Shown here piece by piece: positions 1-64,000 of a DNA stretch of 64,000 bases; position 1 is the first letter of the stretch, and each line of letters begins with the position of its first letter. Position numbers and translations under genes: made by a program. The stretch comes from Pedobacter hiemivivus (GTDB taxonomy: Bacteria; Bacteroidota; Bacteroidia; Sphingobacteriales; Sphingobacteriaceae), in the NCBI GenBank assembly GCA_040393085.1, contig JBEBUV010000018.1:7933-71932 (forward strand). Reading direction: 5' to 3'. The notes under the pieces are model-generated. The model made no database searches. It saw nothing but the letters and a program-made list of their open reading frames with translations, and had not been told where the DNA came from.

Positions 1-90
1 TAACGTTGGTATTCCAATCCCTAAATTCACATAATAACCATCACGTATTTCTCTTGCGATGCGCTGCGCAATTCCATTTTTATCCAGCAT
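1..90 (-). CDS. scoB: Succinyl-CoA:3-oxoacid CoA-transferase subunit B, N-terminal fragment (runs off the window edge)
   Basis: Manual translation from ATG at 90: MLDKNGIAQRIAREIRDGYYVNLGIGIPTL, the typical subunit-B start (VNLGIGIPT), directly downstream of scoA. Confidence 0.9.
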   Translation of the reverse strand, partial: MLDKNGIAQRIAREIRDGYYVNLGIGIPTL

Positions 91-107
91 ATAAATATTT
101 TATAGGA

Positions 108-830
108 TTATCCTTTAGTTCTCAAAACGTTCTCACGTTCTCTCACTGTACGTTGTTCAATTCTTTTCTCGTATGCTGCTCCCTTAAAGATGCGGTGAAC
201 AAATACTCCCGGGGTATGAATCTGATCCGGATCCAATTCCCCTGCCTCTACCAGTTCCTCTACTTCAGCGATGGTAATTTTACCTGCCATAGCCATTACC
301 GGATTAAAATTGCGACTGGTTGAACGATAAATTAAATTCCCCGCTGTATCACCTTTCCAGGCTTTTACAATAGCAAAATCAGCATCAAAAGCATACTCCA
401 TCAGATAATCTTTACCATTAAAGTTTCGTATTTCTTTACCTTCAGCAACCTCTGTACCCACACCTGCAGGCGTAAATATTGCAGGCATACCATATCCCGC
501 TGCCATACATCTGGTAGCAAGTGTACCCTGAGGAATCAATTCTACTTCAAGTTCACCGCTTAACAGCTGGCGCTCAAATTCAACATTTTCACCTACATAA
601 GAAGCCACCATTTTTTTTACCTGATGCTGTTGAAGTAATAGTCCTATTCCAAAATCATCAACCCCCGCATTGTTTGAAATACAGGTTAATTCTGTAACAC
701 CCTTTTTTACAAGTGCATTGATACAATTTTCGGGAATGCCACATAAACCGAATCCGCCAAGCATTAAAGTAGCACCATCATGGATGTCCTTTATTGCCTC
801 TTCAGCGCCTAAAACAACTTTATTGATCAT
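108..830 (-). CDS. scoA: Succinyl-CoA:3-oxoacid CoA-transferase subunit A
   Basis: Motifs [16 protein letters not shown] and PQGTLA; start trimmed to MINKVV (ATG at 830). Confidence 0.92.
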
Positions 831-885
831 ATATAGTTTGATTTTAATACTAAAGTATACTATATCCGGCGTACTGACCAAATAT

Positions 886-1986
886 TTAGTCGATTTCTAT
901 AATCTTATCGTTTCCTCCATTGCTGCTACCTATATAGATTTTACCGTCCGGAGATTGGCAGATAGCTCTTAAGCGGCCAAACTCGTTAACAAAAAAGTCT
1001 TTGCTACCCTCTATCTTATCGCCAGCCTCATTCAATTTAAGCTGTGTAAATTTAGATCCTTTTAAGCTCAACAGCAGTAAGGAGTTTTTAAACTGAGGAA
1101 TAAGATCAGAATTATAATAAGTAAGTCCAGATGTTGCAATAGTAGGTGTCCAGGCCATTAAAGGTTCAACTACATTATTCGTAGTACAAAAGGTCTGCTC
1201 AGCAGGTTTATCACAAAAGCCCTCAACATTGGGCCAACCATAATTGCGACCTTTAATAATCAGATTCACTTCATCATCATTATTTGGCCCATGTTCAGAT
1301 GAATATATTCTATTGCCTACCTGTACCAGCCCCTGTGGATTGCGATGCCCGAAAGTCCAGACTCTGCTATTTGGGAAAGGATTATCAGACGGAATAGTTC
1401 CATCCAGGTTTAAGCGCAATATTTTACCAGATAAAGAGCCCATCTGCTGTGCATTATCCCCCGAACTGGCATCCCCAGTAGTAATCAGTAATTTTTGATC
1501 TGTTGTAATCAGCAACCTCGAACCATTGTGTATAGACGAAGCGGGAATCATATCCAATAATGTTATTGGTGTATTTAAGGTTCCTCCAGAATAATTATAA
1601 CGAACTACTTTCTCTTTATAACCTGATGCAGAATTATAATTGTAAACAATAAATACCCATGGATTAGTAGAGAATGCAGGATTAAGTGCCATACCTAGCA
1701 GTCCACCCTCATTCTGACTAAACGCATCAGGTACATTTAGCAACAAAGTTACCGCACCTGTTTCCGGATTAACACGACTTATTTTACCACCACGTTCCGT
1801 AATCCATAATTGCTTGTCGGGGCCATACACCATTTCCCATACATGGGAAAATCCAGAACTTACTATTCTAGTCTTTAGATCAACATCTGGCAATGGGGAT
1901 TGATCATCTTTAGCCGGAGGCTTACTTTTTGAACAGGAGGCAACTGCGATAAAAAGAGCGACAATACCTAAGGCAAGTGTTTTCAT
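886..1986 (-). CDS. PQQ-dependent glucose/sorbosone dehydrogenase (GSDH) family beta-propeller lipoprotein
   Basis: Lipobox (VASC); motifs [54 protein letters not shown]. Confidence 0.88.
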
Positions 1987-2065
1987 GATGTAATGTTATA
2001 TTTATAATAAAAGCATTCCAAGATGTTTACTATAAATATAACACACTCATTTTAAATATGTTTAC

Positions 2066-4438
2066 TTAATTAAAATAAACGTATGTGATCCCATCACCGC
2101 CCCTGTCGGCATGTTCATCTTCCAGACGGTTTACCTGGCTGTATTTTTTAAGATACTCTCTGATCATCTTTCTAAGAATGCCATCACCCTTGCCATGTAT
2201 CAGTTTAACAACCGGAAAACCTAACATGATCGACTTATCCATATATTTTTCCACTTCGTGGATGGCATGTTCACCCCGCATACCTCTTAAATCAAGCTCT
2301 GCATTAAAGCTACTAATGGCTTCTGAAATACTTCCTGTAAAGGAGTTTGTATGAGCCACTTTTTTCGCTTGTTTATTACTGATTTTTAAGACGCGGTTTT
2401 TCTTAACTACAGAACGTAAATCACCTAAAGCAAGAACAAGGTTATCTCGATTGATCTCTAAAACCTGACCAGCAGTTTCACTATCTTTCAATTGTACCCA
2501 ATCGCCCACCACAATTGGCGTATTTAAAAGCTGTACAACCTCTGGTTTTTTTTCCTCTTTTACATGGTTCTGTACCAAAGCTTTCTGCAGATTTTGCCTT
2601 AACTCTTTCGTTACAGCCTTATCAGCCTGCTTTTCTTTAATTTCAGCAACCGTATTTTCAACTAGCTTATTCGCATTTTTAATGATAGCCTGCGCCTCTA
2701 GTTTGGCTTCCTTAATTAGAATTTTCCTGTTTTCTTCTAAATATGCTTTCTGCTTTTCATTCTCAGCCACTAGGTTCTTCACCTTATTCTGCTGATTCGA
2801 CAATTGCAATTTAGTATCGTAAATCTGTTTTTTCTCCCTTTCCAGATCAACTAGTAAGCTATCTATCCTGTTCTGATTGGTACCAATTTTTGTCCTGGCC
2901 AGATCAAGTACTTCCTTTTGAAGACCAATATTCTGTGCAATCTCGAAAGCATAAGAACTTCCCGGCTTACCGATTTCCAAGACGTATAAAGGCTTCATCT
3001 TATCATTATCAAATAACATCGAAGCGTTTTCAAGCCCAGGTGTATTGCCTGCAAACAGCTTTAAATTAGAATAGTGGGTAGTAATTACACCCCTTACTTT
3101 CTTATTATTTAACACTTCCAATACAGCCTCGGCCATAGGGCCACCAAATTGAGGATCGGTACCCGTACCAAACTCATCAATCAACACAAGGGATTTCGGA
3201 CTCGCGTGAGCCACAAAATAACGCATCTTAGTTAAGTGTGCACTATAAGTACTTAGGTCACTTTCAATCGATTGATCATCACCAATATCAGCGAAAATAT
3301 TGTCAAATATCCCCACCTCACTTGACTCATGAACAGGAATCAATAAACCCGACTGTACCATCAACTGCAATAAGCCAACAGTTTTCATACAAACAGATTT
3401 CCCTCCCGCGTTAGGGCCAGATACCAATACAATTCTAAGCTCGTCGTTGATATGTATATTTAAAGGCACAACCATTTTTTTATCCTCCTTAAAGGATAAA
3501 TACAATAACGGATGCCTTGCATTAATCATTTTTGTCTTTGCCCCAGAAATAAGAGTAGGCATCTCTCCCTCCACATCAATAGCAAATAAAGCTTTGGCTC
3601 TTACAAAATCTAATTTCGTTAGGAAGCCATGGTAAGATAGCAAAAGCGGTGTATAAGGTCTTAAATCGTTTGTCAGGGCAATCAGAATTCTGACGATCTC
3701 TCTACGCTTGTCGAATTCCAGATCCCTTAGCTTATTATTCAAGGTAAACACCTCTTCAGGCTCTATATAAACTGTTTGTCCACTAGCCGATTCATCATGA
3801 ATAAAACCTCTTAACTTCCGCTTATTCTCGGCTAATACCGGAATACACATCCTGCCATCGCGTATGGTTAAACTACCGTCAGCAACCCAATTATTACCTA
3901 CCGCCTGCTTATATATAGAATCCATCCTCTTGCGGACATCCTGCTCGGCTTTTGCAATAGCCCCAATAATCTCCTGTAATAAAGGAGAAGCATTAGGCTT
4001 GATTTTTCCTTTCGGATCAAGGACTGTTTCTATCTTTCTAAGGATATTTTTCTCTACCGGCAAATGCTCAAACAATGCTTCCAGATTAGGGTAAACACCT
4101 GCTCTTTCTTCAAAAAAGCGTAGAACAGAAAATACTGTTTGCAAGGAAGCATACATCTGGTGCAGCTCATCCTCAACAAGGTATGTCCCTTCTACCTTTA
4201 TTTTCTCGGCCAGACTTTTAATATCAAAAAAGGCACTAATCTGTAAAGGCTCCTGGTTTTCGAGGATACTTTTAAACTCATGCGTTTGCCTTAAAAACTT
4301 ATTGATCTGGTCAAACTTAGTCATCACCTGCATCTTCCCGACCATTTGTTGTCCCATTGGACTTAAACAGTGTTTTTAAATAAGTTGCCTTACCTCATTA
4401 AACCCCAAACGCTCCAAACAATTCTCTGGATATAACAT
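2066..4438 (-). pseudogene. mutS2: MutS2 (MutS ATPase + KOW + Smr) interrupted by an in-frame TAA at codon 21; an intact 763-aa ORF follows (4357-2066)
   Basis: Walker A GPNAGGKS, LIDEFGTGTDP, TTHY and a C-terminal Smr domain (LDLRGMR...IHGKGDGILR). ATG at 4438 reads MLYPENCLERLGFNEVRQLI*KHCLSPMGQQ with TAA at 4378-4376. Family identity is certain; pseudogene status is not. Confidence 0.75.
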
Positions 4439-4440
4439 AC

Positions 4441-5115
4441 TTATTTTAAATCTTTCAGACTCTTATAGTCCATTTTCAAATTCATCACGTCAATTTTCTT
4501 CTTCACAGAATCCAGTTTTAACTTCACAGAATCCTCTTTTAGCTTAGCCAACTCCAGTTTTAATTTAGTTGTATCCCTTTTACCAGCCAAAATACTTTTC
4601 TTCAAGGCCATCGTTTTTTTCGATAATAGACCTGCATTCTTCGACAAAACCGTATCCATTTTCAACGATGTAGTATCTTTCAGCAAGAAATCAGCCCAGA
4701 AAGTAGAATCAGCAGTCCTGGTAGAATCTCTAACAAACTTCATTCTTATTTTTGCTATTTCCTTAGCATTAATTATTGAATCGGCCTTTATAATTCCATC
4801 TTTCTCTTTCGTCAGTACGGACGTTACTTTTATATATATATCATTTAATACTTTAGGCTGCTTATAATAATAGTCCATACTCTTATTATACATAACCGAA
4901 TCGATATCATACTTTTTATAAATTCCTTTATAATATTCTGCAGCTTTGATCTTAACAGAATCGGGGCGCGTATTCATTCCTAAATAACTATCAGCAATAT
5001 GAATATCGTGTAATACCTTGGCCATCTCATCAGGCTGAATAATATCGCCAGGAATGCCCGGTTTGCATCCAGAAAGAAAGAATAGTATCATTGTTATATA
5101 AAGAAAGTACCTCAT
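4441..5115 (-). CDS. DUF4296-family lipoprotein with an extended Lys/Asp/Leu-rich C-terminal tail
   Basis: Lipobox LSGC; IIQPDEMAKVLHDIHIAD...IYKKYDIDSVMYNKSMDYY pattern. Confidence 0.75.
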   Translation of the reverse strand: MRYFLYITMILFFLSGCKPGIPGDIIQPDEMAKVLHDIHIADSYLGMNTRPDSVKIKAAEYYKGIYKKYDIDSVMYNKSMDYYYKQPKVLNDIYIKVTSVLTKEKDGIIKADSIINAKEIAKIRMKFVRDSTRTADSTFWADFLLKDTTSLKMDTVLSKNAGLLSKKTMALKKSILAGKRDTTKLKLELAKLKEDSVKLKLDSVKKKIDVMNLKMDYKSLKDLK

Positions 5116-5185
5116 TATGTTAAAACATCATTATTTCTTAGACAAAGTTCGCTAAGGTTGTTAATTTTACCAAAAATACTGATAA

Positions 5186-5878
5186 ATGAGTATAGCAGAT
5201 AACTTATTAAAATATAAAAGCGAATTAGATCCCCTATCCGTAAAATTGATTGCGGTATCTAAATACAAAGAAGCTGATGCAGTTTTAGAAGCATATAATG
5301 CAGGACAAAGGATATTTGGTGAAAACATAGTTCAGGAACTGATTGAAAAACAGGCCAATTTACCGAAAGACATAGAATGGCACCTTATAGGACACCTACA
5401 AACCAACAAAGTTAAATACATTGCGCCTTTCATTAGTTTAATCCAATCGGTTGATAGTTTAAAACTACTGACCGAAATCAATAAACAAGCGCTAAAAAAT
5501 AAGAGAGTAATAGACTGTCTGTTACAGATTTATATTGCTGATGAAGACACTAAATTTGGCCTGGGCTATGATGAAGCGATAGAACTGCTTCGTTCTGATG
5601 AATTTGCAGCGATGCAAAACATACGTATTGTTGGGGTAATGGGTATCGCAAGCAATAATGCTCAGGAAAAACAAACCAAAGATGAGTTCAATGAGTTAAA
5701 AGTACTTTTTGATGGTATCAAAGTAAGTTTCTTCAGAAAAGTAGATTATTTCAAAGAGGTATCTATGGGAATGTCTGGCGATTATAAACTGGCAATTGAT
5801 CAAGGTAGTACAATGGTACGTATTGGCAGCAATATTTTTGGAAAACGAGTTATTAAACACTACAAAGCGGAATCGTAA
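5186..5878 (+). CDS. yggS: YggS/PLPBP pyridoxal phosphate homeostasis protein
   Basis: LIAVSK, FGEN, WHLIGHLQTNKVK, SMGMSGDY, GSTMVRIGSNIFG. Confidence 0.95.
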   Translation: MSIADNLLKYKSELDPLSVKLIAVSKYKEADAVLEAYNAGQRIFGENIVQELIEKQANLPKDIEWHLIGHLQTNKVKYIAPFISLIQSVDSLKLLTEINKQALKNKRVIDCLLQIYIADEDTKFGLGYDEAIELLRSDEFAAMQNIRIVGVMGIASNNAQEKQTKDEFNELKVLFDGIKVSFFRKVDYFKEVSMGMSGDYKLAIDQGSTMVRIGSNIFGKRVIKHYKAES

Positions 5879-6343
5879 ATGAGTATTATAATAAGGTCCG
5901 CAATTAAAGAGGATTGTGTGAGATTAATGGAGCTGGTTAATGAATTAGCAGTATTTGAAAAAGCTCCTGATGAAGTTACAGTTACACTGGAAGAATTTAT
6001 TGACGCTGGTTTTGGCCAGAATAAAGTATGGGATGCTATAGTTGCCGAAGAAGATGGCTTTATAGCAGGCTTTGCCATTTATTACACGCGGTATTCGACA
6101 TGGAAAGGCCGTAGATTATATCTTGAAGATTTCATTGTTACTGAATCATATCGGGGTCGTGGTATCGGTAAAATGCTTTTTGAAACTGTTCTACAACACG
6201 CAAAAGACAAGAATTTCAATGGCATGAATTGGCAAGTGCTGGACTGGAATGAGCCGGCCATCAATTTCTATAAAAAATATGATGCAGATCTAGACCCGGA
6301 ATGGTTGAATGGTTCGTTCACTAAAGAACAAATCATAAAATGA
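5879..6343 (+). CDS. GNAT N-acetyltransferase (SSAT/diamine acetyltransferase-like)
   Basis: ELAVFEK, YSTWKG, LYLEDFIV...RGRGIGK, WQVLDWNEPAINFY. Confidence 0.9.
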   Translation: MSIIIRSAIKEDCVRLMELVNELAVFEKAPDEVTVTLEEFIDAGFGQNKVWDAIVAEEDGFIAGFAIYYTRYSTWKGRRLYLEDFIVTESYRGRGIGKMLFETVLQHAKDKNFNGMNWQVLDWNEPAINFYKKYDADLDPEWLNGSFTKEQIIK

Positions 6344-6376
6344 TAAATAATTATATCTACTAAAAACTCAAATACT

Positions 6377-7180
6377 ATGAAAAGACTAGCTTTATTTTTG
6401 CTTTCTGCCAGCCTACTGGCTTGTCAGAATGAAAGAAAATCAGTAAACATTTCTGATACTACAGCTCTGATAAAACATACTGATTCGTCTGTTAAATATG
6501 ATTCAGTAATAGTATACAGTCAACATATCGTTTCCATCAAAAACACAAAAGATACGGCAAAAGCAGTGCTAGTCTACCCTGTATTTGCTGATCAGAAAAT
6601 AAATCAATTCATAGAACAAAAAATGATGGGCTTTGCGAACGAAGGAGCGCATTATAATACCTATCAGGATTTCACCAATGCTTTCATCAAAAACTACGAC
6701 AATTTCATCAAAGAGAATAAGAACTATGGGCAGACTTGGTTTATGGATGGAAAAATTGAAGTAATGTCATATCTACCAAACTATTTATCGACCTTAATCA
6801 CTTTCGTAAATTATGAAGGAGGAGCACATCCCAATAGTATTTCCATGTATCTGAATTATGATCCCTCCAATCATAAAGAAATCACCTTAAATGACCTGAT
6901 CAAACCAGAAGCTATGTCTAAGTTGACTGCAGTAGCAGAAACAATCTTCAGAAAAAATGAGAAACTTACTCCTACTGAAAGCTTAAAAGACAAGTACTTC
7001 TTTGAAAATGATACTTTCAGTCTAAATCAAAATTTTACCATCACAAAAGATGGCTTGAAATTCCTTTACAATCCATACGAGATTAAAGCTTATGTATATG
7101 GGACAACAGCATTGTTGATTCCTTTTTCTGAGCTAAAAGATATTGCCAGGCCAAATAGTTTATTAAATACTACAAATTAA
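6377..7180 (+). CDS. DUF4163/DUF3298 (PdaC/RsiV-like) lipoprotein
   Basis: Lipobox LLAC; YEGGAHPN, NFTITKDGLKFLYNPYEI motifs. Confidence 0.85.
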   Translation: MKRLALFLLSASLLACQNERKSVNISDTTALIKHTDSSVKYDSVIVYSQHIVSIKNTKDTAKAVLVYPVFADQKINQFIEQKMMGFANEGAHYNTYQDFTNAFIKNYDNFIKENKNYGQTWFMDGKIEVMSYLPNYLSTLITFVNYEGGAHPNSISMYLNYDPSNHKEITLNDLIKPEAMSKLTAVAETIFRKNEKLTPTESLKDKYFFENDTFSLNQNFTITKDGLKFLYNPYEIKAYVYGTTALLIPFSELKDIARPNSLLNTTN

Positions 7181-7183
7181 AAA

Positions 7184-8458
7184 ATGAAAATCTATAAATT
7201 TGGAGGAGCATCGGTTAAGGATGCCGATGGAGTAAGAAACGTTTCATCCATTATTCAGAAACATAAAGGCAATGAACTGCTGATTGTAGTTTCTGCAATG
7301 GGAAAAATAACCAATAAGCTTGAGGAACTTACTTCAGCTTATATCAGCGGACAAGATGATGTTCACCAGATTTTTGAAGAAGTAAAACTTTACCATTTCA
7401 ACCTGCTAAACCAGCTTTTCAGTAACCACAATCATCCTATATTCAATGATATCATTAATACTTTTGTAGAGGTAGATTGGCTGATTGAGGAGGATCCTGA
7501 AGATGCAGATGATTATATATATGATCAGATCGTATCAATAGGTGAAATCGTTTCTACCAAAATACTTGCCGCATATCTGGGCACTCTACAAAACAATGTA
7601 CAATGGGTAGATGCACGTAACTTTATTCATACCGATAATACTTACCGTGAGGGACTGGTAAATTGGGAGAAAACTGAATCTGAAATACAAAAAAGCCTTG
7701 CTCCTATCCTACAGAACAATATTGTAATTACACAAGGTTTTATTGGTAGTACCAGTGAAAACTTTACAACCACTCTTGGTCGCGAAGGTTCCGATTATTC
7801 CGCCGCCATATTTTCGGCTTGCCTGAATGCAGAATCAGTTACGATATGGAAAGATGTACCTGGGGTACTAAATGCTGATCCAAAATGGTTTGATGTAACC
7901 GAAATGATTCCGCAACTTTCTTATCACGATGCAATTGAACTGGCTTACTACGGTGCTACAGTTATCCACCCGAAAACAATTAAGCCCATACAGAATAAGA
8001 ACATTCCTCTTTATGTAAGATCTTTCCTCAATCATGATGCACCCGGTACAGCCATCACTGATCTAAAAAATCATTTACCTGTACCTTCCTTTATTTTTAA
8101 AGTGAATCAGGCTTTACTTTCAATATTCCCTAAGGATTTTTCGTTCATTATTGAAGAGAACCTAAGCGAGATTTTTAGCTTATTCCATAAACACAAGGTA
8201 AAAATTAACACCATGCTCAACTCGGCTATCAGCTTTTCCATCAGCTTTGATTATGATGCGAAGAAATTGGAACAGTTGATAACAGATCTATCTAAAGACT
8301 ATAAAATAAAATACAATACAGATGTAGAGCTCGTTACCATCAGATATTATAATCAGGAAACGATAGATCGGGTAACAGTCAATAAAAACATCCTTTTAGA
8401 AGTAAAAAGCAGGAATACTTGTCAGATTGTGATGAGGAATAAAAAAGAAACGGAGTAA
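7184..8458 (+). CDS. lysC: Aspartate kinase (monofunctional)
   Basis: KFGGASV, VVSAMGKITN, TTLGREGSDYSA, IWKDVPGVLNADP, VIHPKTI. Confidence 0.93.
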   Translation: MKIYKFGGASVKDADGVRNVSSIIQKHKGNELLIVVSAMGKITNKLEELTSAYISGQDDVHQIFEEVKLYHFNLLNQLFSNHNHPIFNDIINTFVEVDWLIEEDPEDADDYIYDQIVSIGEIVSTKILAAYLGTLQNNVQWVDARNFIHTDNTYREGLVNWEKTESEIQKSLAPILQNNIVITQGFIGSTSENFTTTLGREGSDYSAAIFSACLNAESVTIWKDVPGVLNADPKWFDVTEMIPQLSYHDAIELAYYGATVIHPKTIKPIQNKNIPLYVRSFLNHDAPGTAITDLKNHLPVPSFIFKVNQALLSIFPKDFSFIIEENLSEIFSLFHKHKVKINTMLNSAISFSISFDYDAKKLEQLITDLSKDYKIKYNTDVELVTIRYYNQETIDRVTVNKNILLEVKSRNTCQIVMRNKKETE

Positions 8459-8464
8459 TAAGGA

Positions 8465-9649
8465 TTGAATAAGCACATTTTAGATCAACCGGTTCAGGAT
8501 TACATTAATCAGCATTTAAATGATGATGTACCCAAAATTGCTATGGCTAAAAGCCCATTTACAACAGTTGAAGCTAAAGAATTGGCGAATCAGATTGCTG
8601 CTAAAAAAAAATCCCAACGCAAATTACCTACATGGTATCAGGCTGTCGACATCTATTACCCCCCATTACTTTCTATTGAACAATGCTCCTCTGAGGCTAC
8701 TGCAAAGTACAAAGCAGGCCTCGTTAAGGGAAACAGTTTAATTGATCTCACTGGTGGATTTGGTGTCGACAGCCTATATTTTGCAAAAACTACAGCTACC
8801 GTAACACATTGTGAAATCAATACTGAACTATCTGAAATAGCAGCACACAATGCCAAAATACTGGAGCAGAATAACATTACTTTCTTTGCCGGGGATGGTA
8901 TGGCAATGCTACAGCAAAGTGCAACAACTTTCCACACCATTTATATTGATCCAGCCAGACGGAGTACTGCAGGTAAGGTCTTTATGCTAAAAGATTGCAC
9001 ACCAAATGTTGTGGAGCATTTGGATTTGCTGCTATCTAAATCAAAACGGATTATCATTAAAACTGCTCCTCTGCTAGACTTAACTGCGGGATTAAAAGAA
9101 CTCACAAACGTAGCCGAAATTCATATTGTAAGTGTTAAAAACGAGGTGAAAGAACTACTTTGGATTCTTGAAAATAACGCCACAGGTACACCTAAAATTA
9201 TATGTACAACATTAAATGAGAAGGTAAAGCAGTTTAATTTTTTTAAGAATAAGGAAGAGCTAACTGAAACAGAACTGCTTAATGGTCCACTGTTAGCCTA
9301 TTTGTATGAACCTGATTCAGCCCTCCTTAAAAGTGGAGCATTTAACCTCATCGCTAAAACCTATGGTTTACAAAAACTAGATGCACAGACCCAACTGTAC
9401 ACTGCTGATATACCGAATAAGCTTTTCCCCGGTAGAATATTTAAAATCAACAGAATCATTAATTCTGGAGAATTAAAAAAGGGAAAACAACTAACAGGCA
9501 ATGTCATGGTCAGAAATTATAGAGACAAAGCAGAAAATCTGGTAAAAAAGTATAAAATTAAACCAGATCAACAGCAATTTCTGATTTTCACGCAAAGCAG
9601 AACTGACGGCTATTTAATTGTTGATGCAACAATTGAACAGCATTATTGA
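8465..9649 (+). CDS. Class I SAM-dependent methyltransferase with C-terminal THUMP-like domain
   Basis: EQCSSE, IDLTGGFGVD, IYIDPARR, YLYEPDSALLKSG; TTG start. Confidence 0.85.
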   Translation: MNKHILDQPVQDYINQHLNDDVPKIAMAKSPFTTVEAKELANQIAAKKKSQRKLPTWYQAVDIYYPPLLSIEQCSSEATAKYKAGLVKGNSLIDLTGGFGVDSLYFAKTTATVTHCEINTELSEIAAHNAKILEQNNITFFAGDGMAMLQQSATTFHTIYIDPARRSTAGKVFMLKDCTPNVVEHLDLLLSKSKRIIIKTAPLLDLTAGLKELTNVAEIHIVSVKNEVKELLWILENNATGTPKIICTTLNEKVKQFNFFKNKEELTETELLNGPLLAYLYEPDSALLKSGAFNLIAKTYGLQKLDAQTQLYTADIPNKLFPGRIFKINRIINSGELKKGKQLTGNVMVRNYRDKAENLVKKYKIKPDQQQFLIFTQSRTDGYLIVDATIEQHY

Positions 9650-9733
9650 TAAAAACCCAGTAGTCAAATCATAAAACACATCGGTTTTAACAAAAATTAA
9701 CACCAACAAGAACTTGAATGTTAATGAATTAGT

Positions 9734-9741
9734 TATTTTTG
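9734..9741 (+). promoter_or_regulatory. Bacteroidota primary-sigma -7 element (TATTTTTG)
   Basis: Matches TAnnTTTG, 20 nt upstream of the DUF2723 start. Confidence 0.5.
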
Positions 9742-9761
9742 ATTACCCAAATAGCTAAATC

Positions 9762-12752
9762 ATGAAGAACTTTAAACGCGTTAATAACCTGATCGGCTTT
9801 TCCCTTTTCGGACTGTCAGGCTTAATCTACTGGCTCACTATGGAGCCTACAGTTAGTTTTTGGGACTGTGGTGAATTTATAACGGCATCTGATAAATTGC
9901 AAGTTGGTCATCAGCCAGGTGCTCCATTGTTCCTAATGATCGGAAAGATATTCTCCTTGCTTGCCGCAGGAGATACTGCAAAAGTTGCCTATTGGATAAA
10001 TTTCAGTTCAGTGATTTTTAGTGCTGCTACAGTCATGTTTCTTTACTGGACCATCACCTTAATTGCAGCTAAACTATTCAAGCAGGCAAAAACTACTACT
10101 GATCTGTTAGCCATAATAGCAACAGGTATAGTCGGCGCCTTAGCCTTTACTTTTTCTGATACATTCTGGTTCTCAGCAGTCGAAGCCGAAGTTTATTCAC
10201 TATCAATACTATTTACATCTCTTGTTTTCTGGTGTATTTTAAAATGGGAAACTGAAACAGATAACCGTTGGTTAATACTCATTGCATTTATAATAGGTCT
10301 TTCTATCGGTGTACATCTACTTAGCTTACTAGCTATTCCAGCCGTTGTATTGGTTTATTATTTCAAGAAAACAGAGAAACCAACTGTCTTAGGATTCATT
10401 AAAGCAATAGGAATTGCAGGCCTGATCTGGGTAACAGTACAATATGTTATCATTCAATATTTTGTCTTGTTCGCTGCAAAATCTGATCTGTTCTTTGTAA
10501 ATACATTAGGATTTGGCTTTGGTTATGGGGCCATGGCTTTTATAGTTTTTATAATTGCGGCCATTACTTATACCATCAGCTACTCTATTAAAAATAAAAA
10601 ATACAACCTTAACCTGACCATCACTTGCTTAACATTTGTCCTATTTGGTTTTAGCTCCTACTTTTTAATCATCATCAGAGCAGATGCAAAGCCAAGTTTA
10701 AATCTTTCTAACCCAGACAATGCATTTGGATTATATGGCTATTTAGGAAGAACCAATTATGAAGATAAACCATTGTTATATGGGCAAACTTTCGATGCTA
10801 AACAAATAGCAGCAAAAGATAGTTATACCAAATACAGAAAAGGAAAAGACAAATATGAAGTTTCAGGAACTGGAATAGCTGTTGAATACGATAAGAATAT
10901 GCTGTTCCCACGTACATATAGCGATAAGCCAAATCATGTCAACTTCTATAAACAATGGCTACAACTGGCCGACGGACAAACACCATCATTTATACAGAAC
11001 TTAAACTTCTTTACCTCCTACCAGATGGGATTCATGTATTGGCGTTACTTCCTCTGGAACTTTTCAGGCAGGCAGAATGACAAACAAGGCCAAGGTAGTA
11101 ATGCCGAGGGCAATTGGATTACAGGAATAAAATCGATTGATGCATTACGCCTGGGAAATCAGGACAACCTACCACCTAGTATCACTCAAAATAATGGTCA
11201 TAACAGATTTTATGGTTTACCTTTAATACTAGGAATAGCAGGATTATTATTCTTATATCGCAAAAATAGAAATGACGCCATTGTAGTTGCCAGTTTATTC
11301 TTTTTTACCGGCCTGGCCATCATTCTTTACCTAAATCAAGATCCTTTGCAGGTAAGGGAAAGAGATTATGCCTATGTAGGCTCATTTTATGCTTTTGCCA
11401 TTTTTATTGGCTTCAGCGTTTTCGCCATTCGCGAGGCATTGTCGCGAATTACTAAACCCAAATTAACACTAGCTCTGGCTACACTTACCGGACTATTGGC
11501 AGCCCCGGCTATTATGGGCTTTCAGGGCTGGGACGACCATAACCGTTCAGGTAAAACTACAACTTTAGAATGGGCAAAAAATTATCTTAACTCCTGCAAA
11601 CCCAATGCCATCCTATTTGTAACGGCCGACAATGACACCTTTCCATTATGGTACGCACAAGAGGTAGAGGGCGTCCGCACAGACATCCGTGTAGTCAATA
11701 TACAATACCTTTCAGATGATGCTTATATCAACCAAATGAAAGCTCAATTGAACAAATCTGCACCTCTCCCTATCTCTATGGAAGAAGAAAAATATGTAAA
11801 TGGGGTAAGAGACTATCTCCATTATTTCGATTATGGCTTTAAAGATAGCGTAGAGCTTAAAGATCTTTTAGCGGTGATGACCTCCGATGATCGGGCAGAC
11901 AAACTGGAATTATCAGACGGAACTTATCAGAACTTTTTACCCTCTAAAAGGTTTAAATTAAGTGTCAATGCAGATCAGTTGGTAAAGAACAAGACCATTT
12001 CGACTAAAGAAAAAGACAAAATCGCTCCACAAATAGAATGGCTTTACAATAAAGAGTATATATTTAAATCAGATCTTGCCATGTTAGACATCCTGGCAAG
12101 TAACAATTGGGAAAGACCGGTATATTTCGAAACCAACGTATCTAAAGACACCTACATTGGCCTGGACGATTATCTATATCTTGAGGGCTATGCCTTGCGT
12201 TTGCTCCCTTATAAAATTGACCCTAAAGACTCCGGCGAAAAGATGGAACGTACCAATACTGATGTGATGTATGATAATATGATGAAGTTTGATTATAAAG
12301 GATTTCACACTGCCAAATACTTAGATCCTGAAAGCAGAAGAGTTGCAGAGGGCAGCTGGATGATTGCAAACGCGCTCACTTCAAACCTGATTACAGAAGG
12401 TAAAGCTAGTCAGGCGCATAAATTCCTGATTAAAAACATCAAAGAAATTCCTTTAAAAAATAGTTCTGTTGATGACACGCTAACCAGATTTCAAACGATT
12501 CAACACTTGTATGCACTAAATGAAACAATAGCAGCTAACAAATTGACAAACGATACTTTTAACTTTTTGGATCAAGAGCTTAATTATATTATTTCCTTAG
12601 AACCAGAAAGAATTCACAGTTATGGAAGAGAATTGCAGGTCGGCATGTATATTTTAGACAACCTTTATAAAATTGCTGCAGGCTATGGTCAAGATAAGCT
12701 AAGCAAAAAGATAGAAATCCGATTTAAGGAATTGGAAGCTAAGTTTAGTTAA
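9762..12752 (+). CDS. DUF2723 / TMEM260-like polytopic membrane protein (GT-C-fold glycosyltransferase candidate)
   Basis: N-terminal SFWDCGEFI...GHQPGAPLF, FWFSAVEAEVY, GVHLLSLL, RERDYAYVGSF, DNDTFPLWYAQEVEG; many TM helices. Confidence 0.88.
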   Translation: MKNFKRVNNLIGFSLFGLSGLIYWLTMEPTVSFWDCGEFITASDKLQVGHQPGAPLFLMIGKIFSLLAAGDTAKVAYWINFSSVIFSAATVMFLYWTITLIAAKLFKQAKTTTDLLAIIATGIVGALAFTFSDTFWFSAVEAEVYSLSILFTSLVFWCILKWETETDNRWLILIAFIIGLSIGVHLLSLLAIPAVVLVYYFKKTEKPTVLGFIKAIGIAGLIWVTVQYVIIQYFVLFAAKSDLFFVNTLGFGFGYGAMAFIVFIIAAITYTISYSIKNKKYNLNLTITCLTFVLFGFSSYFLIIIRADAKPSLNLSNPDNAFGLYGYLGRTNYEDKPLLYGQTFDAKQIAAKDSYTKYRKGKDKYEVSGTGIAVEYDKNMLFPRTYSDKPNHVNFYKQWLQLADGQTPSFIQNLNFFTSYQMGFMYWRYFLWNFSGRQNDKQGQGSNAEGNWITGIKSIDALRLGNQDNLPPSITQNNGHNRFYGLPLILGIAGLLFLYRKNRNDAIVVASLFFFTGLAIILYLNQDPLQVRERDYAYVGSFYAFAIFIGFSVFAIREALSRITKPKLTLALATLTGLLAAPAIMGFQGWDDHNRSGKTTTLEWAKNYLNSCKPNAILFVTADNDTFPLWYAQEVEGVRTDIRVVNIQYLSDDAYINQMKAQLNKSAPLPISMEEEKYVNGVRDYLHYFDYGFKDSVELKDLLAVMTSDDRADKLELSDGTYQNFLPSKRFKLSVNADQLVKNKTISTKEKDKIAPQIEWLYNKEYIFKSDLAMLDILASNNWERPVYFETNVSKDTYIGLDDYLYLEGYALRLLPYKIDPKDSGEKMERTNTDVMYDNMMKFDYKGFHTAKYLDPESRRVAEGSWMIANALTSNLITEGKASQAHKFLIKNIKEIPLKNSSVDDTLTRFQTIQHLYALNETIAANKLTNDTFNFLDQELNYIISLEPERIHSYGRELQVGMYILDNLYKIAAGYGQDKLSKKIEIRFKELEAKFS

Positions 12753-12772
12753 AAGTATTATGAGGCATTAAA

Positions 12773-12836
12773 AAAGCCTGTATCATAAATGTTCCTAAGA
12801 TTGTCTAAATCTAAGCATATTTATGATGCAGGCTTT
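12773..12836. repeat. Long inverted repeat (18-bp arms, 1 mismatch) between convergent genes; bidirectional terminator or REP-like element
   Basis: AAAGCCTGTATCATAAAT (12773-12790) and ATTTATGATGCAGGCTTT (12819-12836), 28-nt loop. Confidence 0.7.
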
Positions 12837-12854
12837 ACTATTCTATAAACCGAA

Positions 12855-13490
12855 TTATCTGTTCGGTTGTGGCGTCATTCTTAAATAAGGTTTAATTTCT
12901 GTATGTCCTTTAGGGAACCTTGCAGGAATATCCTCATTTTTAATACTGTTTGCAATAACTACATCTTGTCCATCTTCCCAATCGGCCGGTGTAGCAACGC
13001 TGTAGTTAGCTGTAAGTTGCAATGAATCAATCACCCTTAAAACTTCATTAAAGTTACGACCTGTAGAAGCTGGGTAAGTAAGCATCAATTTAACTTTTTT
13101 GTCTGGGCCTATAATGAACAGCGAACGTACAGTTAACGTTTCTGAAGCATTAGGATGGATCATATCATATAAATCCGCAATCTGTTTATCTTCATCAGCA
13201 ATAATTGGGAATTCAACTTCCGTACTTTGCGTCTCGTTAATATCTTTAATCCAACCTCTATGTGATTCTGCTGAGTCAACACTCAATGCTAAAACTTTCA
13301 CATTCCTTTTTTCAAACTCGCCTTTTAAAGCTGCCGTACGGCCAAGCTCTGTAGTACAAACTGGTGTATAATCTGCCGGATGAGAAAATAAAACACCCCA
13401 ACTATCTCCTAAAAATTCGTAAAAATCAATAGGCCCTATAGATGTATCTGCTTTAAAATTGGGAGCTAAGTCCCCTATTCTTAAACTCAT
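12855..13490 (-). CDS. 1-Cys peroxiredoxin (Prx6 family)
   Basis: FSHPADYTPVCTTE, ALSVD, LTYPASTGRNFNEVLR, TPADW. Confidence 0.95.
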   Translation of the reverse strand: MSLRIGDLAPNFKADTSIGPIDFYEFLGDSWGVLFSHPADYTPVCTTELGRTAALKGEFEKRNVKVLALSVDSAESHRGWIKDINETQSTEVEFPIIADEDKQIADLYDMIHPNASETLTVRSLFIIGPDKKVKLMLTYPASTGRNFNEVLRVIDSLQLTANYSVATPADWEDGQDVVIANSIKNEDIPARFPKGHTEIKPYLRMTPQPNR

Positions 13491-13581
13491 AATATTATGT
13501 TTTAAATGTTAAAGTTTAAAATTACAAAATAAAACAGATAAAGACTACAAAACAGGTATACTATTTATGTAATTATTAAAA

Positions 13582-14523
13582 TCAGAATAATTGCTTTTGT
13601 TCCGTAGCTGTATCATCAGACAAAAACTTAATTTCAGGAACCTGAGCACCAAGGTGTTTATTGAATTGTCTGATGGTGTAATCAGCCAGAATAGGCGTAT
13701 CCTTTTCGTCATGCTGATGGAGAAAGAAATAAACTTTTTCCAGTCCCTTATCAAGCCAGCCTTTAATTCTTACTACCCATTCATCAATTCTGGCAAAGTC
13801 AGAATCTTTATAATCCTGTCCATTACCAACGAAACGGATAAATATCTCAGGGATAGTCAGCTCCATATGCACACAATCTCTTCTACCACTGGCATCAGTA
13901 ATTACGGCACCTTTTTTTAGACGATGAAGCATTTCAAATAAGCGTTGACGTTCTGCAGCATCAGCAAACCATTCTTCATGTCTCAATTCTACAAAAACCT
14001 GAAAATCTACAGGCAAAAACTTCAAATAATGCTCAAGAGTATCAAAATTTTTTGGGCCAAAGTTATCACCAAGCTGTAAAAAACAAGGGCCTAAAAACTT
14101 ACCAAATTCGTGAATACTCGACAAGTATAAATCTGTAGGAACTTCGGCATCCTTTAAGCGTTTAATATGACTGATTGTTCTGGAAAATTTAGGGCAAAAA
14201 AGAAAACCATTAGCTGAGTTTTCTTCTGCTTTCTGCTTCCATTTACGGATCAGATCTGCATTAGGTATGCTGTAAAACACAGCATTTAACTCAATAGAAT
14301 TAAAGTGTTTAACGTATTGGTCTAAGAAATCAGCTTCTTTAGTTTTGGGTGGATAAATCATATTTAGCCATTCCTTTCTCCCCCATTTGGCACAGCCGAC
14401 GTAAAATTCAGGATTCTTAACAGGCTTACCTGCGGCAAGCGTTATTGCTGTTTGTTTCCCATCATCAGGAAGGCTGAAATCAACAGAGGCGATTTCATTT
14501 TCTGCTACTTTTCCAAAATCCAT
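13582..14523 (-). CDS. DUF72 (YecE-like) protein
   Basis: VGCAKWG, FNSIELNAVFY, PKFSRTISH, VELRHEEW, FIRFVG. Confidence 0.9.
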   Translation of the reverse strand: MDFGKVAENEIASVDFSLPDDGKQTAITLAAGKPVKNPEFYVGCAKWGRKEWLNMIYPPKTKEADFLDQYVKHFNSIELNAVFYSIPNADLIRKWKQKAEENSANGFLFCPKFSRTISHIKRLKDAEVPTDLYLSSIHEFGKFLGPCFLQLGDNFGPKNFDTLEHYLKFLPVDFQVFVELRHEEWFADAAERQRLFEMLHRLKKGAVITDASGRRDCVHMELTIPEIFIRFVGNGQDYKDSDFARIDEWVVRIKGWLDKGLEKVYFFLHQHDEKDTPILADYTIRQFNKHLGAQVPEIKFLSDDTATEQKQLF

Positions 14524-14715
14524 ATTAATTTCTATATATATAGTAAACCCCGAAACTACCGATTAGTTTACCAAAAAAAGTGTTTTTCTTCTTTTTACCT
14601 TATGAAACCATCATGAGTTTACACTCGCAAAACGCAATGAATAAAAACTCATGATAGCTTTATCACCGATAAAAAACAAATTATATACTGATGAAAATTA
14701 CGCTGTATACTTGCA

Positions 14716-14723
14716 TAATTTTG
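14716..14723 (+). promoter_or_regulatory. Primary-sigma -7 element (TAATTTTG) upstream of the small ORF at 14805
   Basis: Exact TAnnTTTG match in intergenic DNA, oriented toward the 60-aa ORF. Confidence 0.45.
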
Positions 14724-14804
14724 CACCCCAGATAAATTAAATGTTAATATATTATGACACGTTAAGCACGCCTATTTATACATTAATTCATTAAATTTGA
14801 TATT

Positions 14805-14987
14805 ATGATCAGAAAAGATAAACAGGACGAGCTTAAAGAAACTAAAACTACTGTTTTTTGGGACACAATTTTAAAAGAAAAAATCCATCAAGAAAATTCC
14901 AACTCAGTTGAGAATTATATTGAAAAAACTGTAATTAAAGAAACTCCAGAAAGCAAAGAAATAAAAAAAGAAAACAGACCTATATAA
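14805..14987 (+). CDS. Hypothetical small Lys/Glu-rich protein (60 aa)
   Basis: ATG start with AT-rich upstream, -7 element upstream, fills an otherwise empty intergenic gap; no family recognised. Confidence 0.45.
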   Translation: MIRKDKQDELKETKTTVFWDTILKEKIHQENSNSVENYIEKTVIKETPESKEIKKENRPI

Positions 14988-15011
14988 AGGTTCCTTTATA
15001 TATTAAGACTA

Positions 15012-16118
15012 TTATTTATAGACCTTAATCATAAATACATAATCCTTTATTTTGTCTACCTGCTTAGGCTTGCTTAAGCCTTGTAATGAATTCCTTTTGC
15101 TGAAAGCAATCTTTTTACCTAAAGAGTCATTAGGAATAGAATTTAATGCTTCCTGAATATATTTAGATTTAACAGCAAATGTAGCTCCATCAACCTGGTT
15201 CTGTTTAGCACTGATTACCCCTATAATGTTTCCATCATGATCTAATAAAGGGCCACCACTATTACCTGGATTAACAGGTATAGACACTTGATATTGAGTA
15301 GTATCTCCATTATAACCGGTTTTCGAACTTACATAACCTTGTCCATATACGGCGTCATCTTTAGGAAAACCAAGTGTATACACTAACTCTCCCATACCTA
15401 TAATATTTTGTTTCAACCGATATGGCAAGTTTGACAAAGCACTAAAGGAATCATCAGTAATCTTAAGGATTGCCAGATCATACTGAGCATCTCTACGTTT
15501 TACTACTGCTTTATATGAATTTCCTTTACTATCCTGAACATAAACAGAATCAGCACCATCTACTACATGTAAATTGGTTAAAATATAACCGTTTGCAGTA
15601 AGGGCAAAACCTGTTCCTCCAAAGTTTGCGGGTTTTAATTCTTTAGTAATATTGGCAGAATTGGCCTTATTTGTAGAATTGATTTTTCTAATCAGATTAC
15701 TTTGAGACGTTTTAATTTTTGCAAGCTCTCTACTTACTAATTCTACACTTCCACTTTGTTGAGTAGTTTGTTGTATAGAATATAAAGTAACAACTGTAAG
15801 TAATATAAATGAAGCGGCTACAGCTATAGCTGCTTTATTTTTACGCCAAATATTAATGATGAATGATGGATGAGGAGCAAATTCTTTACTTAAGGTAGCA
15901 ACATCAATTTGTGCATGTGCCTGATCCATTTTATTTTTCAAATCAGAAATCGAGGCATAATCTTTTAATGAGTCCAGAAAAACTTTATGAGTTACCACTT
16001 TATGATCAACCGTAGCATCATTTAAGCGTAACTCTTCAAAAGCTTTTAATTCTGCCTCATTTAGTTTACCATTCAGATAATCTTCAATTATCCCCTCTAA
16101 TTCTATCTCGTTCCTCAT
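15012..16118 (-). CDS. Membrane-anchored S1C/trypsin-like serine protease with an N-terminal anti-sigma-like domain
   Basis: N-terminal IEDYLNGKL..E...FE helix, one TM helix (AAIAVAASFILLTVVTLY), catalytic triad TNLHVV / YDLAIL / GNSGGPL, no PDZ; starts 7 nt after the ECF sigma stop. Confidence 0.88.
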   Translation of the reverse strand: MRNEIELEGIIEDYLNGKLNEAELKAFEELRLNDATVDHKVVTHKVFLDSLKDYASISDLKNKMDQAHAQIDVATLSKEFAPHPSFIINIWRKNKAAIAVAASFILLTVVTLYSIQQTTQQSGSVELVSRELAKIKTSQSNLIRKINSTNKANSANITKELKPANFGGTGFALTANGYILTNLHVVDGADSVYVQDSKGNSYKAVVKRRDAQYDLAILKITDDSFSALSNLPYRLKQNIIGMGELVYTLGFPKDDAVYGQGYVSSKTGYNGDTTQYQVSIPVNPGNSGGPLLDHDGNIIGVISAKQNQVDGATFAVKSKYIQEALNSIPNDSLGKKIAFSKRNSLQGLSKPKQVDKIKDYVFMIKVYK

Positions 16119-16125
16119 GTCAATA

Positions 16126-16692
16126 TTAAGATTGAAAAAATAACTTTTTTAACCTCTGAAGGCATTTATACTTCTGTGTTTTGGCATTATCAGTATTGGT
16201 ATAGCCAAACTTTTCACAGATTTCCTGCATTGAAAGGTTATTCATGTAAAAATCCTGAATAATAGTTTTACAAGGTTCTCCAAGATGGATTAATGCCGAT
16301 TGCATTTTTTCAAACTGCTGATCCTTTTCCTCATGCTCTTCCACATCAGTTTCTACAGCAATTACATCCTCAAAATCTGAAAGATCATTTGATTTTTTGC
16401 TTTGTTGCGAAAGCTTTTTCAACCAAATTCTTCTGCAAACTGAGTAGATATATGTTTTTAGTTTACTGCTTAACTCGAAATTGCCACCTTTAATCTTATT
16501 GTATAAAACAATGATTCCTTCCTGATACACGTCTTTTGCATCATCTTCATCACCATTATTATTCAAAATAAACTGCAAAATCATCGGAAAATACCCGCTA
16601 TACAGTTTATTCAGCGCTTCTTCTGAGTTATTTAAGATACCTAAAACAACCTCTCTATCTGTTGGAACTGAACTGCTTAACTTATTACTCAC
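16126..16692 (-). CDS. ECF sigma-70 factor
   Basis: Region 2 (DAKDVYQE..IVLY, KTYIYSVCRRIW) and region 4 (LGEPCKTII..FY...SMQEI....GY...NAKTQKYKCLQRLK); GTG start. Confidence 0.92.
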   Translation of the reverse strand: MSNKLSSSVPTDREVVLGILNNSEEALNKLYSGYFPMILQFILNNNGDEDDAKDVYQEGIIVLYNKIKGGNFELSSKLKTYIYSVCRRIWLKKLSQQSKKSNDLSDFEDVIAVETDVEEHEEKDQQFEKMQSALIHLGEPCKTIIQDFYMNNLSMQEICEKFGYTNTDNAKTQKYKCLQRLKKLFFQS

Positions 16693-16695
16693 TAA

Positions 16696-16725
16696 TTAAT
16701 ACCTTTATACGTAAATGGTAACCCA
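16696..16725 (-). promoter_or_regulatory. Putative ECF promoter, copy 1 (TGGGTTAC-N13-AGGTATTAA), abutting the sigma start codon
   Basis: Minus strand TGGGTTAC CATTTACGTATAA AGGTATTAA; identical boxes and spacing in copies 2 and 3. Confidence 0.75.
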
Positions 16726-16764
16726 ATGTTAAGTAAAATAATTATTTATTCTTGCTATTATCTC

Positions 16765-16794
16765 TTAATACCTGAATCCATCATCAGTAACCCA
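16765..16794 (-). promoter_or_regulatory. Putative ECF promoter, copy 2, upstream of the sigma gene
   Basis: Minus strand TGGGTTAC TGATGATGGATTC AGGTATTAA. Confidence 0.75.
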
Positions 16795-17056
16795 TAATGT
16801 ACATTCTTTTTATTACTGTAACTGTTTCCGCTAGGACTCATTGATTAAGTCCTTGGTAGATCCATCCTAAGTCAATGTTTTAGCAATAAACCATGACTTA
16901 CCATGTAATAACCCTGCTTTATATATTGATATATATAGAACTCGATATTGAGGCTGATTAAATTAAATCAAAATTTAAACTATCATTAAACCAGCAGGAT
17001 TACACTTTTTAAAACAAAAAAAACAAATAAACATGAGGATAGTAAAGAAATGATGA

Positions 17057-17064
17057 TATATTTG
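17057..17064 (+). promoter_or_regulatory. Primary-sigma -7 element (TATATTTG) upstream of the small lipoprotein
   Basis: Exact TAnnTTTG followed by CGG, about 170 nt upstream of the ATG at 17235. Confidence 0.5.
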
Positions 17065-17167
17065 CGGCTCTGAATTAGGGCCTGAAAAGCTTATCAGACT
17101 GTAAAACAGTACAATAACAGATGAAACAAGTACTATTAAAAATAATTTTACTTTTTTTTCAAACAAC

Positions 17168-17197
17168 TGGGTTACCTTTTAAACTTTCAGGTATTAA
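17168..17197 (+). promoter_or_regulatory. Putative ECF promoter, copy 3, upstream of the small lipoprotein
   Basis: Plus strand TGGGTTAC CTTTTAAACTTTC AGGTATTAA, 37 nt before the ATG at 17235. Confidence 0.75.
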
Positions 17198-17234
17198 TCA
17201 GTAAAATTAATTAATTATTTAAAATAGAATTAGA

Positions 17235-17444
17235 ATGAAAAACGCATTTAAATTTGGCTTTTTAGCTTTAGCAATTTCTTTATCAGTAGCAGCTTGTCAA
17301 TCATCAGAAAAAACTGGCGAATCTACAGATACTACGTTAACTGATACTTCAGCTATCGTTACTACAGTAGACACTAACGTAACTGATTCATTAGTTAAAG
17401 ATACAGCAGTTACTACTACAACTACTGAAGTTCCAGCTAACTAA
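17235..17444 (+). CDS. Small Thr/Asp-rich lipoprotein (69 aa)
   Basis: Signal peptide with lipobox (SVAAC, Cys21); codon choice looks like that of highly expressed genes; own terminator. Confidence 0.9.
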   Translation: MKNAFKFGFLALAISLSVAACQSSEKTGESTDTTLTDTSAIVTTVDTNVTDSLVKDTAVTTTTTEVPAN

Positions 17445-17464
17445 GCTAAATAAGTACAACTTAT

Positions 17465-17500
17465 AAAAAAAGGTTTTGGGAATCCCAAAGCCTTTTTTTA
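17465..17500 (+). terminator. Rho-independent terminator of the small lipoprotein gene
   Basis: AAAAAAAGGTTTTGGG-AAT-CCCAAAGCCTTTTTTT hairpin plus U tract. Confidence 0.85.
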
Positions 17501-17516
17501 TTGCCGTCAGGAATGT

Positions 17517-17524
17517 TACCTTTG
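17517..17524 (+). promoter_or_regulatory. Primary-sigma -7 element (TACCTTTG) for purB
   Basis: Exact TAnnTTTG, 24 nt upstream of the ATG. Confidence 0.6.
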
Positions 17525-17548
17525 CGTTTGTAAAAAATCGTTACATTC

Positions 17549-18895
17549 ATGAACTTATCTTCACTCCAAGCCATATCTCCAATTGATGGCCGCTATAGAA
17601 ATACAACAAAGGACCTCTCTAAGTATTTTTCAGAATATGCCTTAATCAAGTATAGAGTCTATGTAGAAATTGAATATTTCATTTCACTATGTGAAGCAGG
17701 CCTACCTGGACTAGAGACTTTTGATAAAGCAAACTATCCGAAACTGCGACTGATTCATGAGCAATTTAATGATGAACATGCACAGGAAGTTAAAGACACT
17801 GAAAAAGTAACTAATCACGATGTTAAAGCAGTTGAATACTTTATCAAAAAACAATTCGACAAGCTTGGACTGGAAAGCTATAAAGAGTTTATTCATTTTG
17901 GCTTAACTTCACAAGACATTAACAATACGGCCATCCCTTTCACCTTTAAACTGGCCCTAAATGAAGTTTACTACCCTAACATTTTAGAATTAGTCAGCAA
18001 AATAAAGAGCTTAGCCAATGAGTGGAAAGATGTGCCTCTACTTGCACATACTCATGGGCAACCAGCTTCACCTACCAAACTAGGTAAAGAGTTTCTGGTA
18101 TTTGCAGAGCGACTGGAAATTCAGGTGAACAACCTAAAAAACATCCCTAACAGTGCTAAATTTGGCGGTGCTACCGGAAACTTTAATGCCCACCATATCG
18201 CTTATCCTAATATTGATTGGGTAGACTTCTCAAATCATTTTGTAAATGAAGCTTTAGGATTAACCCGTGCTCAGTATACCACTCAAATTGAACATTATGA
18301 TCAGTTTGCTGCACAATGTGATGCATTGAAACGGATTAACAATATCATTATCGATCTTGACAGAGACATCTGGGCTTATATTTCTAAAAACTATTTCAAG
18401 CAAAAAATTAAAGAAGGCGAAGTAGGCTCTTCTGCCATGCCTCATAAAGTTAACCCGATTGATTTTGAAAATGCTGAAGGTAATGCTGGTATTGCAAATG
18501 CAATGTTTGAATTCTTTGCCGCAAAACTTCCTATTTCAAGACTACAAAGAGACTTAACAGATTCTACAGTACTTAGAAATGTAGGTGTACCTATGTCACA
18601 TACTATTATCGCTATTTCATCTACTTTAAAAGGCCTGAATAAAATTTTGTTAAACAATGAAGCAATCTCTGCAGATTTAGAAAACAATTGGGCTGTAGTT
18701 GCAGAAGCAATTCAAACTGTATTAAGAAGAGAGGCCTACCCTAATCCATATGAGGCATTGAAAGACCTTACACGCACTAATCAAAAGATAACAGCAGTTA
18801 CAATGGCCAATTTTATTGATGGCTTAGATGTAAGCGAAGCTTTAAAAGTAGAACTGAAACAGATCACTCCTTTTAACTACACAGGAGTCTTTTAA
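17549..18895 (+). CDS. purB: Adenylosuccinate lyase
   Basis: AISPIDGRY, TNHDVKAVEY, HFGLTSQDINN, THGQPASPT, GSSAMPHKVNPIDFENAEGN. Confidence 0.97.
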   Translation: MNLSSLQAISPIDGRYRNTTKDLSKYFSEYALIKYRVYVEIEYFISLCEAGLPGLETFDKANYPKLRLIHEQFNDEHAQEVKDTEKVTNHDVKAVEYFIKKQFDKLGLESYKEFIHFGLTSQDINNTAIPFTFKLALNEVYYPNILELVSKIKSLANEWKDVPLLAHTHGQPASPTKLGKEFLVFAERLEIQVNNLKNIPNSAKFGGATGNFNAHHIAYPNIDWVDFSNHFVNEALGLTRAQYTTQIEHYDQFAAQCDALKRINNIIIDLDRDIWAYISKNYFKQKIKEGEVGSSAMPHKVNPIDFENAEGNAGIANAMFEFFAAKLPISRLQRDLTDSTVLRNVGVPMSHTIIAISSTLKGLNKILLNNEAISADLENNWAVVAEAIQTVLRREAYPNPYEALKDLTRTNQKITAVTMANFIDGLDVSEALKVELKQITPFNYTGVF

Positions 18896-18985
18896 TCAGA
18901 CTATAAGATATAATGACCTAAAACAGACACCCAGGCCTGCAATTGCAGCAATGAATTATCTATTTTTGTATAAAATATTAAGACA

Positions 18986-19537
18986 ATGACTATCAACGTA
19001 TATACAGAACAAACACCAAATCCTGCTACAATGAAATTCATGGTCAATAAATTATTGATCAATGGCAGTGAAGATTTTGCAACTAAAGAAAGTGCAGAGC
19101 ATTCTCCGTTTGCTAAGGAACTGTTTAAGTTCAACTTTGTTAACGGCGTATTTTTCGCTAGTAACTTTGTTACTATCACTAAAACTGAAGATGCAGAATG
19201 GCCAGATATCGAACCTATTTTAAAAGAGTTTGTTAAGGGGGCGGTTGAATCTGAATATAAAATTAAAGAAAATACGACAGACGAAGCTCCAGCATTTGAA
19301 GGAACTGACCTTGAAATTAAGATACAGCAAATCCTACACGATTATGTTCGCCCTGCGGTTGAACAGGATGGCGGTGCTATTAGTTACAAGTCGTTCGATG
19401 AAGGTGTGGTTACCGTAGAGCTTAGAGGTTCTTGCAGTGGCTGTCCATCTTCTACCATCACTTTAAAATCAGGTATCCAGAACTTATTGCAACGTATGGT
19501 TCCTGAGGTCAAAGAAGTAGTATCAGAAGCTTTGTAA
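18986..19537 (+). CDS. nfuA: NifU/Nfu Fe-S scaffold (Nfu_N + NifU C-terminal CxxC)
   Basis: EQTPNPATMKF, VRPAVEQDGGAI, GSCSGCPSSTITLKSGI; TATTTTTG -7 element at 18961-18968. Confidence 0.9.
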   Translation: MTINVYTEQTPNPATMKFMVNKLLINGSEDFATKESAEHSPFAKELFKFNFVNGVFFASNFVTITKTEDAEWPDIEPILKEFVKGAVESEYKIKENTTDEAPAFEGTDLEIKIQQILHDYVRPAVEQDGGAISYKSFDEGVVTVELRGSCSGCPSSTITLKSGIQNLLQRMVPEVKEVVSEAL

Positions 19538-19556
19538 AAAAATTATCGGTTATTCG

Positions 19557-19603
19557 ATATACAAAAAGAGGGGATTCATAATGAATCCCCTCTTTTTGTA
19601 TAT
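19557..19603. terminator. Bidirectional terminator (perfect 23-bp arms) between convergent nfuA and suhB
   Basis: ATATACAAAAAGAGGGGATTCAT-A-ATGAATCCCCTCTTTTTGTATAT. Confidence 0.85.
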
Positions 19604-19624
19604 GATCGTTTAAAAATCAGTTAT

Positions 19625-20416
19625 CTATAAAAAATGCTCATCCATTAATACTAAGATCTCATCAGTAACTCTCCCATTGGTCGCTAAAATCTCTCTTTTT
19701 TCGATAAACTCACTTTCTCCACTGAAAGTCATGATTTCACCCCCAGCCTGCTGTACAAGGTACGCACCAGCAGCAACGTCCCATGCATTAAGGTTATACT
19801 CAAAGTAAGCATCAAAACGTCCACAGGCCACGTAAGCAAGATCTACAGCAGCAGAGCCGATTCTTCTTAAACCACGGCAACTACGCATCATTTCAGTAAA
19901 CAATTTTATATATTGTTCTTGTTTGTCGAAATCGTAATAAGGAAAGCCTGTAGCCAGTAAACAATCGGCAAGCTCAGTTCGTTGAGAAACACTAATAGGT
20001 TTATTATTTAAAAAAGCTCCTCCACCTTTAAAGGTGGAAAACATTTCGCCTCTATTGATTTCATAAACGACACCAATTACGGGCTTATTTTCTTCATACA
20101 AAGCAATACTTATAGAATAAGTGGGCACACCATGAATAAAATTGGTTGTCCCATCCAGCGGATCTATAATCCAGTTAAAAACCTTTCCTTTTCTGTTAAT
20201 CGTCTTCTCCTCGGTCGTAAAGCCAGCTTCAGGAAGAATTTTAGAAAGGTTTCTGACCAATTGCCGCTCAGCAGTCTTATCTACGTAAGACACCAGGTCA
20301 TTCAATCCTTTGAACTCTACAGCATCAGGATCAAAGTTCATAGATTCCTTTCTTATAAAGTTACCCGTTAGTCGGGCTATTGCAACAACCTTGGAACACA
20401 ATATTTCGTAATTCAA
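19625..20416 (-). CDS. suhB: Inositol monophosphatase family protein (SuhB-like)
   Basis: DLVSYVD, WIIDPLDGTTNF, RRIGSAAVDLAYVACGRFDAY, WDVAAG. Confidence 0.9.
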   Translation of the reverse strand: MNYEILCSKVVAIARLTGNFIRKESMNFDPDAVEFKGLNDLVSYVDKTAERQLVRNLSKILPEAGFTTEEKTINRKGKVFNWIIDPLDGTTNFIHGVPTYSISIALYEENKPVIGVVYEINRGEMFSTFKGGGAFLNNKPISVSQRTELADCLLATGFPYYDFDKQEQYIKLFTEMMRSCRGLRRIGSAAVDLAYVACGRFDAYFEYNLNAWDVAAGAYLVQQAGGEIMTFSGESEFIEKREILATNGRVTDEILVLMDEHFL

Positions 20417-20427
20417 ATCCAGCAGGT

Positions 20428-21582
20428 TTAGTAGTGGGCTAATTTTTCTTTATTTCTTACCGAATAAAGCACAAGAAGCAAGCCAGACAAGAACATTAAA
20501 CATGAAATTAGTTCGGCTTGTGTAAATTGTATTCCGGAAACATTATACTTTGTATTTACCCTGATCAATTCGATAAAGAAACGTTCTACACCATTCATCA
20601 TTAAGTAAATTCCAAACATCATTCCAGGTAATTTGATACGATCACGAATTGTCCATAAAATCATGAACAGACCGAAACAAACTATTACTTCATAAAGTGG
20701 TGTTGGATAAGCGGGGAGTGCGAGCTCATTACAAAATTTACCAACACATCCCGGAATTGGAACACCTTCATTGGCAACATTATTTGGGTATTTATAAGCC
20801 CATAACCAATCTGGAAGCCATGAAAAAGGCTTAGGGTTTAAATTTGTAATACCCCAATCTCCATCACCCGACATGTGACAACCAATACGACCTACACTAT
20901 AAGCAAGCATCATACCTGGTCCGCCAATATCTAACATATGTAAAGGCTTGATACCATTTTTACGCGCAATATACAATACCGCAGCACCTCCACAGATCAA
21001 TCCACCGTAAAAAGTTAATCCACTAAATGAAAGAAGACCACCTATTGGATCTGCAACAAAAGTATCCCAATGCTCCAGATTATCAAATATCTTAGCCCCT
21101 AAAAAGCCCCAGACAGCAGCCCATACAATTAGGTTACCCATCAGCTCATGTGGATGTTGAGTAACTTCAACAGTCTTAGGTTTATCGAGTTTTACTTTAT
21201 TTTTTTCTTGATAATCCCAATAAGCAAACAGACCCGCAAAAAACAAACCTCCTAAAATACTTCCTTGAGTAGACAATAGAACGACTTGCGCATCGGCTAC
21301 AAAAAGTTTATAATTTAACAGGGCATAAACAAGCTTATAACCAATAAGAAAACCAAAAACAGCATTCGAAGCTAATTCAACTATGCTTGCAGGTTTACCT
21401 ATGGTAATCAGTTTCTTCACCGGGTGAAGAATTCCCAGTGCTTCTTTTCTTTTAAATTCTTTGGTAAAAGCCCAATAACCGGCAACAAATGCCAGGGCTA
21501 CGAAAACACCAAATGTATTAAATGGTAGCGGAACTTGTACGCCAAAGAGGTATTCTATGAAATGAGATACGGTTGGAAACAT
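20428..21582 (-). CDS. lgt: Prolipoprotein diacylglyceryl transferase family protein (long Bacteroidota form)
   Basis: GFLGAKIF, LTFYGGL, GRIGCH, YPTPLYE, RFFIELIRVN; polytopic. Confidence 0.82.
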   Translation of the reverse strand: MFPTVSHFIEYLFGVQVPLPFNTFGVFVALAFVAGYWAFTKEFKRKEALGILHPVKKLITIGKPASIVELASNAVFGFLIGYKLVYALLNYKLFVADAQVVLLSTQGSILGGLFFAGLFAYWDYQEKNKVKLDKPKTVEVTQHPHELMGNLIVWAAVWGFLGAKIFDNLEHWDTFVADPIGGLLSFSGLTFYGGLICGGAAVLYIARKNGIKPLHMLDIGGPGMMLAYSVGRIGCHMSGDGDWGITNLNPKPFSWLPDWLWAYKYPNNVANEGVPIPGCVGKFCNELALPAYPTPLYEVIVCFGLFMILWTIRDRIKLPGMMFGIYLMMNGVERFFIELIRVNTKYNVSGIQFTQAELISCLMFLSGLLLVLYSVRNKEKLAHY

Positions 21583-21613
21583 AAATTAAAAAAAGTTTTA
21601 TGCGAATATAGGA

Positions 21614-22933
21614 TTAATGCGCTAATACTTCTTGTGTTTCTGCAACTTCTACCTCACCATCGGCAGTAAGTTCAACCAGTTTTACTGTTTTTATTTCATT
21701 CACCATCACAGGATCGTATTTTGCTTTAACTTTTACATAGTTCTTTGTAAAGCCATGCATGAATCCATTCTTTTGATCATCTTCAAAAAGAACTTCCCCA
21801 ATACTACCAATTTGCGACTGATAAAAAGCTCTACGTTTTTTATCCGATAAGATATGAAGCATTTTACTCCGATCAGCACGAGTACTTCCTGCAACACTTC
21901 CTTTCATTACTGCAGCCTCAGTTTGCTCTCTTTCCGAATAAGTAAATACGTGTAAATAGGAAACATCCAGTTCATTTAAAAACTGATAAGTGTCTAAAAA
22001 GTCTTCATGTGTTTCGCCAGGGAAGCCAACGATCACATCAACACCAATACAGCAGTTTGGCATCACCTCTTTTATTTTGGCTACGCGTTCTGTATATAAG
22101 TCTCTTCTGTAACGCCTCTTCATTAGTCCCAATATTTTATCGGAACCAGATTGCAATGGAATATGGAAATGTGGGACAAATCTTTTTGAACCTGCAACAA
22201 ACTCAATGATTTCATTACTTAAAAGATTAGGTTCTATAGAAGAAATTCTAATCCTCTCAATACCCTCAACCTCATCAAGCGCTTTTACAAGATCAAAGAA
22301 TTTATCTTCCCGTTCTCCGTTTCTGATCCCAAAATCGCCCAGGTTTACCCCAGTTAAAACGATTTCTTTAACACCACTCTCAGCAATCTGTTGCGCACGA
22401 TTAACCACATTTTCTATGGTATCACTTCTGCTACCACCACGAGCTAAAGGAATGGTACAATAAGTACAAGGATAATCACAACCATCCTGCACCTTTAAAA
22501 AAGTACGGGTACGGTCGCCTATAGAATAAGCAGCAATAAAATTGTGATTTACTTTTTCAATATTTTGTTGATGAATAATTGCTTTCGGCTGTTTGGTTAA
22601 ATCTGAAATAAATTCAACGATTCTAAATTTCTCTGCAGCACCCAGAACCATATCTACCCCTTCAATCTCTGCAATTTCTACAGGTTTCAACTGAGCATAA
22701 CATCCCACAATGGTAATGTAAGCATGGGGAGCATATTTTAAGGCTTCCTTAACCACTTTACGGCATTTTTTATCTGCATGCTCTGTCACAGAACAGGTAT
22801 TGATTACATATACATCTGCCCCATCAGTAAAATCCACTACAGCATAACCTGCATCGGTAAATAATCGACCAATTGTTGATGTTTCAGAGAAATTCAACTT
22901 ACAGCCTAATGTATAAAATGCAACTTTCTTCAT
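21614..22933 (-). CDS. mtaB: tRNA t6A37 methylthiotransferase (radical SAM)
   Basis: TLGCKLNFSET, INTCSVT, LKVQDGCDYPCTYC, RIRISSIEP, DVIVGFPGET; TACCTTTG -7 element at 22964-22957. Confidence 0.93.
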   Translation of the reverse strand: MKKVAFYTLGCKLNFSETSTIGRLFTDAGYAVVDFTDGADVYVINTCSVTEHADKKCRKVVKEALKYAPHAYITIVGCYAQLKPVEIAEIEGVDMVLGAAEKFRIVEFISDLTKQPKAIIHQQNIEKVNHNFIAAYSIGDRTRTFLKVQDGCDYPCTYCTIPLARGGSRSDTIENVVNRAQQIAESGVKEIVLTGVNLGDFGIRNGEREDKFFDLVKALDEVEGIERIRISSIEPNLLSNEIIEFVAGSKRFVPHFHIPLQSGSDKILGLMKRRYRRDLYTERVAKIKEVMPNCCIGVDVIVGFPGETHEDFLDTYQFLNELDVSYLHVFTYSEREQTEAAVMKGSVAGSTRADRSKMLHILSDKKRRAFYQSQIGSIGEVLFEDDQKNGFMHGFTKNYVKVKAKYDPVMVNEIKTVKLVELTADGEVEVAETQEVLAH

Positions 22934-22978
22934 TAACCAGACATTCTAATATTTTGCAAAGGTAAGGTTTTAGATGAC

Positions 22979-23548
22979 TTATTCCTCATTCCAGCGGTAA
23001 CTATCCTGCTCAAAACCGACCAGGTCTATTACTCTGCTTACTACTGTTTGTGCTACCTCTTCTATTGTTTTAGGAAGACTGTAAAATGATGGATTTGCCG
23101 GACAGATAATTCCTCCTGCTTCGGCTACAATCTTCATATTATTGAGGTGTATAAGGCTAAAAGGCGTATCTCTAACAACTGCAATCAATTTTCTACGTTC
23201 TTTAAGTACCACATCTGCAGCTCTGGAAATTAGGTCATTGGAGATACCATGCGCGATTCTACCAAGCGTCCCCATAGAGCAGGGAATAATAATCATGGTG
23301 TCATATTTTGCAGAGCCTGAAGCAAAAGGTGCATTAAAATCCATTTTTGGATAAAAAGTGAAAGGATATTGATCATAATCTTCATTATCCAATTCAAAGC
23401 GCCAGACTTCTTTTGCATTGTCTGACATCACCACTCCTACCTTTTCAATCTGATCAGAAAGCTTCAATAAACTATCTAACAACAACTTAGCATAAACAGA
23501 CCCACTAGCTCCGGTAACGGCAACGATCACTTTTTTTTTCTTACTCAT
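22979..23548 (-). CDS. ubiX: UbiX family flavin prenyltransferase
   Basis: VAVTGASGSVY, APFASGS, PCSMGTLGRIAHG, RAADVVLKERR, RDTPFS; start trimmed to MSKKKK (ATG at 23548). Confidence 0.92.
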   Translation of the reverse strand: MSKKKKVIVAVTGASGSVYAKLLLDSLLKLSDQIEKVGVVMSDNAKEVWRFELDNEDYDQYPFTFYPKMDFNAPFASGSAKYDTMIIIPCSMGTLGRIAHGISNDLISRAADVVLKERRKLIAVVRDTPFSLIHLNNMKIVAEAGGIICPANPSFYSLPKTIEEVAQTVVSRVIDLVGFEQDSYRWNEE

Positions 23549-24016
23549 AGCAGGAGTAAAGATACGGAAGCAGCTTAAACAAAAAAGGGCCGAAAAATTA
23601 ATTTCGACCCTACATCTACCTATGAAAAACATACCCTCGAAAGGGTAAGCCCAAATGTAACTATCTTTTTTAATAAATAAAAGTTTAAACATACTTTTTT
23701 TAACTCCTTTACCTCTTAGTATAATTTGGGGGTTTAATAACGAAAGTTGCATACAAATTCAATACTTACCCGGTCAATTTCAATTGTCAAAAAAATCACT
23801 AAAAAACCAAATAATTAAGCGATATTGGCATAATATATAGCGTAAATGACATATGTCATGTACATATAAAATATTTTTAATATATTCAATATTGTAAATA
23901 TCGAACCAGATGTTATGAACCAGATATACTTAAAATAATTATTAACACATTAGGGAATAATCATTTTAATCACAAAACACTCCCGCCTAAATATTAAAAA
24001 AAATAAAATTGGACAA

Positions 24017-24886
24017 ATGAAACCTCAATTGCTAAAAGTTTCTAATAATCTCGTTAACTCTTTCAGTGCAAGAAGAGATAACGTACCTTATATTAATAAT
24101 CGATGGCATTACCACGCTGAAGTAGAGCTAATCTACTTTAAAAAGGGAAATGGGACTCAATTTATTGGCGATAGCATTAAAAGATTTAGCTCTGGTGATA
24201 TTGTTTTGGTCGGTGCTCATTTACCACATTATTGGAAGTTCGATGACAACTATTTTAGTGAGGGAGAAGCTGATCATACAGACGTTATTGTCATCCATTT
24301 TTGTGAAAATTTTTGGGGAAATCATTTCCTATCTCTACCAGAAAATAAAGGCATAAAACAGACCTTAGAAAAAGCACAACGCGGTATACAAATTTTAGAT
24401 AAAAGCAGAAAAAATATAGCCGCCCTGATGGAACAAATTCTGGTTTCTTCAGGTACTCAAAGAATCATTTTATTAATGGAAGCTCTATTGGAAATTGAAA
24501 GCAGTGCGAAAGAAAAACAGCTGTCTTCTATGGGGTTTCATAACAACTTTGAGGATTCTGAAAACGACAGAATAAATGCCATTTATAATTATTCTTTAAC
24601 CCACTTTAAAAGGAAAATACAAATGGAAGAGATGGCGGCAGTTGCCAATATCAGTCCCAATTCCTTTTGTCGTTATTTTAAAACAAGAACCAGAAAAACG
24701 TACACCCAATTTATCAGCGAAATACGGGTAGGTCATGCTTGTAAGTTACTCATAGAGGACAGTTTAAATGTAAAGCAAATCTGTTATGAAAGTGGTTTTC
24801 ATAACTTCGCCAGCTTTCATAAACACTTTAAAGTTATAACTGGCCAAAGCCCCCTATCCTATCAAAAATCTTTCCTCCTTAAATAA
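24017..24886 (+). CDS. AraC family transcriptional regulator (cupin + HTH)
   Basis: WHYHAEVEL, FIGDSI; C-terminal FCRYFK...RVGHACKLL...CYESGFHNFASFHKHFK. Confidence 0.93.
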   Translation: MKPQLLKVSNNLVNSFSARRDNVPYINNRWHYHAEVELIYFKKGNGTQFIGDSIKRFSSGDIVLVGAHLPHYWKFDDNYFSEGEADHTDVIVIHFCENFWGNHFLSLPENKGIKQTLEKAQRGIQILDKSRKNIAALMEQILVSSGTQRIILLMEALLEIESSAKEKQLSSMGFHNNFEDSENDRINAIYNYSLTHFKRKIQMEEMAAVANISPNSFCRYFKTRTRKTYTQFISEIRVGHACKLLIEDSLNVKQICYESGFHNFASFHKHFKVITGQSPLSYQKSFLLK

Positions 24887-24911
24887 TCCTTTGCAAAAAA
24901 CTCGCTAAAAA

Positions 24912-26798
24912 ATGAGCAAATATCTACTTCCTAAAACATTTATCTCTGTGTTGCTACTCCTTCATTTCAGTAAAGTATCAGCACAGCAAAATGACCAAAT
25001 ATTAAGCCAACAAGTGGCACAAGAAAATCCAGCGCAAAAAGCTAAAAAAATGGAATGGTTTAAAGATGCTAAGCTTGGTGTTTTTATACATTGGGGAATT
25101 TATTCCGTTAACGGAGTGGCAGAATCATGGTCTTTCTTCAACAATTATCTGAATCACGATAATTATATGAAGCAGCTTGAAGGCTTCAATGCAGCAAAAT
25201 ATAATCCGCAGGAATGGGTTAAATTAATCAAAGAAAGTGGTGCAAAATATTCTGTTATTACAAGTAAGCATCATGATGGAATTTCCTTATGGAATACTAA
25301 AGAAAAAAATGCAACAACCACTTTAAAAAATAGTGCAGCAAAGAAAGATCTACTGAGTCCTTTTGTTAAAGAGTTAAAAAAGTCTGGCTTAAAAACAGGT
25401 ATTTATTTCTCACTTCCCGATTGGAGTCATCCAGATTATGATGTTTTTACCCGCGAACGAAAAAGGTATCAACTTGCTGCAGAACCAGCACGCTGGAACA
25501 AATTCATCAACTATTTCCACGGACAACTTGATGAAATTTCAAGCAGTTTTAAACCTGACCTACTATGGTTTGACGGAGATTGGGAACATACAGATGCCGA
25601 ATGGCAAAGCGCCAAGGTATTGAATTCATTAAGGAAACACAACCCAAACATCATCATTAACTCCCGCTTAAATCACCGCGGTGATTACGAGACCCCAGAG
25701 CAGGGTATCCCTGTTTTACAACCAGATAACGAATATTGGGAGTTATGCTATACGATGAATGATTCATGGGGTTACCAACCCTTTGACTTCAAATACAAAT
25801 CACCAAATATGATTATCAGAACTTTGGTAGATTGTATCAGTATGGGCGGAAATTTATTGCTTGATATTGGCCCTAAAGCCGATGGAACCATTCCAGAGGA
25901 ACAGGTAAATATCCTTAAGCACCTGGGCAGATGGACAAATAAACATGCTGAAGCTATTTATGGTACCAGAGCTGGTATTCCGGCATCCCATTTTAGTGGT
26001 AAAACGGCTTTATCGAAAGACAGAAAAACCCTTTATCTATATGCAGACTGGGTAAGCAATGATAAAGACGAATTGTTGTTAAGCGGCATCAAATCGAAAC
26101 CTGTTAATGCAAAGATCGTGGGTACAAAGACGACAGCAAAGATCAGCAAACAAGGAAATGATCTATTACTTAAAATCCCTTCTGCTGCTTCAGATGAAGA
26201 TGTAACCGTAATCGCCATTAAATTCAATGAACCGATTCAGTTAGAGGAAGCTTCAAATCCTGTAATCAGTCTTGAAAACCTTAAAGATAAACGAATTACA
26301 GATCAGTTACTTTTAAAAAGGTTAGCCAATTCTTTACACAAAGGAAATAACCCTTTTATCAACACCGCGCTTGCAGCTGATGGACTAGGACTGGAAAAAG
26401 AGAAAGGTTTTTCTCCAGAATTGTACAACTGGACAGTTAAAAACGCGGAAGCATTATATAAAACTGTACAGGGATTACCTACAGGTCATTATCAGGGAGC
26501 AAGTGCTTTATCGGCCGACAAGCAAACCTTATATCTTTTTGTAGAGGGAACACCAACAGGTCCAATTGCCTTAAAAGGTATCAAAAATAAGATCAGTCGC
26601 ATTAGAATTGTTGGTGAGGGTACTATGATTGAACCGCAGTTCTTTAACAAACTTTATTGGAGTGCAATTCCGGGTATCGCCTATATAGCAATACCGCAAT
26701 CGCGGTTGGATAAAAACCTAACCATAATTGCGGTATTACTGGATGGTCCGATAGACCTGTATCGTGAAAAAGTAGGTGCTATAGAAAATAATCTATAG
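24912..26798 (+). CDS. GH29 alpha-L-fucosidase with a duplicated C-terminal module
   Basis: FIHWG, ITSKHHDG, YFSLPDW, WFDG nucleophile, GGNLLLDIGP; signal peptide. Confidence 0.92.
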   Translation: MSKYLLPKTFISVLLLLHFSKVSAQQNDQILSQQVAQENPAQKAKKMEWFKDAKLGVFIHWGIYSVNGVAESWSFFNNYLNHDNYMKQLEGFNAAKYNPQEWVKLIKESGAKYSVITSKHHDGISLWNTKEKNATTTLKNSAAKKDLLSPFVKELKKSGLKTGIYFSLPDWSHPDYDVFTRERKRYQLAAEPARWNKFINYFHGQLDEISSSFKPDLLWFDGDWEHTDAEWQSAKVLNSLRKHNPNIIINSRLNHRGDYETPEQGIPVLQPDNEYWELCYTMNDSWGYQPFDFKYKSPNMIIRTLVDCISMGGNLLLDIGPKADGTIPEEQVNILKHLGRWTNKHAEAIYGTRAGIPASHFSGKTALSKDRKTLYLYADWVSNDKDELLLSGIKSKPVNAKIVGTKTTAKISKQGNDLLLKIPSAASDEDVTVIAIKFNEPIQLEEASNPVISLENLKDKRITDQLLLKRLANSLHKGNNPFINTALAADGLGLEKEKGFSPELYNWTVKNAEALYKTVQGLPTGHYQGASALSADKQTLYLFVEGTPTGPIALKGIKNKISRIRIVGEGTMIEPQFFNKLYWSAIPGIAYIAIPQSRLDKNLTIIAVLLDGPIDLYREKVGAIENNL

Positions 26799-26822
26799 CA
26801 GCCTTATTAGTTTATAACTGCC

Positions 26823-27932
26823 TTATTTAAGAATTTTCTTAACTGCTTTTTCGTAGGCTTCAGCATAATGTAACATACCGATATCGTTTGGATGTGTACC
26901 ATCTACCATACTCTCGATATCCTGATTGATTTCGGCTTTTGTAAGATGATAAATCTGCTTTACCCCTGCTGCTTTTAATTTTGCAAGCGCTGTATTTAAT
27001 GCCACATTTACACGTTCGTAACTACTTTTACGGGCAGGGTATAAACCGTCGTCGGTATAGCCATCATGCTCAGTAAGCAAGATCGGTACGCCCGGTTTTT
27101 TCTGTTGCAAATGTGCAACGGTAGCTAAAATTCTCTTTACAATCTCGTCATTACTAAAATCTTTTGCCGATGTTAAATTTGGCAAACAATCCAAAACATA
27201 TAAGCTGGCATCAATTTCTGGCAATAACTCATAAACTTCTTTTTCAAGTCGGCCATTACCAGAAAACGCAAGGTTTATAACTGGTTGATCTACTTTTCTG
27301 CTCAATATATTAGTCCATGCTAAACCAGGTCTACTTGCACAAGCACCTTGGGCAATTGAAGTACCATACACTACTATAGGTTTCTTTTTAGATACCGCTA
27401 AAGGTGTAAAGCTATTTTGCTCTGGCACACTAATTTCCATCCATTTTACAGTATTATATAAAGGCAGGTACAAAGTATACTCACGGCTATCATTCCCTAC
27501 TTTACCGATACCAGAAAAATGATACACAATCGTATCTCCAAATGCATATTTCCCAGCAGCCCAATTCCATTGACCATTCTTCTCTTTTGAATATAAATCT
27601 ACACCGCTCACCCCTGTAGACGGCATATGAGGCATTGCTTTTGCTCCTGCTACTACATATTTTACTACAATTTCAGGAGCATCCGATTTAAAACGAATGT
27701 TCAGACCGGCACTATTTTTAGATAAACCCCAAACCGGTTTACGTACCGCAGCTTCAGCTTTGGCAGGCAAACGGTCGTAAAAATCCTGTATTCCGCTGTG
27801 CCAACCTTGTCCGCCAATTACACTTTCCTTGTCATTAGCAGGGTTCCAGGTTTTATAAACCGTTTTTTGCTGTGCGATCGTAACATTTGCACAGAATAAT
27901 AAAGTAAAACTTAATAATAATAATTGTTTCAT
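26823..27932 (-). CDS. Secreted SGNH/GDSL hydrolase with GxDLY N-terminal domain (probable carbohydrate O-acetylesterase)
   Basis: SGVDLY, YGTSIAQG, NLAFSGNG, LDCLPN, DGTHPND; signal peptide. Confidence 0.88.
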   Translation of the reverse strand: MKQLLLLSFTLLFCANVTIAQQKTVYKTWNPANDKESVIGGQGWHSGIQDFYDRLPAKAEAAVRKPVWGLSKNSAGLNIRFKSDAPEIVVKYVVAGAKAMPHMPSTGVSGVDLYSKEKNGQWNWAAGKYAFGDTIVYHFSGIGKVGNDSREYTLYLPLYNTVKWMEISVPEQNSFTPLAVSKKKPIVVYGTSIAQGACASRPGLAWTNILSRKVDQPVINLAFSGNGRLEKEVYELLPEIDASLYVLDCLPNLTSAKDFSNDEIVKRILATVAHLQQKKPGVPILLTEHDGYTDDGLYPARKSSYERVNVALNTALAKLKAAGVKQIYHLTKAEINQDIESMVDGTHPNDIGMLHYAEAYEKAVKKILK

Positions 27933-27978
27933 CTGGTTTTTATTTGTGTATATGGTTAGTTTTTTTCGAATATATAAA

Positions 27979-28006
27979 AAAAGCAGGCTTAAAAAGGCCT
28001 GCTTTT
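27979..28006 (-). terminator. Terminator after kduD
   Basis: AAAAGCAGGC...GCCTGCTTTT hairpin flanked by A/T tracts. Confidence 0.7.
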
Positions 28007-28030
28007 AAATGATATTTAAAATTTAATCTT

Positions 28031-28801
28031 TTACCTCCCCATCCAACCACCGTCGACAGTCATCACCGTACCATGCATATAGCTTGAAGCTTCTGAAGCA
28101 AGGAACACAATTGCACCTTTAAAATCTTCGGCTTCACCCCATCTGCCTGCCGGAATACGCTCCATAATAGAGCGGCTACGATCCTCGTCAGCTCTTAATG
28201 CTGAAGTATTATCTGTAGAAATATAACCTGGCGCAATTGCATTCACATTTACACCTTTTGATGCCCACTCGTTAGCAAAAGCTTTGGTTAACTGTCCAAT
28301 TGCACCTTTACTAGCCGCATAACCGGGAACAGTAATTCCGCCCTGGAATGTTAGTAATGAAGCTGTAAAGATCACTTTCCCACTACCTCTGGCAACCATA
28401 TCCCGACCAATTTCTCTGGTCAGAATAAAAGGAGCAGTTTGGTTTACTGCCACCACCTCATCCCAAAATTCATCAGGATGTTCTGCAATAGGTTTTCTTA
28501 ATATCGTACCCGCATTATTTACCAGAATATCAATTACCGGATGATCGGTTTTTACTTTCTCACAAAATGTCTTTAAAGAATCACGGTCGCTGAAATTACA
28601 TTGATAAGCATAAAAATTTCTTCCGAATGCTTTCACAGCACTTTCCACTTCACTTCCGCTTAGCTCCAGATTTGCAGATACACCAATAATATCGGCACCC
28701 GCCTCAGCCAAAGCCTCGGCCATTGCTTTACCAATACCGCGTTTACAACCGGTAACTAAAGCTACTTTTCCTTTTAAATTGAATAAATCAAGTATTGCCA
28801 T
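28031..28801 (-). CDS. kduD: 2-dehydro-3-deoxy-D-gluconate 5-dehydrogenase (SDR)
   Basis: TGCKRGIG, NNAG, YAASK, WASKGVNVNAIAPGY, RIPAGRWG, VDGGWMGR; adjacent to kduI. Confidence 0.9.
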   Translation of the reverse strand: MAILDLFNLKGKVALVTGCKRGIGKAMAEALAEAGADIIGVSANLELSGSEVESAVKAFGRNFYAYQCNFSDRDSLKTFCEKVKTDHPVIDILVNNAGTILRKPIAEHPDEFWDEVVAVNQTAPFILTREIGRDMVARGSGKVIFTASLLTFQGGITVPGYAASKGAIGQLTKAFANEWASKGVNVNAIAPGYISTDNTSALRADEDRSRSIMERIPAGRWGEAEDFKGAIVFLASEASSYMHGTVMTVDGGWMGR

Positions 28802-28802
28802 A

Positions 28803-29645
28803 CTATTTTAAATTATTAATTGCACAATGATCCATATCGCCATAATCAAGATTTTCACCCGCCATACCCCAAATAAAAGTATAGTTACTGGTACCTGCAC
28901 CTGAGTGGATAGACCAGTTAGGTGAAATTACTGCCTGCTCATTTTGCATCCAGATATGTCTTGTTTCCTGAGGCTCGCCCATAAAATGACAAACACTTTG
29001 TCCTTCTGGCACTTCAAAATAGAAATATACTTCCATTCTTCTGTCGTGTGTATGTGCTGGCATCGTATTCCAGACACTTCCGCTTTTCAACTCTGTCATA
29101 CCCATTTGTAACTGGCAGGTAGGTAATACACTGTTTACAATTAACTTGTTAATTACACGGTGATTTGCTGTTTCAGGAGTACCCAACTCTACAATTTCGG
29201 CATCAGCTCTTGACACCTTTTTACTAGGATAAGTGTGATGTGCAGGTGCAGAATTAATATAGAATTTTGCAGGATTGTTTTTATCCTCCGATGCAAAGCT
29301 TACAGATTGTGTTCCTTTACCTAAATATAAAGCTTCTTTAAATTCAAGCTCATAAGTTACCCCATCAGCAATAACTTTACCTTTTGCACCAACGTTAATG
29401 ATACCCAGTTCTCTTCTTTCCAGAAAATAAGCTGCTTTAAGGTTTTCAGGGTTCGACAATTCTACAGCCTCATTTACCGGCATTACACCCCCAGTGATAT
29501 AGCGATCGAAATGAGATAAAGTAAGCTTAACAGCATCTGCTTCAAATAAGCTTTCCATTAAAAAATTCTTGCGTAAAGCAGCGGTATCAAATTGTTTTGC
29601 TTCACCCGGACTAACTGCATAGCGGCTTTCAAAAGATGTCTTCAT
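28803..29645 (-). CDS. kduI: 4-deoxy-L-threo-5-hexosulose-uronate ketol-isomerase
   Basis: [60 protein letters not shown]; start trimmed to MKTSF. Confidence 0.96.
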
Positions 29646-29701
29646 TGTTTTGTATTTTATATTTATCAATCATCCAGCAAAGGATGTAAAGTATTTTTCA
29701 A

Positions 29702-30745
29702 TTAATTCGTAGCTGTTGATGCTCTGGTGATCAATTCTACAGGAATAATGATTGCTTCAGTTTTATACATTTGTCCACCCTCTTCATGTTTCAATAGCTC
29801 GATCAGCGCCTCCACAATCCGTTTACCAACTTGATTTGGAAATTGCTCGACAGAAGTTACTGAGGGTGTAATGATGGCTGTTCGCGGATCATTAGAATAA
29901 CCTGCAATCTTTAGCTTCCCTGGAACATCAATATTCTGCTCCTTAGCATATTCAATTGCAGCAATGGCACTGGTATCATTATTAGCAAACAATCCGTCAG
30001 GCACAATATCCTTTTCAAACAAAGCCTGCATCACCAACTTTGCATTTTCATGCGTCAGTTCCTGATGAAAGATCCACTCCTTTTGTACAGGCAAACCATG
30101 CTCTTCCATAGCCTTTAAAAACCCGGCTTCACGGTCCTGATATAGGTTTGAAGTTAAAGGACCAGATATATGCGCAATACGTTTACATCCAGCAGCAATT
30201 AAATGTTTGGTGGTTAAGTATGCACCTTTAAAATCTTCACCCTTAATTAAGGTCGCTTTGTATCCATCAACAGGAACACGATCATAAAAAATCACTGGCG
30301 TTTGGTGTTCCACAAACTTGTCGAAATGACTAAAATCTACTGTTTGTAAAGTACAAGCAGCAATTAAGGCATCCACACGTGAGGCAAATAAAGTTTCTGT
30401 AAGCTCACGTTCCATACTTACAGAATCGTTAGACTGACAAATGATCAGATTATACCCATGTTTATGCAAATCATTTTGAATGGTAGTAATCACTTCGGCA
30501 TGAAAAAACATAGAAACCCTTGGAATAATCAGTCCAACTGTATTGGTTCTATTGCTCCTTAATCCCGAAGCCATATGGTTTCTGCGGTACCCTAATTTCT
30601 GAGCCATTTCCATCACATCCTTTCGTGTCTTTTCTTTCACATAAGGATGATTATTTAATGCCCTTGAAATAGTTGCAGGCGAAAGCTTCAATGCTTCTGC
30701 AATATCCAGGATGGTGTTCTGATATGTCTTTTTACCTGCAGTCAT
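29702..30745 (-). CDS. LacI family transcriptional regulator
   Basis: TILDIAEAL.LSPATISRALN HTH, hinge YRRNHMASGL, sugar-binding domain; start trimmed to MTAGKK. Confidence 0.94.
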   Translation of the reverse strand: MTAGKKTYQNTILDIAEALKLSPATISRALNNHPYVKEKTRKDVMEMAQKLGYRRNHMASGLRSNRTNTVGLIIPRVSMFFHAEVITTIQNDLHKHGYNLIICQSNDSVSMERELTETLFASRVDALIAACTLQTVDFSHFDKFVEHQTPVIFYDRVPVDGYKATLIKGEDFKGAYLTTKHLIAAGCKRIAHISGPLTSNLYQDREAGFLKAMEEHGLPVQKEWIFHQELTHENAKLVMQALFEKDIVPDGLFANNDTSAIAAIEYAKEQNIDVPGKLKIAGYSNDPRTAIITPSVTSVEQFPNQVGKRIVEALIELLKHEEGGQMYKTEAIIIPVELITRASTATN

Positions 30746-30783
30746 AATCTTTAAATAATCGCAATCTAGCAATTATTTAAAGA

Positions 30784-30803
30784 TTATGAAAACGTTTTCA
30801 TAA
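30784..30803. promoter_or_regulatory. LacI-type operator (perfect 20-bp palindrome)
   Basis: TTATGAAAACGTTTTCATAA, CG-centred, between divergent lacI and lutA. Confidence 0.8.
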
Positions 30804-30890
30804 AATACCAGTTTAACATGAACCCTATGATGGAACAGGATGGTCTCATTATATAAAAACACTATATTTAAGCCCCAAACCTCTATACTA

Positions 30891-31625
30891 ATGACCGTAG
30901 GCTTATTTATACCTTGCTATATTGATCAGTTTTATCCAAATGCTGCTATTGCCACTTTAAATTTATTAAGTAAACTTGGCATAACAGTAAAATATCCTGT
31001 CAACCAAACCTGCTGTGGACAACCCATGGCCAATTCTGGTTTTGAACATCTGACTCAGGGATGCAATGATTTATTTATCGACAATTTTGAAGAGTTTGAT
31101 TATATAGTTTCTCCGTCAGGAAGCTGTGTATTACACATCAAAGATCATTTACATTCTCCGACAGCAGAAGATAAAGCTTTGGGTATTCGTAAAAAGGTAT
31201 ATGAATTAACGGAGTTTTTAACAGATGTATTAAAAGTTGAAAAACTGGAGGCTCGTTTCCCACATAAAGTAGGCATGCACCAAAGTTGTCATGGGCAACG
31301 TGGTTTAATGTTAGCGCAAATGACGGAATTAGTAGACGCCCCGTTTTCTAAGCCATTGCACTTATTAAATATGGTTAAAGGTTTAGAAATTGTAGAGCTG
31401 AGCAGACCTGATGAATGCTGTGGCTTTGGCGGAACATTTTGTGTTGCTGAAGAGGCGGTTTCTGTAAAAATGGGAAAAGATCGTGTAGAAGACCATATAA
31501 ATCACGGTGCAGAATACATCACCGCTGCTGATATGTCTTGTTTAATGCATATGGAGGGTATTCTTCGCCGACAAAACAGTCATGTAAAAGTGCTGCATAT
31601 TGCAGAAATATTAAATGCCGAATAG
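30891..31625 (+). CDS. lutA: Lactate utilization protein A (YkgE/LldE; two CCG domains)
   Basis: FIPCYIDQ, QTCCGQP, SGSC, HQSCH, ECCGFGGTF, DMSCLMH; start trimmed to MTVGLF. Confidence 0.9.
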   Translation: MTVGLFIPCYIDQFYPNAAIATLNLLSKLGITVKYPVNQTCCGQPMANSGFEHLTQGCNDLFIDNFEEFDYIVSPSGSCVLHIKDHLHSPTAEDKALGIRKKVYELTEFLTDVLKVEKLEARFPHKVGMHQSCHGQRGLMLAQMTELVDAPFSKPLHLLNMVKGLEIVELSRPDECCGFGGTFCVAEEAVSVKMGKDRVEDHINHGAEYITAADMSCLMHMEGILRRQNSHVKVLHIAEILNAE

Positions 31626-31655
31626 TTTAAAAAGGATAGTACAGCAATTGAGAAA

Positions 31656-33035
31656 ATGAGTTCAGAAAGAAAAGACCACGCAGCCTTATCAGAGATATTC
31701 AATAAAGATGAAGCAAGGGTAGACTGGCACGACGAGACTTTATGGTTTGTTCGCGCCAAGCGCGATAAGGCAGCCCATAGCATCCCAGAATGGGAAATAT
31801 TAAGGGAAACAGCTTCGCAAATCAAGAACAACGTACTTTCCAATCTGCATAATTACCTGATTGATTTTGAAACTCATGCAAAAAATAACGGGGTTATTGT
31901 TCATTGGGCTGCTAATGCAGAAGAACATAACCAGATTGTTCATTCGATATTAAAAAAACATAAGGTAGACCGCCTCATCAAGAGTAAATCAATGCTTACC
32001 GAGGAGTGTCACCTAAACGAATACCTACATAACAATGGCATTGATGTTATTGATACTGACCTGGGCGAGCGTATTGTACAGTTGGCAAAAGAACCCCCAA
32101 GTCATATCGTATTACCTTGTATTCATAAAAAGAAAGAAGAAATTGGCGACCTATTTCACGAGCATCTGGGCACTCCTGAGGGAATGGCTGATCCTCAATT
32201 TTTAACTGCAGCCGCACGTGAACATTTACGTGAAACTTTTTTAACACGCAGAGCTGCCATCACAGGTGTGAACTTTGCAGTTGCCGAAACAGGCGAATTT
32301 TTAGTTTGCACCAATGAGGGAAATGCAGATATGGGTGCACACCTTGCTGATGTACATATTGCTTGTATGGGTATTGAAAAGATTATACCTAACCGTAAAA
32401 ACCTGGGCGTATTTTTAAGATTGCTGACCAGAAGTGCTACCGGACAACCTATTACTACATATTCCAGTCATTTTAGGAAACCAAGACCGGGACAAGAAAT
32501 GCATATTGTATTGGTTGATAATGGTCGAACAACACAATTGAGTCGTCCTGATTTCAGAAACTCATTGAAATGTATCCGTTGTGCTGCCTGTATGAACACC
32601 TGTCCGGTTTACCGCAGAAGTGGTGGTCACAGTTATCACACCGCAGTGGCTGGTCCAATTGGTTCTATACTTGCACCTAACCTGGATATGAGGGAATATG
32701 CAGATTTGCCTTTCGCCTCTACCCTATGTGGTTCCTGTACTAATGTGTGTCCAGTTAAAATCAACATACATGAGCAACTATATAAATGGCGACAAGTCAT
32801 TGTAAAAGAAGGCTATGCTGATCCTAAAAAGAAAATAGCGATGAAAGCGATGGAATTTACCTTGTCCAGTCCTTTTGTTTATAGAAATGCCGGTAAAGCA
32901 GGTCGTTGGTTCATGAAACATGCGCCATTTACAGTAAACAACAAAATTAATTTATGGTATCAGCAGCGTGAAATGCCTGCAGTACCGAAAGAATCATTTG
33001 GAGAGTGGTATAAAAAAAATAAAAACAATGACTAG
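31656..33035 (+). CDS. lutB: Lactate utilization protein B (YkgF/LldF; 4Fe-4S)
   Basis: KSKSMLTEE, TDLGE, PSHIVLP, TNEGN, CIRCAACMNTCPVY, STLCGSCTNVCPVKI. Confidence 0.93.
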   Translation: MSSERKDHAALSEIFNKDEARVDWHDETLWFVRAKRDKAAHSIPEWEILRETASQIKNNVLSNLHNYLIDFETHAKNNGVIVHWAANAEEHNQIVHSILKKHKVDRLIKSKSMLTEECHLNEYLHNNGIDVIDTDLGERIVQLAKEPPSHIVLPCIHKKKEEIGDLFHEHLGTPEGMADPQFLTAAAREHLRETFLTRRAAITGVNFAVAETGEFLVCTNEGNADMGAHLADVHIACMGIEKIIPNRKNLGVFLRLLTRSATGQPITTYSSHFRKPRPGQEMHIVLVDNGRTTQLSRPDFRNSLKCIRCAACMNTCPVYRRSGGHSYHTAVAGPIGSILAPNLDMREYADLPFASTLCGSCTNVCPVKINIHEQLYKWRQVIVKEGYADPKKKIAMKAMEFTLSSPFVYRNAGKAGRWFMKHAPFTVNNKINLWYQQREMPAVPKESFGEWYKKNKNND

Positions 33036-33609
33036 CAGAGAACAGATTTTAGCAAAAGTATTGGCCAATCAACCCGAAGCTCAATCACTTCCAGTCGATT
33101 TGTTAACCGCATTTCCAGTGGCCAATCCATTAAAAGCTTTTGCTACTGTATTGACCAATATAGGCGGTAATTTTGTAGCATTGAAAGACTATAAGGCTAT
33201 TAAAGATTACATTAACGAACAATTTCCGGATCAGCGTATTGTATCCACTTTAACTGAGCTTTCAGAAGTTTCAGAGCAAGGATGGGAAAATCAAGATCCC
33301 CATAGCTATGCTAATGTAGATCTGGCTATAATCAGTGGCCATTTTGGTGTTGCCGAAAATGCTGCTGTATGGATAACAGAAGATTTAATGCATCAGCGTG
33401 CAGTACCTTTTATTTGTCAGCAGCTAGCGGTAGTCATAAAAAACACCGAAATTGTTCAAACCATGCATGATGCTTATGTAAAAATAGGCAATGCTGAATA
33501 TGGTTTTGGAAGCTTTATTGCCGGCCCATCTAAAACAGCCGATATAGAGCAATCCCTGGTTTTAGGTGCTCATGGCCCTAAAGGAATGACGGTTTTTGTA
33601 ATTGATTAA
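33028..33609 (+). CDS. lutC: Lactate utilization protein C (LUD domain)
   Basis: GVAENAAVW, FIAGPSKTADIEQSLVLGAHGP; ATG at 33028 overlaps the lutB end. Confidence 0.92.
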   Translation: MTSREQILAKVLANQPEAQSLPVDLLTAFPVANPLKAFATVLTNIGGNFVALKDYKAIKDYINEQFPDQRIVSTLTELSEVSEQGWENQDPHSYANVDLAIISGHFGVAENAAVWITEDLMHQRAVPFICQQLAVVIKNTEIVQTMHDAYVKIGNAEYGFGSFIAGPSKTADIEQSLVLGAHGPKGMTVFVID

Positions 33610-33633
33610 TGATTGAGTAATTCTTTTGGTTGA

Positions 33634-34881
33634 TTAGTCTTCTTCAATAAAATCGAGGTCTTTATGATGGGTTTCTGGAATTGTTCTGATACAATAGAAA
33701 CCTATTCCAAAACATATTAAGCCCACTATACCAGCTGCATGTAGTTCTAAAACCTGCGGCTTTAATGTGGTATATAAGGTAGTCATTAACACCACTGTCC
33801 CCCTCACCATATTGGGTATAGTTGTAGCAGCCGTAGCCCTTATATTTGTACCAAATTGTTCTGCACCAATCGTAACGAACATAGCCCAATAGCCGATTCC
33901 AAATCCCATCCATACACATATAGCATAAAGACCTGTTGAGGTAGTAATGCCTGCATATAGATATATTAATGCACCAACTACGGTAAACGCCATCATATAA
34001 GTTACAGTACGGATACGCGATTCAAGCCAATAACTGACCACTCCACTAAGTAAATCCCCAATAGAAAGTCCCACATAGCACCACATTACTGCAAGGCCGG
34101 GCTTAATCGCTTCACTAATACCCAGAGCTTTGCCAAATTCATTACTAAATGTGGCCAATACACCTATGATATACCAGGTAGGCAAGCCAATCCCAATACA
34201 TTTTAAGTATAATATAAGTCTGCTTTTCTTCGTAAAAAAAGAGAGAAAATTACCTTTTGCAACATGGGATTTTTCTTTCATCGTATGAAACATCCCAGAT
34301 TCAAAAACACCGACTCTTAACAATAGCAGCAAGATACCCATTCCACCACCAATAAAATAAGCATTTCTCCAACTGAAAAGCTCTACAGTAAAATAGCCCA
34401 CAATAGCACCTAGCAAGCCTACACCCGCCACTAACGAAGTACCAATTGCCCTTAATCGCTTAGGTAAACTCTCCGAGACTAAAGTGATTCCGGCACCCAA
34501 CTCGCCCGCCAAACCAATCCCTGCAATAAAACGAAGAACCTTGTAAACAGTTACATCATGTACAAAACCACAGGCAAAGTTTGCCAAAGAGTAAGTAATA
34601 ATAGAACCAAACAATACCGATAATCTGCCTTTTTTATCTCCCAATATTCCCCAGAGTATGCCTCCGAGCAATAAGCCTGTCATTTGCCAGTTTAAAATAC
34701 TTGCTCCCTCTATAGAAACGGCAGCTTCATCAAGCCCCAATTCGGTTAAACTGGGTATCCTTACAATACCAAACAGCAGCAAATCATAAATATCTACGAA
34801 ATAGCCAAGTGCGGCTACAATTACGGGAGCACTGAACAGATATGCTGCAGCACTTTTCTCTTTAATTATTTGGTCATTCAA
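33634..34881 (-). CDS. MFS transporter
   Basis: LGYFVDIYD, GILGDKKGRLSV, GLAGELG, AEQFGTNIRATA; 12-TM pattern. Confidence 0.9.
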   Translation of the reverse strand: MNDQIIKEKSAAAYLFSAPVIVAALGYFVDIYDLLLFGIVRIPSLTELGLDEAAVSIEGASILNWQMTGLLLGGILWGILGDKKGRLSVLFGSIITYSLANFACGFVHDVTVYKVLRFIAGIGLAGELGAGITLVSESLPKRLRAIGTSLVAGVGLLGAIVGYFTVELFSWRNAYFIGGGMGILLLLLRVGVFESGMFHTMKEKSHVAKGNFLSFFTKKSRLILYLKCIGIGLPTWYIIGVLATFSNEFGKALGISEAIKPGLAVMWCYVGLSIGDLLSGVVSYWLESRIRTVTYMMAFTVVGALIYLYAGITTSTGLYAICVWMGFGIGYWAMFVTIGAEQFGTNIRATAATTIPNMVRGTVVLMTTLYTTLKPQVLELHAAGIVGLICFGIGFYCIRTIPETHHKDLDFIEED

Positions 34882-35015
34882 GCTTCAAGAATTATTATAC
34901 TAAGATATTTGTTTTTATAAAAATCTTCTATCTACAACTCAAATATATTTTTCCTTTGAAGCATGCCTTACCTTTTCATCGATGATAATCAATTTTCGAT
35001 TCAATACACATTCAT

Positions 35016-35023
35016 TATATTTG
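35016..35023 (+). promoter_or_regulatory. Primary-sigma -7 element (TATATTTG) for yiaK
   Basis: Exact TAnnTTTG, 17 nt before the ATG at 35041; supports the trimmed start. Confidence 0.55.
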
Positions 35024-35040
35024 GACATAAACTTCCCATT

Positions 35041-36024
35041 ATGCGCGTATCCTATCAAGAACTCCATTCAGAATTCAAAAGAGTACTTTTAAAATTATTA
35101 TTTACAGCTGAAATGGCGGAGACCTGTTCTACAATCTTTGCAGAAAACAGCAGGGATGGAATTTACTCTCATGGCTTAAACAGATTTCCTGTATTTATAG
35201 AACATGTGAAGCAAGGTCTGGTTTTACCATCTGCTATGCCAGAATTATTGGAAAGTAATGGTAGTATTGAGCGTTGGGACGGAAAGTTTGCACCCGGCAT
35301 GTTTAATGCAACCCATGCCATGAACCGTGCTATATCTTTGGCTAAAGAGAATGGTATTGGTTGTGTGGCCATCAAAAATACTAATCATTGGATGCGTGGT
35401 GGAACTTATGGCTGGCAAGCTGCAGAAGCAGGATGCATAGGTATATGTTTTACCAATGCTACGGCTAATATGCCGGCCTGGGGCGGGTCATCTCCTGTCT
35501 TAGGCAACAATCCCTTAGTTATTGCCGTACCTCGTCCAAAGGGACATATAGTGCTTGATATGGCTATGTCTCAGTTTTCCTATGGCAAGATGCAGGAGTA
35601 TGAATTAAAAGAAGAAATGCTTCCTTTCCCAGGAGGATATGATGAGTCAGGAAATTTAAGTTCCGATCCTGCAGAAATCAGAAAAACCAAACTCGCCCTG
35701 CCAATTGGCTTTTGGAAAGGCTCTGGTCTTTCTTTAATGCTCGACATACTGGCTGTAGCACTTAGTGGCGGTCGATCCACCGAGAAAATATCAGCAGATA
35801 AATACGAAACTGGTGTGTCGCAATGCTTCATCTGTATCAATCAGCCAGATCTACATAGTTCCATGATCGAACAAATTCTCGGCTTCACTAAAAGCAGTAC
35901 GGAAATTGAGCCTGGAACTCCGATCACTTACCCCGGAGAACGGACTTTAAAAACACGTATAGAGAACGAAAAAAATGGCATCCCTGTAAATGATGAAATC
36001 TGGGCACAAGTAAAAAGCATGTAA
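35041..36024 (+). CDS. yiaK: 3-dehydro-L-gulonate 2-dehydrogenase (2,3-diketo-L-gulonate reductase; Ldh_2 family)
   Basis: GIYSHGLNRFP, NTNHWMRGGTYGWQAAE, GNNPLVIAVP, LDMAMSQFSYGK, GFWKGSGL, YPGE. Confidence 0.9.
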   Translation: MRVSYQELHSEFKRVLLKLLFTAEMAETCSTIFAENSRDGIYSHGLNRFPVFIEHVKQGLVLPSAMPELLESNGSIERWDGKFAPGMFNATHAMNRAISLAKENGIGCVAIKNTNHWMRGGTYGWQAAEAGCIGICFTNATANMPAWGGSSPVLGNNPLVIAVPRPKGHIVLDMAMSQFSYGKMQEYELKEEMLPFPGGYDESGNLSSDPAEIRKTKLALPIGFWKGSGLSLMLDILAVALSGGRSTEKISADKYETGVSQCFICINQPDLHSSMIEQILGFTKSSTEIEPGTPITYPGERTLKTRIENEKNGIPVNDEIWAQVKSM

Positions 36025-36320
36025 AACAGGCAAGGCAAACAGATGACATCATTCGATCAGGCTATTGATCTTCATATCTAATATGCTTAAGCAAAACAGG
36101 CCCTGTACCTCCCTGTCATGGGTTTAATATTTAAGAAAACTATCTACTTAAAATATTGCAAATTACAGGATGCTACAGGTTGCGGAAATCAATTATATAA
36201 TCGTACTTCGAACTTATGAAGCAAAATATGATGACGAACTTTATGTTCAATTCATATCTAAAATTCAGAAAAGCAGTTCTTTTTTATAGCTGAATAGCAA
36301 ATAATAACACACACACAAAT

Positions 36321-39071
36321 ATGAAGAAATTTATTACCTGCCTGCTAACGGCGTTACTGGTCAGCTCCATGCTTTCCGCAAATGCTGCATTAGATCCAAA
36401 AAGACTAACCTGCGAATACATTGAAAATCCACTAGGTATTGAAACCAGAACACCTCGCTTTAGCTGGATACTCTCCTCAGCAGAAAGAAATCAAAAACAA
36501 ACTTCTTACGAATTAATCGTAAGTGAAAACCAGAAAGATCTCCAAAGCTCAAAAGGCTTAATATGGAACAGTGGCAAGGTAAATACTGCCCAAAGTTTAC
36601 ACATTAAATACGAGGGGCAACCCCTTACCTCCTTTAAACGCTATTACTGGAAAGTAAGGGTATTTGATAGCAATGGAAAAGCATCGGCATGGAGCAATAC
36701 CAACTGGTTTGAAACAGCCATGTTAGATGAGTCTGACTGGACCGCAGAATGGATTGGCGACGGGAGCAGACAATTTAAAAAAGAGGAAGACTTTTATCAG
36801 GAAGATCCATCACCACTTTTAAGAAAATCGTTCACTGCAAGTAAAAAACCAGTTTCTGCGCGACTATACATTAGTGGTCAAGGATATTATGAAGCTTATA
36901 TCAATGGCAAAAAAGTAGGCAATCATGTACTTGATCCAGGATGGACTTCAAAAGAGAAACAGTCCTTATATTGCGTATATGATGTAACCTCCATGATTCA
37001 ACGAGGCAACAATACTACAGGTGTTATATTAGGTAATGGATTTTACAACCCCCTACCATTGCGCCTGTTTGGAAAATTTAATATACGCGATGCACAAGAA
37101 ACTGGTCGCCCTTGCTTAAAGGCAGAAATCCACATCCGCTATTCTGACGGTACACTTGAAAAGATTATCACCAATGAAAAATGGCAAACTGCACCAGGAC
37201 CTGTAATTAAAAACAGTGTTTACCTGGGAGAGCATTACGATGCAAGAAGAGAAAAAGCAAACTGGAACAGTAACAGTTCCCTTAAAACGATGGCCAATTG
37301 GAAAAATGCAGCACTGGAGCAAGGACCATCAGGTAAACTTTCTTTACAAATGCAACCACCAATCCGCGCTACAAAAGTTTTGAAACCCACACAGGTTAAA
37401 GAAATAAAGCCTGGCGTATTTGTATTCGATATGGGGCAAAATTTTGCCGGTGTAGCCAGAATAACGGTACAAGGACCAGCAGGCACACGTGTAAACCTAA
37501 AATATGGTGAAGATATCCATAAAGACGGTTCATTAAACTTTTTCACAGCAGTAACGGGACAAATCAAATCTGGAAATGGTGGCCCTGGGGCCCCACAAAT
37601 AGCCTGGCAAGAAGATAGCTACACCTTAAAGGGATCAGGAAAAGAAATATGGGCGCCACGTTTTACCTTTCACAGTTTCCGCTATGTAGAAATTACAGGA
37701 TGGCCGGGAACACCAACATTAAATGATATTGTAGGACTAAGGTTAAATACTGATCTGGAACAAACAGGAGAATTCAGCAGCTCAAACGAAATGTTTAACC
37801 GAATTGATAAAATCGCAAACTGGACGTTCTTGAGTAATGTGTTCAGTGTCCAGTCGGATTGCCCTGCCCGTGAAAAGCTGGGTTATGGAGGCGACATTGT
37901 AGCTACTGCAGAAACTTTCCTTTACAGTTTTAACATGGCACAATTTTACAAAAAAGCCATTCAGGATTTCAGAAATGACCAGCGTCCAAAGGGTGGTTTT
38001 ACTGAAACTGCCCCTTATATAGGAATTGCAGATTTAGGTCAAGGTGGTGGAACAGGACCACTTGGATGGCAACTAGCTTATCCGGTGATGTTGAAACAAC
38101 TGTATGAATTTTATGGTGACAAACAGGTGTTAGAAGAAGGATATCCAGCTTTTCAACATCAAATGAACTTCCTAAAAACTCAAACCAGTGATCACCTCTT
38201 TTACAAAGATATTAGTGACCATGAAGCACTAGATACCAAACCTGAAGCACTGACGGCAGCATTATTTTACTATCACCATGCCAAATTGATCGCCGAATTT
38301 GCCGAAATACTCGGTAAATCAGCCGATGCAAAAGCTTATCAGCAGTTAACAGCACAAATTAAAACAGCCATCAAAAAAAAATACAAAGTAGAGAATAGCG
38401 GTCAGTACGACAATGGTACACAGACAGCACAAATATTTGCACTTTATTACGGGATGCCAACAGCAACAGAACAGCCACAAGTATTCAAAAAACTGGAAGA
38501 TGCATTTGCTACAAAGAACTGGCATTTATCGACCGGCATATTCGCTACAAAAATGATGTTTGATGTATTAAGAGAAAGAGATCAAAACGAAATGGCTTAC
38601 CGTATTGCCAATCAGCGGGATTTTCCGGGTTGGGGGTATATGGCCGACAATGGTGCTACCACCTTATGGGAAACCTGGGCTTATTCAGACAATATTTATT
38701 CACAAAACCATCCGATGTTCGGTTCTATAGTCGAATGGTATTACCGTTCATTGTTAGGGATAAACTCTGCAAAAGCCGGATTTGAACGTATTCAGATTAA
38801 ACCACAGCCTGCTGGGGATCTCACTTGGGCTAAAGGTAGTTACAACTCTATTCGTGGTTTAATTAGCAGTAGCTGGAGAATAACAGACGGTGTGTTTAAA
38901 CTAGATGTAGGTATCCCGGCAAACTGTACTGCAGAAATCTGGGTTCCTATAAAAGGAAATGGTTTTACAAAAAACACTGAGCTGGTAAAAGCCGATAAAG
39001 ACATACAGTTTTTACGCTCAGTGCCAGGTTATGACATATACGAAGTTGCTTCAGGAAATTACTCATTCTAA
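36321..39071 (+). CDS. GH78 alpha-L-rhamnosidase
   Basis: N-terminal Ig-like domain (P.FSW), YLGEHYDAR, DMGQNFAG, FTFHSFRYVE, SDCPARE, GATTLWETW, SQNHPMFG; signal peptide. Confidence 0.92.
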   Translation: MKKFITCLLTALLVSSMLSANAALDPKRLTCEYIENPLGIETRTPRFSWILSSAERNQKQTSYELIVSENQKDLQSSKGLIWNSGKVNTAQSLHIKYEGQPLTSFKRYYWKVRVFDSNGKASAWSNTNWFETAMLDESDWTAEWIGDGSRQFKKEEDFYQEDPSPLLRKSFTASKKPVSARLYISGQGYYEAYINGKKVGNHVLDPGWTSKEKQSLYCVYDVTSMIQRGNNTTGVILGNGFYNPLPLRLFGKFNIRDAQETGRPCLKAEIHIRYSDGTLEKIITNEKWQTAPGPVIKNSVYLGEHYDARREKANWNSNSSLKTMANWKNAALEQGPSGKLSLQMQPPIRATKVLKPTQVKEIKPGVFVFDMGQNFAGVARITVQGPAGTRVNLKYGEDIHKDGSLNFFTAVTGQIKSGNGGPGAPQIAWQEDSYTLKGSGKEIWAPRFTFHSFRYVEITGWPGTPTLNDIVGLRLNTDLEQTGEFSSSNEMFNRIDKIANWTFLSNVFSVQSDCPAREKLGYGGDIVATAETFLYSFNMAQFYKKAIQDFRNDQRPKGGFTETAPYIGIADLGQGGGTGPLGWQLAYPVMLKQLYEFYGDKQVLEEGYPAFQHQMNFLKTQTSDHLFYKDISDHEALDTKPEALTAALFYYHHAKLIAEFAEILGKSADAKAYQQLTAQIKTAIKKKYKVENSGQYDNGTQTAQIFALYYGMPTATEQPQVFKKLEDAFATKNWHLSTGIFATKMMFDVLRERDQNEMAYRIANQRDFPGWGYMADNGATTLWETWAYSDNIYSQNHPMFGSIVEWYYRSLLGINSAKAGFERIQIKPQPAGDLTWAKGSYNSIRGLISSSWRITDGVFKLDVGIPANCTAEIWVPIKGNGFTKNTELVKADKDIQFLRSVPGYDIYEVASGNYSF

Positions 39072-39105
39072 AAACATGGATAACAATAAACCAGGATAGG
39101 ATATT

Positions 39106-39153
39106 ACATAATACAGGACGTATCAATGATATATGATACGTCCTGTATTATGT
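39106..39153. repeat. Perfect 20-bp inverted repeat between convergent GH78 and GH20 (terminator or REP-like)
   Basis: ACATAATACAGGACGTATCA-8 nt-TGATACGTCCTGTATTATGT; no long U tract. Confidence 0.75.
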
Positions 39154-39177
39154 TTCTATTATATCTTTAGAATGCTA

Positions 39178-41373
39178 TTATCTCTTTAAAAAAGCAGCAC
39201 CTTTGGTGTCTCCACCACTTACTTTTGCTTTGATCTGATAAGCTGCACCGGTTTCATAATCATTAACGTTAAATTTATAGATATTATCCTTTGGTGATGC
39301 CCCTGCAAAACCCTCATGAGCATCTTCAGCGATCTTCTTACCATTTTTAAAAACTTCAATAGATTGGATATTTAATCCTGAATCACCTTTAACATGCCAG
39401 AATGACAACTGGTAGGCCCCATTGGCATTAATTTTTCCGCTCGCATCAATTTCCAAAACAGCATTATTTGATTTTATTGTTTCTGGCCTCCATTCTATCA
39501 CCATTTTACCGGAAGACTTATATTTATCATAATTTTCCGGGAAGTATAAAGGCAATGAATACTGCTCTCTGTTAACCATTGTAATTGCATAAAAATCACT
39601 CAGATCTTTAACTTTAACCGGGCCAGTGTAAATTGGCGAGTAAACATTTGCTCTTGTACCATCGGTAGTATATCTAATTACTGCACCTTTAACCGGATTT
39701 TCTAACTTCAAAGTGTAACCATCTGATCCTTTATCATTAGCAACCAGATTAGGCAAAGGCACACGATAACCATAACCAGCCTGGTCATAACGACCATAGT
39801 GACTGCTTATACGTTTTTCGAAATCTTTAAAGTTTTGTTTATTTACTGGCGTCCAGCAAACTTCTGCTAATGCAGCCATTCGTGGAAATGTGAGGTAATC
39901 GAAATACTTTTCAGAACGGTTTTCATTTATTCTAGGTAATTCCTGTAAAATAGTACCATGAATAAACTGATCAGACCATAATGCACCTTGTGCACCTAAT
40001 ATCAGTGGTTTATATTTTTCATCCAACCCCGGTAACATTGGATTTAACTGATAAGCTTTTTCAAGTGAAATTGGTGCAAGCCATGTAGCTCCCTTTATTT
40101 CACCTTCAATATTACTTTCGGGTACGTCAAAATAACTATTTGCAGTTAATGCCATTACTGATGAATGACCAGCTTGTGCTGCTTTTAGTGCTTTACTAGG
40201 CTCATGCCAAATCATACCAACAACCTTTCCCTCTAATCCATCCTCAATCATTTCATCCCACCCTACAATAGTTTTACCATACTTAGCCACCATTTTCTGA
40301 ACGCGGTTGGTAACATAATTACGCAATTCCTTTTCTGTTTTTAGGTTTAAATCAGTTTTACGTTTCTGACAATGCGGACATGCTTTCCAGCGGTCGTAAT
40401 GGGCTTCATCGCCACCAATATGTACATATTTTGAAGGGAATAATGCAAAGGTTTCCGCAAAAACATCAGCAAGGAATTCAAAGGTTGATTCTTTACCCGC
40501 ACATAGTAATTCTCTACTAATAGAATGTTGAGTTTGTACCGTATATTGATCTCCGGTGCAACATAAATAAGGATATGCGGCAACAGCCGCTAAACTATGT
40601 GCTGGCAATTCAATTTCTGGTATCACCTCTACGTTTCGGGCCGCAGCATAGGCTACTATTTCTTTAATATCATCTTGAGTATAATATCCGCCCTGACGTT
40701 GTGCACCAAGACCACTCCATGCTCCTATTGAAGTTAATTTAGGATATTTCTTGATTTCTAAACGCCATCCCGAATCATCGGTCAGGTGAAAATGTAATAC
40801 ATTCAACTTGTACATGGCCATCTGATCCACAAAACGCAGCACATACTCCTTACTGAAGAAGTACCTTGCAACATCCAGCATCATCCCTCTCCAGGCAGTA
40901 TATAATGGTGCATCTTCAATTTCAACACCTTTAACTTTCCAGGACACTCCCTTTTGACGTTGCTTATTATAAATTTCAGATGGTAACAATTGCAGAACAG
41001 TTTGAATACCATAAAAAACGCCCGCTGGGCTGCCACCATTAATAGCAATCTTATCATTGTTAACTAATAAACGGTACCCCTCTTTATTTGCAGCTAATGT
41101 TTTATCCAAGCGTAATACAATACCTTTCTGAGCAGGATTTTTCAATTCTGTTATTACAAAATCATAACCTGTTGCAGGAGAAAGTGCTAGCGAAAGCAAT
41201 TCTGCCTGTTGTTTCAGACCTTTCTCATAATATATAGGAGTTGATTTATTGATTGTAAATGAATTGTTCGTTTCTTTTACCTGTTTAGGAAGCGGTATAA
41301 TATCCAGTTGGGCAAAAATTGGAGAAGCGTTAAAAAACGCCAGGAAAAACAACAGCCACTTATTTAGTTTCAT
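39178..41373 (-). CDS. GH20 beta-N-acetylhexosaminidase with C-terminal Fn3-like and extra beta-sandwich domains
   Basis: WRGMMLDVAR, HFHLTDD.GWR, PEIELPAHS, catalytic HIGGDEA, GAQGALWSD, IRYTTDG. Confidence 0.93.
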   Translation of the reverse strand: MKLNKWLLFFLAFFNASPIFAQLDIIPLPKQVKETNNSFTINKSTPIYYEKGLKQQAELLSLALSPATGYDFVITELKNPAQKGIVLRLDKTLAANKEGYRLLVNNDKIAINGGSPAGVFYGIQTVLQLLPSEIYNKQRQKGVSWKVKGVEIEDAPLYTAWRGMMLDVARYFFSKEYVLRFVDQMAMYKLNVLHFHLTDDSGWRLEIKKYPKLTSIGAWSGLGAQRQGGYYTQDDIKEIVAYAAARNVEVIPEIELPAHSLAAVAAYPYLCCTGDQYTVQTQHSISRELLCAGKESTFEFLADVFAETFALFPSKYVHIGGDEAHYDRWKACPHCQKRKTDLNLKTEKELRNYVTNRVQKMVAKYGKTIVGWDEMIEDGLEGKVVGMIWHEPSKALKAAQAGHSSVMALTANSYFDVPESNIEGEIKGATWLAPISLEKAYQLNPMLPGLDEKYKPLILGAQGALWSDQFIHGTILQELPRINENRSEKYFDYLTFPRMAALAEVCWTPVNKQNFKDFEKRISSHYGRYDQAGYGYRVPLPNLVANDKGSDGYTLKLENPVKGAVIRYTTDGTRANVYSPIYTGPVKVKDLSDFYAITMVNREQYSLPLYFPENYDKYKSSGKMVIEWRPETIKSNNAVLEIDASGKINANGAYQLSFWHVKGDSGLNIQSIEVFKNGKKIAEDAHEGFAGASPKDNIYKFNVNDYETGAAYQIKAKVSGGDTKGAAFLKR

Positions 41374-41491
41374 ACGTGTTATATTTAGCTTAAGTAATTA
41401 ATGGTTTTGAAAGCAATTAAAATTTAATGCTCCAGAACAATAATAATGAATTATTTAACTAAAAATGACACCATAAAATAAGTAGTAATAA

Positions 41492-41527
41492 CGCAAACGT
41501 TTGTTTTAATCATTACAAACGTTTGCG
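41492..41527. promoter_or_regulatory. Twin LacI-like operators (CAAACGTTTG x2) arranged as a 12-bp inverted repeat
   Basis: CGCAAACGTTTG (41492-41503) and CAAACGTTTGCG (41516-41527), upstream of GH20 and just after the histidine kinase stop. Confidence 0.6.
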
Positions 41528-41532
41528 CTATT

Positions 41533-43668
41533 TTATGCGCTATAGTCGAGGATTTTCTCAATCAGCTCAATTTCTGTGAAAGGTTTTATGATATAATCAT
41601 TTAAACCGGCAGATAGATACATTTCATGTGCTTCCTCGTTCACTTGTCCAGTTATCGCAATTATAGGAATTTTAGCATTTTGCTGGTCGGTATTTGCTCT
41701 AATGCGCTTTGCAAATTCAATTCCATCCATTTCTGGCATCTGAATATCTGTAAGCACCATGTCGTATTTATTCTTTTCAATCAATAAGAGCGCATCTTCA
41801 GCACTTGTGGCTGAATCAAAGCTAATTCCATGCTTTTTAAAGATCATTTTTATCACCAGTAAATTCATTTCTGAATCGTCGACTGTTAAAACATGAATAT
41901 TTTTAAAACGGTCACTGTTGATAATTCGCTCTTTATGATCTTCAAGGTCCTCTTCTCCCTCTGTTAATACTTTATATGGTAACTCCACAATAAAAGTTGT
42001 CCCTTTACCCAAAATACTTTCAACAAAGATTTTTCCCTTATGTAGGTCAACCAGTTTCTTACTAATTGTTAAACCTAATCCCGATCCAATCTGCCAATCC
42101 TGACGTTTAGAATCGATCACCTGCGAAAATTCATTAAAAATAAGTGGGATATTTACCGGCGCAATACCTATTCCAGTATCCTTAACCTTAATAGTTAACA
42201 ATATATTCTGTGCATCACTATTTTTCACTTCTACAATGATACTCACCTTTCCTTTATCCGTAAACTTTATAGCATTGGCAGTCAGGTTGGTAATAATCTG
42301 TTTCAAGCGATAAGGGTCGCCATCTACCAATAAATCAGGTGTATCTTCTTGTAATAGCTCGAGTTCCAGTTTTTTCTGCTCAGCCAACACCATTGTTGTA
42401 TCCACTACCTCTTTTAAAATCCTCTTATAACGGAAAGGTGTTTTAGCTAATGATAACTTTTTGGCTTCCAATCTGGAGAAATCAAGAATTTCGTTTACGG
42501 CAGACAAAAGCATAGATGAAGAACTATCCAGCAATTTCGACATAGGAAGTTGATCTTCATTTAAGGGGGTTGATTTTAATTGTTCAGAAACACCAATGAT
42601 GGCATTTAATGGTGTACGCATTTCATGACTGATGTTTGTAAAGAAACGCGATTTACTTATTACTTGTTCTGCAGCAAGGTTATTCGCTTTAATAGTTTTA
42701 CTATACGCCCGGAATAATTTATATAACAGGATAATAATAATCAGATAAGAGGCTAAACTTATTACAAAATTAAGCTTGCTTGACCAATCTATATTATCTA
42801 ACGAATTCTTTGCTTTATTCTTAAGTTCGATCTTTCTTGCGGCCTCATTTAAAGCGACACTACTTTTATATTCCCTAAACAGCAGTTTTATATTCTCAAA
42901 TATCCGCTCATTTAACGATAAAATTTCCTGCTCTTTTTCGGTAAGCCGGGCATGATTCATCTTCTGATCATTCAACAAACCTTTGTAGTAATCACCAATT
43001 TTTTGCAGTTGTTGCTTATTATATGCCTTTACACCATTATCTATGGGCTCGTAGGTAGTTTCAGTTTTTCTGAATCTGGAAGTATCAACAGGATCCTTTT
43101 CGTTTAAAATGGCACTTTTAATTCGCTGGAATAACTTTTTCTTTTTAACCTCTGGTTCTGTCTTAATTTCCTCAACTTCAACTACTTTCTTTAAAGTTGC
43201 TTTAGGCAAAGCTTTGTCAGGTACAATACTATTACTGATCTTATTTACATTAAGCTGCAGATTGATATTAGTAATGGAATCAGCAAGTTGCTTAATTTCA
43301 GCATAGAGTGACATTTGCTTGCGTTTGCTTTGTAGGTCGCCCACTATACTGCCGGAAATATCTTTTCTACCATCAGTTGATAAGCTAGTCAACAAACCGA
43401 TAATTGTCTTTATCTCATCCGTATATTTCGTAAAATATTCCGGACTCCATAAGGAAGTATACATCCTGAAATTATTCTCTGCGATCTGTAGACTTAATGT
43501 GATGGAATCTAATTTAGATATTTGCCTATTGTTTACTTCGAGTTCACTAAGAGTCCCGATTAAAGCATTTTTTTCGGTTCGCTGAATAATAGAATTGCGG
43601 AATAACAACGTTATAAAGACAATTATAATCCCAAATATAACCAGAAAAGAACGCTGTTTTTTTTTCAT
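41533..43668 (-). CDS. Hybrid sensor histidine kinase / response regulator (2 TM, HisKA, HATPase, REC)
   Basis: NISHEMRTPLNAI, RLKQIITNLTANAIKFT, DTGIGI, GSGLGL, VDDSEMN, LTDIQMPEMDG; start trimmed to MKKKQ. Confidence 0.93.
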   Translation of the reverse strand: MKKKQRSFLVIFGIIIVFITLLFRNSIIQRTEKNALIGTLSELEVNNRQISKLDSITLSLQIAENNFRMYTSLWSPEYFTKYTDEIKTIIGLLTSLSTDGRKDISGSIVGDLQSKRKQMSLYAEIKQLADSITNINLQLNVNKISNSIVPDKALPKATLKKVVEVEEIKTEPEVKKKKLFQRIKSAILNEKDPVDTSRFRKTETTYEPIDNGVKAYNKQQLQKIGDYYKGLLNDQKMNHARLTEKEQEILSLNERIFENIKLLFREYKSSVALNEAARKIELKNKAKNSLDNIDWSSKLNFVISLASYLIIIILLYKLFRAYSKTIKANNLAAEQVISKSRFFTNISHEMRTPLNAIIGVSEQLKSTPLNEDQLPMSKLLDSSSSMLLSAVNEILDFSRLEAKKLSLAKTPFRYKRILKEVVDTTMVLAEQKKLELELLQEDTPDLLVDGDPYRLKQIITNLTANAIKFTDKGKVSIIVEVKNSDAQNILLTIKVKDTGIGIAPVNIPLIFNEFSQVIDSKRQDWQIGSGLGLTISKKLVDLHKGKIFVESILGKGTTFIVELPYKVLTEGEEDLEDHKERIINSDRFKNIHVLTVDDSEMNLLVIKMIFKKHGISFDSATSAEDALLLIEKNKYDMVLTDIQMPEMDGIEFAKRIRANTDQQNAKIPIIAITGQVNEEAHEMYLSAGLNDYIIKPFTEIELIEKILDYSA

Positions 43669-43935
43669 TAATGTACACCTAAAATCAAAGCGTTTTTGTA
43701 ATACAAAAACCAATTGCAATCGCCAATAAGCATGCCAAACAAATATCTAAAAAATATTTTAACAACAATTTAACTAAACACAATTAATTACGAGAATATC
43801 AAAAGAATATCATCGTTTAATGACAGATCGATTTCATCATACACCATTTCACTATCTATCTAATTAACATATAATTAGCATTTAAGACGCGTAGAGCCGC
43901 TATTTTAAATAAATTATTAATCAGCATCAAATTTA

Positions 43936-43968
43936 TTTGTTTTAAAGCATCAAAAACAATTATATTGC
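43936..43968 (+). promoter_or_regulatory. Probable -33 (TTTG) / -7 (TATATTGC) promoter of the cold-shock gene
   Basis: 21-nt spacing; the -7 element deviates from TAnnTTTG at its last two bases. Confidence 0.4.
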
Positions 43969-44032
43969 ATTGTTGTTTATATAGCAACAGAATAATAACC
44001 TCCTATATTTAAATTTTTAAATTAACATTGCA

Positions 44033-44224
44033 ATGCCAGAAGGAACAGTAAAATTTTTCAATGAGTCAAAAGGATTTGGATTCATCGTACCAGAAAATGG
44101 TGAACCAGAAATATTTGTACACGTTACAGGCCTTATTGATAAGGTAAGAGAAAACGACCGCGTTACATACGAGGTTGAAAATGGAAAAAAAGGATTGAAT
44201 GCTACTAATGTAAAACTTAGCTAA
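44033..44224 (+). CDS. Cold-shock protein (CSD)
   Basis: GTVKFFNESKGFGFI (RNP1), EIFVHVTGL (RNP2). Confidence 0.96.
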   Translation: MPEGTVKFFNESKGFGFIVPENGEPEIFVHVTGLIDKVRENDRVTYEVENGKKGLNATNVKLS

Positions 44225-44241
44225 AACAAGCATCCTTATGT

Positions 44242-44274
44242 AAAAGCATCCAAATATTTGGATGCTTTTTTTTT
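44242..44274 (+). terminator. Terminator of the cold-shock gene
   Basis: AAAAGCATCCAAA-TA-TTTGGATGCTTTT followed by a U tract. Confidence 0.88.
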
Positions 44275-44368
44275 GAAATTTCAGACCTTACAATACCCCA
44301 AAAACACTCTCACTTAAACTTATATTAAATATATAATACCTATATTTATATGAGTAGCAGCCTCTTTC

Positions 44369-45955
44369 ATGAAGTACATAATAATAGCCTTTCTTTGTTT
44401 ATCTACTTTATCCTGTTCAAAAAAAAAGATAAAGGAAGATAAAACATCTTTAGACATTGAGGTACCAGCTATCCCGGGCACCCCCTCCACTACTCCTTTC
44501 TCTGAATTTCTTGGCATAAATGCTTTTGAATGGGATTTTGTAGACCCTGCATCTCCAGAAACAATAGACGAATCAAAATTCGAAATAATTAAATCATTTT
44601 CTGGAATTCGTCATTATCTGGATTGGGAAAAAGTTGAATCTGAAGAAGGCAAGTATACCTTTAGTCCAGCTCATTCTGGTGGCTGGGATTATGATCTGAT
44701 ATATCAACGGATGAAAGATGGAGCTATGGATGTCATCATAGACATTAAAACTTGTCCAGAATGGTTAGTCAACACTTATCCGAGCGATCAAAGGGATGGA
44801 GAGAATGTACCTGCTCCTTATGGCTTAAACAGATCAGATCCGGCATCTTATATACAACAGGCAAGAGCAGCTTTCCAGTTAGCCGCCAGATATGGTACGA
44901 ATAAAAATGTCGATCCTTCATTAGTTACTGTCAACTCTTCAGTGCGGTGGACAGCCGACAGGCCGAATGTTGTAAGAATAGGACTTGGAACAGTTAAATA
45001 TATAGAGTGTGATAATGAGCGCGACAAATGGTGGAAAGGTCCAAAAGCTCAGCAATCTCCAGAAGAATATGCCGCAAATATGTCAGCTTTTTATGATGGA
45101 AATAAAGGCAAGTTAGGAAAAAATGTAGGTGTTAAAACTGCTGATCCAAATATGATGGTCGTAATGGGTGGATTAGCAAATCCTGACCCTGAATTTGTTA
45201 TAAAAATGATTGAATGGTGTAGAAAAAACAGAGGAACCAAGGCCGATGGCTCTGTAGATTTATGTTTTGATATTATCAATTATCACTTTTATGCCAATGA
45301 TGCCAATACAAATAATGGAAATGCAACCGTTGGTATCGCTCCAGAACTTTCCTTAAATGCTAAAATCGCGAAAGAGTTTACTGATATGTCTAATAAATAC
45401 GCCAATAATATGCCTGTATGGATTACAGAGGCTGGATATGATGTTGGTAAAAACACTCCACAGCGTGCAATTCCTATTGGTAGTAAAAATTCGCAGGTTA
45501 CACAGGCAGATTGGAATTTACGTACTTCATTTTTGTACGCAAGAAACGGGTTGAAAAAATCCATATTTTATATGCTTGACGATGTAGATATTAATAGTAC
45601 AACGCAATATTCATCATCTGGTTTTGTAAACTCAAATGGTAGCAAGAGACCTTCTGCAGATTATTTCTTACAAACAAAGAAGCTTATTGGTAATTACACT
45701 TATAATTCAACGCTAAACAGTGACCCAATTGTAGATCTATATAAATTAGACAAAAAAGAGGTTTACGTACTTACAATTCCAGATCAAAAAGGAAGAACAG
45801 CAACTTATGAACTTAATCTGGGTGATGCCAAACAAGCTATTATCCATACCTTACAAATCGGAAAAAATGAAATGCTCAGTAAAACAGTAAATACTACAAA
45901 TGGGAAGCTTCAAGTCGCAGTGACAGAAACTCCCATTTTTGTTGAAAAACTGTAA
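44369..45955 (+). CDS. Uncharacterised lipoprotein with a clan GH-A-like TIM barrel (GH39/GH5-like)
   Basis: Lipobox LSC; candidate acid/base ECDNERD, candidate nucleophile WITEAGYD, FDIINYHFY, GGLA; C-terminal beta-sandwich ending VTETPIFV. Confidence 0.7.
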   Translation: MKYIIIAFLCLSTLSCSKKKIKEDKTSLDIEVPAIPGTPSTTPFSEFLGINAFEWDFVDPASPETIDESKFEIIKSFSGIRHYLDWEKVESEEGKYTFSPAHSGGWDYDLIYQRMKDGAMDVIIDIKTCPEWLVNTYPSDQRDGENVPAPYGLNRSDPASYIQQARAAFQLAARYGTNKNVDPSLVTVNSSVRWTADRPNVVRIGLGTVKYIECDNERDKWWKGPKAQQSPEEYAANMSAFYDGNKGKLGKNVGVKTADPNMMVVMGGLANPDPEFVIKMIEWCRKNRGTKADGSVDLCFDIINYHFYANDANTNNGNATVGIAPELSLNAKIAKEFTDMSNKYANNMPVWITEAGYDVGKNTPQRAIPIGSKNSQVTQADWNLRTSFLYARNGLKKSIFYMLDDVDINSTTQYSSSGFVNSNGSKRPSADYFLQTKKLIGNYTYNSTLNSDPIVDLYKLDKKEVYVLTIPDQKGRTATYELNLGDAKQAIIHTLQIGKNEMLSKTVNTTNGKLQVAVTETPIFVEKL

Positions 45956-45956
45956 A

Positions 45957-46457
45957 TTAGTTTTGTATAGAAGCGATTGATGGTTGAATAGCAACCTTAA
46001 GCTTTGCCATTTTGGATTGATGCTTTTCAATTTTACGTTCCAGAGAAACGATACTTTTGTTCAAACTCTTCAGCGCATTTGCAGCTGCTCTCGCTTTCTT
46101 TGCACTACTCCTGGCCTCTGAAGAAAGCTTGTCAGCTTTCTTCGCTAATTTCTTCTCCAATGGATCTTTACTTAATTGCCTTGCAACTTTATTATTTTCA
46201 TTGGCAAGCTTTTGAGCAATAGCCTCAGTCTCCTCTTTAACTTTCGTTTTCTCTTCTACCTGGCTTTTCAGGTTAGCTAATTTTAATGAATCTTTGCTAA
46301 ACTCCTGAACCAGCTTTACTAGTGCAATGGAATCCTTGTTAACTTTAATTTTTTCACCATTCTCAACAAAGTAATCGGTTTTACTTTGCTCTGCGTATAC
46401 ACAATTGGACATCATGATGATAGAAAACATCACCAACAAAGATTTTAAGAAGCTCAT
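45957..46457 (-). CDS. Secreted Lys/Ala-rich coiled-coil hypothetical protein
   Basis: Signal peptide (MSFLKSLL...VYA), heptad-rich body; TATCTTTG -7 element at 46490-46483 supports the trimmed start. Confidence 0.75.
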   Translation of the reverse strand: MSFLKSLLVMFSIIMMSNCVYAEQSKTDYFVENGEKIKVNKDSIALVKLVQEFSKDSLKLANLKSQVEEKTKVKEETEAIAQKLANENNKVARQLSKDPLEKKLAKKADKLSSEARSSAKKARAAANALKSLNKSIVSLERKIEKHQSKMAKLKVAIQPSIASIQN

Positions 46458-46632
46458 ATTTAGATAATAAATGTTTATTCTGCAAAGATATGATATAATA
46501 TAATAATAATAATAAAAGGCAGCCTTTTTAGAATGCCTCCAGAAAATTTTCAACTTTCGGGAAGCACTACATTTCAGACTGCCTTTAAAATTAGGGTACT
46601 AGCAATACTATTTCCACTGTATTATTTTATCA

Positions 46633-47316
46633 TTATGGAATTAGTGTCTCTAAATACTCCGTAGTCACGAGCGTATCAATATCTGTTGCGGCAAGAAGAT
46701 ACTTGGTTTTACTACGTACAATTCCACCTTTCTTAGCGTTTGTCAGTGGATAACGGCTGGTTACTAAAACCTCCTCAGTGAACTGTCCGTCGTTCTGCTC
46801 ATAGCTCAGTAGATTACCAACTGAACCAATTCTATTTTCAAATATAACTTCATCTACTTTAGCTGAAAAACTTACTTGAGAATTCAACAAAGTGGACACA
46901 TAAGTTGATCCGTAAATAAATGCACCCTCGCTATCTTTTAAAGATCTGTTTCCAAACACATCCACATTTTGTGATTCCAGCAGCAGGTTACCCTCAATTT
47001 TAGGTAAATCTATAATAGTAAAATAACACTTTAAATCCTTATCATAATTACCATCAACATAATCCATCCTTACAGAATCTCTAATTCCACTGGTTACATT
47101 CCATTTTAAAATGCAATAGGAACGATTAACATCTTCAGCCGGATAAATATTTACTCTTAACCTGTAATATCCAGACTGAGTATTCGATTCACTTATTTTC
47201 CCGGCATAAACAATTGGCCCATCCTTTATATATTGATCCAACAAATCATTTGCATTATCACAACTCACTAAAAACAAAGCTAATATGACTGTAGCTTTAT
47301 ATAAATATCTATTCAT
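46633..47316 (-). CDS. PUL-associated lipoprotein (DUF4998-like)
   Basis: Lipobox LVSC, YIKDGPIVYAGK, SGYYR, DVFGNRSL; last gene of the SusC/D operon. Confidence 0.75.
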   Translation of the reverse strand: MNRYLYKATVILALFLVSCDNANDLLDQYIKDGPIVYAGKISESNTQSGYYRLRVNIYPAEDVNRSYCILKWNVTSGIRDSVRMDYVDGNYDKDLKCYFTIIDLPKIEGNLLLESQNVDVFGNRSLKDSEGAFIYGSTYVSTLLNSQVSFSAKVDEVIFENRIGSVGNLLSYEQNDGQFTEEVLVTSRYPLTNAKKGGIVRSKTKYLLAATDIDTLVTTEYLETLIP

Positions 47317-47349
47317 AATTTCAACTTTAATTTATAATACCTTTTTGAG

Positions 47350-48714
47350 TTAATAAAATTTCTGAATATCTCCGAACATTTGAAATTCATTAATAGTATA
47401 AAAAGATTCATTCTTGTTATAAGACTCCATCAATTGAAGTCGCATATAACGAAAAGTGTCAGTTGTACGTGCGTTTGGATTTACATTATCTTCACTAATT
47501 GAATATTCTTGATTAACATTGAAATACTCAATTTCTTCAGGTGTTAAATTATTCACATCCGCTGGATCTTTCCCAACATATTCACCAATTAACGTCCATG
47601 TTTCTGGGAATTTTGCCCATCGTTGACTATTAGCATCATTCGTACCCCATATTCTGAAACGTTTTGGGCTACTTCTATTATAAGTATAAGCAGTACCAGT
47701 CCGCGGAAATATTTTAATCCGACTTAATCGTACTTCCATATTCAAATCTAAAGTTGTATAAACGTCATGTACTGTTATTTGATTTGCAGCATCAGTATCT
47801 GAAAGGTTTTTAACAAATTTATAGATTAACGTTTCAGACCCAGTCTTCACGCCATTAAACATTCTTTTACCTACATATGCTGCAGCATGAGCATTTCCGT
47901 CATTTTGAATTCCAGTTGCTTTATTAACACCATACACACCATAATCCCGTCTACCGTTAAATAAAGTAGGATTAAAAAAAGAGACTTCTTTTACCAGGTT
48001 ATAATCAATTTCTTCTTCTTTATAAGGAGTTATAAGATTGATCAAAGTGTCTGTTCTGTTCCCCCATTTATCAGACACAGTAAAACCAAACTTTTTTTCT
48101 TTTGAAGGGTATTGACGAACGTATGAAAAGGTATTAACCGAGTCTCTGGTATATATTGTCTTAGTTGGATCTTCCACTAACGTAACAACACCTTTTTCCA
48201 ACACATCTTCCACTAGAACATGAATTATAAATGGATTTGCATTTGAATTATTCCATACAACTTTAATTCCACCGAATGCAGGTTCTATGATCATCGTACT
48301 CAAAGCAAGTTCAACCGGTGAAATTAAAGGTGCTGCTTTAACAAGATTGATCTCTGATTTATTTCCACTAGCATCAAGACATGCTAATTCAACAGTCACC
48401 TCATCAGTTCCAGTAAAACCTTCAACCAAAATAGAAGAGCTGTATCTGGAAACTTTAAATTCCATTTTCTCCCCTTTTCTATTCAGGTATGTAGCAACTA
48501 CCTGATCAATATTCGGATTTCCTTTTGGAAGAGAGAAAAATATTTCCAATGCACCCGATTTAGAAACAACCCTATTAACTGTAACTTTTTCAGGATTACC
48601 TGATGTAGTCTTTACTTGCTCTATTCCTAAATAAGATTGAGTACAAGATACCACTATCGAGGAGGTAATTAATACCCCCAGGAAAGCACCTATATATCTA
48701 TTCATTTTTATCAT
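47350..48714 (-). CDS. PUL-associated lipoprotein (DUF4959/DUF5126/DUF5000-like, C-terminal discoidin-like domain)
   Basis: Lipobox VVSC, SGALEIFF, PAFGGIKVVWNN, DKWGNRTD, PKRFRIWGTN, FRYMR. Confidence 0.75.
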   Translation of the reverse strand: MIKMNRYIGAFLGVLITSSIVVSCTQSYLGIEQVKTTSGNPEKVTVNRVVSKSGALEIFFSLPKGNPNIDQVVATYLNRKGEKMEFKVSRYSSSILVEGFTGTDEVTVELACLDASGNKSEINLVKAAPLISPVELALSTMIIEPAFGGIKVVWNNSNANPFIIHVLVEDVLEKGVVTLVEDPTKTIYTRDSVNTFSYVRQYPSKEKKFGFTVSDKWGNRTDTLINLITPYKEEEIDYNLVKEVSFFNPTLFNGRRDYGVYGVNKATGIQNDGNAHAAAYVGKRMFNGVKTGSETLIYKFVKNLSDTDAANQITVHDVYTTLDLNMEVRLSRIKIFPRTGTAYTYNRSSPKRFRIWGTNDANSQRWAKFPETWTLIGEYVGKDPADVNNLTPEEIEYFNVNQEYSISEDNVNPNARTTDTFRYMRLQLMESYNKNESFYTINEFQMFGDIQKFY

Positions 48715-48739
48715 TTTTAAATAAATTAATCATTAAGAA

Positions 48740-50758
48740 TTACCATCCTGGATTTTGAACAAGATTCTTATTTTGTAACAATGTGTTAGTATTAATTGGC
48801 ATAAGGTAATCCTTCATTGAGAACCGGGGTTGTAATAAAACCTGTATATTATAAAAATCATTCTTGTTTTCTCCATCCTTATTCCATCCCAAAATTGGTT
48901 TATTAAACATCTTTTCAGCCATCAACCATCTTCTCACATCGTAATAGAAATGTCCTTCAAAAGCCAGCTCGTTTAAACGCTCCTGACGGATAATATCTCG
49001 TAATCCATTTATGTCGCTAGGCTTCGCTTTATACTGAGAAAGCGCATACTTATTCCAGCTATCAACCACCCCCTCCATACCAACTCTGGCTCTAATCATA
49101 TCCAAATAAAAAACAGCATTTTGTCCTTTCGAATCCGTTTTGCCAGGACCTCCAACCTCATTCAAGCTTTCCGCCAATAACAAATACATATCTGCTAATC
49201 GAATAATTGGAAAAGAATAAGGTTGAGTTATTAAAGTAATTCTGGTTTCAGTATAAGTTGCACTTAAAGGACTTAATTTTTTCACTAAATATCCCGAATA
49301 AGGGTAACCTGTATAGTTTTCTGAAAGTTTGAATCCACTGCCATAATTTTTCATCATGTTAGGGAATGATGCATCAGCTAAGCTCTTTTCTCTTCCTTCC
49401 CAAATTCCTCCATCGAAACCTACCGATGCATAAAAGCGTAATGAACGATTAAAGTGTAAGATAGCGGTTTCCTGTCCCTTTTTAATAAAGTACTTTTGAT
49501 GTTCAGCATCAGGAAGTTGAGTGTTATAACGGTTTTTATACCAACCATTCCTCTCCCACTCTTCATCTTCATTTAGAGGTATTCCATTTGAAGAATAAAA
49601 GCTTTCAACTACATTCAAAGTAGGTGAATGACGTTGTCCTAAATATGTTGGAACTACAGCACCAAAATTAAACCATTCATCATTACTTAGCATAGTGCTC
49701 CATTGTTGTAGCGTAGTGGTACTTTCATTAGTTGCCCATATTAACTCAGGATTCCATGGTGTTGTAATCGCCTGTCTAAGGCTGATCATTGCTTTAGTCG
49801 TATCATTAATATTGGTACTATTAGTTCCTCTGATAGCATTATTACCACCATCTGTTGAGATTAACAAAGCAGCCCCATCCGCTTCTGCGGAACGAACAGC
49901 AGCATCAGTAGCCTGTAATGCTCTTTCCCATCGCTCCTGGCTATTTCCTGTAGGAAAAAGCTCTACTCCTCTTTTGTCTTTAAACCCAATATAATAGTTG
50001 TTGTTGTTAAAAATTGGACTGGCAGCCAACACTAAAGTTTTTGCTTTGATACTCAAAGCTATGGTCTTAGTAAATCTGCCATATTCACTAACTACGTCCA
50101 ATTGATTTTGAGCAGGAAGTTCCAGAATGGCTTCATCTAACGTACTTACAATATAATCCACCACTTTATCAACTGGCTCACGATAAATATCGATCTCATC
50201 ACCTTTTGCAGAAATAGGTATTACTTTATCAACTATTGGAATAGGTCCATAAAGTTGTAAAAGGTAAAAGTGTAGATACGCTTTTATTGCTTTCACCTCT
50301 GCAATCCACTGACTTCTAAGCATATCATCTAAGTCCCGAGGGCCGCCATCCGCTAATTCAATATTCTCCAAAAAAACATTACAGTGCCGAATTCCTTGCC
50401 AAATATTTCGGTTTGCACCATTTCTTCCATCCCAAAAATTAGAATAAGGATCAGCTACATTATTACCTTTAAGAAAAATCATCATTGGTGCCGGGGGCCC
50501 AGCAGATAGACCTGCGCCTGTATTCCTTTCGGAATAAATGATGTCTCCCCCTCCACTAAGTCCTAATGAATTGGTGGGGTTTGCAAATGTTGGAAGAAAA
50601 CGATAACATGTAAACAGGTACTTTTCAGCATTGTATTGGTCTTTAAAAGCATCTTCCAATACAGGTTTATCGTCTGGCAAAATATCTAAAAACTTATTAC
50701 ACCCCGAGAGTGTAAATAAAGTTAAGCAAGTTAAAAAATAGAGTATATTTTTCATCAT
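48740..50758 (-). CDS. susD: SusD/RagB surface glycan-binding lipoprotein
   Basis: Lipobox LSGC + KFLDILP, WQGIRHCNVFLENI, LYGPIP, GRFTK, IRLADMYL, RLNELAFEG..YDVRRW. Confidence 0.93.
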   Translation of the reverse strand: MMKNILYFLTCLTLFTLSGCNKFLDILPDDKPVLEDAFKDQYNAEKYLFTCYRFLPTFANPTNSLGLSGGGDIIYSERNTGAGLSAGPPAPMMIFLKGNNVADPYSNFWDGRNGANRNIWQGIRHCNVFLENIELADGGPRDLDDMLRSQWIAEVKAIKAYLHFYLLQLYGPIPIVDKVIPISAKGDEIDIYREPVDKVVDYIVSTLDEAILELPAQNQLDVVSEYGRFTKTIALSIKAKTLVLAASPIFNNNNYYIGFKDKRGVELFPTGNSQERWERALQATDAAVRSAEADGAALLISTDGGNNAIRGTNSTNINDTTKAMISLRQAITTPWNPELIWATNESTTTLQQWSTMLSNDEWFNFGAVVPTYLGQRHSPTLNVVESFYSSNGIPLNEDEEWERNGWYKNRYNTQLPDAEHQKYFIKKGQETAILHFNRSLRFYASVGFDGGIWEGREKSLADASFPNMMKNYGSGFKLSENYTGYPYSGYLVKKLSPLSATYTETRITLITQPYSFPIIRLADMYLLLAESLNEVGGPGKTDSKGQNAVFYLDMIRARVGMEGVVDSWNKYALSQYKAKPSDINGLRDIIRQERLNELAFEGHFYYDVRRWLMAEKMFNKPILGWNKDGENKNDFYNIQVLLQPRFSMKDYLMPINTNTLLQNKNLVQNPGW

Positions 50759-50776
50759 TATATATATTTTTTACTA

Positions 50777-53700
50777 TTAAAAGTTGATTTGAGCTCCCAG
50801 ATTAAAGACCTTTTGCAAAGGATATGAAAGTCCATTTCCACGCATTTCAGGATCCCATGATTTAAAATCAGAAAGCGTGAATAAATTAGTCCCACTAGCG
50901 TAAATTCTAGGAACCACACCTCTTATTTTAGGTAATTTATATCCAATCTCTACTGATTTTAACCGTATAAAGCTTGCAGAACGCATCCAGTAATTGCTAT
51001 TGACAAAATTATTGCTATTACCATAAGCACCGTTTGCAACAGCATCAGGAGACAATCGAGGCCACTTTGCATAAAGATCTCTATTCGTTTCAGTCCAAAC
51101 ACTTTCAGCAATAAAATTTAACATTGCTCTATTACCTCTTTTACCACCAGAGGTCACTTCAACAAATGGTGCCATTGAATTCGCATCGAGGAAGAAAGAG
51201 AAGCGAGATGATCCTTGAAAAAACGCGGAGAAATCAAAATTTTTGTAGCCGAAAGACCCCCCTAAACCATATTGAATTTCAGGATTACTTGGATATCCCA
51301 TAGGAACAATATCAAACGAATTGATCACACCATCCTGATTGATGTCACGATATTTAATATCGCCTGCCTGATAGACTCCAGAACTACCTACTTGCTGCAA
51401 TGGTGAATTGCTTACTTCATTATCATCAATAAACAAACGCTCAGCAACATATCCTTGCGATTGTCCAACCTTTCGTCCTATTACAGACCTCCATGGTGCT
51501 ATTTCTGAATAATCCAACTCATCATATTCAGTGATTTTTGCAGTTCCATAAGTAAAGTTACCCCTAAAAATAAACCACATTGAATTCGCAAAAGACTTGT
51601 TATAGTTCATTGTCAAGTCAAGTCCTTTTCCAAGCGCTTTACCATAATTAGTTTTAATTCCGGCTGTTAGTCCCAATACTGAAGAAATATCCTTACGTTC
51701 CTGTACTATATTGGTACGATTTTCACGGTAAACTTCAGCAATCAACGTAAGGTCATTATTCAAGAATCCCAATTCAATGGCTAAGTTTGTTTTGTATGAC
51801 ACCTCCCAGGTGATAAATGGGTTGGCGTATCTCTCCACAACTATTGTAGGACGGGAATAAGTTGTATAAGGATCTTTTCCAAAATTCCCTGCATTTGGTC
51901 CATTTAAGTCAATGTTTGAAGTAAAAAAGAAACGATCCTGATCAGATACAATAACATCGTTACCAACCAATCCATACGTTGCTCTTATTTTCAATTTAGG
52001 AACTACATTTTTCAACCCATCCCAAAATTTCTCATCAGAAACCTGCCATCCTGCTCCAATTGACGGGAAGAAACCCCAGCGGTATTTTGGATCAAAACGT
52101 TCAGAACCATTTAATCCAAAATTAAATTCAAGGAAATATTTCCTGTCAAAACCATAAGTAAAACGTCCTGCAAGTGATACATTCCTTGATGGTAATGATG
52201 AATCTAGATTACTAGGACTTCCATCCATAGTCTCTTTCAATGACCCTACTAAAAGTCCACCAACATCATGTTTTTTAGCAAATTTCCTGTTATATATAAC
52301 AGCTCCTTCTGCGTATGCACGTGCTTCAACAAATTTATTACCTGCCGTATAATCAATATAGTCAGAGCCACCTTCAGGGTTCAAAGAAGACAATTCATAA
52401 GGAAAATTAGTATTGAAAGGATCGTATGTTCCTTTTATGTATTGATAGTAATATGGCTTATAGCTTCGTTGAATATTAAATCCTGAATAGCGTGTGATGC
52501 TACCAATAAAACGAGCCTTTAAGCCTTTTGTAAAACTATCCAGATTCTGATGTAACTCCAATTGTGCTAAAAGCGTATTATTTCTTACATCTTCATAGCC
52601 TCGCATTACATCTGCATAAGGATTAATATAGTCTGGAGAACCACCACCATAATCGTTACCAGAATAGTTACCAAAAAGAATTCGATCTACATATTGAGTG
52701 GCTTGATCAGATTCATAAAATGCAGGAAATAAAACCGGGTTAGCCATAAGAGTTTTCCTATAAGTGTTGGCGCCACCACTACCAGACTCTCCAATTGGGC
52801 CTGTATAATCATCAAAATTTGCACTTACCCGCACCTTAGCTTCTAGTGTTTTTGATAAGTTTAAGTTTACGTTAGATCTGATTGAGTATTTTTTTAAATC
52901 TATATTTGTATTAAATGGATTCGCTTGATCCACTTTTAATATTCCTCGATCTTGTGAGAATGAACCAGCTAAATAATATGTTGCGGCATTTCCACCCCCG
53001 GTAAGGTTGATATTAGCTCTTTTATTTATGGAATAATCTTGTGTCAGCAGATCTTTCCAATCAACTGCAGGGTATACAGACTTGTTCCTATTTGGATTTT
53101 TTGTAAGCTCAATCTTACTCTGTGGATATGTAAGTTCATCGTGACGCGTCATACTTGCAATATTCGAGAACTCCATAAACTTTATAGGATCCGCTACATC
53201 AACCCGTGTTGTTGGAGTCGACAGCGAAGTCTCATAACGAAATGATGTTTGAACAGCTCCTTTCTCGCCCTCTTTTGTCGTTACTAAAACAACTCCATTG
53301 GCTCCTCTTGCTCCATATAACGCAGTAGCGGATGCATCCTTTAAAATAGAGAAGCTTGCTATATCATCTGGATTTAACCTTGATAAATCTCTTGATGTAA
53401 CCTCAATATTGTCTATCAAAATAAGGGGCGAAGTTAGTCCACTACCAAAAGAGGTCACACTACGCACAAAGAATTGTGCATCTTCTTCGCCAGGAGCACC
53501 AGTAGATTGCTGTGCTATTAATCCAGCCATTCTGCCCGCAAGAGCAGTTGTTAAATTACTTGATGGGACTCTCAGATCCTTAACATTTACCGTTGTAATA
53601 GAAGAAACTACGCTCTCTTTCGCTTGTGTTCCAAATGCTACCACTACAGCATCATCCAACATTTTAGCATCCTCAGAAAGGCTTATATTGATGACTTTGA

Positions 53701-54292
53701 CTTTCCCAACTTTTACTTTTTGGGCTTTATAACCTATAAATGAGAACAATAATGAATCTCCCTCATTTACTACAAGCTCGTAGACACCGTTAAGATCAGT
53801 GCTTGTACCTTGATTTGTACCCATTACCAAAATGCTTACTCCGGGAATAGATTTATTATCAAACGCATCCGTAACCTTTCCGGTGATGTTTATACGTTTA
53901 GGTTGTGGTACAATCTTTTCTACCTTGTTCGATTCGCTTTTACTGATTACGATCGTTTTATGTTCGATATAATAAGTTAAATCTTTAGGACTAAGGAGCT
54001 CTTCTAAAACAGTTTCAATTTTCTCTTCTTTAAAGTTTAGGTTAACCTTTCCTAAAATATCTAAAAACTGTACGTCACAAAGAATATTGTACCCTGTTTG
54101 TTTTTTAATATCTCTAAATACTTTTTCAATTGAAACGTTTTTATACGAAAGAGTCACCCTTTGTGCATAACTGTCTGCCCGTGCCTGAAATATGATTGCA
54201 AAAAATAAAACAATGGCTAATTTCATAATTAAGAGAATTTTATTCAGCCAGGAACAATGAATATTCCTCGCAAGGAATCTATTATTTTTCAT
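50777..54292 (-). CDS. susC: SusC/RagA TonB-dependent transporter with N-terminal STN signalling domain
   Basis: STN region (VTLSYKNVSIEKVF..IKKQTGY), CarboxypepD-like domain, plug (SILKDASATALYGARGANGVVLVTTK), C-terminal GAQINF; start trimmed to MKNNR. Confidence 0.95.
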   Translation of the reverse strand: MKNNRFLARNIHCSWLNKILLIMKLAIVLFFAIIFQARADSYAQRVTLSYKNVSIEKVFRDIKKQTGYNILCDVQFLDILGKVNLNFKEEKIETVLEELLSPKDLTYYIEHKTIVISKSESNKVEKIVPQPKRINITGKVTDAFDNKSIPGVSILVMGTNQGTSTDLNGVYELVVNEGDSLLFSFIGYKAQKVKVGKVKVINISLSEDAKMLDDAVVVAFGTQAKESVVSSITTVNVKDLRVPSSNLTTALAGRMAGLIAQQSTGAPGEEDAQFFVRSVTSFGSGLTSPLILIDNIEVTSRDLSRLNPDDIASFSILKDASATALYGARGANGVVLVTTKEGEKGAVQTSFRYETSLSTPTTRVDVADPIKFMEFSNIASMTRHDELTYPQSKIELTKNPNRNKSVYPAVDWKDLLTQDYSINKRANINLTGGGNAATYYLAGSFSQDRGILKVDQANPFNTNIDLKKYSIRSNVNLNLSKTLEAKVRVSANFDDYTGPIGESGSGGANTYRKTLMANPVLFPAFYESDQATQYVDRILFGNYSGNDYGGGSPDYINPYADVMRGYEDVRNNTLLAQLELHQNLDSFTKGLKARFIGSITRYSGFNIQRSYKPYYYQYIKGTYDPFNTNFPYELSSLNPEGGSDYIDYTAGNKFVEARAYAEGAVIYNRKFAKKHDVGGLLVGSLKETMDGSPSNLDSSLPSRNVSLAGRFTYGFDRKYFLEFNFGLNGSERFDPKYRWGFFPSIGAGWQVSDEKFWDGLKNVVPKLKIRATYGLVGNDVIVSDQDRFFFTSNIDLNGPNAGNFGKDPYTTYSRPTIVVERYANPFITWEVSYKTNLAIELGFLNNDLTLIAEVYRENRTNIVQERKDISSVLGLTAGIKTNYGKALGKGLDLTMNYNKSFANSMWFIFRGNFTYGTAKITEYDELDYSEIAPWRSVIGRKVGQSQGYVAERLFIDDNEVSNSPLQQVGSSGVYQAGDIKYRDINQDGVINSFDIVPMGYPSNPEIQYGLGGSFGYKNFDFSAFFQGSSRFSFFLDANSMAPFVEVTSGGKRGNRAMLNFIAESVWTETNRDLYAKWPRLSPDAVANGAYGNSNNFVNSNYWMRSASFIRLKSVEIGYKLPKIRGVVPRIYASGTNLFTLSDFKSWDPEMRGNGLSYPLQKVFNLGAQINF

Positions 54293-54351
54293 TAAATTTG
54301 TAAGATTTGAATTTGAACAATGGAATATTGTAGTAATCAAGTTTTAAATTA

Positions 54352-54381
54352 GAACCGGAGAGCAGCAAACTTATCCGGTTC
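54352..54381 (-). other. GC-rich hairpin in the fecR-susC spacer (left locus)
   Basis: Stem GAACCGGA...TCCGGTTC. Confidence 0.55.
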
Positions 54382-54407
54382 AATTTTTTTAACTTCGTTG
54401 TCTAGTA

Positions 54408-55598
54408 TCATTTCATAACATAGACTTTCCTCCCTTCCACCTTAAAATAGACAACTTTAGTACGTTCAATAAATTTTAACACTTCTGAAATATTATCAAA
54501 GCGCGAAACAGCACCCCAAATTTTCAGGTCATCGCCAATTGGTTTCTTATATATAATTTCTACATCATACCACCGAGCTATTTTACGCATCACACTTTCT
54601 ATACTTTCGCGATTAAACATAAACTCTCCATTTTTCCATGCAATAGCTTCAGTAGCATCAAATTGTACTATTTGAATATTATCACCATGAATTATACTTT
54701 GTTGTCCTGGATGTAAAACCTCAACCGAATTACTATTATTTTTTGCAGACACCTCTACTTTCCCCTTTAACAAGCTCGTTCTTGAAGTCATTTCATCTGC
54801 ATAAGCACTCATATTGAACTCTGTACCTAAAACTTTAACCTTTTCTCTATCCGTCTGAACAATAAAAGGTTTCGCTTTATTAGAGACCACTTCAAAATAA
54901 GCCTCGCCACTTAGCTCAACATCTCTTTGATCACCATCAAAAACTGTAGGAAATTTTAAACGTGAAGAAGCATTTAGCCAAACTTTAGTTCCATCGGGTA
55001 ATACAAGTTGATATTCCCCACCGTTAGGAGTAGAAATAGTATGATAAACAGGTTTTGCTGAGGTAGTTTTAGACTTCCCTTCAAAGTCATACAATAGTTG
55101 TCCATCTTTAGATTTTTTGACAACTACTCCTGATTCTTCCCAAATTTTAGCCGAAGCTGATTCATCCAACACGATCTTTGAACCGTCAGCTAATTCCAGA
55201 ATTGCTTGATTCTTTCCCGGAGAAATATCATTATCTAAGCGTTGCTCAAGAGATAAATGGGAAATATCCTCTACTTTGTTAGTATTTAAATATAAAACTG
55301 AAGATACAGTCAGCAATACGGATGCTGCAACTGAGAACCAAAAGAAAGTTTTCTTTCTCTTAATTTTAACAGATTCCTCATGGGCTTCTACATCCAGTTT
55401 AATCTTTTCCCACAGGGATCTATTTACGTCATTTTCATCAGTTCCATTTTGAACTAATTTCTCAAAATCATTTAACACCTCTTCATATTGAGCGGCGTCT
55501 AATGTATTTAACCAACTATTAAAAATTTGATGTTCTAAATCAGAAGCTGAATCTTTTGCGATTTTATTCAACAACTCGGCATCTATTCTATTACCCAT
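54408..55598 (-). CDS. FecR family anti-sigma factor
   Basis: TM helix, AILELADGSKI.L, STPNGGEYQLVLPDGTKVWLNASS, GEAYFEV, VLGTEFN, WKNGEF, LARWYDV-like motif. Confidence 0.94.
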   Translation of the reverse strand: MGNRIDAELLNKIAKDSASDLEHQIFNSWLNTLDAAQYEEVLNDFEKLVQNGTDENDVNRSLWEKIKLDVEAHEESVKIKRKKTFFWFSVAASVLLTVSSVLYLNTNKVEDISHLSLEQRLDNDISPGKNQAILELADGSKIVLDESASAKIWEESGVVVKKSKDGQLLYDFEGKSKTTSAKPVYHTISTPNGGEYQLVLPDGTKVWLNASSRLKFPTVFDGDQRDVELSGEAYFEVVSNKAKPFIVQTDREKVKVLGTEFNMSAYADEMTSRTSLLKGKVEVSAKNNSNSVEVLHPGQQSIIHGDNIQIVQFDATEAIAWKNGEFMFNRESIESVMRKIARWYDVEIIYKKPIGDDLKIWGAVSRFDNISEVLKFIERTKVVYFKVEGRKVYVMK

Positions 55599-55659
55599 AT
55601 AAACGTATAGACAATCCTGGAATTAAATAGTATACCTATAAAATGAAATATATTTTATG

Positions 55660-56256
55660 TTAGAACATCAGAAACAGAGCAATTAAGGAAATCGGCCAGC
55701 CTGTATTGTGGGTCAATTGGTCTTTAACCATATCTCTGGCTTCATAAAGCTGTTTTTTAACAGCGGTAGAGGTAATATTCAATTCAGAAGCTATCTCTGA
55801 AATACTCATATCATTTTGGGTTCGCATTTTGAAAATTAATTTTCGTTGAGGCGATAAATCTTCAATTGCCTTTTCAGCACAATGTAAATATTCCTTATAC
55901 ACCAATTTCTCTAAACTGGTATCTCTATCATCCATTGTTTGATTTTCTAAGTCTATCAAAGCATGATATCGAACTTCACGTGCATGGCGATTAATCAATT
56001 CATTTTTAGCCATTCTTATTAGGTAAGCCTGAAGATTATTAGCTTTTGACACTTTCTTCCGATGTACCCATACTTTTAAAAATAGTTCTTGTAATATCTC
56101 CTCGGCTTCTTCTTGAGAATTCTTAACAAAAGGCTTAATGTAATTCATCAACTTCCCCACATAATTCCGATAAATTTGCTCAAAGGCTTCCCTATCGTCA
56201 TTCGATATTTTAAATAATAGATCAGAAGTGTCTAAATCTTGGTAACCGTCTCCCAT
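55660..56256 (-). CDS. ECF sigma-70 factor (FecI-like, Bacteroidota expansion)
   Basis: DREAFEQIY, EEILQELFLKVW, LSPQRKLIF, SEIASELNITSTAVKKQL. Confidence 0.93.
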   Translation of the reverse strand: MGDGYQDLDTSDLLFKISNDDREAFEQIYRNYVGKLMNYIKPFVKNSQEEAEEILQELFLKVWVHRKKVSKANNLQAYLIRMAKNELINRHAREVRYHALIDLENQTMDDRDTSLEKLVYKEYLHCAEKAIEDLSPQRKLIFKMRTQNDMSISEIASELNITSTAVKKQLYEARDMVKDQLTHNTGWPISLIALFLMF

Positions 56257-56490
56257 ATATATTTACAATTCCAATTTATTTATCATCGAAGGTACTATTC
56301 AAATATAAACTAAAAACCAAGCTGATATTAAATAATAATTAAAGCTCTATAATTAGAGAACAATTAATATTGTAATCTCTTTCACCCAAAGAAGTAATAT
56401 TAATAATATTATTTTGATTATTCATCATTCAAGTTAATAAAGAAATGCAAATTTTTCTTATTTATTGAATTTTACATTTATCTTTATTCT

Positions 56491-56616
56491 ATGGATCCAG
56501 AAGAACTAAAAAAGCTTGATCGAACTCCTACGAGTGACAAACCTTGGTACTTGCAAGAACTCTTTGTGGGTCTTTGGATATGCATTCTTTTACTCTTATT
56601 AGGTATTTTGAATTAG
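56491..56616 (+). CDS. Putative 41-aa small membrane protein (below the ORF-track cutoff)
   Basis: Manual translation MDPEELKKLDRTPTSDKPWYLQELFVGLWICILLLLLGILN*; hydrophilic N-terminus and C-terminal TM helix. Confidence 0.4.
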   Translation: MDPEELKKLDRTPTSDKPWYLQELFVGLWICILLLLLGILN

Positions 56617-56760
56617 AGAGTTATAATGGCACTGGCAGCTAGATTTAAATCTACCAGTTAATTCGAATCTTTCAAGGTTACTTGTTAGAAAACTGCTAGC
56701 GTTTTTACTTTCATAGCACACTTACATGCTATAATCTGTATATTTATTGCCTAACCAATT

Positions 56761-57327
56761 ATGCAAAACCATAGACACGAAAGTAATAACAGACTTATCG
56801 AGCTTCTAAAAACAGGAGATCGTGAAGCTTTTGCAGAAATTTATGAAAGATATTGGGCACTATTATTTCGACACGCTTTGGGTATGCTTAAGGATGAAGA
56901 CGGTGCTAAAGATGTCGTGCAGGATGTTTTTACCATGCTATGGGAAAAAGCACCCACATTGGAAGTTCATACCTCACTATCTTCGTTTTTATATACTTCA
57001 GTCAGGTATGCCGTACTAAAGCGATTCAGACACAGTAAAGTTGTTGATAATTACCTATCTACACTGAACGACATCATGCTTCAGGGGGTGGAAAGTACAG
57101 ATATGTATGTCAACGAAAAAGAGCTCAGTAAAAAGATTGAACAGGAATTAAATATGCTACCTCCTAAAATGAGAAGAGTATTTGAACTGAGTCGAATCCA
57201 TGAATATTCATATCGGGAAATATCCGATGAATTGGGACTTGCAGACAATACAGTAAAAAGACAGGTTAGTAATGCGCTTAAAATACTACGCACGAGGTTG
57301 CAAATCATACTTTTCATTTTTTTCTAA
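56761..57327 (+). CDS. ECF sigma-70 factor (FecI-like)
   Basis: GDREAFAEIY, AKDVVQDVF..LW, LPPKMRRVFELSR, SYREI..ELG....TVKRQVSNALK. Confidence 0.94.
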   Translation: MQNHRHESNNRLIELLKTGDREAFAEIYERYWALLFRHALGMLKDEDGAKDVVQDVFTMLWEKAPTLEVHTSLSSFLYTSVRYAVLKRFRHSKVVDNYLSTLNDIMLQGVESTDMYVNEKELSKKIEQELNMLPPKMRRVFELSRIHEYSYREISDELGLADNTVKRQVSNALKILRTRLQIILFIFF

Positions 57328-57413
57328 ATATTATTCAATAAAAACCAAAAACACCTAACACAAAGGCCCAAGTAAAGACTCATATGTATAAATGCAAATT
57401 ATTTGCTTTATAT

Positions 57414-58547
57414 ATGACAGAACACAAAGAGGCAAAAGCGCTGCTAAACAAATATATAGAAGGAAAGTGTACGCCTTTTGAAAAAGCACAGGTTGAAAAA
57501 ACGTATAACTTACAAGTTAAACCTAACCTGGAGGAGATTGGAGAAGAAAGCTATGCGAAGTTAAAAGACGAGATCTGGAGCAAAATCAATTCAAAACCTG
57601 TTGTAAGGTCCTTTAAGTTGTGGCCACAACTAGCCACAGCAGCAATTCTGTTGGTTACAATCGGTGTTGCTGGATATTTTTACTTTAGTACCTCCAACAT
57701 TTCGCAGCATAAAACCACTTATAAATATGCCAATGACATACCTCCAGGCAACAATAAAGCTATTCTGACCCTGGCCGATGGAAGTAAAATTAGTTTAAAT
57801 GAAGCAATGAATGGCGACCTCGCAAAGCAACAAGGTGTAAGTATCATTAAAACCGATGACAGTCAATTGGTTTATCAGCTCAGTAATAAAGAGGCTGCAA
57901 ACGGCAAAATAGCGTTTAATATATTGGAGACCTCAAGGGGTGGCCAACATCAGGTGATATTGCCAGATGGTTCTAAAGTATGGCTAAATGCAGCATCATC
58001 TCTTAAATTCCCTACAACATTTTCCAACAAGATATCACGAGAGGTTGAACTAAAAGGTGAGGCCTATTTTGAAGTAATTAAAGACAAAACACGTCCGTTT
58101 ATTGTAAAATCCGGAATACAGGAAATTACTGTCTTAGGGACCGTATTTAACTTAAGCGCCTATGCTGATGAAAGCACAATAAAAACAACATTATTGGAGG
58201 GTTCTGTTAAAGTAAGTGGATTAGGGCAGGCGAAAATGTTGGTTCCGGGACAACAGTTGCAATTAAGGCCAACAGGTTTAACTATAACCGATAAAATAGA
58301 TTTGGAAGAAGTTATATCATGGAAGAAAGGATATTTTAAATTCAATGAAAACCTTAGAAGTATTATGAATAAAGTTTCGCGATGGTACGATGTTGAAGTT
58401 ATTTACGAAGGAAATATTAATGAAGAGCAGACTTTCTCAGGGGAAATTGCAAGGTCAAGGAATATTTCTGCTCTTTTAAAAATAATGGAATCAACAGGAA
58501 GTATTCACTTTAAAATTGAAGGAAGGAGGATTACCGTTATTCAGTAA
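57414..58547 (+). CDS. FecR family anti-sigma factor
   Basis: LLNKYIEGKCTPFE, TM helix, AILTLADGSKISL, TSRGGQHQVILPDGSKVWLNAASSL, GEAYFEV, RWYDVEV; start could also be 57384. Confidence 0.94.
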   Translation: MTEHKEAKALLNKYIEGKCTPFEKAQVEKTYNLQVKPNLEEIGEESYAKLKDEIWSKINSKPVVRSFKLWPQLATAAILLVTIGVAGYFYFSTSNISQHKTTYKYANDIPPGNNKAILTLADGSKISLNEAMNGDLAKQQGVSIIKTDDSQLVYQLSNKEAANGKIAFNILETSRGGQHQVILPDGSKVWLNAASSLKFPTTFSNKISREVELKGEAYFEVIKDKTRPFIVKSGIQEITVLGTVFNLSAYADESTIKTTLLEGSVKVSGLGQAKMLVPGQQLQLRPTGLTITDKIDLEEVISWKKGYFKFNENLRSIMNKVSRWYDVEVIYEGNINEEQTFSGEIARSRNISALLKIMESTGSIHFKIEGRRITVIQ

Positions 58548-58578
58548 AGCCTTACACATCCGGTAGCCTTTTCAGTAA

Positions 58579-58648
58579 AGCCAAAGGTGGTCTCAAGCAC
58601 CCTTGGCTAATGATTGGGTTTACCCGTCCTGATATAATCAGGAATTTA
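58579..58648 (+). other. Structured fecR-susC spacer (right locus): three consecutive hairpins
   Basis: AGCCAAAGGTG-8 nt-CACCCTTGGCT, then GGGT-TT-ACCC, then TCCTGAT-ATA-ATCAGGA. Confidence 0.55.
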
Positions 58649-58720
58649 AATATTGACCAAACAACACTAAATCGAATCAAGATTGCATAGCAGTCACGTA
58701 AAACCCAAACATTCAAATGT

Positions 58721-61700
58721 ATGAATATTTACAGACATTTTAGGGCTGGAGTTAACCACTCCATCTTAAATAAATTCTTGCTGGTTATGAAGTTAACTAC
58801 TCTGATACTTATAGGGGTTATCATGCAAGTGAGCGCAACTACCTTCGCTCAAAAAATTACACTGAATAAAAAAAATGCATCTTTAGATCAGATCATTAAA
58901 GATGTTCGTATCCAAAGTGGATACGATTTCTTTTACGCCAATTCATTGATCAAAAAGTCGAAACCAATAACCATACAAGTTACGGATGCGTCACTTGAAG
59001 ATGTGTTAAAGAAATGTTTCATCAATCAGCCTTTTACTTACCATATCAGTGATAAAGCGGTAACGATCAAGGAAAAAGATAAGTCTTTCTTTGAAAAGAT
59101 AATTGACGCAATTAATACTAAAGATATCAAAGGAAGCATATTAGATGAAAATGGCGGGCCCTTACCTGGTGCAAGTGTACGCGTAAAAGGCACTAAGAAA
59201 GTTGCTGTAACAGGTAGTGAAGGACAATTTGTAATTAATGACGTGGATGAGAACGCCACTATAGAAATTACATTTGTGGGCTATCAAATGTTAACGGTTA
59301 CGGCAAACCAGGATTTGAATAACCTTAGATTGGTTAAGGATGAAAGCAAACTAGATGAAGTAATTGTTACAGCTTACGGCCGTCAGCAATCTAAGCTGAG
59401 TAATGTTGCTGCTATCTCTACCATAAAAAATGCGGAAATCAAACAAAGTCCAGCAGCCAGCATTAGTGTAGCGTTGGCAGGCAGGTTACCAGGTTTAACC
59501 GCTATGCAAAGAGTTGGTGAGCCAGGACGCGAAAATAACGTCCTGCTAATCCGCGGTAAAGGCACTTTTAATACACAAAGTCCACTTATTGTAGTAGATG
59601 GAGTAGAAAGATCAGATTTTTTAAATAATCTAGATCCGAATGAGGTGGAATCCATCAGTATACTAAAGGATGCATCTTCAACTGCATTGTACGGCGTTAG
59701 AGGAGCAAATGGTGTAATCATTGTAACCACAAAAAGAGGCCGTTCAGATGCTCAGGAGATTAATTTTACTGCAGAGTACGCTTTACAGAATTACACCAAT
59801 TTTCCTGAGCGATTAAATGCCCTTGATTATGCAACCATAACGAATGAGGCTAGAAAAAATGTAGGTCAACCTGCTAAGTATACAGATGCAGAACTGGAGC
59901 ATTGGAGAATGAAGGACTTTCCGGAAGCTTATCCGGATATTGATTGGTTAAAGGAATCTACCACAGACTATTCTCCTCAAAACAGATATAACCTTAATCT
60001 TTCAGGTGGTTCTCCCAAGGTGAGATATTTTATCAATGCCGGGTATCTTGGTCAGGAAGGTTTATGGAAAACAGACCAGGAAAAATGGAATGCAAACACC
60101 AACTTAGATCGTTATAATTTCCGAAGCAATTTTGATGCGGATTTAAGTAATACCTTAAAAGCTTCCCTGCAATTGGGTGGTTATATTGAAAAGCAAAACC
60201 GTCCAGCTGGACTTTTTGGCGATGGCACTAACGTAATTATAAATGCCATTTTAAAAACCCCCGCCGGATTATTCAACAAGCTTACACCAGACGATGAAGT
60301 AGTTAGCGTTTCTGACAATCCAGGTGATGCGCCGGTTTACGGTCTGATCAACCGTACGGGTTACATCATTGAATCAAGAAATAACATTACTGGTACTTTT
60401 GCCATGGAGCAGGACTTGAGTATGGTTACCAAGGGCTGGTCGATTAAGGGATTATTTGCATTTGATTCGCGTGCCGTGAATACACAAACGCGTAGCAGAG
60501 ATTTTGCAAGATACAGACCTGTTATTAACGGAAATAACGTAACTTATCAATTGTACCAGGGTAGCAATACCAATTTGGGAGCAGCATCTTTATCATCATC
60601 CTTTGTTTCCAACTCCACCTTACAGTTTTCTACTAGCTACGCCAGAACATTTGGGGCACACGAAACCACCGGACTCCTGTTGTTTCAGCGTGAGTCTAAA
60701 TTGATTAATGCAGATTTACCTTATAACTATCAAAGTTTGGCCAGCAGATTTACATATGGTTACAACAGAAAGTATTTAGCTGAGGTGAATTTAGGCTATA
60801 ATGGTTCTGAGCAATTTGCGAAAGGAAAACGCTATGGTTTCTTCCCTGCTTTTGCAGCGGGATGGGTTATTTCTGAAGAAGATTGGGCGAAAAACATACA
60901 TGCAATCCAGAATTTGAAGTTAAGATCTTCTTATGGTATTGTGGGTAACGACAGAATGAGCTCAAGCAGGTTCTTGTACCTGGATGATTTTGGCAAAGGC
61001 GGAAGTGGCTGGGCCGATCTTGGCCAAGGTACAATAGAAAAATTTATTGGCAACTACAATATTTCATGGGAGAAAGCCAAAAAGTTTAACATAGGTATTG
61101 ACGCTAAATTATTCAATACGTTTAGTGTTACAGCCGATTACTTTAGAGAAAAAAGAAGTAATATTCTTACCAGACCGGGTAAAGTACCGGATCTTTACGG
61201 AAACGTTGGTGCATTACCTGCTATTAATGTTGGTATTGTAGAGAACAATGGTTTTGAACTGGAATTAGGATACAATAAGGTTTTCAACAATGAGATGTCG
61301 TTTATGCTAAGGGGAAATGCTGCCTATAGCAGAAATAAAGTCATCAATAAAGATGAACCAATTAGAGACGAAACCTGGGCAACCAGATACCCATCGACAG
61401 GAATGATGATTGGGCAGCCTGTAGGATTAGTTACAGCAGGATACTTCAACTCAACAGAGGATATCAAAAACTGGCCTAATCAATCAGCGTTGGGACAAGC
61501 TTCTCAACCTGGAGACCTTAAATATGTTGATCAGAATGGCGATGGTATCATAGATGTTAAAGATGAAGTAGCAATTGGTTATCCTAATGAACCGTTATTA
61601 AATTTTGGATTTGCTTTTTCTTATACCTACAAAAACTTCGATTTGGGTGGACTCTTTCAGGGAAGCGCATTGAAATCATTGTTTATCAGTGGACAAGGTG

Positions 61701-62068
61701 CTTATTCTTCGCAAAATCTGAATCTTGGACGTTACCTGGGAAGGTGGAATCAGGAGCGTTTTGACTCTGGCCAACCTATTACATATCCAAGAGTGTCACA
61801 AACGCCGAATGCCAACGAAAGATTAAATACTTTTTTTCTGGAAGATGCAAGTTTTGTTCGCTTAAAAACGATTGAACTAGGTTATACCTTACCAAAAGGC
61901 ATATCTAAACGTTTGGGTGGTAACGTTAGGTTTTTCTTTACCGGCCTAAATTTGTTTACCTGGGATAAACTCTCTACAAATGATTTCGATCCTGAGTATG
62001 TACCTGGTTTAGCCATCAGTCACCCATTATTTAAAGTTTACAATTTTGGGGTAAATGCCAAGTTTTAA
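58721..62068 (+). CDS. susC: SusC/RagA TonB-dependent transporter with N-terminal STN signalling domain
   Basis: MKLTT..L....Q.SA...AQKITL, STN, plug (SILKDASSTALYGVRGANGVIIVTTKRG), C-terminal GVNAKF. Confidence 0.95.
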   Translation: MNIYRHFRAGVNHSILNKFLLVMKLTTLILIGVIMQVSATTFAQKITLNKKNASLDQIIKDVRIQSGYDFFYANSLIKKSKPITIQVTDASLEDVLKKCFINQPFTYHISDKAVTIKEKDKSFFEKIIDAINTKDIKGSILDENGGPLPGASVRVKGTKKVAVTGSEGQFVINDVDENATIEITFVGYQMLTVTANQDLNNLRLVKDESKLDEVIVTAYGRQQSKLSNVAAISTIKNAEIKQSPAASISVALAGRLPGLTAMQRVGEPGRENNVLLIRGKGTFNTQSPLIVVDGVERSDFLNNLDPNEVESISILKDASSTALYGVRGANGVIIVTTKRGRSDAQEINFTAEYALQNYTNFPERLNALDYATITNEARKNVGQPAKYTDAELEHWRMKDFPEAYPDIDWLKESTTDYSPQNRYNLNLSGGSPKVRYFINAGYLGQEGLWKTDQEKWNANTNLDRYNFRSNFDADLSNTLKASLQLGGYIEKQNRPAGLFGDGTNVIINAILKTPAGLFNKLTPDDEVVSVSDNPGDAPVYGLINRTGYIIESRNNITGTFAMEQDLSMVTKGWSIKGLFAFDSRAVNTQTRSRDFARYRPVINGNNVTYQLYQGSNTNLGAASLSSSFVSNSTLQFSTSYARTFGAHETTGLLLFQRESKLINADLPYNYQSLASRFTYGYNRKYLAEVNLGYNGSEQFAKGKRYGFFPAFAAGWVISEEDWAKNIHAIQNLKLRSSYGIVGNDRMSSSRFLYLDDFGKGGSGWADLGQGTIEKFIGNYNISWEKAKKFNIGIDAKLFNTFSVTADYFREKRSNILTRPGKVPDLYGNVGALPAINVGIVENNGFELELGYNKVFNNEMSFMLRGNAAYSRNKVINKDEPIRDETWATRYPSTGMMIGQPVGLVTAGYFNSTEDIKNWPNQSALGQASQPGDLKYVDQNGDGIIDVKDEVAIGYPNEPLLNFGFAFSYTYKNFDLGGLFQGSALKSLFISGQGAYSSQNLNLGRYLGRWNQERFDSGQPITYPRVSQTPNANERLNTFFLEDASFVRLKTIELGYTLPKGISKRLGGNVRFFFTGLNLFTWDKLSTNDFDPEYVPGLAISHPLFKVYNFGVNAKF

Positions 62069-62094
62069 AGAATAATTAACTCAAAAACAAACAG

Positions 62095-63879
62095 ATGAAA
62101 CATTTAATATATACAGGACTGATTTGTGTTCTTGCAATTTTTTCCGGATGTAAAAAGGATTTTCTTGATAAGCTGCCGGATGGTGTATTGACAAAAGAAG
62201 AGGCTTTTAAAGATCCCAATTTAGCACGAGGTGTATTATCTAATGCTTACACAAATATCCCTGGCTATTTTGACAGATACCATTGGTGGTCTATGCTTTC
62301 ACCCAAAAGTGATGAATCTGTAGACACCGATATGAATGGTACTGGCGTAGCATGGGGCCTCGGCACATTATCGCCAAGTAGTAATCCCATTAGGATACAA
62401 GACGGACCGGAAGTATGGGGTGTTTTTTGGAGTGGGATTAGAAAAACCAATGTGTTTATAGAAAACATACACATCACACCTATTAACGACGAGGTTACCA
62501 GTACTGCAATTACTACCGCACAACGTGATCAATGGGTGGCGGAAGCAAAAGTTTTACGTGCATTTTATCACCTGGAACTGATGAAAGCTTATGGAGCTGT
62601 GTCAATAATGGACCGTGCGTACAGTCCTGATTTTGATTTTGGCACAATGAAAAGAAATACTTTTGATGAGTGTGCTAGGTGGATAGCCAAAGAATGCGAC
62701 GCCGCTTTACCTTTTTTACCGGTTAGACGTAAACAAACTGGAAGTAGTGAAGAGATTGGAATTGGAAGAATATCCAGCATGATAGCATTGGCCATTAAAG
62801 CCCGTGCTTTACTTTATAATGCGAGTCCTTTACACAATCCATCAAATGAACTGAAAAAATGGGCAGATGCAAGAGATGCTGCAAAAGCAGTTCTTGATTT
62901 GGCCAATACCAGCGGTGAATATAAGTTATGGTACAGCTCTAGCCCCGCAGATGGCAGTAAAAACGTTTACGAGTTGTTTAAACAAAAGGACAATGGTACA
63001 GCAGCTTTATCTGAGGTGATTTGGCAGCACAATTTCAACAATGGCCATTTCACTAATGTAAACAGTATTCCTACTGCTGGCGGTGCTAAAGCCGGAGCAT
63101 GCCCTTCTCAGGAACTTGTAGATGCCTTTGAAACCATTTCTGGCGAACCAGCCATACTGGGTTATTCTGATGCAGATCATTTGCAGCCTGTTCCTAATCC
63201 GGATGCTACAGATTATAATCCTGCTGATCCTTATAAAAATCGCGATCCAAGGTTAACTGGTTACGTTTATTATGACGACTCGTATTGGGGTAAACGCGGG
63301 AGTACAGACTACTATGTTAAAATTTTTGAAGGTGGGGCTGATGGCATCAGGACAGATTGGAAATATACCCGTACAGGATACTATATCAAGAAATTTACTG
63401 ATCCTACCCGGGGAAATGGTTTAGTTAGTAATCCAAGCCCGGAAGGACAGGCTTACTGGCCAATATTCCGATTGGCAGAGTTTTACTTGAATTATGCAGA
63501 GGCCAGTAACGAGGCAGAAGGACCAACACAAGCTGCAAGAGAGGCAATTAATGCCATAAGGAAACGTGCTGGAATGCCCGACATTAAACTAAAGTATGCT
63601 TCTGATCAGGACAAATTCAGAGAACGGATCAGAAACGAACGTAGAGTAGAGTTAGCATTTGAAGAACATAGGTTTTATGATGTGCGCAGATGGAATATTC
63701 TTAAAGAAACAGACAAATTAGCCACAGGAATGCGTATTGTTAAGAATGGCAATACAATTACTTACAATCGTTTTGTGGTTGAACAAAGAAGGGCCTGGGC
63801 TGATAAATACAGGATACTCCCAATTCCTCTAAATGATGATGTGAAGATGCCGGCTTACGAACAAAACTTTGGGTGGTAA
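62095..63879 (+). CDS. susD: SusD/RagB surface glycan-binding lipoprotein
   Basis: Lipobox FSGC + KKDFLDK, WSGIRKTNVFIENI, RDPRL, FRLAEFYLNYAEA, IRNERRVELAFEEHRFYDVRRW. Confidence 0.95.
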   Translation: MKHLIYTGLICVLAIFSGCKKDFLDKLPDGVLTKEEAFKDPNLARGVLSNAYTNIPGYFDRYHWWSMLSPKSDESVDTDMNGTGVAWGLGTLSPSSNPIRIQDGPEVWGVFWSGIRKTNVFIENIHITPINDEVTSTAITTAQRDQWVAEAKVLRAFYHLELMKAYGAVSIMDRAYSPDFDFGTMKRNTFDECARWIAKECDAALPFLPVRRKQTGSSEEIGIGRISSMIALAIKARALLYNASPLHNPSNELKKWADARDAAKAVLDLANTSGEYKLWYSSSPADGSKNVYELFKQKDNGTAALSEVIWQHNFNNGHFTNVNSIPTAGGAKAGACPSQELVDAFETISGEPAILGYSDADHLQPVPNPDATDYNPADPYKNRDPRLTGYVYYDDSYWGKRGSTDYYVKIFEGGADGIRTDWKYTRTGYYIKKFTDPTRGNGLVSNPSPEGQAYWPIFRLAEFYLNYAEASNEAEGPTQAAREAINAIRKRAGMPDIKLKYASDQDKFRERIRNERRVELAFEEHRFYDVRRWNILKETDKLATGMRIVKNGNTITYNRFVVEQRRAWADKYRILPIPLNDDVKMPAYEQNFGW

Positions 63880-63899
63880 GCTCTTTTAATTTAACTGCT

Positions 63900-63939
63900 A
63901 AAGTATGCTGTGCTCAAATTAATGGGCACAGCATACTTT
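63900..63939 (+). terminator. Hairpin after susD (terminator or transcript-stabilising stem)
   Basis: AAAGTATGCTGTGCTCA...TGGGCACAGCATACTTT. Confidence 0.7.
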
Positions 63940-64000
63940 ATCGAGATGAAAGGTAGATTATAAAACATAACATACGACTACTCCACAACATCTGGATTGA

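Follow-up and report, generated by a model that had tools for sequence, protein, structure and literature searches.

The closest described counterparts of the locus reported here are the sigmaE-RseA-DegS-RseP system of E. coli and the AlgU-MucA-AlgW system of P. aeruginosa, in which an autoregulated ECF sigma factor shares its transcript with an anti-sigma factor of N-in orientation and a single membrane span, a periplasm-facing HtrA-family protease is anchored in the inner membrane, and an M50 site-2 protease is available. We analyzed a 64,000-nt stretch (the window) of the 4.67-Mb draft genome of Pedobacter hiemivivus, a soil Pedobacter, which holds a module that appears to resemble these systems in each of these respects, its topology being predicted. 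The modelled protease domain of the module superposes on DegS-deltaPDZ and AlgW. Unlike in the sigmaE and AlgU systems, however, a single polypeptide combines the anti-sigma-type head with the HtrA protease, and there are no RseB or RseC genes. The protease also differs from DegS in having no PDZ domain, and therefore no known OMP-peptide sensor, and the module comprises three promoters, whereas sigmaE controls approximately 100 genes.

Built-in proteolysis has been considered for anti-sigma factors of other phyla. Like the Pedobacter fusion protein, DdvA of the Myxococcus xanthus DdvS-DdvA pair is a transmembrane anti-sigma factor with a periplasmic protease-fold domain, and its authors propose that DdvA undergoes autoproteolysis in trans ahead of RseP cleavage (PMC11506125). 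The protease-fold domain of DdvA is, however, of the TPR-CHAT (caspase-like) type, and its active site is incomplete; its head is a zinc-bound CHCC domain, and the target under its control is a CBASS/CRISPR defence island (PMC11506125). Here, an intact HtrA-type serine protease is combined with a zinc-less head and a small lipoprotein target. In RsgI of Clostridium thermocellum, transmembrane signalling depends on autoproteolysis of the extracytoplasmic part, after which RseP acts; unlike the fusion protein, RsgI is a polysaccharide sensor that has a conserved periplasmic autoproteolytic fold instead of a trypsin-fold protease and that pairs with Firmicutes sigma factors of the SigI type (PMC10328401). 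Given DdvA and RsgI, the principle of built-in proteolysis in anti-sigma factors is not entirely without precedent.

Within the Bacteroidota, the ECF sigma factor SigH of P. gingivalis (PG1827, ECF114) likewise adjoins a small lipoprotein gene, PG1828, and ECF114 has no canonical regulator (PMC7826278). The lipoprotein of our locus aligned over its full length with the PG1828-family model NCBIfam NF050142, but at 39.7-41.9 bits against a cut-off of 50, and identity with this family was rejected. The model was unspecific, matching six other ORFs in the genome, all below threshold, and giving matches in 7 of 14 unrelated control genomes. Full-length fusion matches in a 401-genome sample of the phylum were limited to three families, and we keep the resemblance as a lead, not a relationship. 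An earlier note on this DNA had not recognized the circuit as characterized, and no description of the three-gene arrangement turned up in the searchable literature.

Gene layout, sigma factor, and distribution of the module

As shown in Table 1, the ORF list confirmed the layout described in the earlier note, with the sigma and fusion genes on one strand and a divergent lipoprotein gene, and all three ORFs were present at the coordinates claimed there. The distance between the sigma and lipoprotein genes was 542 bp (541 bp in the earlier note). The sigma and fusion genes are separated by 7 nt. The spacer between P2 and Plip contained neither a conserved ORF nor an Rfam match, and it resembled no sequence of relatives and no other part of the genome; in five other Pedobacter genomes, a further lipoprotein paralogue, whose -10 box is the variant GCATTAA, occupies this interval.

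Table 1. Positions of the genes, protein segments, and sequence signals of the module in the window
Feature	Position	Strand	Description
ECF (group 4) sigma-70 factor gene	16126..16692	-	188 aa, GTG start
Fusion protein gene (anti-sigma-type head and protease)	15012..16118	-	368 aa
Fusion N-terminal domain, residues 1-93	15840..16118	-	Probable zinc-less class-I-type anti-sigma domain, predicted cytoplasmic
Fusion single transmembrane helix, residues 97-115	15774..15830	-	Predicted (Kyte-Doolittle; AF2)
Fusion juxtamembrane linker, residues 116-165	15624..15773	-	Predicted periplasmic; Q/S/T/N/K-rich; candidate cleavage region
Fusion HtrA/DegS-type S1C serine protease domain, residues 166-330	15129..15623	-	Pfam; Foldseek; predicted triad H184-D214-S287
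Fusion C-terminal tail, residues 331-368	15015..15128	-	Stands where a PDZ domain would be
P1, predicted sigma-proximal promoter, (T)GGGTTAC-N15-GTATTAA	16696..16725	-	In 38/38 orthologous loci
P2, second sigma-facing motif copy	16765..16794	-	69 nt upstream of P1
Plip, predicted lipoprotein-facing promoter, GGGTTACCTTTT-N-GTATTAA	17168..17197	+	37 nt before ATG
Lipoprotein precursor gene	17235..17444	+	69 aa; lipobox LSVAAC, Cys21
Putative intrinsic terminator 3' of lipoprotein gene	17472..17499	+	9-bp stem, AAT loop, T7; sequence reading and scan
Non-coding spacer, P2 to Plip	16795..17167	.	373 bp; no conserved ORF or Rfam match

Residues 25-183 of the sigma gene product aligned with positions 1-163 of the 165 in model TIGR02937 at 85.8 bits (cut-off 42.9), and Pfam Sigma70_r2 was matched with 30.1 bits (cut-off 24). 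By sequence, it is a sigma factor of the ECF (group 4) type with sigma2 and sigma4 domains only. Placement in the Bacteroidetes FecI-like subfamily was rejected (TIGR02985, 51 bits; cut-off 126), as was identity as an RpoE equivalog, because all NCBIfam equivalog scores lay far below their cut-offs. No relative was found in the PDB at E <= 0.001. Directly upstream of the fusion gene, a sigma orthologue (38-89% identity) was present in all 38 orthologous loci, and it was the only conserved regulator gene in the locus neighbourhood.

The fusion gene was single-copy in 93 of 121 Sphingobacteriaceae genomes, and the joining of head and protease was kept in all orthologues seen. Full-length fusion matches in the 401-genome sample of the phylum came from three families only, the window's own and two others (f2 and f13). 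As far as such comparisons can tell, the module is real and widespread, being kept in Sphingobacteriales, Chitinophagales, and at least one Hymenobacter genome.

A fusion of a probable anti-sigma-type head and an HtrA-type protease

The head of the fusion protein contains helices at residues 2-15, 21-33, 35-70, 73-79, and 86-93, was modelled by AF2 with a pLDDT of 83-88, and carries the pattern IEDYLNGKLxxxExxxFE; in the orthologue comparison, its conservation equalled that of the protease domain. The window's own head gave no significant Pfam match, and 9 of 28 orthologue heads weakly matched zf-HC2 (best E 0.0014), with no other Pfam family found in more than two. When a head profile was run against 1.8 billion proteins, tandem-ASD proteins were reached at E 1e-13 to 1e-15, and these proteins matched zf-HC2 (7.8e-22), RseA_N, and RskA_N in Pfam. 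Comparison of the isolated head model with known structures returned no anti-sigma structure, AlgU-MucA appearing only at E = 8.9; PDB profile searches returned RslA alone (E = 0.9), and hhalign against three local ZAS anti-sigma factors gave the expected register at 2% probability. Residues 1-93 contain no Cys, and the stretch at the HxxxCxxC position reads FEELRLNDATVDHKV, indicating that the zinc ligands of this motif are absent. Zinc-less ASDs are known, for example that of RseA, and the missing ligands therefore exclude a ZAS domain proper, not the ASD fold. The head is likely to be a zinc-less anti-sigma-type domain, and we infer that it sequesters the sigma factor.

The best 19-residue Kyte-Doolittle window of the fusion protein scored 2.27 and defined its one transmembrane helix, which AF2 placed at residues 95-117. 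The helix is preceded by WRKNK, and its flanks hold three K/R residues on the N-terminal side and one on the C-terminal side, a bias that predicts an N-in, protease-out topology, in agreement with the single span, cytoplasmic N-terminus, and outward protease proposed earlier. The linker that follows is the least conserved part of the protein and varies in length; its pLDDT fell below 50 at residues 113-160, and a helix was predicted at 125-153.

Only trypsin-fold models were significant in Pfam on the 368-aa protein, namely Trypsin_2 (residues 168-301, 4e-24; 86.4 bits, cut-off 27.6) and Trypsin (8e-12), and no PDZ domain was matched. H184, D214, and S287 (GNSGGP) were invariant in 45 orthologues, so the earlier reading of an intact His-Asp-Ser triad without PDZ holds. 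The top PDB matches in Foldseek were MucD, HtrA, DegP, DegS-deltaPDZ, HtrA1, and AlgW (E ~1e-12), and the target-normalised TM score of the domain reached up to 0.72. From its sequence and model, the domain is an HtrA/DegS-type S1C serine protease with a predicted active triad. The 38 residues behind it are too short for a PDZ domain and had no Pfam match; they form a conserved, confidently modelled tail with a helix at 350-360 and a strand at 361-367 (YVFMIKVYK), and the tail is also found in paralogues from other Bacteroidota whose N-termini differ. Full membership of the DegP/DegQ/DegS family was rejected, there being no PDZ and the scores being 97 bits against 416 for TIGR02037 and 64 against 423 for TIGR02038 (DegS). 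The earlier view that anti-sigma factor and protease form one polypeptide is supported by the adjoining sigma gene, the predicted N-in topology, the HtrA-type fold, and a head profile that reaches zf-HC2/RseA_N/RskA_N proteins.

The bipartite motif and the lipoprotein gene

Three exact copies of TGGGTTAC-N13-AGGTATTAA were found (P1, P2, and Plip in Table 1). No further match occurred in the 64-kb window, even when two mismatches were allowed; 0.01 matches were expected in shuffled sequence, and none of 100 shuffles reached three. The whole draft genome held no exact copy beyond these three, and relaxed genome scans gave extra sites that were only intragenic or one-off, near chance level. The copies reported earlier are therefore exact in position and orientation, and unique in both window and genome. 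The extent of the boxes stood only in part: GGGTTAC and GTATTAA are kept across genera, whereas the leading T and the AG before GTATTAA are conserved at the species level only. The core shared by the orthologous loci, 38 in all and drawn from several families, is GGGTTAC-N15(16)-GTATTAA, with a spacer of 15 nt in 36 loci and 16 nt in two. This -35/-10 spacing is 2-3 nt shorter than that of textbook ECF promoters.

P1 was found oriented and at the same position before the sigma gene in all 38 loci, which answers favourably the test set in the earlier note, namely that the motif should stand upstream of orthologues. In the window, P1 ends 3 nt ahead of the GTG start codon, and the sigma mRNA driven from it may therefore be GUG-initiated and leaderless. 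P2 was seen in six loci only, all of the genus Pedobacter (the window, L007, L095, L096, L098, and L099); a transcript from P2 would have a leader of approximately 65 nt. Lipoprotein-facing copies, divergent from sigma, numbered 40 in 33 of the 38 loci. Behind 36 of these copies, at a distance of 28-48 nt, lies the ATG of a small ORF with a lipobox; the available sequence showed no such ORF for the remaining four. Two loci with complete upstream sequence, L014 and L103, had no lipoprotein-facing motif. In one genome (G115) the lipoprotein gene has been relocated 2.58 Mb away and has retained the motif. Together with the divergent copies and their lipobox ORFs, this supports the earlier proposal that the lipoprotein is a direct target.

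Whole-genome scans of 12 genomes gave 2-4 motif matches at the locus and 0-3 elsewhere, compared with 0-2 for a control pattern. Among Sphingobacteriaceae genomes, 91 of the 93 that encode the fusion also had the motif, compared with 2 of the 28 that do not (Fisher p = 7e-22); in the regulon scan suggested earlier, the motif thus tracks the fusion gene. On account of this co-occurrence and the conserved placement before the sigma and lipoprotein genes, we consider it very probable that the motif acts as the promoter of this ECF sigma factor, as the earlier note had supposed. Since it occurs only three times in the genome, as a tandem pair ahead of the sigma operon and singly ahead of the lipoprotein gene, the predicted regulon is very probably closed, consisting of sigma, partner, and lipoprotein. 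An operator for another DNA-binding regulator is a highly improbable reading of the motif. The proximal copy does occupy the usual position of a leader and start codon; however, the motif is asymmetric, is always aimed at the downstream gene at fixed distances from start codons, has the two boxes and fixed spacer of an ECF promoter, and co-occurs with the sigma-fusion pair, in which sigma is the only regulator conserved at the locus.

The lipoprotein precursor begins with the signal peptide MKNAFKFGFLALAISLSVAA-C21, and the lipobox Cys lies at position 18-22 in all 36 motif-associated ORFs; as predicted from the lipobox, the 69-aa product is a bacterial lipoprotein. Its mature part, of 48 aa, is rich in Thr/Ser/Asp/Val and in D-[ST]-[AILVMT] sequons, the Bacteroidota O-glycosylation site. 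The 36 orthologues and paralogues share MKNxFKFGFLALAISLSVAAC and carry 2-7 sequons each; the loci have one to three divergent lipoprotein genes, with products of 56-77 aa. No conserved C-terminal motif of the DegS-activating kind was found among them.

In the RNA-labelled runs X26, X27, and X36, the sole contig on the 2.7-kb stretch around this locus covers the lipoprotein gene, whose transcript appears to be abundant in metatranscriptomes. One RNA contig (X26), 100% identical, starts 20 nt after Plip and ends at 17464, just short of the terminator; this span, which is that of an assembled contig and not a TSS, is consistent with Plip as promoter. A relative's contig in run X31 reaches approximately 130 nt upstream of the lipoprotein promoter, which could reflect read-through, DNA, or an artefact.

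Proposed mechanism and alternative explanations

Taken as a whole, the locus is best explained as a self-contained, autoregulated ECF module with a fused anti-sigma/HtrA partner, to which we assign a probability of roughly two in three. At rest, the head would hold sigma at the membrane. An envelope signal would switch on the HtrA domain, probably as an oligomer, as with other HtrA proteases, and the domain would cut the juxtamembrane linker of a neighbouring protomer, a built-in site-1 cleavage comparable to that of DegS on RseA. The genome encodes an M50 site-2 protease, which together with cytoplasmic proteases might clear the remainder. The freed sigma would then transcribe its own operon and the lipoprotein gene, giving positive feedback via sigma and negative feedback via newly made anti-sigma. 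By analogy, we tentatively propose that sigma is released when the built-in protease cleaves its own chain or, in trans, that of a neighbour; the protease could equally serve as output. The PDZ-less HtrA domain has no obvious sensor.

As output, the protease would be a tethered quality-control protease or chaperone (DegP/MucD-like) that sigma induces with the lipoprotein, the anti-sigma factor being inactivated by other proteases or by a conformational signal. We consider this possible: envelope-stress regulons typically include HtrA genes, degP under sigmaE and Cpx being a classic case, the fusion gene belongs to its own regulon, the nearest structures include the quality-control proteases MucD, DegP, and HtrA besides DegS, and the protein has no PDZ or other recognisable sensor domain. 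Independent activities, however, would poorly account for a fusion kept in every orthologue seen and single-copy in 93 of 121 genomes, and a tethered protease beside its own flexible linker suits trans cleavage. It is improbable that the head is no anti-sigma domain at all and that the protein is a membrane-anchored protease co-transcribed with a sigma factor that is controlled otherwise, for example by transcription only. In favour of this reading, tests of sequence and fold run directly on the window's head were not significant, and transcription-only control has been put forward for some ECF groups of Bacteroidota. A class I anti-sigma neighbour is recognisable for only 6% of Bacteroidetes ECFs (PMC7406223). 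Against this stand a cytoplasmic domain of ~93 residues as conserved as the catalytic domain, a sigma gene that always adjoins, zf-HC2 recurring in 9 of 28 orthologues, and strong transitive links to zf-HC2, RseA_N, and RskA_N proteins.

A homeostatic loop centred on the lipoprotein, which is compatible with either built-in cleavage or an output role, seems rather doubtful. Here, the HtrA domain would sample the disordered, sequon-rich tail as ligand or substrate; it is similarly doubtful that an unglycosylated, mislocalised, or scarce tail would alter protease activity and hence sigma release, so that the loop would report on the supply of the lipoprotein or on O-glycosylation. In favour of such a loop, the predicted closed regulon centres on the lipoprotein. 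Most of the 38 loci have a lipoprotein gene beside the sigma-fusion pair, and often 2-3 copies of it with a promoter each; the mature protein is little beyond its 2-7 sequons, and its transcript is seemingly abundant. The link is nevertheless one of association, glycosylation of the lipoprotein is putative, the lipoprotein lacks a conserved DegS-activating-type C-terminal motif, and L014 and L103 do without a lipoprotein-facing motif despite full upstream sequence.

The self-contained module, with anti-sigma head and HtrA protease in one partner protein, is a new form of regulated-proteolysis ECF signalling. We think it unlikely, as a complete chain, that an unglycosylated or mislocalised lipoprotein tail serves as substrate or activator, provokes trans-cleavage of the linker, and so releases sigma in a closed surveillance loop. 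If this were true, one polypeptide would be sensor, site-1 protease, and anti-sigma factor at once, reporting on envelope glycoprotein/lipoprotein biogenesis in Bacteroidota.

Probable Promoter Motif at the Sigma Factor Operon and in Relatives

The arrangement proposed in the earlier note, an ECF sigma factor gene followed by the gene of a 368-aa protein and facing a divergent lipoprotein gene, was borne out by an ORF check. The sigma factor satisfied the ECF superfamily model TIGR02937 (85.8 bits; cut-off, 42.9) and none of the subfamily or equivalog models, including the Bacteroidetes FecI-like TIGR02985, and it had no close relative in the PDB. The closest public relatives of the window proteins come from Pedobacter species. 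The bipartite motif first described as TGGGTTAC-N13-AGGTATTAA is present in three copies, two facing the sigma gene (P1 and P2) and one facing the lipoprotein gene (Plip). No further copy was found in the window with two mismatches tolerated (shuffle expectation 0.01), in agreement with the claim that the 64 kb hold only three, and no other exact copy was found in the whole 4.67-Mb draft genome, in which the window is contig C18. A scan of the region for sigma-70-type promoters gave matches at shuffle level and added nothing.

Features of the sigma factor module, with window positions unless stated otherwise
Feature	Position	Strand	Remarks
Fusion protein gene	15012-16118	-	368 aa; starts 7 nt past sigma stop
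Sigma factor gene	16126-16692	-	188 aa; GTG start
P1	16725-16696	-	Motif copy
P2	16794-16765	-	Motif copy
Plip	17168-17197	+	Motif copy
Lipoprotein gene, divergent	17235-17444	+	69 aa
Terminator hairpin after lipoprotein gene	17472-17499		
Relocated lipoprotein gene of a relative's genome, G115	L124 354-572		G115:C1:2969653-2969871
Fusion, N-terminal helices	Residues 2-15, 21-33, 35-70, 73-79, 86-93		AlphaFold
Fusion, TM helix	Residues 95-117		AlphaFold
Fusion, low-confidence linker	Residues 113-160		AlphaFold
Fusion, protease domain	Residues 165-326		AlphaFold
Fusion, confident C-terminal helix and strand	Residues 350-367		AlphaFold; in the place of the PDZ domains of HtrA proteins

Loci from P. 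metabolipauper, Mucilaginibacter, Chitinophagaceae, Chitinophagales, Hymenobacter, and unclassified Bacteroidota were examined together with 29 further Sphingobacteriaceae genomes. The pair of sigma factor and fusion protein was present in all of them, with the sigma orthologue directly upstream of the fusion in 38 of 38 loci. Every locus (38/38) has GGGTTAC-N15(16)-GTATTAA in an unchanged position and pointing toward the sigma gene, which answers the point, raised in the earlier note, of whether the motif precedes orthologues. The conserved core is 7 + 7 bases; this part of the boxes as first drawn stood, and their extra bases proved species-specific. Lipoprotein-facing copies occurred in 33 of the 38 loci (one to three each, 40 in total), and an ATG 28-48 nt downstream of 36 of these copies starts a small ORF, 56-77 aa long where complete. 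Of the five loci without a standard copy, two are incomplete, one has a variant -10, and in the other two a lipoprotein-facing copy was looked for and not found. P2, which lies 69 nt upstream of P1, was detected in only six loci, all from Pedobacter, and looks like a local duplication adding a transcript with a leader of ~65 nt.

When 12 whole genomes were scanned, the matches clustered at the locus, with zero to three elsewhere, and a reversed control pattern gave zero to two. The fusion was present as a single copy in 93 of 121 genomes of the family (25 of 37 genera). At least one motif was found in 91 of the 93 genomes with the fusion versus 2 of the 28 without it (Fisher p = 7e-22), the latter two containing one match each, with a 16-nt spacer. 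Among 401 genomes sampled across the phylum, full-length fusion matches were confined to three families. The lipoprotein gene of G115 is 2.58 Mb away from the sigma operon and yet retains GGGTTACCTTTTT-N-GGTATTA ~40 nt before its ATG, indicating that promoter and gene were relocated together. The 38 loci, the 36 small lipoprotein ORFs, and the distribution across the family (91/93 versus 2/28) support the claims that the motif is the promoter of this sigma factor and that the lipoprotein is its target. They provide strong comparative evidence for a predicted circuit in which the sigma factor would be autoregulated and the lipoprotein genes would be its only conserved external targets.

In five other Pedobacter genomes (loci L095-L099), the sigma gene and the next lipoprotein gene are separated by an extra lipoprotein paralogue under the control of GGGTTACC-N-GCATTAA, whose -10 variant escapes strict scans. 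The window has 373 bp of unrelated non-coding DNA in this interval (16795-17167), so the extra paralogue seems to have been lost there. This spacer was not conserved, matched no Rfam family, and was not repeated elsewhere; a 63-aa ORF at 16975-17166 was not conserved either.

Relaxed-motif sites in the own genome were at about the estimated chance level. Those on contigs C68 and C107 were rejected as extra regulon members, the former lying inside a 312-aa membrane-protein ORF and the latter having no downstream gene. The site at C112:311-339 (+), AGGTTAC-N15-GTATTAA, is intergenic, one base off the core, and located just past a terminator hairpin, 25 nt before the gene of a 287-aa DUF4349 lipoprotein (from position 365). 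As a single one-off match, with one to two such matches estimated by chance, it was not counted in the regulon; it is possibly a weak extra target.

Domain Architecture of the Fusion Protein

The only significant Pfam matches of the fusion were Trypsin_2 (4e-24) and Trypsin (8e-12), both from residue 168 onwards; Pfam found no PDZ domain, and the scores against the DegP, DegQ, and DegS models were far below their cut-offs. H184, D214, and S287 (in GNSGGP) were invariant among 45 orthologues. The protease domain of the AlphaFold model (pLDDT 77 for the fusion) was matched by Foldseek to MucD, H. pylori HtrA, DegP, DegS-deltaPDZ, HtrA1, and AlgW at E about 1e-12. A hydrophobic peak at residues 97-115 with WRKNK on its N-terminal flank predicts that the N-terminus is cytoplasmic and the protease periplasmic. 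The proposed topology, with one TM helix and an outward trypsin/S1C protease that has an intact triad and no PDZ, was therefore supported by Pfam, the orthologues, and the topology prediction. Public records name the protein only "S1C family serine protease" or "serine protease Do". An orthologue (P0111) is present in P. heparinus DSM 2366, a non-pathogenic laboratory strain. Proteins of 455-615 aa in other Bacteroidota (genomes G162 and G286 and those of family f31) share the protease and the C-terminal helix-strand tail (query 166-366) and have other N-terminal parts; because this PDZ-less unit is found with different N-termini elsewhere in Bacteroidota, it appears to be a reused module.

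The suggestion of an anti-sigma-like N-terminus gained comparative support, and direct tests contributed little to it. Pfam had no match on the window's own N-terminus, PDB-sequence profile searches with the head gave chance-level helical matches (M. tuberculosis RslA, E = 0.9), and the N-domain modelled on its own (pLDDT 83) had no significant Foldseek match (AlgU-MucA, E = 8.9). Alignment of the N-domain profile by hhalign with three sigma-adjacent zinc-containing anti-sigma (ZAS) proteins of relatives fell in the expected register at 2% probability, the template being too thin. On the comparative side, a sigma factor lies upstream in all 38 loci, and the head is conserved as strongly as the catalytic domain. 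Its pattern IE-x-YL-x-G-x-L-x3-E-x3-FE lines up with the opening helices of ZAS domains, other residues standing in for the zinc ligands. The only recurrent Pfam family among the orthologues was zf-HC2 (9 of 28, best E 0.0014), no other family matching more than two. A head profile searched against 1.8 billion representative proteins matched 198 clusters at E <= 1e-10, including membrane proteins with tandem N-terminal modules (e.g., P0243, E = 4.5e-13), to which Pfam independently assigns zf-HC2 (7.8e-22), RseA_N, and RskA_N; other matches combine a head like an anti-sigma domain, a TM helix, and TPR repeats. These relationships suggest that the fusion N-terminus is probably (about four chances in five) a zinc-less anti-sigma head of the class-I type.

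Five of the database proteins (P0243, P0265, P0212, P0223, and P0241) carry two to four tandem anti-sigma-like N-terminal modules (xxYLxGELxxxExxxFE...) before the TM helix, often followed by TPR repeats. We do not recognise this architecture of metagenomic membrane proteins from any described case known to us.

Transcript Starts and the Lipoprotein

No canonical in-frame start other than the GTG at 16692 lies upstream of sigma region 2; Met36, the next one, is already within the first sigma2 helix. In most loci (window 16690-16704, L007-L014, L095-L123), the GTATTAA of P1 ends 3 nt before a GTG, sometimes TTG, aligned with sigma residue 1; in four loci of one genus (L106, L109, L111, and L113), the codon here is no start codon, and a GTG is found 9 nt further on. 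Many genera have two divergent promoters back to back within ~70 bp, which leaves no space for another promoter, so P1 transcripts should be leaderless or nearly so. According to the rule of Todor et al., transcription starts 9-10 nt after the flipped -10 base (PMC7776599). With the A of GTA as the flipped base, the start lands on the third base of the GTG, which counts against a leaderless transcript; this third base is the best conserved position (G in 73% of loci, purine in 91%). The odds that the P1 transcript is leaderless and GUG-initiated are about even. Early in the sigma gene, the block AGTTCAGTTCCA (Ser-Ser-Val-Pro, codons 7-10; window 16654-16674, minus strand) is near-invariant in nucleotides across genera, third codon positions included, although the encoded proteins share only 60-70% identity. 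The block could act at the level of RNA or DNA, for example as an initial transcribed region or, in a leaderless mRNA, as a translation signal.

The small ORFs after the 36 lipoprotein-facing copies share the signal peptide MKNxFKFGFLALAISLSVAAC, which is unusually conserved in all 36, and their tails hold two to seven D-[ST]-[AILVMT] sequons, the mature part containing little else. Expression was assessed from assembled Logan contigs of public RNA-labelled runs, which carry no read ends. Runs X26, X27, and X36 each have a single contig on this 2.7-kb stretch, and in each it covers the lipoprotein gene; the transcript of this gene is therefore probably among the organism's most abundant. The X26 contig (100% identical, 17217-17464) begins 20 nt past the motif and stops shortly before the terminator hairpin, which fits an abundant monocistronic transcript from Plip and is not a mapped TSS. 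In environmental Bacteroidota, small sequon-rich lipoproteins seem to be strongly expressed. A relative's contig in run X28 crosses P1 and stops short of P2, an ambiguous result compatible with P2 use, and the contig in run X31, extending ~130 nt upstream of Plip, is likewise ambiguous. A loose end of X31 at 17035, similar to a template-switch oligo, was dismissed as an artefact because the genome there resembles the oligo 3' end. The NCBIfam match of the lipoprotein was below cut-off and unspecific, and the link to PG1828/SigH that it offered was kept only as a lead.

A Probable Fusion of Anti-Sigma Factor and Protease

The textbook way in which bacteria signal across their membrane is the regulated proteolysis of anti-sigma factors. 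Among the studied cases known to us, the brake (RseA, MucA, or RsiW) and the first scissors (DegS, AlgW, or PrsW) are separate proteins. The module described here is real and far above chance, and the reading of its architecture and wiring is supported. It is common in three orders of Bacteroidota and would be a form of ECF signalling by regulated proteolysis. Functionally, the closest systems are sigmaE-RseA-DegS-RseP and AlgU-MucA-AlgW. Unlike these, the module combines RseA-like and DegS-like parts in one protein, has neither a PDZ nor RseB/RseC genes, and has a regulon of three promoters. Precedents in principle, with another fold and another sigma family, are DdvA, an anti-sigma factor with a built-in protease fold (TPR-CHAT domain) (PMC11506125), and RsgI, an anti-sigma factor with autoproteolysis (PMC10328401). 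No description of an anti-sigma/HtrA fusion was found in the full-text literature, a search that lay apart from the group tables supplementing the ECF reclassification.

In the proposed mechanism, the head would keep the sigma factor at the membrane, and its release would need loss of the periplasmic part followed by intramembrane cleavage by the genome's M50 protease. The built-in HtrA domain is the leading candidate for the site-1 activity and would cut a neighbouring protomer in its linker, which is flexible and poorly conserved. The main rival reading treats the protease instead as an output of the circuit, a tethered enzyme like DegP or MucD. In an extension compatible with either reading, the protease would sample the sequon-rich tail of the lipoprotein. 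The gene of the M50 (RseP-type) site-2 protease is split across two contig ends (C203:2750-3097 and C80:6-962), which is an assembly break and not a broken gene.

The probable brake and the scissors, fused here, form a natural and widespread module, found in about three-quarters of the sampled Sphingobacteriaceae (single-copy), in Chitinophagales, and in Hymenobacter. Its regulon has just two or three promoters and its output is a single very small protein, which makes the system minimal and genetically tractable for two questions: what activates an HtrA protease that has no PDZ domain, and how the site-1 cut is linked to the release of the sigma factor. The promoter-sigma pair has essentially no other genomic sites and could therefore also serve as an orthogonal expression switch in Bacteroidota. 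ECF sigma factors of this phylum mostly lack recognisable anti-sigma partners (PMC7406223). The module offers a function-linked handle on these missing partners and on the uncharacterised small sequon-rich lipoproteins.
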